From Catajapyx aquilonaris (Eukaryota): 64,000 bases of DNA. The stretch lies in assembly GCA_000934665.2 (NCBI GenBank), contig KZ538011.1:62001-126000 (forward strand), given 5' to 3'. Each line of letters starts with the position of its first letter. The first letter of the stretch is position 1. The notes under the pieces were generated by a model, which did no database searches, was not told where the DNA came from, and saw only the letters and a list, made by a program, of their open reading frames with translations. Of the stretch, positions 1 through 64,000 are shown piece after piece. Made by a program: the position numbers and the translations under genes.

Positions 1-3000
1 CACTCAAAAGTTCAGATTGAGTCTGAGACGAATAGAAATAGATATAAGGTTTCCACCACCGAGAGACAATTGTCTGTTTATCTTTGCCATGTTCATTGGA
101 AGTGCGTCGCAACTGACTGACGCTTTTTGTTATACATGTCAAAAATCAACTAATTAGCTCCCCATAGGCCTCAAAATTTGCTCCAAATTTTGAGGCACGA
201 TCTGGCTAATTAGCAAATAGCTGTCTATCGAATTTTTTTTGTGGGTGTGGGGTGGGTTGGGATTGTCCTGTCATTGTCATTACCGCCACATGCATGACAT
301 GATGGCAATTAGGTTTCGGCTGCATCATCTGATTTAATTGTGGAATTAGAGCGTACAACCACTTGACACAACTGACGTCATTTGTTTCCTCATTTTTGTG
401 GAATTATAATTTAGTACATTCATGCCAAACTACATTTTAAATGACGTAGCGTTTTCCAAAATTGTGTATAACTGACTGTTATAGCCTGCATAGTAGGCCG
501 CAATGTAGGCAGCAATTACGGATTATTTTCTCAAAAATATTTGCAAAAATTGACCCCCATATGGGATAATGCACTTTTAATTATTTTAAATTGCAATTTC
601 TTGAAATAATGTCATTCTGATAGTTCTGCATTTAAAACAACTTAGAACTGCACTTTTGCATTTCCCTAAAATACTTCATTGCTGCAAAAGTACACAGGCC
701 ATTATTAACCGCTTTTCAGTGCGAAGAACAGACGAAGGTAAGAAAAGCGGTAATCGATAGTGTACTTGACAAAATTGATGTGAACCATCTCCAGTGGTAG
801 ACAAAAAAAAGGAGGGAACAGTAGTCCTTGAGGGAGCTCGGAGGCATCTGAGGACCGATTGTCTCTTTTAACAGGAACCTGAAACTTGAGCACCACCTTC
901 CATGTCCCAGCATCCTATCCGCTCTGCAATATTAAGCGCATCAGGTAGAGATTGATGGTCTCTAAGGATCTACACAAGGTTGCAACCCAGTATCTCCGGG
1001 GGAGAATTAAAGTGGACGGGGCAGAAAATAATTTATTACTGTTCCATTAGGCGAACTAATTGGTGTTTGCACTTCAATTGATCAGCACGGGATCAAAAAT
1101 TTGATTGACCGATTTACAAATTTAATTCCCACACACGTTGCTGATTGGATTAGTTAATGGAAACTACTGAATTCGTAAAATAGGCAGGTGCAGTACTTTC
1201 ATGTATCAGTGACCCAAGTTCAGGCAATGAGTCGATCAGACATTGATAAACCAATATAATTAATGGTACTGACCTGATATAATAAAGAACATTTTTTTAA
1301 AAAAAGGTCAATTTGAGCCACATTCCTATGAAAAAACCAGTGACCAGAAGATGCTTCGCATTTTTTGGTGCAACCGTACGTGAATGCCACGCCTAGGTAA
1401 AATTACTCTCTGATTAATTAACCATTGCGACATACCTCCCTGCTGATTCACACGCCCTTCCGTGTTGGCTAAATTTTTTATGCACTCAAAAACGCAGGGG
1501 TCATTTCCCTCCTTATTGGTCCACATTTCATTGAAAAGGTTTGCTTGTGTCGACCCATCACAGAACATGCAATGTCCTACAAAAGAGAGACGGCGGGACA
1601 CACAAAAGACGAGCACTCTCTTTCCAATATGTCATTGTTGCCGGAATACAGTGCAAGATGATTGAATTTTGACCACCCCTCTTTTTTGTGGTTGGTTATT
1701 GTACAACATCCCAGGTACAGTCCAAAATGAAATTTTTGTGAACAAGGAGAAACATTTTTTTTCTTCTTTCGACCCATCCCTGGGAGACGTCACATTGCTC
1801 TGAATATCCAGGCGGCTTTTCCGAATCTCTCTCGTCAACAGGATGTAATTCCGGAGGTTCGCGGCTTCCCCGACATCAATTATTAATGCGCGAGCACATT
1901 TTCCTCGCGCCTGACTGGCTTATAGAAGAGATAAGTTAGTGCAGAGTATAGAGAAGGAGGAAGGTGGGGTCGGAAAAAAAATCGAAAATGTGTGAGAGGA
2001 GAAACGAGGTGTTTTGGAGCACCGAATAATGGCCCACCCTCACGCATGGACAGGGCTGAATGCAGGGCAGGTGTAACAGGATACGACGGTGTTTTGGAGG
2101 AAGAGAGGTCGTTGCTCTGGTGTCGTCAGTGCAAGCTTCTTCCTTTTTTTTGGGAGAGGACGAGCGAGCGGTTAGAGGCGGAAAAATAAGAAGTGTAATC
2201 AAAATAATAAAGGAAATTGAGTTTGACGTCAGAGGACCAGGAAATTCGTTTCTGGGAGACGAAAATGGCCGGATTATAGGCGCGAAAATGTCGCTGAAAT
2301 TGGAGGATATAGGAGGAGGAGAAAAAAAAAACGTATTACGCCTGGAGAATCCAAAGAAAACATTTAACGCTAAAAGGAAACATAATGAATTTGTGTAGCG
2401 GAAACTTTTAACATAATGCAATGTCGAAATGAGGAAAATGAAGCGTGTTAATTAATTTCATACAGGAGCAATCCGTCAAATACCGGCTGTAAATTCACAG
2501 TAAAAGTCGAGTCACCGGAGAGACAATTCCTGACAAATTCCGGCTGTTTAATTATTGCTCTCTTGATAATCCTTCCGAAAAGTCACACAGCGCCTTAAGT
2601 GAAAGAAGACACACGCACACAAGAGACCTACAGAGCCAAGAGGGCATACCCTGCTGCTGCAGTAAATTAATTTAAGCAAATAAAATTCCTCCGCTGCACT
2701 GCTGTGGCATCCCCCCTTTTCCCCTTGCTTATTCCGCTGGATATTACGGGGGGCACTCGTAATTAAAAGTGTCCCGACTGTGCCATTGTTTTTACCAATG
2801 GAGCTCAATTTCTGCTAGAGTTTTTCTCATGGGTTAGTCCAACACTTTTTTTCTTTCTCCTTATTCTGATATTGTGCTGAGCAGCTGGATGCCCCTGAGA
2901 GACACCAATAATTAACATCGGTTGCAAAATTTTCATTAACACTAACCTGCAGTTAGCCACCATGCGATTATACATGTTTCGCAGGTGAAGCCGGACCTTT

Positions 3001-5650
3001 TGTGTTTTTTAAGTAGTCTAGCATGATCCCCTTTCGAATTTTATTTCCCTGAACGATGAGCGCAGATATAGAGTCCTCATGAATGCTGAGCTGGAGCAGA
3101 AGGTTTTAATCACGTTTAATCCCGGTGTCCGGCTGCCTACCAAATGGGCTTCCTGAACCGGATCCGCTGGGGGATCCATCCAGAGCATGCGTTGCTATAT
3201 ACTGTAACCAGTTCTGGGTCGAAACGGGAAATAATTTTGGAGTCACAATTACCTGACTGGGCCCACACTGCCCTCCAGTGCTGGGATGGAACTACAGAAA
3301 ACTATATTTTCACGCAGATTGTTGCCCGCCGGATATGCAGGTTTTTTAAAAAAGTTGCTGTACACACGGGAATACACCACTGGTTTCAACCTAAAACTGC
3401 AAAAAAATGATTGCAATTTCACTGGAGAAATAAAGTTGGCCAAAATATGTGCCTGTATGCCAAAATAGTTCAAATGTCACACAACGTTTAGCCACTTCCC
3501 CATGTATCTGCGTCATCTGCGGACAACCGCAAATCATACCGCAGGCATTACTTGCCCGGACTTATTGCATTATTCCCGGCCGTAATTGAAAATAGCATAA
3601 TGCTGCGCTTTGTGGACGGGCTTAACAATGTAATGCGATGCGGAGAGGCGAATTACACATTTATTTACATTTTTTTGTTGAGCGCAGCAGACCCCAACTT
3701 GAGCTAAATTGGCCCCCGCACCAGCAAAGGCTGCTTTGTGTCCGTGGCACTGTAAATACATGAAACGGCTTAAATACGTCACCAGAACCTCAGTGCAAAT
3801 CTGACACGTTGCATGTTGCTCGGTTGCGTTTTCCAAGCCCATTTCCATTAAGTCATGGCGCAATAATCGCCATATCTCAACAATGAGCCCCCCCATCCTA
3901 ACAGCCCCATGTATAACGTACAAATCCGGAGGCCCCCACGAAATGATGCTGATAGGATTTTAACCGCGGACAAATTAGGCCATAACTCAAAAACTCATAT
4001 ATCCCCCCCCTTCCACAACCTTGTCCCGGGCGAGCTGTCTCCCTGGAAGCGGGGCGATGTCTGCTAGAACAAATGAATTTTTGAGCCTTGAACTTTGTCT
4101 TTGCTCCGCCGTTTTATCTGTCCCGCCATTCTCCGGGGCCTATCCGAGTGATTGATGTCGTTAAGCTATTGACAAGACTCTTTAACGACGGGGCACGTAG
4201 CCAGTTGTCTTATGGATTAATAAAAAAGCCATGCCTGCGCGCGGAGAAGCCTTCAAAAGTATACACCCAGAAAAGGACAAAAATATGTGACCAGCACGGC
4301 TTATCTTTCGAAACATGTAAGGACGTCAACTATGTATGGCCTTTCCAGCACAATTTGATAGCTTGTGACGTTCCCCTCGTTTTGTCGTCACCCATGACCC
4401 GGTTGGTCTCTATAGGCACTTGTAGAAGGTACTAGAGTCGGTTGGGAATCCAGGCTCATCGATCAGGGTCTCCTGTTGCCGCAAAGAGCCGTAAAATCTA
4501 GTGAAGGATGAACGTGGGTGTGGGGGAGGTGAGAAGAGAGGAAAAGTGCGATCGCTCCAGAGTTTACCTTGGGAAAGAGGAATCAGCTTTGTTATAGGCC
4601 TATACCTGAAGTGTCGAGAGAATTGCAGTTATGTAACCCTCAAGTCTCGGCGCAATCTTGTCTCTCACTGTCTCTGATGTTGGAGAGCGCAGAGGAACTT
4701 TACGATTCTCAGGACACACACACACACACTGCAGGTGCTTTGCCGCTGGGGGTAACATGATCTAAATCAGCTTGCAGTACTGGTTGATTAAAAATGGCCC
4801 ACCGAAACTCAAGGTTGTAATGTCAAGACAGATACTGGCATGGGTCTTGTTATCCGTACAGAGCAGATAAGCAGTTTAGTGTAATGCGGATTGTATTATA
4901 TTTGTTCAGACCCCGCCTCCCCCTATAGCGTGATTAAGTTTTAGTGCGAAACATGTTTTCGCAATATGAGCACCAGCAAGCTTGAATGAACTTGCCGTCG
5001 CCTCCCGTGCTCCACAAACACATCAATTCCGTCGCACCATTTCTGAAACAAAGTGGACGTAATTGAATTGGACATTATTAGAGAACTGACAACATGCCAT
5101 TCACAATCAAGCTTTTTATAGATTACTCCAATGCGCATTTTGCCCCCGTCGTCAATGGGAAGGCGGAGCTTGTGATTTGCATTAATTTCGCTGCCGGACG
5201 AAAGACGGCATTTTACTGTTCCGGGAGCTAAATATGTCATGCCCCGAGGAGCTCTATCGGAAGTTCGGAACACAGCCATGTTCATCTCCCCAGGGAGTAA
5301 TTAGCCATTTTTTTTTGCCCAAGCTTTGAATACCGTGTGTTTCAGAATTAAGCTCACATCGCCAGAAATGGTGACTCAGGACACGACAAGTGGAGCTAAA
5401 TATATTATGAAACGCAAGGTTTAATGAGTGTTAATAAAACAGGGTAGTGCTTTCAAACACGCTTAATATTTGGCCATCCTCATTTTTCTATTTAACAATT
5501 GCCAAGTGAAAGTCTTTGATGCATTCCTTTCATCTAACACGATGGAAGTTATTGCAGCTTGCGGCTTTCTGTGTGTACCCGTGATGGTTTGTAAACTTTC
5601 AAGAGTCAATTTAAGTGGGGTTTTTTCGTGGTTCCATCCGAGCGCCTCTT

Positions 5651-7456
5651 TTAGTCTCCTTCTTCAACTCCATCGTCGTCATCTATGGACTCGACCATGT
5701 ACGGGCAGCTTGAGACATGGTTGTAATTTTGCGACTTGATGTCCTCCTTCTCCGCCTCCCTGTGGTAATAGTAGGTCAAGTTGAACACGACCACTGCGGT
5801 AGTGATCGCCACGATCAGCACACCAGTCACGGTGCACAGGGTAGCATTCAAAATCCCCCAGAATCCGACTGGGTTGTACGGGATCGGTGACCCCAGGGTG
5901 GTCAAGGTCACCACTGCCCACTCGATGGCGTGACTGATGGACATGTAGCAGGCTTCCAAAGTCTCAGTTACCCCGTCTTCTGCCAGCACCGTCGCTACTC
6001 CATTCACGTCGCAGTCTCGCGTCTCGGTGAAGAACGCGCCGGTGGCAAAGAACAGGACACCCCCCAGGTAGAGGAAGAACACCAGGCTCAGCTGGGTGGC
6101 CGACGACCTCAGCGCCTTCCCGATAATCTTCAGGTTCTTGGCGTGTCCGGTCAGCTTCAGCACCCGGAATATTCGGAGGAGCCTGATCGCCCTGAAGACG
6201 GTCAGGAACATGGCCCAGTTGGCGCTCCTGTCCGTTGGAGTAGGCGGAGACAGAGGCTTGGTCACCAGCAGCTCCTCCTTCTCGGCCACCACCATGCCCA
6301 AGGTCACCAGGTAAGGAATGGTCGCCAGCAGGTCCACCAGGTTGAACACGCTTTTGAAGAAGGCGAACTTGTCCGGACATGACAGGAAGCGGACCACCAG
6401 TTCGAAGGTGAACCACGACATGCACATGGTCTCCATCAGGAAGAACGGGTCTGGAACCGGCATATTCTCGTTCGACTTGACTTGTCGTGCGGACTCCGGC
6501 CGTGTGGAATTCGGCGATGGGGACTCCGGCTGTGTGGACCTTCTGTAACGGTTGTATTTAGGATGCGTCTCCATGACGAAGATGCAGATTGAAAGGATAA
6601 TGATGACCATTGAGATGATGGCCAGCAAGCGTGCGTGGATCGAGCTCTCCGGATACTCGAACAGGATCCAGACCCTCCTTTGAAGCTCGTTGGAAGGCAG
6701 CGGCTTGTCCTCATCCTCCAGCACCCCTTCGTCTTCCCTGAACCTGTTCATGGCCAACTCACCAAGCTCGAAGAACTTGACCTCGTCCGAGAAGACGTCC
6801 AGAGGCACGTTGTTCGGACGACGCAGCCTTCCTCCACTCTGGTAGTAATACAGGACGGACTTGAAGCTGTCCTGGTGCCTGTCGAAATAATACTCGTCCT
6901 CGTCCGGATCGTAGTACCGGATCCTTCTAGCTGGATCGCCCAGAAGGGTGTCCGGAAACTGGTTCAGAGTCCGAAGCTGCGTCTCGAATCGGAGTCCGCT
7001 TACGTTGATCACAACACGATCGCAAAAGTCGTGGTCGTGCGGGATTATGTGGTCAGATCCGGAGGTTAACGGGCCTTCTTCCGTCTCCTCCTCTTCGTCC
7101 TCGTCCTCCTGCATCCTCAGTGTTCTACCTGCGTCTGTCACAGACAAGATGGCCCTCATCATGGGCGTCATCCTTATAGTGCTTCTTGGCCCTTTACGTG
7201 TTCGAAGACCCAGAGCCCTCTCCACCTCTCGCCTCCCACCTAAAATTGTGTTAATATTTTATCATCTGACACTGACAAATAATTGACATTTTCGTCACCA
7301 TTTCTGAGATTTGAATTAATATTGTTTCTCCGATTAAATTAGTTCCTGCTAATATACAGTATTATCAGGTGCTCACATGTTGGATGAAATTCTTATTATT
7401 AGCAGCTACTATATCACATCACAATAAACTTTACCTGCACTGCCGTCTCCCAACAT
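5651..7456 (-). CDS. Divergent Shaker/Kv1-family voltage-gated channel-like protein, about 536 aa; join(7456..7435,7239..5651)
   Basis: The 524-aa ORF carries a Shaker T1 domain (HDHDFCDRVVINVSGLRFETQLRTLNQFPDTLLGDP...YYYQSGGRLRRP), S1-S6, an S4 RAIRLLRIFRVLK and post-S6 YYHRE...QNYNHVSSCPY. An acceptor (aattttag) precedes 7239. A 22-nt upstream exon ATGTTGGGAGACGGCAGTGCAG|gtaaag (7456-7435) is phase 1 and joins in frame. An alternative in-exon ATG lies at 7171. The pore signature is non-canonical, so I do not call it the Sh orthologue. Confidence 0.9.
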
Positions 7457-9191
7457 CTTGCTTTCCCGGGCTTGCACACCTCTCACAGAATGAACAGATG
7501 TTTCTCACTCAGAGGTCATACAGTTGAGATTTTTTCCCCCCAGCTGAGATGAGTGAGGTGAGTAAAGCAATTAGCAGTAATTCGTACCGTCCACTCGATT
7601 CTCGCAAAAGATAAATAAAGGGCAAACAAAAATTGTTTCCATGGAATCGACAATGATCAGAATGTTATTGTCTGATTATGCTTCAATTTTGTTAAATTTT
7701 TTTCTCCCGATATTCGTCAAATCATCATACTTTCAGATTTTCCTGCTGAAGTCTCCAGGTGTGATTTCAGGCCCATCCCAATTTAGAGAAATGAACGACA
7801 CATCTCCCATGGCGGTTCATTTTCCTAAAATTAATTGACACTTCCACGAATGATTGCGAGTGAACTTTTAATGGCTCCTTTCCCACGACATTAAAGCTAA
7901 TGATCCATCACGCTCTGATGTGGGGGTGGAAAGGAAGGCATGGAATATATATATTCTGCGCAGAATCTATGTCACAAAACGAGACATACCTCGTATCTAT
8001 ACGCGATAACGAAGCGGCGGCGGCGGAATAGGGAATCGATTTATTGGATTAATTCCACTGCATCTAAAGCAACGTTAAACGGCAACGTTTTGCCTCCAGG
8101 CTCAGTCTGCAATTTTTTTTGCAAAGATCCAAAGTCCCTTTCTTGCTTGTTGTTGTTGCTGCTGCTGCTATGACGCCGGGGCTGTTTTTGGCACGGCTGG
8201 CATGGTGCGTCTTGGCGCAAAATTGCATTTTGCAAGCGTGGGCTTGAAAAATGGACCGCGATAATCAGGTAGCCCACACCCGATAGGTGCTGGAAGCGGG
8301 TGTGGCCTGCAGCTACAGGCCTTGAAGCTCACTCTTTTTTTTCCCCCCCTCTCTCATCTCAACGTCGCTAAAACCCCACCTACTATAAGGCCAGGCTCGG
8401 AATAAATTAGATTAAGCTAATCCGGCTCGCTCCCTTTACCTGGTGGAAAAGCCAGGTTCAATTGAGCATTAAAGCTTAATCCACAGCCTGGCAGATGACC
8501 AGGTAAAAACTCGCATGCAACTAGAGGTGTTAGCTGAACTGCAAGGTGCAAAAAGAAATGATGGATTCCACCGGAGAGTTGATAAATCGTTAAACTTGAG
8601 CTGACATCTTTTATGGTCTAGCCCCCTTAGCATGTGAAAGTTAGTCGCATTCATCATTCTGAAGGGAAGCGCCTGCGAATTTGCGGCAACACAACCGCAA
8701 TAGACTGCATATACACTCCTTGACATATGGTGCACATCCCTACGGAGACCTGTTCATTTGGTGAAGCTTGTGACACCATGTGGCAACTCCGCCACGTGGT
8801 GGCCGGGAAAGTGGCAACCATGTCGGAGGAGGGGGTTCGCCTTCTTCCCTTTCCCTTCCCCGATATAACATTCCCTTCCCCGCTTTGCGACTGTGCAGGC
8901 GGGCCTGTGGCCAAATACAGTTACATTTATACCTCATCCGGTGTCCGTGTTTGATTGAACCCGTGAGCTAGTACGGAGCCAGGGACCCCGCAGGTGGGGG
9001 TTCCTGACAAGCTTCAAGTATAAGGTGTCGTAATGATCATGCATGACCCATAATATGATGCCATAGAATTATTTTATGCAAATATTTGGGCTCAAAAGTC
9101 GCGTTACTGAAATTATTAGCATACGATGGTGTATCAATAACCTTTTCAGCGATTTTTAAATGATACCTACAAAAACCGCTAAGAGCATCAC

Positions 9192-9241
9192 TAATGCTCT
9201 TGTGATGCTTTTTGTTGCTAAAAAGTATCACAAGAGCATTA
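9192..9241. repeat. 22-bp near-perfect inverted repeat (hairpin, 6-nt loop)
   Basis: taatgctcttgtgatgcttttt-gttgct-aaaaagtatcacaagagcatta, with one G-T pair. Extra gagcat/atgctc copies lie nearby (9183-9283). Confidence 0.8.
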
Positions 9242-12200
9242 AAAATTTATTGATGCTCCATTGGAGACTCACCATCTATGCTCTTTGAATGTTTTGCAGT
9301 TTACACACACTGTAGGCATAGTATACATTTTTAAATAAAATAATGTGTTAAACAGGTCTTATGAAAGAGCCAAACAGAAACTGAAGGCGAACTTGTGCCA
9401 CTGGTGCTAAACACATTGTATTTTTGTGAATAGCCTTCAGTCAAAGTCAGAGTCATGCCTTCTGGATTTTTTGTCCAGATATGGGTTGACACGTTAAGGT
9501 CATGGCGATAAAACTGGTGGCCCCCATTAATAAAAAAGGAGAGCTGGCGGTTTTTGCAGGTTTATCGTTTGTGGTGTATATGTCTGGCTCCATCCGCATG
9601 AAAAATCGCGAGTGTCCAGTGATGGCTTCACCGAGGCCTCATCCCCTATTGGCCCCTTTTATGTGGACTGCCATTAGTAATCCGGCTTCGACTACACGCG
9701 CTGGGTCATGATTCACAGGCACCTTTGGCTCTGTGGGCTTCTGCAGCGTCGATCATTTGGTCTAGCCACCTGCCTAATGCGTTTTAGATCGCATCCGCCA
9801 CATTTTCCGGATCTAGAGGAATGGGGGAATGCTGCATTCTTTTCCTGCACAGGGTGTGTCGCAATTTCAGGTCAGATTGTCCTCAATTGTGCGGTTGGAT
9901 CACCTGGAGTTGTAATACGCGTAGGATGCCATTAGAGGCACAGGTTGTAAGTGCTCCTGTGCGTGTGCTCGTAATCGCAAAGGGCTCATTTGCATGAGGG
10001 TATTGTGGGACTTATTATACTCACATTGGAGCACCGCAGGGAGGATACGGGGCCTTTGTGAATTTTTATTATTATAATATGCGAGGGAAAACTGCTGCCG
10101 TCTAATACACGGTGCATGACTTGTTGGAATAGCCGGACCTAATTAGCAGTTCAGGAAGTTGGGCCGTTAGCTGCTGTATTACATAAGAGTATGAAGCGGG
10201 GCCTGGAACACTGAGCAAGCGTAATTACCTGGTACCGACGACATCAATTGCACGAGTAATTATTGTAAAGTGGCCAACTCCTGAACGTTTTTCACGATAG
10301 TTTGCCAGCGGCCTTGTTCATTAGGTTGTTCAGCAAGGGACAAAAGGACGCACGAGTTTCAAGACCTTTTTTTTCCAACACTGACGCACTCTGATTAATT
10401 AGCATTAAAGTAGCCACTTGGATGTGGCCAATGTCGCAACATCCCAAGCGACACATGTCTGAACACTCGGTCGGAAATGACAAAGGTTTCTCTCTCTGTC
10501 ATTGTAAAACGAGCTCAGTATGTCACATCAATTCTGGTACAACATGCGGCGAACATACAATTGATATTTTTTGAATATTTATAATAATTGGCGCATTTCA
10601 ATGCCTATTTGCTATTTGCGATAAGGTTTTTAGCTGTCGGTCGCAATGAATTAATGCTAAGTGCAAACCATGGTTTGATATTACGCACTTGTAAAGGTGC
10701 ATCAGAGCCTAAGAGTGTCTGTAACATTTTCCAGCATTCTGTACTTCAAACCCGGTGTGTACCTCCAAACCAGGGATCTGGTATATCAAACAAGAGCTGA
10801 AATTCAGCGCCGGAGCGTGATCTTTCAGAGGACTCTGCTTGGGTCAGCTTAAACCTCAGTGGACACCGCAGGCGACACTGCCAAAAGCTTACTCTCAGCA
10901 TTACTCTGATGAGAAGAGGCCAGAAGCTGTGTGTGCATTCGCTGTACTTGCGTTGGATGAATGAGATAACGTGGTTAGAGGGAGCTGCAAATGTAACTAA
11001 CCGTGAACAAAACCGATCCTTCAGTGATACAGTATCAGAACGTGCGGCTACAACATTTTGCAAGGATCTATTATTGTTATAATGGCAAAGTTCATTTTCA
11101 CACGGCTATAATTGCTGGCAGGTGTGTTTACTCTTTTGAGCAGCTCAATTTCATTAAATTTAATGGACAATCAACTTTGAAAAGGCTCGTGTTTGGAAAA
11201 AAAAACTTGCAGTATTGTTAGGAAGTGTTTGCGCTTTGCATAAACGAATTGGTCAGCTGCTGTTACAAGGCCGGCGTTTGGTACAGAGAGCCTTTAGGCC
11301 ATTATTTCTATTTTGGCGCAAATTGCGATTAAAATCAACCAACCGCACTCTTTTTAATAACAGGTCCAATTTGTCACTGATATGTTCACTGTCTTGCACA
11401 TAACAGCACAATTGTCCATTGTTAGCTCAGTTTAACAAGCCTGCTGGATGGCCCAATTCGTCGCAACCTGTTCATGCAGATACGCGTAATAAAAGAGACT
11501 GATTTTTTCCCCCACAGGCGCAAATATTTTGCAGCCAATCACAGGAGCTCTGCAATTATTTAAACAGCTCGGGAAACGTCACTTCGAAATGAGTATGGTT
11601 GGCAGGCTACTTGTCCAATATGTGGGCTGGTTACATTGTTACCTTTCCCCAAAGGCTGGTTCCACTAATAAGGTTAAACAAAACCGCACAGCTGTATTTT
11701 TTTCCCCGCTTTCTCCTCACCCACAAAAAAAGTTCAAATAGGATTAGAGTTCAACATGGACCATTGTATATGGCTCATTACACTCATTAATTTGTACCTC
11801 GGACCCATTAGGTATTGCTGACAATCCGCCTTTGGAGTGGTTTGTTGGAAACTCAGGGTCGGTGATGGAGCGCAGGTGGAAAAATGCGGGCGGTAATTCC
11901 GATTGAGTCCCTCTGTGTTTCTATTGGAAGAGAGAGAGAGAAAAAAGAGATTCTTTTTCTCTCTCTTTCTCTTTGTCTCTATTCGAAGCCGCATTGGAAA
12001 CGGGCCGTTCTCATCATCATCAGCAACAAAAATTGGCGATTCTGACCACGAGTTCCCAAGATAAGCAGTTCCGGAGGGGGGGGGGGGNGGGGGGGGGGGA
12101 AAGCCTGAGACCATTTTGGACACGTCCGGCAGGCTCCTGCCTTGTTAGCTGAATAGAATCGAGGGTCGGATTTCCCAGAGTCGGAAGGTGCAATTGAATG

Positions 12201-12465
12201 CTTCTATAGATAAAAGGGGAATTGACGCCCGCACACCAACACACCGCGGGATTGCTGGAAAGTAGAACAGCATACCACTTTCTAGGTGATGATGATCCCT
12301 CTATAAATGTGATGGCCTTCCGAATGGATTGAACTATCGCTGTCCTCAAAATTGTCCAACCTTGACCCAGTGTTCTGAGCTGTAGAGTTTGTCCGTCTCA
12401 TCGATAATTTTCCGGTTAGACCTTTCAACTTGCTAGAGTGCTGATAGTTGTAATGTGTTTTTCAG

Positions 12466-13054
12466 GGCTGGCTGACCTCTGAACTCCATGTCATAAACAG
12501 CTACCAAACAACCAGGGGAATAGTGCGATGTGCGGCGAGTCAGCACCTCTGGAGACGAGTCATGGATTCCGGCTCCGTGGATGAAGAAGAGCTGGAGAAG
12601 TTCCTGGAGAACAACCCAGGGTTCGTAGAGCGATGGCTAAGCGAGAAGGCCGACCCGGAGTTCGTGTCCAGCCTGGTGGAGAAGCACAAGCAGCAGAACA
12701 ATGGAATCGGGGAGACCTCCAGCATCCAAGACTTTCCGATCATGTCCAGGTCGAAGCGCAACTCGGTCACATCCGAGCTGTTCCAGTCCTGGCTCTCATC
12801 TTCGCCCAAGCACAAGGTGTCAAGGGCCGCCTCCACCCTCGCCACCAGGATCCACCTGCTGGACGAGAACGAGATGTTCATGGAGATGATCAAGGACATC
12901 TCCAACGAGCTGGACATCGACACCCTCTGCCACAAGATACTGGTCAACGTCGGTTACCTGACCAACGCGGACAGGGGAAGCCTCTTCCTTGCAAGAGGAC
13001 CCAGGGATAACCGGTACCTCGTGGCCAAGCTCTTCGACGTCACGGTCGATTCAG
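12466..13054 (+). CDS. Pde6: Pde6 first identifiable exon (N-terminus and start of GAF-A)
   Basis: Acceptor ttttcag at 12465; ATG at 12562 ([10 protein letters not shown]...[22 protein letters not shown]...KLFDV); donor G|gtcagt at 13054. Confidence 0.85.
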
Positions 13055-16000
13055 GTCAGTGCAATCGTGACCGGATTCTTAAGCATGCTGCCCGGATTAT
13101 TCCCCAGGCATTGTATTCAGCCGACACAAGCCATCATGAGGGAATTGTTGATGATGTTGATAGTCATGTTGTAACGTCAGGTCTCATCTATAAGGCAGAG
13201 TGCCATGTACTGTATTCGAGCAGTCACTTCAAACCTTGATTGTACAAAAAGGAGTTCCGACAAGTTATGATTGAAATTTACCCTTCAGTTGGGCTGCTGT
13301 TCCTGAAATTTTAAAATGCCGTATAGCGCATCCTTCCTCAGGAAAAAAATATATTTATAATGCTTTGAAGTTACAGTGACTGGAATACAGGAGTTGGGCT
13401 ATACTTTTTATGGTATTTTACGAGCGCAAGTATGAGATGCGGTGGGCTACATCAAAAGAAATTGAAGCAAAATATTGAGCCAAGTTATGCAGTGTGTTCT
13501 AAATTGAAATGTTACCGGTTGGCTATTTTTTGGCACAAAGCTGCTTATTATCAAGCTAGCTAGTTCTAGCAGTTGTCTTAATTATTACACTTTTGTAGGC
13601 CTATTAGGTTGAATGGCTGAGTTTTGATTTGACATACTGACATCTGCTCATTTATTTTTCAAATCATAGACTCGATTGGGGGCTAATTATGTTGAACTAA
13701 CTTAATTTTCTACAGGTCTGAATTATAATTGGGAATGAGCACTAAGAACCAATGACATCAGAGAGAGGTCAAGATTCCAGTCACAATGCGCCATGCCAGT
13801 GGGCAGGACGCTTCCATTCAGCCCAATATTGGCAGCAATATTTTAGCTTCCCCTGTAAACACCTGATTACGATTACTCGTGATCATGCATAATCATTTAT
13901 CAATTGGGCGCAATTAGGGCCTCCTGTGATGGCGCATGATTACGCGAATGCTCATTTGGATAGCGACATTTAGCTCCAAGCTACTTATTAATAAGCAATT
14001 GCTGTCGTGCACTAACTTGAGTCAGAAAAAGTATTTGCTCTATTCCAGGTTGAATAGAAACACTATGAATTTCAATAAATTTATGAGATTAATATATTGA
14101 TTGGTGCCTGTTGAGATCAATGCAGGACGCCAGTCCCCAAATCAACTGATATTTTATAATATGAACGTCCAACTTTTTAAAAATAATTGGTTAATAACAA
14201 GTTCATGCCCAAATTTGTTACCTATACTGTACTACGAACACCACTATACTGTAACACAGCCTGTTGTTATTATCACATCTTAATTAAAAGCAGCGTAACG
14301 CTATAAAATGTTGCTAACTTAATGCCACAATTCAGCTGAAACGCTTCATATTACTGCTCTAGTGTGGGTATGTGTATGTGTTTAGGGGTTTTGTCCTGCT
14401 GGCTCATCATGTGTGCATAATTGAGCTTGTCATCGTTGTGCGAAGCTAAACAGGTTGGGAGTGGCATTTAAATTATTATTTTTTGGATGGGATGGTGGGG
14501 GGTGGGGGGACAGCAGCAGCAGCAGTCAGTCGATCTTTATACGCATGCACGAAACGCGTATTGATTTGTTTATGTGGTTATTGTGCAGGCGTGGTTTGCA
14601 ACTACCCCCCCCCCCTCCCTCCCTAAAAAAAAAGTTTAAAAACGCGGTCTGGCAGCCAACCGCAATATCGCCTTGAAAATTTTCAGAGAACGAGAGAAGG
14701 GGTCATGCAGCCTTAAGGTTCAGTCTTCTCGTGTAATTGCTTTTTCTGAAGGGATTCAAACGACCCGGGATGAAATACAAAAAAAAAGTGAAGAGAAAGT
14801 TGTTCCCTTCTCTTTACCCGCCATCTTAAAGAAAATTGATTACAAAACCCGGCCTTTATATTAAAAGTCAACATCTGCTTTCAAGTTGTTCGCAGGTCCC
14901 TTTTACCACGCATAGTTTGTCAAATAACGGATCAAGAAGGGGGGGTGGTCCTCCTTTTCATTACCGGCACGGACGTTTTCCCAATTACGTACCAATTAAC
15001 GTGATGCATCTCCAATGAACTGCTCAGACTCATTCTGCCTAACCTTGTTCCCCACCTTCATAACGCGATTAGAGTGACAGGGCCCCGAAATCCGAAATTT
15101 CCTTTCCCGCTGAGTTACGAGACCGGCTTAAGGCTAAAAACCTACTTTTGGTCTTCTAATTTTGGCAGACGCTGAGGAGTCGATCCAGAAGGCCAAGTCC
15201 GAAGAGCTGACCATCCCTTTCGGAGTGGGCATCGCCGGACATGTAGCCGAAAAGAAGGAAATTGTCAACATCAAAGACGCTTACAAGGTAAGGAACGTGC
15301 AAAAATAAATGCGAAAAAAGAAACTGCCAAAGTTCGTCAGCCAGACACCCGAGTCAAATGAAAATACTGTAATGGAATAATTTTCCGGATCAACGAGTTT
15401 AATTCGAACGAATCGGGAGTGATGTTCCAAGTTGGCGGCTTCCAAACTACACGTCAGGAAAGGAATTCGGACCGCAAAAAAAAGCTCCCGGATATTAAAA
15501 AGACTTTCCAGGACAATCACACCAGAATCCATCAGAGTGGGCAAATCTTTGCAAGAATATTTATTTACATTGAACTTTATGGCACAAAACCTTGGACCAT
15601 TGTAAAGTGCGATGGTTGATGAGACTGAGCAGAAGGAAGGTCTCTCCATGTGCCCAGAGGGCGCCAGCACTATCTCCTCAGACTCTTGCTGGCGGGTCGA
15701 CCACATCATTTACATTAGAATGGAGGCAGATATTTCGCGCAATAAGCCGCATAGCGCGTCTCTCTCTGTCCTGCCAGCAGCCAATGGGAGAGCAGGGCCG
15801 TGGTTTAGGTGCGGCCAAAGATAGAGCAGGGTCCCATATTATTCCCCTATGCGGTCGTCATCTGTGTAATTAAACTGTACGTTTGCAGGCATTACTTCCC
15901 GGATTAGGGGGGGGAGGACTGATGACGTAACGGAATGTAATAATCCCCGCAAAGAGACTCCGTTCAAGGATCGGTTTCCGACTTGAACCGCAGCCATTTG

Positions 16001-19000
16001 TAGTTGAAGTTGTTCGCTAATGTGTCGCTAAAAGCGAAACTCATTTCCTGATAGTTTTAGAGTTGGAAAATAATGGCTTCGAAGTTGCCATTTCGCGATT
16101 TATTTGCGGGTTGGTATTGTTACATTTACCACTAGATATTTGAAAATGTGATATTTTTTGTGACAGTAACGGACCATGGATTACACGGATTTGTGCGTTG
16201 AGCGGAGAATTTTGAATGTATTTCTTGTAGCCTCTTGTTCAGTAGTATGCAAAATATATCCGCGCAACTCTGCTGTACAGTGCACACAGGCTTCATTGCA
16301 CAGAGTATTAAATTTTCTGGCTGTGGTGTGGTGAAAATTGATAGTTTCCATTAATTTGAACTTTTAATAATAAATTCAGTGATGGAGGATGAACAGAAGA
16401 TTAATTTGAATTATGTATGATTATATCATAAGCCTGGTCGACCAGCATGGATCGTTTCACCAAAGCTTTAAAACCCCCTTAAATAATGCAAAGTGTATGC
16501 TGCTAGTAATGCATAAAATAGAGCACATTTTTGATGATTTTGTAATAACCTCTGGCACTGTTAACCTTTTAAAAAATGCAAACCCGAATTTTCATGACGT
16601 GGAATAAAGTTGGCGGTTTTCTAACCAACCTTATATCTTGACTGGTTTTCTCTCATCCGTCTGATTGCTTTTTGTAGCACAACTTGTACCGAATGAAGAA
16701 ATGCGGGACATGTGCTTCACATCATTTATACCCACCTGTATGCCTTTATTTCCTATAGAGCATTTTTTTTAAAGATGAGAATTATTTTATAAGATTTTCT
16801 CCACCAATTATCAGCAATCACCACTGAAGATGATCCCTGTCTAGACCCATCAATGAGCCTTATATTTTGTGTCTGTTAAAGTCACCCGTCAGACTGCTGC
16901 AAGCGGAAGCCATTAAGCAAGCTGCGACTAGGTTACTACGAGTTACACGATGGCATTGAGTCGATCAATGTCTGGCCCTACAGGGATCTGCATAAATTAG
17001 TAGTCTGCTTCTGGGATGCTGCTGCTTCAAGTAGTGTGCCCTAAGAGAGTGTATGGGTGCTACAGGTGGTCCCTGCACCTGCAAATGGGCTCTGGTACGA
17101 GTTGCATGTACTATATACGGGGGTCTCTCTCATGATTTAGTCAGGGAGGGTTACTTGCAGCAGGGTCAGACCGCAGGGGAGGACATGTTGGCTTTGGTCC
17201 TCCCCTTCCGACCACCGCATTTTCTATATACCCTGTGCCTTGCTGCGAATGAATTCAGGGCACCGCTTGCAGGTCTGCATAATTTAGGGAGGATCCAACT
17301 GGCGACAACGACGCCGGTGCAGCAGCAAGTCTGACCAAAAAACATACCGGGGGATGGGCACTCAAGTTTCGAGGAGACGACATCGACTGCGGGGGTTATT
17401 ATTATTTGGAGGCCCGGTTTCATGAGCGCGGGCCAAAATTTAATAACGCCGTCGGGTAATTAATGTTGCAGTGCGTCACCGGCTGGCTGTCAACATGCTG
17501 TCTGTTGCGACGCATCATTGTTGTGCCAGCTGGTGTCACCGCCTGGCAGATGCGTGGGGAGGTTTTTACGCAGCTTGGACGGAAGCATGGAGTTGTTTGC
17601 TAGTTTATTACCCGTGAACATAGGGCAATAAAGATAAATGATTTATGGTCTCGGAAAGGGAGATGTCGCATGCTTCCATGTGTTCAGAAATACTGATGGG
17701 TACGGCTTCAAAATGCTGTCTAAATAAATATGGATTTGAACGGATCAGCGACGAGGGACCAACTGTTTCCATTTTGTGACCTACTTGCCATAAAATATTA
17801 GGAAATCTCCAGCACTTTCAAATAACTGAAATTTCCGATGGAAGAAATTTTTATATGAGAAAATTATTTTCATTAGCAGCAGTAATCAATGGACAGAAAG
17901 GTCAAATCAATCATGGGAAGGACATATCGCGTGAATCACTGTAATTTCAACCTACAACTTTATTATCGTTCTCACAACCTATACTTCATAATGGACATGA
18001 TCATAAAAATTATATTATTGCATTCTTTCTCTGTCGGTATAAAAATGTATTGTTACACCCAGTTTACTTCCTCCCTGCAGCCCTCTGATTCATTCCCATC
18101 ACTGATTTCCATGTCCGAAAATGTACAAAGCGCATAAAATTATTCAAAGCGCACGAGATGAAAGGAAATGCTTCCCAGCCTTTTTGTGAATTAGCAACCT
18201 CCGGCTCTATATATATGAAATTTTGCGTGATTTTCCCGCCTCTCAGTCCTCCCATCCAATCCCTGGTCCAGTCCCTGTCCAGTCCATCCTGCTTGCTCTC
18301 AGCTTAATGGCAGGAGTAAAAGTGTTGATCTGTACCCATCTCATTTGATCGGGAAGTAATTGACGGTCCGAAAGTGAAGCAGTGGAAGTGCGCCCGAGAC
18401 CAGTCCACCCTACACCCCCCACCCCCTGAAGCACCCCCCCCNCCCCCCCACAACCCCCCCACAACCCGACCTATACACCAGCTATTGATCCCAAAGTTGG
18501 TGGGGTGGGTCGCTGCCTAGGGAAAGAGGAGGAAAGAGGGGATGTTGAATGAGCAGAGATGCTGCTGCTTTGCTTTCTGGATACTGCAGCACCATCCCTC
18601 TCGACCTCATAACCCACTCTCGCCTATATCACTTCAAACAATTTGGCTCACAAAAAATGATCTTATTGCAGTCTATTAAAAGAGGAGGGTTGCAATTAGG
18701 AGGCTTCCGTGTGTAGCTTCATTAGGATGTTGTTCATGAAACTTTGTTCTGTGTTGGATTAGAGACGGCGAGGTCTTGGTGCGGGATTTTTTTGCGGTCG
18801 TCTTGGTGACGTTTTGACGTCGTTAGTGGGAGGGAATAGTTGCTAACTATTTTGGGGAGAGGAGCGATAATGGGCACAGGGGAATAATTAGAGATGCTGT
18901 TCCACATAAGGGAACGTAATGTTTGAGTAATTAGCATAATTTTGGCTACCAAATTGCATTTGTGAAGTAGGCGCAGGTATATATAGTGCACAGGAGAACA

Positions 19001-22000
19001 TGTGGTTCTTCCTAGAGGGCATGACACAAAGTCATTATTTTAATTAATTTTTTAAGAGTAGAAGCAATCTGTCGAAAGAATCGATTCAATTGTCGAGATT
19101 GTTACTTCTCTTTAAACTGGTTGATGGAGTGAGAGATCCATAATTTATACACCTACCCACCACTTCGACTGCAGCCTCAGGCATCATCATGCATAAATGA
19201 AGCTGCAGACTACCTCATAAGCATTCAGCCAAGTGCAGCAGGCTGGGTCCATCATGCTGACCAAATTTTGCAGCGTCCTTTTGAGTACCCGACGAGGGGG
19301 GAGGGGGGCGGGTTAGTTGCTCCAAATTAACCGTAACACATTAAACCAATTCATCTCCAGCATTAAGACCCCAGGAACCTGCAAACCCACTTTACTTTTC
19401 AAGATCTGGTTCGTTTCCCGGAGTGAAGCCTCACAGGGCTGCTCATGTCGGAGTCGCCACCATTGAATTAGTTAAGCATTGCTCATCACCCCCCTTCCGT
19501 ATAATTCGGTAAAGTTCGCTAAGCCCCGGAATTTACTTCCCAGCAGCATAATCCGGGGCGTTCTGCCTGTCGTTGTCAGTCAATTAAAATGTTATGCAGC
19601 AGGATGGGAAATAAACGCATGACGCCGTTTTCGATTATTGGAGAGAGAGTGCAATGCATTATCGTGCCTGGGATGAAGGGGAAAGAAAAAAAATGGCTGA
19701 TACATTTGGAGTTGTTATGAACACAAAAAAAATTGCTATTCGTTTTTCAGATAGTCCATTTGCGTCAGGTTGCGGAAACACTGCATTGTTCATAATAAAT
19801 GGGGGAGCCAGATTCACATAAATCGAGTATTGAGTTGATATGCAAGAAGTTTGCGTCGCATTTTGCCACAAGAGTCACTTGCTATACAACAAGTGCAGAA
19901 TATTGGATTGGATGTGTCAAGTCGTATTATGAAGATTTTTTTATACATAAATCTCCTTCTTCTCTATAGGTGTTTCTGCACGTATAGGTCACCTTGGACA
20001 TTATGCGCAGTAATAATTATTCATCACATTACTTTACGGACTACGAATCATGTCGGTGAAAATGTCACATCTATTACCAAGTGAGCTGTGCAATTCCGCC
20101 ATTGGAAAAATACCTCGCCGTCAGCAGAGTGTGCCGCAGACGCTGTTCTGCATCGGTTCACTTTTGCACATGCCATATTGGACACTTTTGGCGAAATCTC
20201 ATCCCATAAAGCCTCCCCAACTCGACTGCGAAATACATATCTTGGACTAGTGCCAAATAAAGTTGATTAAAATACTCCCGCAGTTTTCAATTAGAGCTGG
20301 GTAAAGTGTGGATGAATTTATATCCCACCTAACATTTCACTGAATCGGTTCAGTTTGCACAGGTTTTTTTTTGTTGAAAAAACCTGTACTTGAAGCTGGG
20401 TTTTACAGCTGCCAGACCGTGTGAGATGAAAATTATGAATTTTTACACCTTGATTACTCGCGGCGTAATTTTCTGGAAGTCCTTTTTTTCGCTTGGGACG
20501 GCTTCAATTTCCTGATACATCTGTGGCACCGGACCTTGACGATGCGGCGTCGCCCAACAAACAACCGACCGACGCGGAGACGACGCTAAACACGCCGACC
20601 GGAAATGAATTAATTTCCAGCGTCGCTCAAGAAAAAGGTAGTCAGATCCGGATGAGATGAAGGGGTTTATGCACAGCCCGAGATTAAACCGCGAATTAGA
20701 TTGTGACCGCGGCAAAGTTGACAAATTCTACTGCACATTCAAATTCGCGAAAAGGTCTCTCTCTCTCACACACAGATTTTCGTCCAGCAGGAGAGTCACA
20801 CAACAGATAACTCCAATCAGACATCTCCAGAGGAAGAACAGTGGCTTTAGGGAGTTCCAATTAGCTCCTGGTTGATGAATCGAATTTGGAGCATAATCTG
20901 TGCTCCGTAACCGACGTCACTAATCGCCTAATCCAACCAATTACGGATTTGTTTTGCCCTTGGTTTGTAATTCAGTTCGCGGGGAGAGAGAGAAGGGTCA
21001 GTGTGGGATTTAACTAGTGTGTACAGGGTCGGCGCCAAATAAATTAAATAAAATCAACTAACGACTGACCGCATCCGGTGATTGATCCCGTTTGTTTATC
21101 CTGGGTGTAATGGCCTGAACGTAACCGCGCCTACAGTGCATAAAGCGAGCAAAATCTTTTTAGAGAGAAAATTGAAATTGCGCAGTTTTAGGCGGGCAAA
21201 AAAGTGACCATTGCCTATATCGCCTTTATAGATCTAATTATTCTGATTTGGAGGGGCGGAATGAGCATTCGTTGCAGCGTAAAGTGTAGTCAACACTCCA
21301 TTAATTAAATTCTGGGCCTCAGCGTTTTGCATCCGACTGTGACTGATGACGTGACGAGGGAAGGCAGCCCCAAAGCTTCTGAGAAACTGCTTATGATTAG
21401 CCTTTGCCGCCGTAGACGGCAGTCTCATTCGAGCCGTGGCATCGAAGAGGGGAAACGCACTTTGAAGCAATATGCAAATCACCTGCTCTGATGGGAATGG
21501 AGGTGGGTCTCTATATACTCATCTTCACCCCGCCTCTTACCCAAGCCCATCGTCGTCGTCATCCTCTTTGGACCTGGGTCCGCTCGTTATGCTTCAAAGT
21601 GTTCGTGCCCTTGCACCACTTAGCTTTTGAGCGGCAAGGGTTAATCCAGTTGAGATTTTTTTTAAAGCGGTAATGCCAAGGGTATTGCTCTTCCACGTGT
21701 GCTTGTGCGACCATTTGAACCTTGATCTAACACTGCAGACCTTGGGATGATCATGTGAATTATTATGCAAAACCAAGAGAATGTTTCGTGCTTTTTGCGA
21801 CCCCCCCAGCATCAATCATTCTTGTCATTCGAGCTCATACGACCCGCAGAATATTTGTGTCTTACAGTTCTGCCAAACGAAAATCAACAATGTGATTATC
21901 GCCGTAATGGAGGCAAGATTACGAAAACGAATCAGAGCAATTTGGTTGTAGAAATTATGCAGGAATTTAAATCCGAATAGGACGAACGTGTCGTTTGGAA

Positions 22001-25000
22001 TGGCGTCGATTTTCCGCTTATTATTTGCCCAAAAAATATGAACAGTGAGTTCACAGTTACATTTGACACTAAACTGCAGTGCACGGTATCATTACTGTAG
22101 ATATGGCTCAATATACGGATACCTGTAGTACACCTCCTGAACAGTAACGGAAAAAGGGCAGATTCTGAATGAATTATCGGAGATAATCTTCAGGGACATT
22201 AAATTTTGGCTTGGAAACTGCTTGCGCGACTGTAGGCCTATACTAGTAGACTACTATAGTGTAGTTGTAGAGAGTAATTCTCGGATGTTAACAATAGCTT
22301 GTATTTATGATTATTATGCAGTAATAAGTCTGGGACTCGCCTCTCTCAGCTATTTTAGAGCCAAAATATAGACGAGACATTAAAAGGCTGTTAGTGGCTG
22401 TTGCTATAATTGAAGTTGTGATAGGTTATTAGCATAATTTTTCTACAGCATATGTGAGAATCGCTGATGAACACTACACAACAGTACCTTATTGTCGTAT
22501 CTAAAATTTAGTAGTCATTTCCGACATATTCCGCCCTTCTCGGAAATGCGACGTAATATCCGAATATTTTGCACCACAACGTTTATGCTGGTAATGTTGA
22601 AGTGCTCCATACTGTCCGTATATCATAAAGCAGAACCTTTTTGAAACCGTCAAGTAGAAAACATAAATATGAAGTAAATTGCTGGTGCATGCACTTTACA
22701 GGTTTACAGTGCATCTCATCACCTGCGTTGGCCTTATCCGACATGATAATGACACATGAATTGTACAGCTCTGTACAATTTTTGCTGTACCAGAGTCAGA
22801 ATTTTGCAGCTCTTGTTTGTTTCTCTCAGATATTTTTATCTTTCCTCGTCGTCCTTCCCACGCAACTTTTCATATAAACATTTTTTCGACACATTTGATC
22901 CCATCGATGGAGGGGGGCAAAACATCATCTCCTTTCATCTCTCTCGCAGGTTGCTTTGCTCATTTTGTTTTCCTTTTCACGTCAGCGGCAGAAGCTTTTT
23001 GAATTTTTTCCCAGCCTTTTCTCCAGTGAACGTGTGGGCAGGCTTAATCTTAAATCCTATTTGGACTGTAATTCCATGTTGCAACTCTCACATTTTGTGG
23101 GTGTGTACATCCTGGCAAATCCATCTCATCTTACTGTTGCCCCGCATTCTCCAGGAAAAAAAGACTCGGATTTCTCTGGCATGTGTGCAACATAGCTACA
23201 GTTCCGTGCTCTCAATTTGAAGTAAAAGCTTGGCACTGTTCCCATCCAAGATGGGACGTAAACGTTGCAACGTCGCACCCTGCAGGCATTGTAGCCATTG
23301 GAAAACAATTAATGCTCCTTGCCGGAAGGAAACCAACTACAAGAAGGAGGTCTGCTGGAGAGAGAAAACTCAAACCTTCCTGCAAAAATACGCGCAAAAA
23401 AATGCAGTAAGTGTAGCAAGTAGGGGGGATTAGTTCTCTTCCCCAAATTGAAGCCAGAAGTATCTCTGAAAGGTCTCCTCGTGACCTGGGTACAAAAGTC
23501 TTATTTAGCAGGAGGTTAGACTATAGTGCGAAATTACTACTCCTGTCCCAAACTATTTGACCAGAATACTCCACACAGTGAGCCATACAAATTCCAACAA
23601 GAGGCAGGAAAGCCCTTTGAAGTTGCACTGCTGCGAACTTGCTTCCAAAATGACCCAAAGTTCCGCTGACGTAATTGCACTGCCAGTAACGACACAGAAT
23701 ATTCAACCAGGCACGTGATGAATATGACTTGTTTGTTACTAAAAAACAGAAGAGGCGGAGAATAATTTATACGCATGTGTTTTTACACGGTTGGTTGGAG
23801 GAATACAGTAACAATTTTTTTTAGTTGGGATGCTTTCCTTCATCCTTGGTATAATGGCTTGAAGCCAAAAAAAAGAGAGTTCCTTCTGTTTACTACACGC
23901 GTTTACCATGCTGCGGAGGGAAGGAAGGGTAGCCCCAAGACCCGATTATTTTTTTAACACGGTCGATATGTTTACATTATTTTCATACTTTACACTCCCG
24001 AGGTTAACCAGTGTTTACTGTTATTTTCGCACCTTTGAAGCCGTTTAAACACTCGAGAGTTCCAGTCGGATTTGAGAGCAGGTCAGGGCCGGAAAACAAT
24101 TGGGTGAAATATATTGCGGCACATGCCAAACAGATTGAAAAGCCAGCGTTGCAACGCTGTTTTTTGTTGCGTCTCAATTGGGATGTGCCGTACAGTTCCG
24201 GTTGTCGACATGCATTGTGATCCTTTCAGCGGGGATTGTTGCTAATAACACATAATTTATGATTGTGTCGTCGAAGTAAAGCTCAGTCTTTTCCATAAAT
24301 TTTCTGTCCTTTGTAAGGTTTAGGGAAATATACCTTGATTGTCGATGAACTATTGTACGAGCTATTTGGAGACTAACCAGAACTACGCATCAACCCTGCA
24401 TAAAATCATATTATCGTATGTAGCAGTATCAATAATGCACGTGTTACTGCAGGCCACGTTACTGCAACAACATCATACGTATGTCGCATTTGGTGTGGTT
24501 TGCGATAATATCCAACTGAAAAATTTATACTTTTGAACATTCATATTTGCATTTACAGGCTCGAGAGTAAACCTGAGTAAATTACAGCGGAGAGGAGGTG
24601 TGCAGTCCTTGCCAATGTACTGTACCTTACAAACCGAAATTACATCGCATGTACCGTATACATATTCATACGAAGTATAATCCTTTTTACATGATTGATG
24701 AAACGTACCATCCCAGAAAAAAATCACTATATGAACGCGGGGTTTCCTTTATGGACCACAGAAATGCATTAAATGTAGCCTACTCCCTAAAGACCATATA
24801 AAATTTTTATAGATGGATAGGTTTTCTATAGCTGTATCCAGGGGCGGTCAATACAGTCATACTTCCCCATATTGTACCATGTATGCGAACAGTACTGTTT
24901 ATTTCTGCGCAACTGCTCAAATATTTTATAGTATTGACATTACAATAACTTTCGGATGGGGAGTACCAGTGATAACGAACAAAATAACATCATGACAGTT

Positions 25001-28000
25001 GCGGCTAAAGTGGCCAGAAATCAAGATGTCATGATGCCATCATGCAACAAAAGCAGAAAAGTTTTTGCGATTTCTCCTCCATAACGACTCAATAACGAGG
25101 CCCATTTCGCAGCATTTTTTTGCACCGCACAATTATTATTCTAATCAAGACCCACTTTTTACGCGGCTGTTTAAGTGAACTTGCCATTACGTAAAAGACC
25201 TGCAAGCACACTTTCTTTTGATCATGCCCCTCTAAATTAAAGAATCGTCCTGTGAGAGAAGCAGCACTCAACGAGTTACGTCGCCCTATGTCTTCATTAC
25301 CATCCTTTATTCGCCCAGAGCCTGCTAAGCCTCACCTGTGCAGCAGCGCATCTCACTTTATCCGTTCTCTATTTTCCTTCCTTCCACAGGACCCTCGGTT
25401 CAACAAAGAAATAGACATGAAAACAGGCTACAAGACCAACAGCGTTTTGGCGACCCCAATTTGCAACTATGAAGGAGAGGTCATCGGCGTGGCCCAAATC
25501 ATCAACAAGAAGAACGGAACACAAGAGTTTACTCACCACGACATTGAGGTAAGCTCAAATATTTCCAACATGAAATCACTTCTAATTCGTGTTATCCTAA
25601 CCAAACCTTTAACCTTTCATGAAGAGTTTCTGCGAGTTTCTGTGGAAATGTCACCTTGAGAACAGAAATAGTCGCAGGCATCTTATTTTCACCCATCACT
25701 AACCATGCAGCTTTTCTGTTGAGGTAGGCTCAGCTGAAAATGGTCCAGTTGGCCGTGAAAAGCTCGGTGAAAAGATATTGATAAGGATCCTGATCTACGT
25801 CGCATCCGTGGGAAACGACATTTTCTATTCTGAGGGTGGTAGGGGGTCGGGTTGGGAGTGTTGACACAGGGGCCCCCTCCCCCCCAACGGAAATGCTCGA
25901 CTTCAAAGTGGATGGCCATCGGGCGAAGGAAACAACTTATCGGAAAGTCAATAGTTCTTCTGGGCGACGTGTGCTGCGCCTAAGTGAAGCAAAAGGGGGG
26001 CATGGGGGTGGTCCTGGACTGTCTGGATTAGGGGTCGAAGAGTCTCTTCGTCGCAGGGGACCAGTGCGGGGAAGACCAATTCGACCTAAAGTTTCGGTTA
26101 AAATAACCGAACCCCGGAGACCAGGCAGAAAGCGAGAGAGAGGAAATTGCTGGAAAAATAAAATGGGACGAGCTGAAATATGGCGATGACGTCAGAGCAC
26201 CCAGCAGGTGAAGCTTATGGCTGAGTTTTTTTCTTGTCGTTTGGCTGAACTGGGGATGATTTCCCAGAAATATCTATTCATGCGGAAACATACGCAGCAC
26301 TTGCAGAGACTTGTCATAACGAGTAGATACGCGCCAAAGAATCCTTTCATCCGCCATGGCAACCCAACTTGGCAACGAAGATTTTTCAGAGCCTGCTTGA
26401 AAAAAGGGGCGACAATAGCCACGTATCGATATGAATGTATTGCACATAAGCAGAAAGTTTTGTTCGTCTTTTATTACAGGCGGCGTCCGTTTCAGTTTAC
26501 AATATAATAACTGATGCTTTCATACTGCGCTTGTCATGAAAAATATTGGAAATTCTGGAAAGGATGGCCTCAAAACATTTAATGAAAGCTCTTACGTCAC
26601 ACTTTGGTATAGAGAATTTCGTATACTGGTTCCCCCACTTTAATTTAAAAAATAACGTCATTTTTCTCTTCCCGCAAACAGCCTGCACAGCCATCTCTTT
26701 TCACTCCATCCTAGGAAATAAACCCTCCGGGCGGTCAATTAAGAATTTTCTCGAAGGAACCATGAATCACCTTACTGTAAAAGCAGCCAAATGGAACGAA
26801 CCGAGAGAGCCGCGGACGAAATGCATTTGCATACCAACCTTTTGGGCATGATCTTGCCACGTTTGTTCAGTCACAACAGTACTCATTGTGTGTAAAAAAA
26901 ATTCACACCACACTTTAGGAAAAAGACGGATGGAAAAAAGGGGGTTTCCATTTTGTCAGACGTCAGGGCTTTAAAAGCAGCTGGCAACAAAACCGAGCTG
27001 TCAGAGCCATTAGCAGCTCTGGAAAAATAACACAAATTTGTAGGTACGCGACTCGCTCTACAGATTTGTACTTGTAAAACCGAACTGCTTCGTGCGGTTT
27101 CATCGCAGTAATTTTTTACAGGTCAAGGTCCACGTACTGTTCCTTGTCAAGCTAGACCTACTGCCTATTATTCTCTATTTTTTTCCATTTCGCCCTTGGA
27201 AAGAGGAGGAAAAGTTTTTGGAGAAAGCAAAGCGTCAATCCGTGGAAGGAAGAGATTCGATGGGAAAAGTTTTCATTGCCTTTTGTGGCGTCTTGATTAG
27301 GTCTAATATTACACCCGCCGGGAAAAGGCTAGCGGCCAACTGAATTCATTGGATTATACTAGGACTGCAATTACAACGTGCGTCACAGATTGATACACTG
27401 CAGTGGTGCAGAAGTCGGGAATGCACAGTATTATTTCAATAAACATTTTTACTTACCCTGCCGTTGCTATATTGATATGTGGTGTACATGATGTTTCCCA
27501 ATGATTCCCGAATGTTATGTAGCGGTAACGGGGACGTGAATACCAAACTGCACTCTCTTTACACAATTCATCATACACGTTTGTCTGCATCTTTAAACAC
27601 AATGTATAGATAACTGATTCATTGCGGAATAACTTCGGTCGACCTTGTGTGCTTGAGTTGCTTTGGGAACTGTATATACCACTTCTAGGTAACCTGAGAA
27701 AATGATTGCAGTTGCAGTACTGAAATCTCAAGTGACTTTTGCTTTTTGGAATTTGAAAGCTCACGATAAAAATATCCTTTGCCTCTGCTTTCAAACTTCT
27801 CTATGCAATGAGAGTGGATTCTTGGAAAGGTTTGCAGAGAACGAGCGTATTTCGCTAAAGGTCACATTCTCCTAGTTATAAACTGCTTATGGCCAATTAC
27901 ACCAGATTTCATGAAATATAAATGAGATTGGAATACCATTACGCAAGTTGTGTAATATAGTCCATCATAATTTCCGTTTTATATTTCGAACATACTCTAA

Positions 28001-31000
28001 ACTCTTATGGAATATGACGGCAAATGGAAGATCAATCCTTGATTTTTGAAGAATTGAGTTGACACATCCGAAGCTCCCGTGGGAACTAAACTGAGCTAAG
28101 CATTACGTAACATACCAGCTGCTAAAAATGGATATGTCCAGATCATGGTATGGCCAATTAGAGTGTGAATATGACCCACGGAAACAATTTGGCTCCTTAA
28201 TAGACTCTGCACATTGGAAACAATGGAGTGCGTTGGCAAGTTTGTAGGTGTAAGCACCCTCGGAGGCAGCAATATTGCGCCACCTGAGCCACATAAAACC
28301 ACTCTTTTCGATCTGTCCTCCCAACCCTCCCTAGGTTTTAACGAGTTTCCGATACCCCCACCGAGCCTCCGAACCGCAATGAAATTGCGGAGTCGCCTTG
28401 TCACATCCGAGCATCGGGCGTGAAGCTACAGATACTCGGTTTTTGTGAGGCCAAAACGTCATTCAATTCCCGATGATCATGCACATAAAAGCGGAACCAG
28501 AACCCCCCTTTTTATTCATCCATGGATGGCCTTTGATGATTAGCTGCATCAACAACATTTCTGAGCCGTCCTATGTTTTTTTTACGCTGAGTTCTGATGC
28601 AAATTGCGTCCTTTGATGCTCCTGAGCGATAGTGGACAATCAGAAAGAATCGAAATGGAAAAAAAGAATTGCGATTAGTTTGAGCACATGCTGATTGCGT
28701 TTTTTTTGTACCCTGGGGTTTTCATTTCCGGGGTCATTTTTCTACTGTTGGTTCGTCCGCTCTCTGATGGCGCTGTATTTTTTTCAATTAAGTGCACGGA
28801 TTCTTTATTATTGCTAGTGTGTAACCCACTCTATCAAAGGGCTGGCTTTCCTTTGATTTGGGCGCGACAAACGTGTTCATTTTGGAAGCCTGTGTCAATA
28901 TAGTTGCGAATTCCCTAAACGCAGTTTAAGCCCCGATTGGAGCACAGCCGTCGCTGGATGCTGATATAAAAAAAGAGGCAGAAACATGGAGCGGTGATGA
29001 AGTGAGTTCTCCAGGAGAAGCGCATCCGTCTTGCTGTTAAGGCTGCAAAATGGGAAGCAAAAGTTTTTGCCCATTTTTTTTTGCGGCAGGAGCACTCTCG
29101 CCTTGCCAGTCCAGCGGGTGATGGAAGCAGGAAAAAGGAATAACTATCAATTTCGCACGCCTTTTTAAGAATGATTTCTAGAGTCTTGATAAATGCTACC
29201 TTAGGACTAGCCATCCATTTTGTGTGGGTGGGTCTTTAAACAATTCGGATTTTTTGGGGGGAGAAAAATTCGGTGCTAATCCAGTATCAAATCCTGACAA
29301 CAACGCTTGTGCCACTTAATTAAATGTTGGGAGATGAAATTCCAGAGAATGAAGATGCTCTTCTCTTTTTTTTGGAGCAAATTTATTGACGGTTATACGT
29401 TTTCCTTGGGCTCTTTTCCTATTTTGATGACGAAACCTGTATATATCAGCTGCGAAATGAGGCTGTCAAAAGGAGGAGTGAGGGAAAATTGACATAATGG
29501 GACAAGAAGGTAAAAAGGGAAGATCCGCTCAAAAAAATGACTGCCGGGAGAGACGAAGTGCTTTTGCGCGCTTCTCACGAAACGCAATCCAAAAAAATGC
29601 CAAGCCCAAAGATTTACACTTCATCAGGACAAGAACCATGCTCAAATGTAACTCATTAACTAGATAGGAATTTTTCATTTTCATACACTGCAACATTTGC
29701 TAATCCATTCAGTGTCTGAACAATATTATTGAACACCAGTACACGTATAGGGGCCGATGGAATTGCCTCGGAGGCAAATTTGTTTTCCCCTCGGAGTGAC
29801 GGACCTTTAATCGAGAAGATTGCGTTTATGTATGCTTATAGAATTCCATTAGTCGCAGGTAAGAGGAGGGAAACTGGGTTTTCTACGCCTTTAACGAGGA
29901 AAGTTTAACAGGAAAAAGGCCCGAGTTAAAGGATTGCCTTGCAGGAATCCACATTCCCCTATGCAAATGTATACGTCCCAGATATTTCACCGCCGGCTAC
30001 TCCACCCAACGCAGCACTGATTCAGGATTTTCTCTGGTTAGAAATTTTCCTTCTCACAGCCAATTTGCGAAAGCCCTGTGTGCGAAATCCGCATATTTTT
30101 GCAGATGCCAGTAGTAAACTGGCAGCACCTTCAAGTGGACCTCCCTTCAAATTCTCCGAATCGGTTTGTGCCCTTGCGGATAATAAGTTCGTTAAATGGC
30201 AACTTCTCCAAGTTTGGTGATTTCTCAGTCGTATTATTCCATTGTCACATTCACCCCATTAGCGTTTTCGCTCCAATAAAGTTTTCCAACTTTGTCCTGA
30301 GAGTTGCTGCGACTGTAAGGCACAAACCTGATTAAGGAAAGTTGCAGACGTTCCCCCTCCTCCCAACCCTTCTCCAACCAACCCTCCTTGAAAACTCGTG
30401 GTGTATAAGTGAACATCGCCCGGCTTCATTTTCACCCCTCTCTTCTTTCTGTGACAGGTGTTCCAGAGGTACTTAACCTTCTGCGGAATAGGCATCCAAA
30501 ATGCGCAGCTTTTCGAAATGTCAGTGGCGGAGTACAGGAGGAATCAGGTGAGCTTCTCTTTTTTTGTGCTTCCATCTCTCTCTCTCTTAGTTCTCTGTTG
30601 GTAGACTTTTGGTATTCAGATTGCACTGCGGGAGTGGTGGGAGGATAGAAAATTTTCCATGGCTGGAAGGGCTGGCTGCGCGACCTACTCGGGTCTCAAT
30701 TCCCGAAACTTGCAAATTGGAATAAATGGAACCGCGGGTAGTGAATAGGGAGTCTGATGGAGACTGGGGGTTGGGAAAATGCCTTGGGGAAAAAAATGGC
30801 ATACCGATGGTAAAAATAGACTCTGGATGAATTACATCGGCCACATTTTTAAAAAAATGCCTCTCTCTCTCATGATGTGCAGCTCCTGTTGAACCTGGCT
30901 CGCAGCATCTTTGAGGAGCAGACCAGTCTGGAAAGGCTAGTGACCAAGATCATGACCGAGGCGAAGGAGCTGCTCAAATGCGAACATTGCGCCGTGTTCC

Positions 31001-34000
31001 TGTTGGACGTCCATATGTACGAAGCCGTAAGTACATGGTTACACATAATTATTGATAGCTAATAATAAGCGATTTATTTATATTGTGAGGATGGCACTTG
31101 ACTCTTACTACAGCTCATTTTACATTTGCATTGTTGCCAGTTTACGCCTTTTGCACTTTCCTAAACTGATACTGTAAGTGGGCCAGACGGTTTTCATTGC
31201 CATTTTTTACTGCACCAAGTAACCAGCAGGGATGAGAATCCAAGGACCGTTGATTCTTGGCCTGATCCATTATTACTATTATCATCATCCTCCCCCCACC
31301 ATTTTCCTCCCCACCAACTGTGGATCGATTCAATTCTCTTGGTGGAATTTCCATCATTTTCTCTTCTTACCTCATTCCAGCCCTTACCAGAAACCTCTTT
31401 TGAGTGGAAGTGAATGACTGGCTGCCTTTCGCACAAAGGGGATCATTCTGACTGCGTAGATTGATTCCATCATGTGAAGTTCCCTTCCTCTTTGTATGTG
31501 CTAGTGCGGTCTGGGGGGATATATAGCACTGTAGTCCCCCTTTTTGGAAGATAAGTAATAAGGGATGGACGTGCACGAGTAGGAAAGAAGAGTGACGCTC
31601 GGGTTTTTACGTCACTCGAGTGAAGCCAATATATTTGTAAATTGAGGTTGGGGGTTGGGACAATTTTCTGAAGAGGGAATTTCCTTCTGGCAGAAGCACT
31701 GTTTTGTGGCCTCTTTGCTGCCATCTGCTCCTGGAAAACGTTGCCACTGCTTTAATGATCACTTGGAAAACCTAGCTAATGGGATGGGCTCTCCCCCCCN
31801 CTCCCCCCCCCCCCCCCTTTTTGTGAGGGTATAGGAATCGTTGCAGTATACAGCAGGGAGCGTGGAAACCAATATTTCGTTACCAATTTTAGTTGGCTCT
31901 TAATGTGGGATATTAATTAGGCTCTGCACGAGGCCTGGAGTTGAGAAACACGCCCTTTTATTATCTCGTTGGTGGAAGTGCATGAACTAGCAAAAAAATT
32001 ATTATCGAGGCATTTTTATAAAGCAATAAATATTTCTTAGCGAGTGATCCGGAAATGAGCTATACTTTTACTTTTAGAAATTCTATTTGAGGAAAAGCAG
32101 GACACAATTTCAGTAAATAAATCAGTGTTTATCACTATATTAAATCCCAGCTGGCATGTTAATAATTTTTATGATTACTGATGATAGTGATGAACTTCAC
32201 TAACGTTACGAAAAATGATATGAGATCACACTATTGCTTGTGAATTTAATCTATGCCATGTAAAACTCTCACTTGTATAATCAACTATGAAGCAAATGAA
32301 CGTGTGTATTTAATACAGAATGGAAGCCCCATCATCACAATGAGAAAAAACAACAGGTTATCATACATTTCTTGCAACTTATTGTTAAAATTCCAGATTT
32401 TTTGCTCCCCTCATTACCATCACTCGAGCACATCAACCGTTGGGCGGTTATCGAAGAGTGTCATCGACACCCGATCTTCTTTAAAAGGAAAAAAAAGGAG
32501 AGAGAGAGCATTTTCTCCTTCCCTTCTCGCCTCCAGTAACCGATAGCTCTGTCAATTTCGCACCGCAGATTTGATACCCTTTAAGCCAGCTTGAGACGAG
32601 CAATTCTGTGCAGGGAAGCGACATGTCTGCGAAAATTTCCCAGGTGACACGTCCGTCTCTCAGTGTTCATTATGGGGCCCCCAGGAAAACGGAAGCTGGA
32701 TGAGTGAGAAGAGTATATAAATAGGGCCCACCTAACTCCCTTTTAGCGAGATCTCGTATATTGTGTGTCGAATAGAGACGTATATCTCCTAGCTCCAGGC
32801 CGATTTGCCCATCACTTAGGACGGACTTGCAGTAAATCGAAACCACTCTCTCTCTGGCGAGCTCCAGTTATTTTATCAGCTCTGCTCAACCGACCGGATT
32901 AAAACGGAAGGTGCTGAAGTTGGGACCGGACAGTAAGTCCCTCTGGAAATGTTAATGACCCGGCTTTGGTCACAATACTGTCCAAATTACCCGTCCGCTA
33001 TCAGTTTTGCCGCATGCGGAGACTAACAAGACTGATTCAAAGACTGTTATTCAGAGATGGAAGGGGGGCAAAGGGAGGGGTGTAAAATTGGTGCAGTTTG
33101 AAGTGGGCTCGTTTTCCTGGCTCGTAATGGCTTCAGGGGTTATTTACCTCACCGCGGGAGACTCACGAAGTACAAAGAGAAAACAAGGGTCGCAATCAAA
33201 GTGACAGTCTCCTTTGCTCAAAGGCGTCGCATGCTTCTTATTGGAATGTCGTCAACCTCCCCTTTCCTCCTCTCCTTTTTTTTGTCCCCCCCCCTATCTG
33301 TCTGTTGCGTCTCTGGAGAATGTAGCAGTGCCACTGCGTAAATGGCACACAAAGGATCTCATTGTGCCCCTGAGTACGGTGCAACGAGCAGAACAAAAGA
33401 GAAGGTTGGGTTGCAGAACGGGCAAGGATAATGTAAGACCGGAGAGGCCGTATAGTGGAAATGAGATGCAATCAGGTTTGGAGCTCACTAGGTCCTGTTA
33501 GGCAAATTGGGACGACATTGTGCTCTAAATAATTTGACAAAGACAGCTTTTTTTTTAAACGATAAAGGAAGAAAATAGAGCGTGATCGGACTTTTTAAGC
33601 TAAACTCTCGCCGTACACGGTGGTGGAAAAGGTGCTCATTTTCAATCGGATTTCAGTTTGGTAATTACTAATTACAACTAGTAGAATATACCTGCTTGGC
33701 TTACGATGGCAATTCCTAATGTAATAAAAACAGCTACAATATTGTAAAATGCAACTATGCTATAACAAATGTTCCAAAGCTTAAAACGTTTCAGTGCATT
33801 GCAGCTGTCGGCGTATATATACTGTCGTAGCCGCATAGCGAAATTGGGCACTTCCTGAAATTAATGTCTACCCATATTGGATACATGCTGTATAGTGCAA
33901 TCTCCCGTGAAGAATTACAGCATGTGCCAAGAAATATTGGACTGTTCGCGAAGTGCCAGCAACGGGTTGGACTGATGCCGTAATTCGGAATCTGTCCAGT

Positions 34001-37000
34001 CGGCATGAGCCACTTTTTGTCGGGGTGGCGTTGGACACATATATAGGAGAAGGTGATGCCTCTCTCCCAGTGCAGTTTGGCACATACAGTCGGTGGAACC
34101 ACACACGCTTCCAGGAGTGAGGTAGGAATGTTTTTTCATCAGAAGAATTAAGGCAGAGCTTGTAGAGGCAGCTGAATTTTCCTACGTTCTTGTTTTCTTT
34201 CTTTTTCAGCTGCGACCTAGTTTGTATACAACGTGAATAATAGTGCTTTGGTCAAATGAGTGGGAATTCAAATGACACTGACGAACAACCAGTAGTAATT
34301 GACAAATCTGCATTTTACAAGAAACTTGATGCGTACTACGTGGAGAAGCCGAAGAAGCAACCACCCTCGAGGGAAAAAATGGAGACCATGAAGAGGGAAA
34401 TCATCGATGCTAAGGAAAAGAGGTAAGTTTATTTGCGTTTCATCCAAATTGTTATACTTGCCCAACACCAGTGTAGTTCGCCCACCCACAAAAATGGACA
34501 GGTTGGGCAATAAACAAAATGCGATAAAAATCACCGTTAAGATTTTAATATCTGGACTTTAAAATAAGTAACACTATGCAACAAAATTTGACTTTTTTGT
34601 CCATGTAAATTAATATTCGTGTTCCTTAGGTCACAAGTAACTCATAATGGGCATTCATTTTGTCTTTGATTTGTTTTTTTACCTCGGGGCAGGCAAAAAA
34701 CCAAAGTCCTCAAATATAGCAGTTATTTCCCAATCAAGCTGGCCTAAATGTTGCTAAACCATCTCGGATTTTTCTGAAAATAACCACAGCTGTACACACC
34801 TATGCCGTAACACTGAATATCACGTTTCAGCCAAATTGCGAAATACCGTGGGGAGGGAAAAATTGCGAAGATTTGAAAATGGGTCCTTTTTTGGATATTT
34901 TTTTTTGGTTATTGAAAGTGGTCAAGACCCAATCAACATATACATCAAATTAAAGAGACACTCGAGTAGAAGGCGTCTATGGATTTTTTTCTGTAAAATG
35001 CACTCAGAAAAGCATGTGTGGCATTCCATCTGTCACATGCTCAGTAACATGTCCAAGTGTTTTTTGACCCATAAAAAATGTAATATGTTCAGTTTCAATC
35101 CTGGGTCATGCATGGTTCGCGAGAAAATATTATATAATAATAATAATAAATAATAATAATAATAATAATTGTGGGGGTAGTGCTCACCCTCAGGGTATCT
35201 GCACGAACCTTTATTATTTTATTATTTTTAGTACAAATTGTACATCGAAACCTTTAACGAAGCGCCCGGGCCCACGGGCAGGATGACAGGAGGGGATGTG
35301 CAAAGTGCAGTGCAATGTCTGATCCGTGGTCGTTTTGTGAATTCCCTCGGGTGGTTAGTCTAAGGAGCCACCCAAGACGAAGCCAGAGACGACCGCTCAA
35401 CTCTGCACGAGATGAAGGGGGGTGTCCCCGGGCTGGGATATTATATATTATGTTTTCCTAATTACCAGTAATTTTAATGGAGCCATATTCTTGGACATGT
35501 GACTGATGAAATGTCACACATGTTTTCTGAATGCATTTTCCAGAAACACAAATTCCATAGACGCCTTCTACTCGCGTGCCTCTTTAATTTGATGTAATTA
35601 CGTATATGTTGATTGGGTCTTGACCACTTCCAAGAACCGAAAAAAAAATCCAAAAAAGGGCCCATTTTCAAAATTTTGCGATTTTTCCCCCTCCCCACAG
35701 TATTTCGCAATTTGGTTGAAACGTGATATGCCGTGTTACGGCACCCCCTACATTTTCGACTTGTTTTGGCCCAAGGAATACGCTGAGGGCCGCTGGCTGG
35801 ACTAGTAACAAACACCCTGCTATGGTTGATTGATTATACACCTTTTCTCTCGTTGCAGAGGGACAAAGACTAGAAGAGAATATCATCTCCTGAAAACGTA
35901 CAATACCTTGACAATAGGCAAAACGTCGCACCTGATCAAGAAGACCGGCAACGTTAATGATATCGAATATTTAGTGCCGTACGAGGACATTTACGACTCC
36001 ATTTATGACTGTCACGTAAACAAAACAGGGCATGGAGGGCGAGGGAAGATGGAGAGGTACTTCATGAAAAAATTCAGCATACCACGACCAGCACTCTTGA
36101 TTTTCCTGTCGTGCTGCCGCTCGTGCAACAAAAAGAGGTATTCTTCAAGAAAATGTGTGATTCGGCCAGTTCTGTCGAACGACTTTGGTGACCGGGGTCA
36201 AGTTGACCTGATCGACTTCCGGTCTATGCCAGATCGCGATTTTAAGTGGATTTTGAACTACCAAGATCATGCTACCAAGTTTGTTGTTCTTCGACCACTC
36301 AGATCGAAGCGTGCTCTGGAGGTTGCTGAGGAACTTCTTCAAATATTTCTTCTTGTTGGAGCTCCAAGGATATTGCATAGCGATAATGGGAGGGAATTCG
36401 TCAGCCAAGTGATCCAGGTCTTGCACGACATGTGGCCGGAGGCAATCATGGTACATGGACGACCAAGGCATCCCAAAAGTCAAGGGAGCATCGAAACCAA
36501 CCAGGACGTGGTAAATATGCTGCGAGCTTGGATGACCGACACAGGCAGTAAGAAATGGTCTGCAGGCCTCAGTTTTGTACAGTGGCAAAAGAATAGCTCC
36601 TACAACCGCATTATTGGACGGTCACCATACAAAGCAGTGTATGGTTATGATCCAAAACTCGGACTCGCTTCCACTACATTGCCTCTCTCCATGTCACGGA
36701 GTCTGGAAACTGAAGAAGATTTGCGAAGTGTCCAACAAGTAGCTGACGAAGATGTTGACGGTGATATGGAAGACAAAGGCTATGAACAAGAAGAGGGAGA
36801 TCATGATTTTAACGACAGTACCGTCATGGAGGTTCATGACGAACATGAAAGTGCAAGTGCAAATATATTCGAGTGTGCCACAACCACAGAAGACGAAGGA
36901 AGGGTATGCTGCGCTTGTTCCCTGGCAATCAATGATCCTGAATTTGAATGTGAGTCATGCAAGCAACCCTGTCATTTCTCATGCAAGTTGTCATCAAGTT

Positions 37001-40000
37001 CCAGCGACGTGCGTCTGCTGTGCGCTCTGTGCACGCACGCAGACAAAATTCAAGAAATTAAAGAGGACTACGAATGAAAATAATTGCAACAGACAAAATG
37101 TTGAAGGCCTCCACTACAGAGCTGTCAGTTAGGGAGGCCATGAGGAAAAGCTCCTGGGGGCAAGGATTCCTCAAATGTGAATGCAGGCCGCCCACCAAGC
37201 AGTGTGCAACAAGGAGATGTGTCTGTAAGAAGGCAGGACGTCAATGCAATAGCAGGTGCCATGATAGTCTGGCATGCGTGAACAAGTAGGGAACATTTCG
37301 GTTGGAAAGGTTACTAAGTGAGGAAAGACATGATATCTGCTGTACAACTTAACAAATGTTCGATGAAATAAATACCATTTTCTTTTCTGACTAAGCGCAA
37401 TGCATTATGCTTCTCCTTCCACCGACTGCATGTGCCTACATGTGTCCAACGCCACCCTGAACACTTCGCGAAGTGTTTAATGTCTACTGGACATATGCTG
37501 AATTACGGCATCAGTCCAACCCGTTGCTGACACTTCTCAAACAGTCCAATAGTTCTATAGGTACATGCTGTAATTATTCACGGGAGATTGCACGTGTCCA
37601 ATATGTGGGTTGACTACTAGACATTTCAGAAAGTGTTCAATTTCGATACGCGGCTACGACATTCCCTTTTGCAACACATCGCATTGTATTCAAATATTAT
37701 GAGACAAAGGCAGCGTTCAAAGGAATTGAGAGCCAATCAGATAAAACGAGTCTCCGATAATCTTCAAACATGTTTTTTTTAAAGGCCCCTCGACACTACA
37801 ACCCTCTTCGAATACTGGTAGACAAAGTAGCTTTGTCGTCTTAAACAATCCCATTCTACTCTCTCCCTTTTTTTTGTCTTTCTGACATCCACGGATTCAG
37901 ACTAACAATCTCCATGCTCCTTTCGTCTCTAATTAGTTTTGACAAAACTTCAACCCTGGGAACCATTCCCTTCCCCTGTGTCCCTCCCTCCCCCTCCAAA
38001 CCCCTAATTACATTAGGAAAGGTAAGACCGGATTTCTTTTCCCTTGAAGTAAGGACGTAGATGTTTGGCCCAGAAAGAAAGCGGAAGGTAATTGGATCAA
38101 GGCACTTTGTACAGGTGCAAAGAGCNNNNNNNNNNCCCCCCCAGAATTATTTGCGTCGGAATCCTCCCTGGCTAATAAGGAAGTCTCGGGTTCATTTATA
38201 TAATTATCTGCTTCTGAATACACTCGGCACAGAGATGGATTCTACGTGTACAAGTATTTTCATGCTTAAAGGACATTTTTGAACTTTACAAATTATTGCG
38301 AAAAAACTGATCATTTCAAACTTCGTTTAATGAATTAAAAGATATTTCGGCCACACAGCACATCTCTAAGCTTGTTACTAGCATCATATGCTATACCTAC
38401 TCGTACAAGATGTTTATATCCGGATGAAATCACCCACACTTACGGATATTATGTGCCTGCAGCAGTCATATGAAATATACTGAATATCTGTGAACCTATG
38501 TCTCTATATATGATTTCAACTTCATGTTTGTAAATTGAACCCTTGTTTCAGAGCGAATTGGAGAAAATGATATTCCAGAAGGCATCTAAGAGGATAGTGG
38601 AACAGCCCAAGGCTTTATGCAGGAGAGAGGTAAGCAATGCTATTCTTGAATTCACTCGGAGCATAGAAATCAAGGTGCCTTAAAACCCAATCCGAATAAC
38701 ACACTGTCGGAGTGACTTTCATGGAGTCGTCTGATATTTATAGTGTTTGGCAATAATGAAGAAAAGGGTTGGGAGAGCAAAAAAAAAGAAGGGGCTCTTC
38801 AGCGATCGGATTTTCACAAAAGGCTGGCTCAAAGTGTAGTCTGTTGATGGAGTTGTAAAGAGCTTTACTGGGCCTAGAAAGCGAAGAGCATTTGAGTGCT
38901 ACGGATAATGATTATGCTGTCAATCCATCTCTCTCCAATGCCTCTCTCAATATGGCCTCGTTCTATTCATTTTCAGAGCAAGACTGTTAGCATAGAAGAC
39001 ATTTTTAAGCAGCAGGTACGTCGCTCGGACATTGCAATATTGTTTGCATACGACCCCTACATGTTCTGTGTGACTTGCAGGGAACTCAATTTCGAATGGT
39101 TTTCGAGATGAGGCCTCAAGATGCAACAGGCGTAGTGCACCGTCCCACAATGGCCGAAGTGGATGTCTCGCCATTGACCAAAGTGGCCAAATACGTGGCC
39201 GCCACAAGTGAGGTCAGTCACCGAAACCGTGTCAAAAATGGCAAATGCTTATGATTTCTGCCACCATATTGTCAGATCCTGAACATTGGCGATGTGGCAG
39301 CTTGGATGAGGGAGCGTCTTCCTCCATTGCTGGTCGGACAAAGCGGGTCTCCAGAGCCAGAAGACGGCGTCAGGCCTTTGGTGGAGATGGTGATGGCCCA
39401 AAAGGCTGCTGCCAGAAGTCTCCTATCCCTTCCGATCTACAACGGTCAGAGGCAGATCATAGGCGTGACCCAGCTTTTGAACAAGGTTGGCCACAGGTTT
39501 TAATAATAACAACATGCGGTCGTTGCAAGCCCGCAACCAAGAGTCGTGTTTGATTGGGATGTCATAGTGGGCTGATTGAGCTTTGATGCATGTTGACTGC
39601 CCTATATTGCATCAAAGGGCATGGTAAAATGGTCTCCCCCCGAGTTTTTATATACTTCTACCGCAATGTGACTGTGTGTATCTGAACCGCCGAGAGAGAA
39701 GAGGAAATTGGGCTGAGCTTGTCAAGAAGCTTTCTTTTTTTTGAGGAGGGCCCGAAAGCAAAATGTCGAAACGTGCTTGGCAACAAGCCATTACCTTGTT
39801 TCTGCTCTACTCCCCCAGGCCAATGGCCAACCTTTCACCGACAGTGACGTCAGCACCTTCGAGGCCTTTGCCATCTTCTGCGGACTCGGGATCCACAACA
39901 CTCAGCTCTACGAGAGTGCATGTGAGCACCCATTTTGGTCCATTTGTAGAGAGCGAGGGAGGCAAATAGAAAAGCTTATTTGAGGCAAAACCTTGGCTGT

Positions 40001-43000
40001 TTGAAGTGCCCCCCCTTATATTACGGGCCATTTGGTTCGATGCGGATGTGGCAACTGCAAAATATATTTGGTGATAAAGTTGACATTTGTGGATTTACGT
40101 CGTTTGTACGTTACTCGCATTACATTCCTGTAAATAAGTATACAATTGAAAAAAAGCTGACTCAGCTTGCTTAGATAAAGTCACTCATTCGTTCCTGAGA
40201 GTGCTTAATGCACCATTTTATTAAAGTTTAAAATACTATAGGCGCTTAACCTGAACATGACTCTCCGAGGGTACATTTTGGCCTGGATTTTCAGCCTTTT
40301 CCACGCCTTGAATATTGTTGCAGCCTAGTGCAAGTAAAAATCAATTTGTGCATTTTTAATACACACGCCTAGCCTCTTTCGTGCCTTACTTAAAAAGTGC
40401 GAGGGGGACATGGACCTGCGGACTGCCCATGACTCATCTGATCCATTAAAAAATACACGTCCAACCTCTTTAGCACTGTCCCCCCCTAAAAATATTGCGC
40501 GATTCTGCTGTTGGAAAGTGCATACCGGCGTCTCGTTCCGCGCATTAGAAAAATACACGGTCTGCATTTTTTTTGGCGCCTTAAAACCTGCTCCAGGGAC
40601 TCATTGTTGTCAATTTTTATATAAAAAACGCACAACCTCCTCTCCTTGACGCCTTCAGAAAAAAAAATTGCGGGACGTTGCTCTCTCTTTCGAGAGACGT
40701 TTGAATGGCGCACCGGACTGAATAGAGTCGCCTATTGAAAGAAAGAAAAAAGTATCGACAAGGCGGATTTTTTTTTTCTCTCCTCTTTCCTAGTTGGGAA
40801 TAGGAGTCTGCTCCGCCCGAGTGCCGCCAACGCTGACGGCGGAAAATTTTTGGTCGTACCCGTCGGCAGTGTGAGCCCAATGATTTCTCATCATTGGCAA
40901 AAAGGACACCTCCAAGGACGAATTGGAGATGAACCGGTTTTATTTCTAGTTATAACAATGGTATAGAACCTAGAGAGAAAAAGCGAATCGCAATATTGTG
41001 TGTGGAATCAGAAAAACATGGGCTTGAATGTTTTGCAATATTTTGAGTTGCCGCAAACCACTGTGAAATCTTGTTTTTTTTTGCAATTCACTTCAGGACC
41101 AACTGCGCAATTTGTATTACCGGTACTTTTAAACTTTCGTGAAATGTGCAACTGTGGCCTCTACCCAACCTTTCAAATCATTTTATTAAAAAATTTGCGC
41201 AGTTTTCACTCTACTTTTGGCAACAAAAAGAGAAGGAAAATTGCACACTTTCAGTGTGAATTCAAAATTTCGCTGCAGCATTAGTTTGCACGGTTCCCAG
41301 TCCAGAGCAAATGGGCATATACTGCAGGATCTGCCTCTCCCTCCAGCTGCATCCCTTTCCCAAAATTGCAAGATTAGCCTACTTAAGAGCGGGAGAGAGA
41401 CATCTCCCAGCAGTAGCATCAGCAACAGGAATAAAAGCTAATGGGCCTACTGCTCGTACCTCCTAGGTAAACTGATGGCGAAGCAACGAGTGGCTTTAGA
41501 GTGCCTCTCGTATCATGCCTCGGCTTCCAGTGACGACACCGAGCGACTCAACCAAGAAGAGATCTCTACCTGCACATCCTACAATCTCTTCAGGTAACGC
41601 TCTTCACTCACTATAAGCCATAGGGACTGGCGTAATATTGAACACGGCTTGTTGGTGCTAGGTTAGGTCACTAATTGGCCACTTGGGTTGACTCCCAGGA
41701 ATGTTATCGGTCGCACTTGGCTGGCTCCAAAATCGGAGTCAAGTGGGCTGTTTTGAAGAGGAACTATCGGTTACGAATTTTCCGTGATCAATCTCAGGCA
41801 TATCGATTCCTCTCCTGCGGGTTAGACTATGAAAAAAAACGAGGTTTATGTACCACGATCGAGCCATTGGATCTCTCCTCCCTGCAGACGACTTTCAGAA
41901 AGTGAACGAGAGAATAAAGTTTTTGCAGGAGTGCCGGCANGGGGGGAAGGGTATTGATTCCAACTTGTATTAATTCAGGTTGCAGGGAGGCTCTCGGGGA
42001 ACAATCTGAGAGGATTCTGCAGCATTTGCAAAGTGGGGGCCGTAAAACGGAACTGCACCTGGCCCCCCCAAGTTTTACTGGAATGGTTGGGGAAGGCTTT
42101 ATTGTTGGCGGAGGAGCGGCTAATTATTATTGCGGCGCTGACAGTTTCTTATCGCGTTTCCATGCTAGATGTGCCCTGCAAGTGACAGTATTGTGTCTAT
42201 CTCCATTCCAGCTACCAATTCAACGACGTCGACCTGTCGGACATCGACACGTGCAAGGCCACCATCCGGATGTTCTTGGATCTGGACCTCCTGAGCACGT
42301 TTCGCATTCCTTACGAGGTCAGCATCTATCCTTCGTCGGAACCCGATCCTAATCCTGGAACTGGGTCGGTCGTGCTTGGAGCTCGTGATCCGCTTTGGCT
42401 TCCTTGTTAATTGGTTGTCGTTTGTCCAGGTCCTTTGCCGGTGGATCCTGAGCGTGAAGAAGAACTACCGTCCGGTCAAGTACCACAACTGGCGGCACGC
42501 GTTCAACGTGGCCCAGACCATGTTCGCCGTCCTGAAAACTGGCAAGATGGAGCGGTTCATGGACGACCAGGACGTAAGCAACCGTCTCTAATTACGTTAG
42601 CGACACAAGCTTTGCAAGGGAACACTTCCTCGGCACAAACGAGTTTTGCTCCGCTCCGATGCTGATTAAAACGCCCTTCTTGCTCGCAGATCCTGGGTCT
42701 CCTGGTGGCGTGTCTGTCTCACGATCTGGACCACAGAGGCACCAACAATGCCTTCCAGACCAAGACGGACTCTCCTCTGGCCGTTCTCTACTCCACCAGC
42801 ACCATGGAGCACCATCACTTCGACCAGTGCGTCATGATCCTCAGCAGTGAAGGCAACAACATATTCCAGGTGAGCCTGCTGTGCCTCTCTGACACATTTT
42901 GTGGATTGTCAACCCAATAAAAATGCGATTGAATATTTCAAATGCAGAAAGTAATACGCGTATGACCTTTTCTCATTTCCTTAGGCTCTGTCACCGGAGG

Positions 43001-46000
43001 AATACCGGCGAGTGATGAAAATAGTGGAGAAAGCTATCCTGTCCACCGATCTGGCCATGTACTTTAAGAAGAAGAGCAGATTTATAGACCTGGTCGAAGA
43101 CGGAGAGATAGCCTGGCAAGGAGACGAGAAGAAGGAGCGTAAGTGACACACCAATGATGTTTATTATTTCCACCTCTTGCTCCTTTCCATGGGTTATATT
43201 ATTATTCTGATGGTGGTTTTCCACTGTTCCGACGGGCGGCAGTACTCTGTGGCATGATGATGACAGCCTGCGACGTCAGCGCCATTTCCAAGCCATGGGA
43301 GATCCAACATAAGGTGGCCAAACTGGTGGCTGACGAGTTCTTCGATCAGGGCGACCTGGAAAAGCTCCAACTCAACCAGCAGCCTGTCGTGAGCATCATT
43401 TTTTACATAACTCATCAAAAATAACCCTTCTGTATAATAAAACTGGCCACCGAAATATTTATTGATTGTGCCAGCTTTTGTATGGCCCGGACACACACAA
43501 AAAATAGGGGTTGGCGTGATCAGTGGGTATCATCTTGTGCTTGGGGTTTAATCCATTTACCTTTGTTGAAATATTCTCCAGGCCATGATGGATCGGGAGA
43601 GGAAGGATGAACTGCCTCAAATGCAGGTCGGATTCATCGATTTGATATGCCTGCCTTTGTACAAGGTAAGCACTTTGAGGATGCGGGGCTCGTTATTTCA
43701 AGGAGTAAACCGGAGTAAACACTCGGGGATGTACTGTTCGCCTGAGTGATTACCTCCTTTGGTGTCAGATTAAAGCTGGATACACAACAGGCTACATTTT
43801 AAGATAACATGAGAACCATATGTTTTCAGACACTCTCCGAGACATTCCCTTGGATTCAGCCCCTCTATGACGGCACCATGAACAACCGGCAGCATTGGCA
43901 AGACCTGGCCGAGAAGGTGGAAATGGGTCTCACCTGGATAGACCACGACACCATCGAAAAACCGGTGGAGGAGTTTACGAGTACGTGTGTTTTGCAAGCC
44001 AGGGTTTTAGCACCGAGCTCAGCGCTTTTTTTGTGTGGGGGGGTTTGTATTCGTGTCGTGAAGTTTAAGCCCACCCAAGCTTTGTGTAAATGAGCACAGT
44101 GTACACTACGTCTTGCACAGAGGCAGCCCCTGGAGCTTGGGGTAACTTTCGGAGCAGTCAACAACTGCTGGCCGCAAATTGTGGTGCTGCTTTGTCTCGG
44201 ACCGTGGCTCATTTCATACTACAGCAAGTTGTGGAAATATACAAAGTAGTTGGCTGTATACGCACATTCTGCACCATCATAATGAGTTTTAGAAACCACA
44301 AAAGAGCGGGGAGGTTGGGAAAGGGGAACAAGAGACATTATTTGGCAACTGCGGTGTAGTTGACCATACTTTCGTAGCTGACAGATTTTTGAGACCTGTT
44401 TACAAACAATCCCTTGACTTGTTATGCAGGTTTAAAATAGTCAGATGATAAACAAGCATGTCCTGTCACGCCGCCAAAGTTAACGAGTTGTTTGCAGAGT
44501 TGCTCGCAGGGATGAACATCATTCACCACAAAGTCTCCTTCACGATGGAAAAATGAGCTACAGATGGCCTGTATTGTAACTCATGTCCCGACTTGAGAAG
44601 AATTTTGTGCATAACGTACTGTCTCCAAGCCGGAACATTTGTTTGCTGTTATGTTTTGAAGTTGCAGAGGGTCATAAAGGTGACAAATTCCTGTAAGTCT
44701 GAACATGAAATTACTGTGCAGACGACCATTTGCTGCTTTTTCAAACATTCTAATGAGAACCACCGTGTAAATCATGTTAATTTAATTTGAAAACAAACCT
44801 CGACAAGCTTTGAAGTCAAAAGAGCTCACTCTCATTATTTAACTGTCGTAACACTTTTCTGTGAACACAGTGTGGTTAATGAGTTAATTTTGCAATTACA
44901 GTACGAGACCTACGCGATTATGAAAGGGGACTTTTCATGCTGCCTGTACTTGGGCAGAACTTTATATGCTAATTATTTAGTTACAGGTCGAAGTTTCATA
45001 ATGGCTCGTTGTAAATTATAAATGAGGATAATCCCCTGCATAAAAGCTCAGAAGATATTAAAGCAAACGTATCTCTCTTACTTTCCAGCCCATTCCGAGC
45101 CCAAAGATATCGAGTTCACCGTCACCACACTCAACTGTGTTCACGAACTTGAGCGTCAGGTGAGTTGAATATTAAATCACCGGGGCCAGTAATTAATTAT
45201 GATCCTGAAAGTATAAGGCCGCCTTTGTTGAAAAGTTAGTTGCTTTTTAACGAGTTGGAGCAGCAGTATCATGAAAAGCGGGTCTTCACAATCCGGCACA
45301 CTCTCCCAGGGTTCTGAGTAGGTTAGAAATTTTTCAGCCAATTTGTGCCGGAAGTTTCCGAGAGGCAAACAGCTTTAAATAATTTGTACGCACTGTGCGC
45401 AAGGATTAAAGAGGATATTAAAATTTAATTCGAACTGTGAAGCCTGGCAGCTGAACATTAGTGCTCACAGGATCAAGTCCATGGTATATTAATTGTTTGA
45501 AGTTATTTCAGATGTTATGCAATTGTCCATTATCGGATTATGGACTTGGGCTGTGTACCACCCTGTCAATTTGAGCTATGAATCAAAGCATAATTTACTT
45601 TTTCGCTTTAGAAAGGGCAAGCAGGAATAAGAAATAAAAGCATGATGCCAGTGGGAAATCTCCTTCCAATCACAAATCTGATTGGCATCCTGCTTCCATT
45701 CTTTTTCGCTCTGTCAAAACAACCTTTACTTGCCCTTGACATAACTTTGCTCCACGCTATTGAAAGTGAAGATTACATCATCGCTCGACAAAACTGTTTT
45801 GAGCATTTCACACATTAATTTCCCAACAGTTAAGCTTGTGTTTGCAGAGTACGTACAGTCACATTATGGGGTTTCCATCACCACCAGAAGGAGATGGCAA
45901 TGAAGCAGCAGTCTCGACCTATATGGCACATGTGCAGCGTGTTGGGTCGACACAACCTGAAGAAAGGTGCAGGCAGGGTGAAGCTTCAGAACGCCCTGAA

Positions 46001-46109
46001 CTCCGGGAAAGGTCGAAGCAGAAGCAACAGCAGCACGGCCAGTGTGTCCAGTCAATCAAAACCGTCAGGATTGCCCAAGCCCAAGAGCAAGCTGTGCACC
46101 GTCTCGTAG
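12562..46109 (+). CDS. Pde6: Dual-GAF cGMP-specific 3',5'-cyclic phosphodiesterase (arthropod Pde6; PDE5/6/11 family), about 983 aa, 20 coding exons
   Basis: Frame-consistent GT-AG exons: 12562-13054, 15169-15287, 25390-25548, 30458-30547, 30883-31026, 38552-38629, 38977-39015, 39081-39212, 39276-39485, 39819-39921, 41467-41593, 42212-42317, 42430-42573, 42690-42869, 42985-43138, 43243-43388, 43582-43665, 43830-43980, 45089-45159, 45888-46109. GAF motifs: [39 protein letters not shown]. Catalytic motifs: [42 protein letters not shown]-terminal KSKLCTVS CaaX. The start codon is uncertain because the frame is open from the acceptor at 12466. Confidence 0.92.
34803..35750. mobile_element. MITE / non-autonomous TIR element inside the transposase intron
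   Basis: About 250-bp imperfect inverted arms, 34803-35055 versus 35492-35743 (tgccgtaacac..gtggtcaagacccaatcaacatatac..agtagaaggcgtctatgga and its reverse complement). The right end reads TAGGGGGTGCC on the minus strand, which resembles an hAT terminus. No ORF. Confidence 0.75.
35137..35437 (-). mobile_element. 5'-truncated non-LTR retroposon or SINE fragment with (ATT)n tail
   Basis: A roughly 270-bp GC-richer segment ends on the minus strand with AATAAA, a small stem-loop and an (ATT)n tail, seen as (AAT)n at about 35136-35170. It is flanked by the direct repeat ATATTATATA at 35127-35136 and 35438-35447. Confidence 0.65.
38552..39921 (+). CDS. Pde6: Pde6 exons 6-10 (GAF-B)
   Basis: Five short GT-AG exons, including a 39-nt exon at 38977-39015, giving ...[15 protein letters not shown]...[51 protein letters not shown]. 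Confidence 0.85.
41467..43980 (+). CDS. Pde6: Pde6 exons 11-18 (PDEase I catalytic domain)
   Basis: [52 protein letters not shown] and QMQVGFID occur across frame-consistent exons. Confidence 0.95.
45888..46109 (+). CDS. Pde6: Pde6 terminal coding exon with CaaX box (CTVS)
   Basis: A phase-0 AG at 45886-45887 puts KEMAMKQ...[11 protein letters not shown] in frame. A basic patch followed by CaaX resembles the fly Pde6 C-terminus. Confidence 0.7.
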   Translation, partial: KEMAMKQQSRPIWHMCSVLGRHNLKKGAGRVKLQNALNSGKGRSRSNSSTASVSSQSKPSGLPKPKSKLCTVS

Positions 46110-49100
46110 TGAAGGTGGCCATCATTTCGTTTTCGAAAAAAACAAAAGTTCGAACAAAATTTTTCTTTCGCGTTTTTAAAATTCGGCCTACCTAGTTTCG
46201 TTTCGGACCGGTATTTGCTGTAACCTGATTAATCGCGGCAACGGAAGTTAAGTCATAAAATAATGAAAATGCGACTCTCATGTTACGTTGCAGGATTCAA
46301 AACATTCATGACATTTTGCGACCAAATTAGCCAAGAATTATAATGAAACAATTTTTGAGCCAAATTTAAGCCACATCTTTGGGATTCCAGGTTCTTTCAT
46401 ATGAATAAATACTAGAGCTAATTTTTATAGACCAAACACACAAATTGGTTCAAAAAGTGTTCACAGTTTTAAATGCTAATTTTTCTAAAATTAATTAAAT
46501 ATTTTGTCCATAATGTCGCATTTTAGCTGTTACATAATAACTCGAAGTTGTAATCATTACCGCAATAAGAGATCGCATCATGCTTGGCCAAGTCGGAAAA
46601 ATTAGCTATTTGGCAAGCCCATTGTGCGTGCCTAAAAAGTCGGGAATCCTGCAATTACAGGTCGTATAAACGGAACTTTTTGGCTTCTCCAGTCGCAATA
46701 ATGTGAAAAAAACATTCTTCTCCCATCAAAAGCTGCCAACTATTCCTATGCAGAAGTATCAGTGCAAAAAAATTCCGACTGAGCAGTGTCACACATTTTG
46801 TTGTTAATTTGGTCCTCCGCGACTCAAGCATTTCCCCCCCAATCTCCCCGCGACTATTTTCTAGTGCAAAAGCAACATCGTTGGACTTTACAATTCTTGT
46901 CTTTGAAAAAGACTATTTTTCAATTAAAGAGAAAGAAAAAATAATAATAATCGACCTGTCTTACTGCAATCGACCCAATCAATTTTTACTCTTCCGTGAA
47001 GACAACAATCAACCAGCTGAACGGGAGGACGACAAGACCACAACGTGTATAGAGAGAGAGAGAAAAAAAACCCTTTTACAGAGATTATTTTCGTCACTTT
47101 GACTCATCTTGCGCTTCCATTTGAAAAAAAGAGAGTTATAAAGTGAAGAGGTCCTGCGTGTTTGTGCGCGTGAATGTAAACAACTTTCAGGCGTGACTTT
47201 TCTGATCCTTTTACACACTTGACTGATTCTGAGCGTGTGCTAATGAACTGCCGAGGGGTGAAAAAGATAAGCCTGACATTTTTTTAGTCGCCTGAGTGAT
47301 AAATTTCCATGCATGTAGAGAATACTGCATTGCGACAAGTGCAATGCAGATGGACCTGTGTACAGTTCCCAATTATTTTTTTTGTGTGTGTGTGACTCCA
47401 TTGTTTTGTGGGGAAACAATGCATTGTAAAAGTATGGATTTTAGTCCAGGGTCAAAGTTGACATAAATGGTTGTGTCGTTCGGTGTTGTTAACATGTTTC
47501 CAGTCAATGAGACAAAACTTTTTGGGAGTATTTAGGTCGAAAAGTTTAAGAAGTATATACAGTATAGGCTCTGTTGGCGATTGTATAATTTTGAACACCG
47601 CTTGTATTGTGTACGAGCGTTGGAAAAAAATAATAGGTTATTTATAACGTACTACAATGTTATTGCAAAAAAAAAAAATATTATGGCCTACAGTACAATA
47701 AATGCAGTATTATTTCAACACGGTTGCATTGTTACTCTTTATACCTTGTACAAACCAAAGTTAAGTTACAGAACATAAGAGAACATAATAAACCCTGCCA
47801 TTATTCCCATGTAGCTTAACTTAAGTGAAGTTTTTTCCCAGTGTACTAAATCCCGGATAAAATCGCCTCCCTCCACACACTTTCGTTAAAGCGGCGATCC
47901 AGCTCAAGCTGACGGGTATAAGCCTCTCTGCCCTATGGGTGTTATTGCCTCCGAAATAAATTGTGAAGCCCGTGAGACAGTTATTGTTCCTGAAGGGTGT
48001 GCATGCTGGATTCCGGAGAACGAAAGAAGAAAATCAAAGTGTCACATTTATAACATGAGGTACAAGATTTATTTTTCTCTACAGGTTTGCATGAAAATAC
48101 AGATATCCACATTACGTGAGCTCAGAACCGTGAGAGAATTATTGAAGAAAGAGATCGGAGGACACGAATAAAATGTGTGTGTTTAAAAGAGCAGTATGTA
48201 GTTATAGGCAATGGAAACTGTTCTGCAGTGACGGTTCTGAGACACACAGTGAAGACGTACTAAATGCTGTTTAATAATAATTGGAAATAAATTATCAAAT
48301 TTTCTATACATCTACAATTAAGTATTATGGACGATTTTGAAAATACAGTATATGATTTTTTTTTCAGTCAAAGCAAACATCTGTGTGCAAATGTGTTGGG
48401 TGATTTCGTGTACAGTACAGCTGCCTCTATGGCATCTAATTACATTCACATCTGATCCTAACGTTTCTTTCCTGCCAGAAACCGCAAACGTCAATCCGAT
48501 GAAACTTATTCCTATTAATTAAACATATTTACTCAACTGAGGTAGATATCGAGTTATCCCCCTTCTTTACAAAAATAAGACAAAATATAAATGCGCCTAC
48601 GCTTTTTAAAAATGTAACGGTTTTAGGTGTATTTTCAGAAGCGTCTAGTGCAAAAAAAAAACTTTGCTGAATAATTGAATCAAATTAAATAATTATCAAC
48701 GTCTGTGCATGTTATGAACACAATGTGATATTAATGCAGTCTTTTGTTACATGATATTGGGGAAGAATAAATAACAGCGTGCTTCCGAACCGGTCTTCTC
48801 TCCCTAAACCTGTTCACTTGCTGCTAACATCAAGCAGGGACTATTCCAATAGCTAAAATCAGAGATGCTGAAAGTACCTGTACAGTTACTTCCTCGACTC
48901 ACAATTTGCCTCGGCCTTGAATTACCAAGTCTCGAAGCAATTATTTGTCATTTAAAAAAAAAATCTTACATCGCAGCACCACAATTAGTTCACTTGTCTA
49001 GAAGCAAATCAGTCGCAATATTTTTTTAAATCTACAGCTATTGATGCAACAGTGCGATTCTAGATGATACCAACTAGAGTTTTGAAAGTCCTTTTTTTAA

Positions 49101-50485
49101 AAAGGTGAAATTAATTGAGGGATTTGACTACGGCTATTGGAAATACCATACTGGCAAAAATAGTCTCGCATTAAAAGTGGGCCCACGAGCACCCAATTAT
49201 CGCTTTTTTCCGTGTTTATGGTTAAAATTGAAAAGTTGATCGAGTCCTGTCCAGGACTGACTTTACGATTCATTATTGTCTTTGGCTAGAGAAGTGCACA
49301 TGAGATTATTGTCTCATATCACAATAGGTTATAACCACCATTATTATTCTTGGTATTGTTTTATACACGACACAAAAATGGGATGGTAAGGAAGGAAACT
49401 GTCTGTTTTTTTTGAAAGGTTAACAACATGCGCACTGACATGGTAAGTATGGGGAAATAATGGGGTTTGGCAAAAGTCATTGTACATATTTTTTTTAACG
49501 CTGCACCCAAATATTTTTGGTTCAGCCCTTTTCAGATACGAATAAATACACACACACAACCACTCGTGCAACAAAGTCTCCTAAATGAAAAATACACATA
49601 GGTAGAGATGAAGGGTATACGTTTTGACAGTCATTCTCACACACAGCCTAGGTCGTAACAATAATATTATTTTGAACTGAATCAACAGTGGAGCTTTCAT
49701 GCACACACCACAAGCAGTATGTTCAGGGTCACAACAAACCAGCACAGCCTGGAATATGAGGGGCTTTTTATAGCACAATCCGCTCGCATATTCCAGCCAA
49801 TCAACTCTGTGAAAGACCCGTGGGACTGAGTCGGCTGCTTGCCGCGCCTTAACACATATGATACATATTTCATACACACACTCACGCACTCGCCCAAACG
49901 CACGCTCGTGCCTCTCGCAAACTCTGCGTCAATCATGTACAGTGATGGTAACTTCCATTAGATGTGATAATAGCCTTTAAAACCTGATTATGTAACACTT
50001 ACTATTACCTCCACCTTCCTTGTCATAAATAGTAATATAAACCCTTTCTAAACACGGTGTGTCATTATTGTCATTAGGCTGTACTCTGGCTCTTTTTTTT
50101 GTAAAGTACATTAAGATCAGGGCGATTTCACTTCTGTATCCAGCAGCTTTCCTCGGATTTGGTCAAGTACAGCTAATACTGTATCACTGCAACAATGTTT
50201 TCTAATAACTTTTTTTTGTCCCCTTCTGTCAGGGCCACGATCCAAGCAAAGCTGGCAGGATCCAGGTGGAACAAAAAAAAAGTGAAATCCCTGCCAGATG
50301 TTTTCGTCGCAATTAATATCTAAGGTAAAACTGAGCGACTACGACATACAGTTTGGTGGGGAGGCAATTGGCACTTTTCAAATCACTATCGATAGTTATT
50401 ACTAGACATTGTGACAATCGGGCTAACATCGCAAGCGTAATGTCAACAGTTCATTCAATCGTGCTTTTTTTCCATGTATATTGTT

Positions 50486-53400
50486 TTAGAAATCGCTGGG
50501 GCACTCCAGTGGATTGAAGTCTCCAAAAACGTTGAGTTCGTACATGCTGGCGAAGGCCATGAAGATGAGATACCAGAGCATGAGGATGACGCCGTATTTT
50601 CTGTCCAGCTTCCATCCGTTCATGTGGGTGGCTATGAGGAGGAAGGCCACGGTTGACAGAAGCGAGAAGGTTGAGTACACCAGACCTGAACGCACAAAAA
50701 GGAAAAAAAAAATATTAATGGTGGCTCACTTTTTCTGTTTGTTCAAAGGCGCATGTATATACTGTAAGCAAATTGTTAAAAAAGAATGAAGCAGAACATA
50801 AGTGCTTGACAAGTACTTGTTGGGACTTGACACTGTACTGTACCTTTGCTTATCACATTGACACTGCTGCCTGGGTCGGTGATGACCGTTCGGAGGAACC
50901 ATGGTAGGCCGAGGCACACGAGGATGTCGAAGACGTTGCTTCCGACAGCGTTGGACACGGCCATGTCCCCGTAGCCCTCCTTCACCACTGCTAAGCTGGT
51001 TAGTGCATCCGGGACGCTCACTCCCGCCGCCACGAACGTCAGTCCCATCATGGTGTCAGGGAAACCCAGAGAGAAACCTGCAACAACACACAATCATGAG
51101 TTTCCATGTTGATCCAGTCACCGCACTGAAACCTACCAATGATGGTGATCATCCAGACCATGATGTACGAGAAGAGCGAGATCCAGACGAGGGACATGAT
51201 GAAGGTGGCCACGTACCAGCTTCTCCACCTCTCTTGCCTGCAATCCGGCACAGTGTAGGTGGAAGAGGCCACCAGTGGCAGCAGCAGGGCCCACACCACC
51301 CTCTTTCGCATGTCCTCTGGAACCTGGAAGATGTCCTCCTGCTCAGGAGGCGGCTTGGATGTCTTTGGCTGCTGCTGTTGCTGGGTCGCAGGAGGAGGAG
51401 GTCTCTCCGGAGGACCTGTCTCGTTGACATTCGCGGCTGAAAGGCGGCAGCAGATTTAGATAAGAGACCGCATCGGCCGGGGTGGACTCACCCAGCAAGA
51501 AGGTGATGGTGACTCACGTGTGACTCCGTCATGTTCCGTCTTCTCCGCTGTGTACATGACCGGGTTGGGCTGCTGCTGCTGCTGGGAGCCTTCCTCGTCG
51601 TCCAGGTGCTTGTAAGACACCAGGGCAGAGTCCTCTCCGTCTTGGGGACGCTTGCAGGGCACAGGGAGGGTCTGGGCCCAGGCCTCCAGCTTGGCGTTGA
51701 AGCACATCATCACGCAGTACAACACGTAGAACAGCAGGAGGATTATGGACTCGTACCTGACAAAAGGAAATTGTCAAACTGTGTTTTAAAACGCCAGTAA
51801 CTTGCTCTGAATAAGAGCAGTTCAAAATTTAGAGCTCCGATATCCGTTTTGATTTATTTCAAATTGGGCGAATAATCCCATGATGTAAGTTCGCTTGACC
51901 ATCAGAACATCCACCATGCATCATTCACCGCAATAAGCTCAGGAATCGCCAGAATTGAGCGAAGAGTATATGACTGTGGGGAGGCGGAAAAATTGTCCTG
52001 GCATATCGATAGGCAGGTCCGATTTCTTTTTAAAATTTCGACAGATGAAGACTGGCAGGTGTATGCATTGGCTAGGTCATCCTCTACCTCACTTTTGGGA
52101 GCATTGTTAGTCATGTCCAACTAGCTGACTCGGAGGCAAAAAAAAGTGCGCCCAAAATTATACTGTACTACTAACAGCCATCCTTCATCCTGACTCTGAA
52201 GAGCCACCCACCAGTCACCGGTGTGCAAATGAAAGTCTGCCTTCCAGGATAAAAGAACAGTAAGGCAACTTGAAGGGATTTTCGGAGGAACATACTCCAT
52301 AAGTTTCATAGCACCCGAGAATGTGGCCCAGGTTTGTTAGAGTGCTCAAGAAAATTGTTTCGCAGCATAGGTCAGGGCAATATCGAAGTAACACGGGAAA
52401 TACTCTCACTGGACAGCCACCATTACTGTACAATTTCTGCTTGTCACCTAACAAGAGGCACCTCTGGGGATGTTGGTACAGTGCTTGCTTGACAAATCAT
52501 CCCGGTTGGAACTGCCAGACCCACCATTTTCAATCAGTCACACAATAGCCTACATGAGCTTCAAGTTTGCACAAGTGGGACCTGACGTCATTCACGAGAC
52601 TGACAATATTGAAGCGTCGCAAAGTTTGAAAGGGAAGCACTGGAAAGACAGTCCCTTGGGCTGTGGACAGTGCACCGAAGCCTGGATGTTACCACTCACC
52701 ATTCAATCTTCTCATCATAGATGGTGCCTAAGAGCGCCAGGATGCTGATCATGTAGAAGAAGCAATCCCTGACCATTGGCCACCAGTTCAGATAGCAGAC
52801 GCTCCCGGCGAACAGAGCACAGATGCTGATCACAAACATGATGTTAAACACGGCCGACCCGATCACTCCGCTGATGCCAATGTCGTCCTAGAAAATTCAC
52901 ACACACAAAAATTTGACAACACCACCAAAAAAACATGTTCTATTATATTTAAAAAATAGAACAGGCTGGATCTAATTCCGGGCTAGTGCAAACCCACCCA
53001 TGCGACCAATTTGCATGATTCCGATCCCGAATTGATTTGCTAATTGCGGTCTCCATACCCGACGCACACCCAGGTCGCGCTAATAACCCCCCCCCCCTTC
53101 CCACCCACACAAAACCCAATTCAGGATGGGGGTAGGCTTCACAACCAAGCACTTTGCCCAAGTTGGCGCCAGTAATCGATCTGTCTGGCACTTCCCATCT
53201 CGATTAATGATTGATCACCCCTCATCTTCCCTTTCACATCTATATAGATCTCTCATTTCTAAAATGGTTCCAACCTAACCTTCCTAACAGTCAGGTAAGC
53301 CAAACCCTAACCTAAAGTTTGTTCGATCAACCCTTTTGTATTGGTTAACAGCGCGGTGTTGCCTGATTTATTGATTTTCCCTCTTACCTGGTAACCGACT

Positions 53401-55322
53401 GTTTAACGTAACCAGGCTAGTTAGTAATTAACCGCGCGTTGGTGAAACACAGCCCGAATTTTAAGCAGATGACACTGTCTGAATCTGGCTTAAAGCATGG
53501 AATGGCAAATCTTCCATCTCCATCAAAAATATTCAATTTCTGCAGGCACACCTGGCGTCTCAGGAATATCGATGCGTTATGATATTCCATGAAATCCCTC
53601 CGGGAGAACTCAGGCTTTTTTTGATCCGAAAAGCTGTAATCAAATTAAAACTGATGATCGGAGGGAGGGGAGTATTGCAACGGAAGAATTTTTGTACCTA
53701 TCATCGAATCGCAGGGTGGGTGAGGGAAATGGGGGGAGGGAGGGAGGGAGGGAAGAGAACAACTAGCCGAAATTAAAATCGATTTTCCATTTGCGAAGTA
53801 ATGAGGTCCGACATCCTTCCTCCCATTTCCCGAAACACTTTTGACATTTTTGTCGCCTTTAATCCACATGCCATGATTACGTATCTGCTAGAATTTTTTA
53901 ACTTTAAATTTTTTAAATATATATTTATTCCACTGCGGTGTACACCACTTAACTGTTAATGTGATTTCATTGTTTATTCCCGACATATTTCACCTTTGAA
54001 ATCAGATAATCTACAATCTGTGATTGTATCTACTATCATAAGTGTATACAGTATGCAAATAGTGGCCCACGTCTAGACAAGTTTACTTAATACTGTGTAA
54101 ATGACCGCATTATTTATTTATATTTTGGGGGGGAAATTGAGACGGTATTATAAAAGGAGTGGTTTGCATTGCAACCGGTTTTGTGAGCAAGGATAATGTT
54201 GACCCTCCAAAAATAGCAGGCTTCAGCGTTTAAATTGGAATTTTGCAAAAACTCTTGCACAGAAGCGGATCGTGATTGGCGAAGCGCCTGGCGTCAAATT
54301 CGCAAAAGCGAGGCCAGCGAAATCGATTCCTCTTTTGCACACACATCGCATTGGGACGAGTTGGAAAAAGGAAAGGAACGACTCGCCAAAAAGGATGGGA
54401 GATGGGTGGTTGGGGGCTAAGGTTTTCTTTTCCTGGTTTCCAAGGAAGAAGCCCACAAAAGATCGATCCTGCATCCCCTCCCACCCTTCTCTCGCGCTCC
54501 TTTTGCGAGGATTAAGACCTCGCTGAGTGAATTCCTCGAGAGGCCTTGCACAGCAGGTCCTAGTCTCGTGTGAACAGACTGTCACAAGACAAGGACAGGC
54601 GGCCAAAAAAAACGAGTTTGTTTGAACATTGTAAGCGTGTTGTTTCCCACCGCCTTTCAGGGCGACACAATGTCATTAACTAAACTGACAGGTCAGTATT
54701 GGTACGCACCTTGGCTACAAACACTCCGATGAGAGCAGTGGCCAGCTCAGGAGCAGAAGAACCAGCGGCCATGAAGGTAGCTCCAGCCACGTCAGGCGAC
54801 ATGTTGAATGCTGAAAATGGAATTCATTAAGCCAATCCTTCAGAATGATGATAATGATGAAACACTCACATTCGCAGATTCTGTCAAGGGCTGGGACGAA
54901 ATAGTCGTCGCAGATGATGGCCAGTCCGACGAACATGTATACAGTGACCAGAAGATGGATGATGAGTCCACCATGAATCCTGGCACTTTGGCTCATCAAA
55001 GGCTGAGGAAACTGCTCTATGGCCGGAGGGGTGCAGTTCATCTTGTGCGCCAACAGTTGGCGACCTGACGTGCAAAAAAAAATCAGAGGTCATAAAATGC
55101 GGCAGGACTTTGAAGACATGGTGATGTGCTATGATCAGAAGATAGTTGGGATCAATTTTTACACAACAAATTACCTGTCCATGCTTCCGAGAAAGAGTCT
55201 TCTGGAGGATGGTCGTTGTGTGTTTCCATGAGAGAAATGACCCCTCCGTGGACCAAGTTGATCAGCGCGTATCCAAGGTAGATCCATACTATCTTCAGCC
55301 CTCGGTAACGTCTAACACGCAT
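50486..55322 (-). CDS. K+-dependent Na+/Ca2+ exchanger (NCKX/SLC24 family, Drosophila CG1090-like), about 534 aa, 8 coding exons
   Basis: Exons (minus): 55322-55175, 55064-54870, 54810-54710, 52887-52700, 51756-51518, 51436-51137, 51077-50844, 50685-50486. N-terminal hydrophobic signal-like segment; [15 protein letters not shown]; alpha-1 [16 protein letters not shown]...GSAVFNI; alpha-2 [13 protein letters not shown]...[17 protein letters not shown], including the Asp linked to K+ dependence. An acceptor at 55326-55327 implies an upstream exon that I did not locate. Confidence 0.92.
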
Positions 55323-58300
55323 CGCCTGCAATGAAAACAAGCAATATAATTAAACAAAGAGCAATAAGAAAAAAAGAGCGACGTAATGACAATGGTGCCC
55401 AATTGGCATGTATTGGTTCCAGCCATTTCACATTACTGCGGCATTGAGTATCGAATTACAGCAATTAGGCTTTGCGAAAAGTTCCACGCCACCGAATGTG
55501 ATGAGCAGCACAATGTCCTCTTGTTGACGTTCACACTGTACGTATACACAGGCCTCCTAAATTATTTCGAAACGAAACAAAAAAAACACTGACAGTGAGA
55601 GAGAAAAAAAAATGGTTGCCATTGATTTTTCCTCCCTGGGTTGAAAGCGGAGAAACTGTTTTTTTTTTTGCAAGTGGGCTAAGTTACCAAATATTTGTCT
55701 GGAGAGTTGGTGGCTTTAGTTCTTCAGGCTGGCCAATCCAGGCTCTTTGAGAAATATTTTTGACATACGGATGAGTGCATTTGAAAGGTTTTTTTTAGCT
55801 TACATGCTCGTCGCCATAGGAATCGACTTTAATGACACCTTCTAGTACACAGGAACCGTCAGAAAAAAAGCTGCAACAATTATTCAGACCGACACGTACG
55901 AGGCATCAGATCTAAAGCCACATTTCTGCCACACCTCTCGCAAAAAAAGACCTGCAAATATTCAGCAAAACCGTTACCTCACCAGCCTTCCCTCAATTTT
56001 GCCAGACTCGCAGGATTGTGATCCTCTTTATATAAGCTGCTGCCCTGAATTTGAATGGTCTTTGCTACCCTGCCACTGAGTTTATAGGAAGGCTGTGGGT
56101 TTGGAAGTGGGGGCAGCCTTTGCAGATAACAATTTTCCGGTTTATATGCGCCAGGAAGTTGGCGACATTTTTTTATTCGCCTTTTTTTTTGCGAGCCTCT
56201 CGTATAGTATAAGGCGCAGGTGACGCCGGTTTTTGCGGCCGTTTCCTCACAACAGTGCTGGATATCTAACAAGCTGTTCCGTTGCTGTTAAGGGTCGCTA
56301 CTGAAATCCCATTCCGATACTATTTTATCGCTTGTTATTGCCTGTGAGGACTAATTGGAACCAGGTGCAGCACGCTCGTTACATAATTAAGGGCTAATAA
56401 AATGCCCTCCAAACGTTAATAGTTGGTCCCAATTAGCGTGTGTACTCTCCAGGAACAATTTAGTCAGGCTACACCCCGACACTTTGTAGCGACAAAAAAT
56501 TATTGGCTGGATCACAGCATAAATTATTACGCCGCAGGTTAAATATAACCCTGGTTAATTATTGGGAGAACTAGAGCTCCGGCTTGCTGTTCAGGCGGGG
56601 TGGTATCATACATGTGAAATCTCGGCTTAAAAAATTGCGATCTAAATATCATCCTGCGCTGACTGCATGAAACGCCATTTTCCTTTTTCTCCGGTACTCC
56701 ATATATACGTACAGCACCCTCGTTTTGACATTCCACTCTCGACTTTTCAGCCACGCTCAACACACTCGGCTGAAAGAATTTTATGGGCACTGTCAGCCAT
56801 TGTATCCGCATCTGAGCGACACGAAAAATGAAAAGCATATTTGTTCTCCGTCCAATACACGTCACGTGCCCAGAATAATAACCATTGTTATATATGTGCC
56901 GCAAAGGCAAATTGCTGCGTGTCCCATGACTAATATATCGGAACGTTCACTTTTTTTTCCTTTCAATTTTTCTCCTACTTTCTCTTTTGCTGGTGAGTGC
57001 ATTCCCAATGAATTCCGTTGATGAGTGTGCTATTGATTGGAGGTAAACCTTGCTTTTGATGTTGGGTTTCCCAGGAGTTGGTTACAATGTAGCCGGGACC
57101 CACATAAAAGGTAGAGGAGGTGGTTGAAAGGGCGTCGGGGGCGTCGCCGGAAACAAGATAATGCTTTGGAGAACACTCGAGTGGAAAGTCCGGAGACTTT
57201 AGTATGTATAGGAACTGGTGAGAAGTAATATCAGGAAAAAAATAATGTGTGGGTCGCTCCTGAGACGGTAATTTTATTCCCACATTGTGCTGAACATTGT
57301 GTTATGCTTATATATGGGTAATAAAAAGTAACATTGTAAACATGCGAAAATTGGTATAATCGGTCGTTACTGTAATGGCAGAAAAATTACTGTATTTTCT
57401 TGTGCTTACTAACTGCATGATGAAATTTCTCGACTATAGAAGAGAGAGTCACAGAATGCACGATATAAAACTACTGTCGTTACCATGCTCCATTTGATCC
57501 TTTAGCAAATATTGACCCATGTATACTTTGCAGTTTGCCAGGTCGGAAGGAAAAGTTTCATGTCGGATGGCCCCTGGGAGAGAATTGTTTTTCTTTATCC
57601 GCTTGAACTCTGCTCGGCTTATATTTTTTTGAACATGTCTATACTCCACCGGCCGGTTATTATTGGAGAGTTTGAAATTTTTTCTTCTTCTTCAAGTTCT
57701 GCCAGATTTATTGGCCACTTTAACAGCGCTTTATCGTACGAAAGAGTTTTAGAAGTTACAACTGTGTCAAGTGAGGGCATGTCTGCCACCATTTGTAACA
57801 ATAGGATCCGTGCTGTTGGGACTATATGGCACTCACCACTCTTGCAGGATCCAATATCCTTTTCAACTCCTCCGAAAACTCTTGCATCAGCTTGGAAAGA
57901 TCGTAGGTGGGCTTATTGATGTTCTGATATTTAATATCAAGTCTCTACAAAATATAAGTACCTTGCTTCTGTTAGGGAAGATTATTTCCTAACCTTTCTT
58001 ATTAGTAGCCATGGTTACTTAAAGTCAACTTCGCCGACGACCACTGGGCTGCACAGAGAGGCTTTATCTTTAGAAGGTCATGTTGAAACTCCATAGCCCA
58101 ATAGTATAGTTCATTTTTTGTGCGGCTTATATTTCCGTAAAAGGTCGAGATGCGAATCATGTGAGAGATGGGCTTTGAAAATAATGATGTTTCAGTATCA
58201 TGTAAACAACATATACTATTTCCCAAATCTGCCCTTGGTAAATAGGACATACTACGCCAAATATGGAGTCCCAATATGTCTCTTGAATAATTAAAAAAAA

Positions 58301-61300
58301 ATCTCAGTATCGATCACGGCAATCTGCAATCAGTGTACTGCTCAATGTCGACAACTCCCAACCCATTTTTTTATGCATTCAACCCCCATTATTATCATCG
58401 AGCGTGCACACATGATCTGTAAATCAGCAACTTTTCGCAGGAGTTGCGTTCTGCACGTATGGACCAAATTGCCAGCAACAAGGCACAAATTCTAGGACTG
58501 AACATTTGGCACACATACGCACTTCGGGCACACAGCATGCTGTACTATTTCTGAAATAATCCTAGCCCGTCGCTCGATAGTCAAGCCCTGTCCGTACATA
58601 TACTAACAATGAACTCGCTGCATAATTAAATAACGTGGGGACTGCCATGCGGCGACTAAAAAATGCGAAAAAAGAGAGTTAGAGTGCGAACCACCACTTG
58701 AAGCCATTTTGGCCGACATCTAGCGAATCGATAGTCATTAACGACAATCACCATGACAACTGTAAACGTGCTCGGCGTAGTCACAATGTGCGCACCGAAT
58801 AATAGAGAAAGCGAGAGAAGAGGTGTACTATAGAGCAAGACTATAGGGTGTGTGAGTGGGTGGTTTAAAAAAAGGAAAGAAAATTAATAAAAAAAAGGTC
58901 CGTATTTCCCCAGACAGTCACCATGGTGCTTATGGGATCCGCCCGTTTCTCCGCCCAAAACTGAGCTCCAGGGACAAATTGAAAACACGATACGGGCACA
59001 AAGGAGGCCTCTTTTTGACGTACGAGAGACCAGCGACAAAAAAATAAAAAATGAGGCCGCTTTTGTGCCTGCTGAAAATTAAGTCTGAGCATACGCCTTT
59101 TGTCAATGTTTTTTTCCCCGCCCCCGAAGGTTGTAGACATCGTGTTATTCACTCTCGTTTTACCTTAGTCGGTTTCATTTCTATTGAATGAGGTGTGGGC
59201 GTACTCTGCTCCAAATGTGGGAAGAGAGAGAGAGAGTTCAATTACAAGCCCTTGGTGAGAGATTAAACCAAAGCATCCCAGAATTGACTTATGGAGGAAG
59301 CCGCCCTTAACTAACCTGAAAGCTAAGACTAATTAGTCTGCCAAAAGTCTCTCCTCAACCCCTGGTATTTCCGCCAACAAACTTTTGTAAAGGTGGCCTG
59401 AGTTGTCCGGGGAAATTCGGAGATTATCCTGGATCTGCTGATGGATTTGTAATTCGATTATAATTTGTTTCTGCACTTGGAAAACAGACAAGAAACATAT
59501 GCTGAGACAACTTTTCCTTCTTTTCTGTGAAAGTTGACAAACCATACACATCTCAAAATAAAATTATAGCCAGACAATCATGTGGTGGGTCATTCAATCC
59601 ATCAGTTTGTTTACATGCATTTGACCGATAACTCTCTGACATTTTTTTGCATAGTTGATAGCGAAAACGGGGACATGTTATTGCAATAATATTTACATCG
59701 TCTGCATAGTATACGCTGCTGTTTGTGCGGTTCATAAAACATGCAGTCAATTACATGTCTCACGGAGATTGACCTTCATTGGATACGTGCCAGCATCTCA
59801 CTCACGTAACTTTGGCACTTTTAAAAAAATCGCATCAATTTAGTTGCAATGAAAAGTCCCTTAGCATGCAAGCTTTGAGCAAGTTCCCAAGAGGATGAAA
59901 AAGTACAAGTCCTTTTGACAAATCCTTTATAATCCGATGTAATTTGGCCTCTAGTTGAAGGAGTAGAAAAAAATACATCTCCATAAAATCGATTGTTTAA
60001 CAATCTCTGAATTGCAAAGACGAGCTTTATGTAATGGTTCAGATGATTGTTTCTAAAAGATTTTAAAGTAGGTTTTTTTAAAGAGGAAGAACATCCATCT
60101 GTGCTAGCACTGCAGATCTGCACGCCGATAAGTCTCAATAATGTTAATATGGAAATTTCTTTCTCCCGACTCCTTTTAATTACTCTGCAGCCTTAAAATA
60201 GAAAAAAATCTGTAAAATTGTATTAACGAAGTTATTTCATTCTTCCTTATCTTTCTTCAAACCGCGTCTGTATCCGCGTTCTCACTACATGCCAAGTACC
60301 ACAAGAATGTCTTTCCGGCATGAGCAAATACTCCTCTCAAGAAATATTTCCCCCCAATTTATGACAAGGCCACTCCGCCATCAAAGTCACAAAACCACAG
60401 TAACAAAATGACCCCCCCAAGTGTGCAACTTCGCTATCTAAATTAACGATTTTAAAGCCCCAATCTCCTCGTTCTCAAGGGCACACCCCTCTCAAGCTCT
60501 AACAATATATTCATCGGCTGCGGCGATAAACTTTTCCACTCTGACACCGCGGCCACCATAACTCAAGTGGCTGCCATCAGCCCCAAATTACATCCTCTAT
60601 GTTTTTTGGTACGTGTGTAATCGGACAAAACTGCAGTTTCTAACCCACTGACCAAACACCTCAATACTAGCTTTTTTTGCTCTCCCCATCTCCCGGTGAC
60701 AAATCGGGGGTCGTATTCCCCGGGTGTCGAAAAGGTCGGGCCAGCTAGGAAAGAAGGCAACAGAAGGATTTACTTCATACCTTGCTGGTCCCCGAAAGAG
60801 AAGGATCGATCTGGAGACGCCTACGACGCCCCCCCCCCCCTCCCCTTTCAAAATGCGCCGGCGCTCTCATTACAACCCACCAAAACCAAGCCGTTGGCAA
60901 TGTTTCTCCGGGTGTGTATATACCCCAACCCTCCACCACCTTCAAGAGCCTGCCACTCATCGCCCTAAAAGTGGCCCACGAACCTTGCCATTTTATCAGC
61001 TTATTAATATCGCAATCTTCCACAGTGCTCTCTAAAGTTATCAGGTTTATAATAATGTCGAATCTTGCCGGATCGCAACTCATGGCAGGTGTAAAATGAG
61101 AAATGCAAAGGCACTGGACCTGGCCTAGACCGAGTCCAGTTCTAGCTGCCCCAAGGAGAAACACCATAAGTCCAAAAACTAGTAAGGGTTAGAGTCGCAT
61201 GCTTGTCCTGCACTAATCCCTGCTGAGTCAGATTGGATTAGTGCAGGGCATGCACGCGACCTTCACCCTTATTAGTTTTGAAGTTAGGGTGTTTCTCCTT

Positions 61301-63461
61301 TGGACGGCAGAGTTGACAAGTGACCGTGTGAATGAACCGTTTGTCTTTGAGCGTATATTGCTGGCGTGACGAGTAACGGCGGCAAAAGAGCGAATCGAAA
61401 GTTGCCGTCAGTATGACCTCCTTCACTTGATCATAAATATTGGCTGCCATCGGATAGTGGCGCCAGCAGTACGACATCATTAATGTCCCACTACCAAAAA
61501 AATACAACAGTCCGTCGTCCGTGTGAATATATGCGTTTCTACCTGCTGCGGATTGTCCTTTTTTTTCTGATATCGCGTGCCTTTGCGTGTCATTCGATCG
61601 AGATTGATGTCGTGATTCGGTCTCGTCTAGACGTTTTGGTGCCACTACTGACACACTATTATGCGTCATTTGGCCATTGGAAAATCTTTGGGTTGGAGGA
61701 TATTGGGCGACGTTAAGGGAATGACAGGGTTCCATGCTGGTGAAGTTTGAGTGTAAGTGCTCATTCCCCATGATGGATTAAGCTGTAACACGAAGAGTTT
61801 TAGGATTATGCTGGTTTTGATGATGCCTGGCCGTCATTGCTGCTGTATAAATTGCTGGCAGATGCCGTTACGGTATTGTTACATATCAAAATTTGCAGTA
61901 ATTACTCGCCGGATTTGAATTTAATTCCACCGCGACAATAGGTTCGCAGGCTGTGTGCGACTGAAAATGGCGGGTTTGTTGGATTTGTAATGAGCCGTGT
62001 GAACAAAGCGGTCTCTAATTGATGTGAATATTTATTTTCGTTGTAAATCGGATATTTCAACCTCTTTGAATTCAGTAGTAGAATGATACATTACACGAAA
62101 GTTTACATATATTTGACACATCTCGCAGCTACTTACGTACAGTACAAAAGCAATTTGAGGAAAATCATTACTTAAGGCCAAGTATATTCACAAAAATGGC
62201 AGATATTCTCATTCGCGTCCATATGCCACAGGCCTTTTGTCGTGCAGTGTAAACTTGACAACTCACGCTATAGTGGGCATTGATAAATTAATTGCAGTCA
62301 GACTGAAGTTAAATTAATTAAATATGCAATGAAAATGTACCTGATTAATAATACAACGCAACGGTCTAAAAATGCACAACTCTAATTAGCACAAGTCCTT
62401 CGAAGGCACACAAATGCGCATACGATCTTAGGCATGTAATTAACTATTAAACTACTCGTAGAGTACCAGAAGGGTGTATCAATAAATTAACTTCCGTACG
62501 TAGGATTAAAAGGACCAAATGAGGCATTATTTATTAATTAATTCAGCTGACCTTTTGCTATACGTTTGTAACCTATTACTCAAACTGAATTATTTTGTCA
62601 TCCCTTTCAACAAGGTAAGAAAGTATAATATTAACATTCACAGTTTAAATAATTTTCTAACATATTATTGAAACCCCTGTAAATTTGATCAAATTGGAGA
62701 GCCAGGATCTGCAATTTGTGTGTCATAAAATTATAAGCTTTTGCGCTCTGTTGACATGTTCTTTCATGACTATTTGTTCTCATGACTTTTGCATTGATAT
62801 AATGACACGAGACCATAATACGAACTTCCCACTGAATTTAATTTCTGCAATAATAATTATGAATAATACTGTCCAAAATTTACAGTCCTGGTCCATATTT
62901 AAATTAAATTATTCAGTAGTCAATTTAACCCAAACTATTAATAGCTGGCCTAATTATGCAAAAATTCGGCGAAATCGCAATGTTTACTTAATCTAAATGA
63001 AGTGCCAAAACCTTATATCAAAACCGTCTAAACATCACACGCCTTTAATTGGTCAAACTGCTGCAGGGCACGTAATTAAACACACACTCACAAACACCAT
63101 CAACTCCCCGCTCCGCTACCTGACTTAAGAGCCACGCAAAAAAATAAACCATCCTCTCCATTGCTAATTAACTTACACCCCCTCCTTCTTTTCCCGAAAA
63201 ACCAAATTACAACATTCGCCGCATTATTTTAAAAAAATATGTCCAACGTCTCGGATCCACCTCCGGTAATCGAATTACTTGATTCGATAACGAGTCCTGC
63301 TGTAAATATTCTTCACTCTCTCTCTCTCTCTCGAGAGAGAGAGAGACACTGCTGGTTATACAGACTTGATGGAGACATCGTTTGGCTAAATGGAGCCGGC
63401 TACGTAATGGAGAGGCATGCACACTACAGCACCACCCTTTAACCTACACTGCCCCCCCCCC

Positions 63462-63586
63462 NNNNNNNNNNNNNNNNNNNNNNNNNNNNNNNNNNNNNNN
63501 NNNNNNNNNNNNNNNNNNNNNNNNNNNNNNNNNNNNNNNNNNNNNNNNNNNNNNNNNNNNNNNNNNNNNNNNNNNNNNNNNNNNNN
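63462..63586. other. Assembly gap (N run) next to a poly-C tract; a smaller gap lies at 38126-38135
   Basis: Runs of N in the sequence. Confidence 0.99.
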
Positions 63587-64000
63587 ACCCTGCTAGAAGG
63601 CAAGAAATCCTGTTGGAAACGGGCTGGTTTTTTGATGTAGAAAGTTGTGTTTAAAAAATCACGGTGAAAAAAAAATAGGGGGGGGGGGGGTTAAGGATGG
63701 CGGCAGATGTGTAAATTTTTTGGAGAGAGTAAAAAAAAGGGGGAGGTAATGTAGGCTTAATGGAGCGGTGGTAATGTGCCGACTCCTTCAAGACGCCAAT
63801 CATTTCCCCATGGGAGGGAGAGGATGGAGACTGCTAAAACATCTCTTGATCGATCCCTTAGCAAAGAGCATGGGAGGAAAACCGCACTAGAATTCGCGAT
63901 GAGGAAGAGGAACCACCCAGGAGTTTGGAGGAAACTATACTGGAGGAAGCACAAACGATGAAAAGAAGAAAAAAATGAAGGAGCGGTATCGGGAGTGCAG

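Follow-up and report, generated by a model that had tools for sequence, protein, structure and literature searches.

A probable Shaker retrocopy with a rewritten pore, a candidate regulatory Kv1 subunit, in Catajapyx aquilonaris

A 64,000-nucleotide stretch of Catajapyx aquilonaris DNA (the window, in what follows) carries on its minus strand a Shaker (Kv1) paralogue that appears to have been maintained as a gene although its pore is no longer that of a canonical K+ channel. Our preferred reading, to which we lend slightly less than even belief, is that it encodes a T1-competent, pore-dead regulatory subunit that would join the tetramers of canonical Shaker; we infer both the co-assembly and the effect on the current. 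A spliced Shaker transcript would have given rise to a lineage-restricted retrocopy, which would then have been kept as a protein-coding gene. Through its conserved T1 ring the subunit would enter tetramers with canonical Shaker encoded elsewhere in the genome, and the presence of a pore-dead subunit in such mixed tetramers would lower or alter the Shaker current. The protein would thus be a natural dominant-negative, or 'silent', subunit, one step beyond the known examples. To the broader proposal, that a small retroposed Shaker-derived family (at least two genes in the same genome) was recruited as subunits without a K+ filter but with T1 and a working sensor, we give an even chance.

Results

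The frame of the Shaker copy runs from stop to stop for 535 codons (5651-7258, minus strand) with zero stops or frameshifts. It is the longest open reading frame in the 64-kb window, the runner-up having 415 aa, and a run of 535 codons would escape a stop with a probability of 6e-12 at the window's stop frequency (0.047 per codon). A first-pass annotation of this DNA had described an uninterrupted ORF of about 536 aa. The long open frame stands (506 aa from the first ATG, or 535 codons), but the frame meets nine stops from 7456 to 7259, so that a 536-aa product requires a putative 22-nt first exon at 7456-7435, joined across a GT..AG intron (7434-7240) to an exon beginning at 7239. The gene model is as follows.

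5651..7171, minus strand: main ORF of the Shaker/Kv1 paralogue; 506 aa counted from the first ATG, stop codon included in the coordinates
7172..7239, minus strand: in-frame extension 5' of the first ATG, open to 7258; would be coding in transcripts that include the putative 5' exon
7240..7434, minus strand: putative 195-nt intron (donor CAG/GTAAAG, acceptor TTTTAG/), containing in-frame stops; model read from sequence
7435..7456, minus strand: putative first coding exon, 22 nt, with the ATG at 7456-7454; read from sequence

Logan contigs from three DNA runs, which represent one sample, probably the assembly's own source, and are therefore of limited independence, reproduced 5500-6962 and 6935-7600 with 0 differences. 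The contig covering 5500-6962, filter included, had 0 indels and a single-copy depth of 21-32. The contigs break at 6935-6962, within T1 and far from the pore, where identical words are common to paralogues. The first-pass annotation named raw reads with a canonical GYG as a refuting outcome; the contigs of the DNA runs carry the rewritten filter exactly as assembled. A compensated frameshift was rejected as the source of the odd filter because blastx of the remaining two sense frames gave no collinear similarity (best E 1.0). Rfam gave 0 matches over the whole 64-kb window. For 5500-7600 no match was listed among RNA runs, which is uninformative either way. One run of unknown kind (X5) showed a match confined to a 34-nt acidic low-complexity stretch.

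The solved structures closest to the predicted protein were Drosophila Shaker (7.8e-156) and Kv1.2 (2.3e-123), and the named proteins among the best 120 database matches were all Shaker or Kv1, with 42-53% identity. The folds closest to the AF2 model were those of Kv1.2 and Kv1.3 (E 3.7e-28). Phylogenetic analysis united the Shaker copy and 14 canonical arthropod Shakers in a single clade (support 85/83), and a 40-row tree grouped it with Kv1/Shaker sequences at an SH-aLRT of 94. Its end branch measured 2.37 versus 0.05-0.17 for the canonical rows, about 30 times longer, and the AU test gave p=0.39 for a position inside versus beside the canonical arthropod Shakers.

No orthologue was found among proteins of near-equal length (best 53% identity) or among shorter proteins (best 70%, in T1 only). 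The pore module, compared with 1.84 billion representatives, also returned no orthologue (best E 3e-26, identity at most 52%); no similar protein was found in 5.8 billion protein clusters, and 0 of the 180 pattern matches in JGI metagenome loci were confirmed. In the ESM Atlas, the pore part matched only generic Ion_trans clusters (0.91). A krill paralogue, P0382, was rejected as an orthologue, being only 43% identical to the Shaker copy and having an intact GYG.

The earlier suggestion that this is a maintained gene was borne out: replacement of 117 of the 312 residues invariant in canonical Shakers has left the frame unbroken. When neutral decay was simulated to a comparable divergence (195/312 invariant residues retained), about 7.5 new stops arose and none of 400 simulations kept the frame open. 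The indels relative to canonical Shaker, about six, are all in frame. The GC3 of the ORF is 0.765 and that of the pore module 0.79, with a flank GC of 0.45, and codon usage correlates with that of Pde6-like exons (RSCU r=0.80; their GC3, 0.737). Because GC3 is as high in the pore module as elsewhere, the module is probably still translated sequence under some constraint. Taken together, the open frame, the in-frame indels, the GC3, the uneven conservation and the retention of sensor residues require long purifying selection. A processed pseudogene was rejected for the lack of any stop or frameshift in 535 codons, the unevenness of conservation (p=1.6e-8) and the intact codon bias.

Pfam recognized BTB_2/T1 at aa 53-143 (4e-27) and Ion_trans at aa 181-471 (1.2e-29). 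The domains of the predicted protein were mapped as follows.

6722..7033, minus strand: T1 tetramerisation domain, aa 47-150; best-conserved part, 68/77 canonical-invariant residues; AF2 pLDDT 91-95
6137..6637, minus strand: voltage-sensor domain S1-S4, aa 179-345; 10/11 key charged/aromatic residues intact; R6 = Gly342
6486..6539, minus strand: 15-nt tandem repeat, in frame, 3.6 copies; S1-S2 loop longer, N-x-T sequon (N221) retained
6017..6136, minus strand: S4-S5 linker and S5, aa 346-385; strong divergence, invariant residues 6/17 and 6/17
5942..6016, minus strand: turret, aa 386-410; insert of about 18 residues between Cys387 and Cys408; pLDDT <50
5903..5941, minus strand: pore helix, aa 411-423; AIEW for AFWW, W434 equivalent = Glu417
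5873..5902, minus strand: former selectivity filter, aa 424-433; TTLGSPIPYN for TTVGYG-DMT
5762..5872, minus strand: S6, aa 434-470; gate hexamer at 5786-5803 = TTAVVV for PVPVIV
5690..5761, minus strand: post-S6 segment HRE..SQN.NHV.SCPY; 11/15 invariant residues present
5651..5689, minus strand: short acidic tail and stop codon, without the canonical C-terminal ETDV

Residue retention was scored at the columns that are invariant in 14 canonical arthropod Shakers. T1 keeps 68 of 77 such residues versus 127 of 235 in the rest of the protein (p=1.6e-8), and its identity to the canonical majority residue is 82%; 17 T1 residues are unique to the Shaker copy, one of them a charge reversal at position 104. 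In S4, the charges R1-R4 and K5 are retained, as had been noted before, and so is K7; the equivalent of R6 (R377) is Gly342, a replacement absent from the earlier description. The acids of S2 and S3 and F290 are intact. Overall, 10 of the 11 key voltage-sensor residues, whose roles we take to be as assigned in Shaker, are intact (p=0.012 against a background of 0.54).

The helices that carry these residues fared unevenly, with 13/21 invariant residues retained in S1, 12/14 in S2, 8/14 in S3 and 13/25 in S4. The first-pass description of T1 and S1-S4 as well conserved therefore applies to T1 and to the charged residues of S1-S4, but not to S1-S4 otherwise. Its statement that the changes are concentrated in the pore did not survive: the voltage-sensor helices retain 46/74 and the pore module 33/72 (Fisher p=0.067), and it is T1 that is the outlier. 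A divergence of the pore only is too narrow a description because the entire transmembrane part is fast-evolving, including the S4-S5 linker (6/17) and S5 (6/17), beside which S1 and S3 have also been rewritten.

In the alignment to Shaker, the three motifs of the pore (filter, pore helix and S6) are altered just as first claimed. The filter GYGD has become GSPIP, with one residue inserted (filter codons 5902-5873). S6 reads AITTAVVV for the canonical ALPVPVIV, so that both hinge prolines are absent and the gate hexamer differs from PVPVIV at 4 of 6 positions. Eight of 20 key pore residues are intact. The pore helix, with 7/11 invariant residues present, is still recognisable, and S5 and S6 are of full length and strongly hydrophobic. 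The Pfam domain Ion_trans_2 (PF07885) found no match in the Shaker copy and is present in the krill paralogue and in all 120 homologues listed; GYG occurs in every filter-covering sequence among 269 fetched relatives. In the AF2 model, S6 is a single unbroken helix (437-484) and the rewritten filter has a pLDDT <50. The earlier view that this is not a canonical K+ pore is upheld by the loss of filter, pore helix and gate residues. Judged by their residues, the S4-S5 linker, pore helix, filter and S6 gate cannot build a canonical K+-selective voltage-gated pore.

Where exons begin and end in canonical arthropod Shaker can be read from 88 near-canonical genomic ORF fragments of other arthropods, of which 54 begin just past GYGDM, 28 end in LPGTLG, 6 end in LIFFLFIG and 3 begin with REDEGF. 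The ORF of the Shaker copy is unbroken across all four inferred borders and across the donor after ..VVIN. Its continuity over at least five canonical Shaker intron positions makes a retrocopy the most likely origin. Next to it lies a Pde6-like gene in no fewer than 15 exon pieces whose catalytic exons are 78-97% identical to those of hexapods, so a general shortage of introns or a fast rate of evolution does not mark this genome as a whole. As for scars of retroposition, only an A9 tract near 5315 (about 340 nt past the stop) was found, with no target-site duplication or flanking direct repeat. The absence of poly(A) and target-site scars is expected of an old insertion. These weak hallmarks nonetheless count against a retrocopy origin, as does the putative 5' intron, which may exist.

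A 4.9-kb contig from the same DNA runs, of similar depth, matches only 6999-7046 of the window. In its upstream flank, read by eye, the canonical QYTGSGHFEP precedes IPHDHDF; past ..VVIN the contig diverges, at a donor resembling GTAAGT. This T1 exon of canonical type, which is separate and borders on a splice donor, agrees with the first-pass view that the window holds a Shaker paralogue and not the canonical gene. A canonical intron-bearing Shaker, of which one T1 exon is seen, thus probably lies elsewhere in the same genome, and at least one further divergent intron-less Shaker paralogue is probably present too; for both, the evidence consists of 30-letter loose ends and short matched pieces rather than full sequences. 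The intron loss and the second divergent copy had both been missed in the first-pass annotation.

One T1 domain of the Shaker copy was modelled with three canonical mayfly T1 domains in ESMFold2. The model scored 0.88 (best of three controls, 0.00) against a mark that is attained by 51 of 78 solved complexes and by 2 of 108 mismatched pairs; since T1 tetramers have already been solved, this pass of the 3:1 model indicates likeness only, may reflect memory and does not speak for binding. The runs agreed in at least 91% of contacts, with a partner pLDDT of at least 86. The modelled interface comprises 30 residues, and 5 of the 17 copy-unique residues fall there, the charge reversal at position 104 included, which is neither enrichment nor depletion.

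Discussion

Several considerations run against our preferred reading of a pore-dead partner of Shaker. The locus could be silent, and the charges of the voltage sensor would be superfluous in a pure decoy. The GYG filter is in place in the regulatory Kv subunits known so far, and their heteromers conduct (PMC3519636). Moreover, should the T1 of the copy be self-compatible, the copy could just as well form homomers or join the second paralogue in heteromers. For a subunit that would kill any tetramer it joins, the part of the source available to us foresees a likely evolutionary dead end (model 2, PMC6279357). In one alternative the copy builds a separate channel, either as homotetramers or in combination with the second paralogue, and this channel is a voltage-gated one that passes cations without selectivity for K+, or a leak. 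We regard this as unlikely, though it has points in its favour. S5 and S6 are hydrophobic, the pore helix is recognisable (7/11), the pore module looks like translated sequence that is still constrained (GC3 0.79), the sensor charges are retained, and the second paralogue is a possible partner. Shaker mutants with a deleted filter conduct cations non-selectively. A precedent is UNC-58, a K2P channel with an atypical filter that is Na+-permeable according to the accessible part of PMC11513965. The missing hinge prolines of S6 and the S4-S5 linker (6/17), however, make canonical coupling of sensor to gate doubtful, and a Pro in place of the second Gly of GYG together with the inserted residue makes an ordered filter unlikely (AF2 pLDDT <50).

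Less probable again is a non-conducting voltage sensor or scaffold that would signal to, or organise, partners via S1-S4 or via its cytoplasmic domains (T1 and the post-S6 segment). The best-kept parts of the protein are T1 (68/77), S2 (12/14), the S4 charges (10/11 key residues) and the post-S6 segment (11/15), and non-conducting roles of Kv2, discussed as ancient in bilaterians in the accessible part of 10.1101/2025.09.21.677649, count for this explanation. On the other hand, S5-S6 have not been lost but are of full length with hydrophobic helices. The C-terminal ETDV end, which binds scaffold proteins, is absent, and no partner is known. Equally improbable in our estimate is a non-functional relic, that is, a long-selected retrocopy, now unexpressed or newly released, whose frame stays open by inertia. 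The lack of an orthologue in any collection searched, the empty RNA listing for 5500-7600, the end branch about 30 times that of canonical Shakers and the loss of all conduction motifs would fit a relic. Only a very recent death, however, is compatible with 0/400 neutral simulations keeping the frame, with indels that are all in frame, with a GC3 of 0.77 versus 0.45 in the flanks, and with a conservation that differs between domains (p=1.6e-8) and favours sensor residues (p=0.012). Finally, we find it scarcely credible that an assembly or sequencing artefact hides a true gene with a normal GYG. The contigs do break at 6935-6962, where words are identical between paralogues, but those of the three runs cover the filter with 0 differences, 0 indels and a depth of 21-32, the single sample limiting their independence.

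If the preferred reading of a pore-dead Shaker partner is true, the 'silent subunit' route can reach a fully pore-dead partner, which is a dead end in the published model; alternatively, a Kv scaffold may have been rebuilt for another ion or for a non-conducting role. Subunits lacking the K+ filter would be a kind of Shaker-family member not described in any animal. The copy would be either a voltage-sensing dominant-negative partner of Shaker or a voltage-gated channel for ions other than K+ under a Cys-bridged turret, and in evolutionary terms a neuronal ion-channel retrogene with a newly acquired function. It would also offer a natural experiment on what a Kv subunit requires if it is only to assemble and to sense voltage.

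The animals known to have regulatory Kv subunits are vertebrates (Kv2 relatives), cnidarians and ctenophores. The first-pass annotation knew of no described arthropod Kv1 subunit like this copy, and our literature search, in which subscription journals were thinly covered, likewise found none. Within the same literature, which included few subscription journals, neither a Shaker-family subunit without GYG nor a Shaker retrogene was found. Insects are stated to lack Kv1 duplications in the accessible portion of 10.1101/2025.09.21.677649.

Compared with canonical arthropod Shaker, the copy shares the T1 (BTB_2) domain and six-transmembrane Ion_trans architecture, the S4 charges, the post-S6 motif and the clade. 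It differs in having no introns at the canonical positions and in its overall identity of about 52%, compared with 87-100% among canonical arthropod Shakers in the transmembrane helices. The filter, W434, the PVP hinge and the S4-S5 linker are rewritten, the turret has gained an 18-residue Cys-bracketed insert, the S1-S2 loop is longer, and the ETDV tail is missing. Krill P0382 (Meganyctiphanes norvegica) is likewise a long-branch arthropod Kv1 copy (end branch 3.78) with an altered gate, PIS for PVP, but it has both GYGDM and Ion_trans_2, which the Shaker copy lacks. The two are 43% identical, below the identity of either to canonical Shaker, suggesting that they probably diverged independently.

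UNC-58 of C. elegans is, like the Shaker copy, a member of a K+ channel family with a naturally altered filter. In that case, as reported in the available part of PMC11513965, one Cys substitution left the filter architecture in place and Na+ conduction was recorded. The Shaker copy, in contrast, belongs to Kv1 and not to K2P, and its function is predicted from sequence.

The defining phenotype of silent Kv subunits is self-incompatibility of T1, that is, the absence of functional homotetramers, and all regulatory Kv subunits known to us keep the GYG filter. The Shaker copy resembles the silent subunits (vertebrate Kv5/6/8/9, cnidarian NvShakR) in being a lineage-specific duplicate with the T1 of its subfamily, a sensor and a degenerate gate. 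The accessible part of PMC6279357 calls degeneration of the PVPVIV gate a universal signature, seen in 42/43 regulatory Kv subunits. Similarly, what is accessible of PMC3519636 describes cnidarian Shaker loci as mostly intron-less (14/18) and known regulatory Kv subunits as forming conducting K+ heteromers. Unlike these subunits, the Shaker copy has lost the filter itself and both hinge prolines, and the destroyed filter argues against K+-conducting heteromers that contain it.

Engineered dominant-negative Kv pore mutants co-assemble with the wild-type partner and suppress its current. As in those mutants (GYG to AAA, Shaker W434F), the assembly domain and the sensor of the Shaker copy are intact and the pore is predicted to be dead. 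The engineered forms, however, were made in the laboratory by one to three changes, whereas the Shaker copy is natural, its pore has been rewritten wholesale, and it bears the signs of long selection.

The Shaker copy combines an intact frame with a rewritten pore

The longest frame in the window (the runner-up has 415 aa) belongs to the Shaker copy, a Shaker (Kv1) paralogue that runs on the minus strand from 7171 to 5651 and encodes 506 aa from its first ATG. Its stop-to-stop frame holds 535 codons (5651-7258). The first-pass annotation had taken 5651-7456 as one open frame; the long frame 5651-7258 stood, but the stretch from 7456 to 7259 contains nine in-frame stops. The 536 aa reported earlier correspond to a putative two-exon model with good-looking splice sites, its exons called from sequence only.

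Putative 5' gene model of the Shaker copy
7456 (ATG), minus: putative first exon, 22 nt
7434-7240, minus: putative intron, 195 nt (donor CAG/GTAAAG, acceptor TTTTAG/)
from 7239, minus: putative second exon

Pfam placed the assembly domain BTB_2 (T1) at aa 53-143 and Ion_trans at aa 181-471; Ion_trans_2, present in a krill paralogue and in all 120 listed homologues, was absent. Alignment to the solved Drosophila Shaker (7.8e-156) and to canonical arthropod Shakers bore out every pore motif named earlier. The filter reads TTLGSPIPYN instead of TTVGYG-DMT, with one extra residue (codons 5902-5873), the pore helix AIEW instead of AFWW, with Glu at the W434 equivalent, and the S6 gate hexamer TTAVVV instead of PVPVIV. 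Changes missing from the earlier list are a turret insert of about 18 residues between Cys387 and Cys408, a longer S1-S2 loop, extended by a 15-nt tandem repeat that stays in frame (6486-6539) and retains an N-x-T sequon, Gly at R6 of S4, and loss of the C-terminal ETDV. Logan contigs from three DNA runs matched 5500-6962 and 6935-7600 with 0 differences; the runs are one sample, probably the source of the assembly itself, so the match rules out an assembly slip and is not independent confirmation.

T1 is protected and the whole membrane part has diverged

We scored the residues retained at columns invariant across 14 canonical Shakers (10 from insects, one from an isopod, two from named copepods, and a copepod-like JGI protein).

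Invariant residues retained by the Shaker copy
T1: 68/77
S1: 13/21
S1-S2 loop: 6/20
S2: 12/14
S3: 8/14
S4: 13/25
S4-S5 linker: 6/17
S5: 6/17
filter: 3/8
S6: 17/33
post-S6 segment: 11/15
total: 195/312

T1 differed from the remainder (p=1.6e-8), whereas the voltage-sensor helices and the pore module differed with p=0.067 only, so that the entire membrane part evolves fast and T1 is protected. The earlier claim that changes are concentrated in the pore was thus not upheld. With numbering checked against sequence P0079, 10 of 11 sensor key residues were retained (p=0.012, background 0.54) and 8 of 20 pore key residues, their roles being those given in the Shaker literature.

Evidence for long purifying selection on the frame

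In simulations of neutral decay with matched composition, sequences decayed to 35% replaced residues carried a mean of 7.5 stops and none of 400 runs stayed open; at 19%, 5 of 400 did. Compared with canonical Shaker, every insertion or deletion has a length divisible by three, and a search for off-frame similarity found no compensated frameshifts. GC3 reaches 0.765 in the frame and 0.79 in its pore module, where the flanks have a GC of 0.45. It agrees with the exons of the neighbouring Pde6-like gene, which have GC3 0.737 and an RSCU correlation with the Shaker copy of r=0.80. Together with the uneven conservation, these data point to long purifying selection on the frame and exclude a long-dead pseudogene. 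These five lines, and 535 codons without stop or frameshift, agree with the earlier proposal of a maintained gene.

The Shaker copy probably arose by retroposition

Every named protein among the best database matches is a Shaker or a Kv1, with 42-53% identity, and nearly all are arthropod Shakers. In a 23-row maximum-likelihood tree the Shaker copy formed a clade with 14 canonical arthropod Shakers (85/83) that excluded the priapulid, flatworm, vertebrate and unnamed sequences. The end branch of the Shaker copy measures 2.37 changes per site and those of the canonical rows 0.05-0.17, and placement within or beside the canonical arthropod Shakers was favoured neither way (AU p=0.39).

We deduced canonical exon borders from database entries that are single exons called on genomic contigs (88 fragments, each with 80% or more identity to mayfly Shaker). 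Immediately past GYGDM 54 fragments start and at REDEGF 3 do, while 28 stop at LPGTLG and 6 at LIFFLFIG; the Shaker copy frame is unbroken across all four borders. Excerpts of Jegla et al. 2012 (PMC3519636) describe the exon organisation of protostome Shaker genes as complex. The Pde6-like gene has at least 15 exon pieces, so the genome is not intron-poor, and its catalytic exons share 78-97% identity with hexapod orthologues, so the lineage is not a fast evolver in general. Retroposition of a spliced mRNA is the best explanation for parental introns being missing en bloc. The scars that such an event should leave were not found around the Shaker copy, where there is just an A9 tract and no target-site duplication, which fits an old event. 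The host, a pancrustacean arthropod, lacks close annotated relatives; the first Pde6 exon reached at best 50-56% identity across most of its length and 70% across half.

Other features of the window
12076-12099: 24-nt G run, directly preceding the first coding exon of Pde6
12454-45200, plus: Pde6-like gene for a cGMP-specific phosphodiesterase, multi-exon, arranged head-to-head with the Shaker copy, whose 5' end is about 5 kb away
35830-37077, plus: 415-codon frame in a Pde6 intron, weakly matching an integrase core (rve, 1.2e-6; 29.1 bits, under the cut-off of 32.6), probably a transposon or retroelement remnant
50776-51093, minus: Na+/Ca2+ exchanger family exon (Pfam Na_Ca_ex, 4.4e-20); the gene probably extends to about 55100, adjoining minus-strand frames looking by eye like more exons
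about 63430-63580: assembly gap (N run), appearing as X in frame 63370-63654

Evidence for other Shaker loci in the same genome

Other loci were sought among contigs of the DNA runs at 80% likeness, and what we say of them draws on short matching stretches and on loose ends of 30 letters. A 4.9-kb contig of similar depth matches the window only at 6999-7046. By eye, its upstream loose end reads QYTGSGHFEP immediately before IPHDHDF, a canonical pancrustacean motif (an isopod protein has NYTGSGNFEP), and downstream it diverges at a GTAAGT-like donor directly following ..VVIN. This canonical-type T1 exon with its donor indicates that an intron-bearing canonical Shaker exists separately.

Two more contigs join those of the window at an identical 28-nt word (6935-6962). 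One is 93% identical across 6935-7045, with upstream sequence of its own. The other has 1 difference across 6920-6962, then 477 letters against the window's 504, then 85% identity (6356-6415), and continues as a divergent S3-like reading. These short pieces represent at least one additional divergent Shaker paralogue, likewise lacking introns from T1 to S3. This second paralogue (runs X1, X2 and X4; window 6356-7046) is less than 80% identical outside 6935-7045, and the common 28-nt word might reflect gene conversion in T1.

Predicted structure

An AlphaFold2 model from a 56-row alignment (mean pLDDT 69.1, pTM 0.53) gave pLDDT 91-95 for T1, 85-93 for S1-S3, only 46-74 from S4 to S6, and below 50 in the turret insert and residues 426-429, the former filter. 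S6 is a single unbroken helix (437-484), as expected without a PVP hinge, and the best fold matches were Kv1.2 and Kv1.3 (E 3.7e-28). One Shaker-copy T1 with three canonical mayfly T1 scored 0.88 in ESMFold2 (best of 3 controls 0.00), a mark that 51 of 78 solved complexes attained, compared with 2 of 108 mismatched pairs; contact agreement between runs was at least 91% and partner pLDDT at least 86. Because T1 tetramers are already solved, this pass indicates likeness and may reflect memory. The Shaker copy has 17 T1 residues found in it only. Five of them, including a charge reversal at position 104, lie on the 30-residue modelled interface, in the same proportion as off it.

A proposed pore-dead regulatory subunit and its rivals

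The K+ signature, the pore-helix tryptophan and the gating hinge are lost, while a strongly constrained Kv1-type T1 and the sensor charge set are kept and a separate canonical Shaker exon is present. Our best reading, held tentatively at a little short of even, is a pore-dead regulatory subunit that enters canonical Shaker tetramers. It would co-assemble through T1, and because each tetramer requires four filter strands, conduction would be silenced or changed.

Two points keep rivals alive: the sensor is preserved although a pure decoy does not need it, and excerpts of PMC6279357 consider a subunit that is self-compatible yet pore-incompatible to be a likely dead end in evolution. That the Shaker copy forms its own channel around a new pore, possibly in partnership with the second paralogue, is an unlikely but serious alternative. 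We give still less weight to a non-conducting sensor or scaffold, and hold a recently silenced relic to be just as improbable, the selection evidence being compatible with very recent silencing.

Comparison with known Kv1 and regulatory subunits

No closer relative was found among protein clusters, shorter proteins, 1.84 billion representatives or JGI metagenome loci, and every filter-covering protein among 269 fetched Kv1-like proteins has GYG. In the literature, most subscription journals lying outside the scope, we found neither a Shaker-family subunit without GYG nor a Shaker retrogene. Insects are stated in 10.1101/2025.09.21.677649 to have no Kv1 duplications. Krill (Meganyctiphanes norvegica) P0382 is a long-branch Kv1 paralogue that retains GYG and has PIS instead of PVP in the S6 gate; divergent Kv1 paralogues thus do occur in crustaceans, and P0382 is a candidate crustacean regulatory Kv1 subunit that appears undescribed. 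P0014 (Tribolium) and P0246, annotated or predicted as Shaker, carry two tandem pore-exon copies (VVLFSS...GYGDM), which look like mutually exclusive alternative exons read through in gene models.

A degenerate S6 gate, described in excerpts of PMC6279357 as a signature of regulatory Kv subunits (42/43), is common to these subunits and the Shaker copy, which we would class as one of this known type, new in being pore-dead and retroposed. Known regulatory subunits form conducting heteromers (PMC3519636, in excerpt), whereas the Shaker copy, as a pore-dead subunit, would go further.
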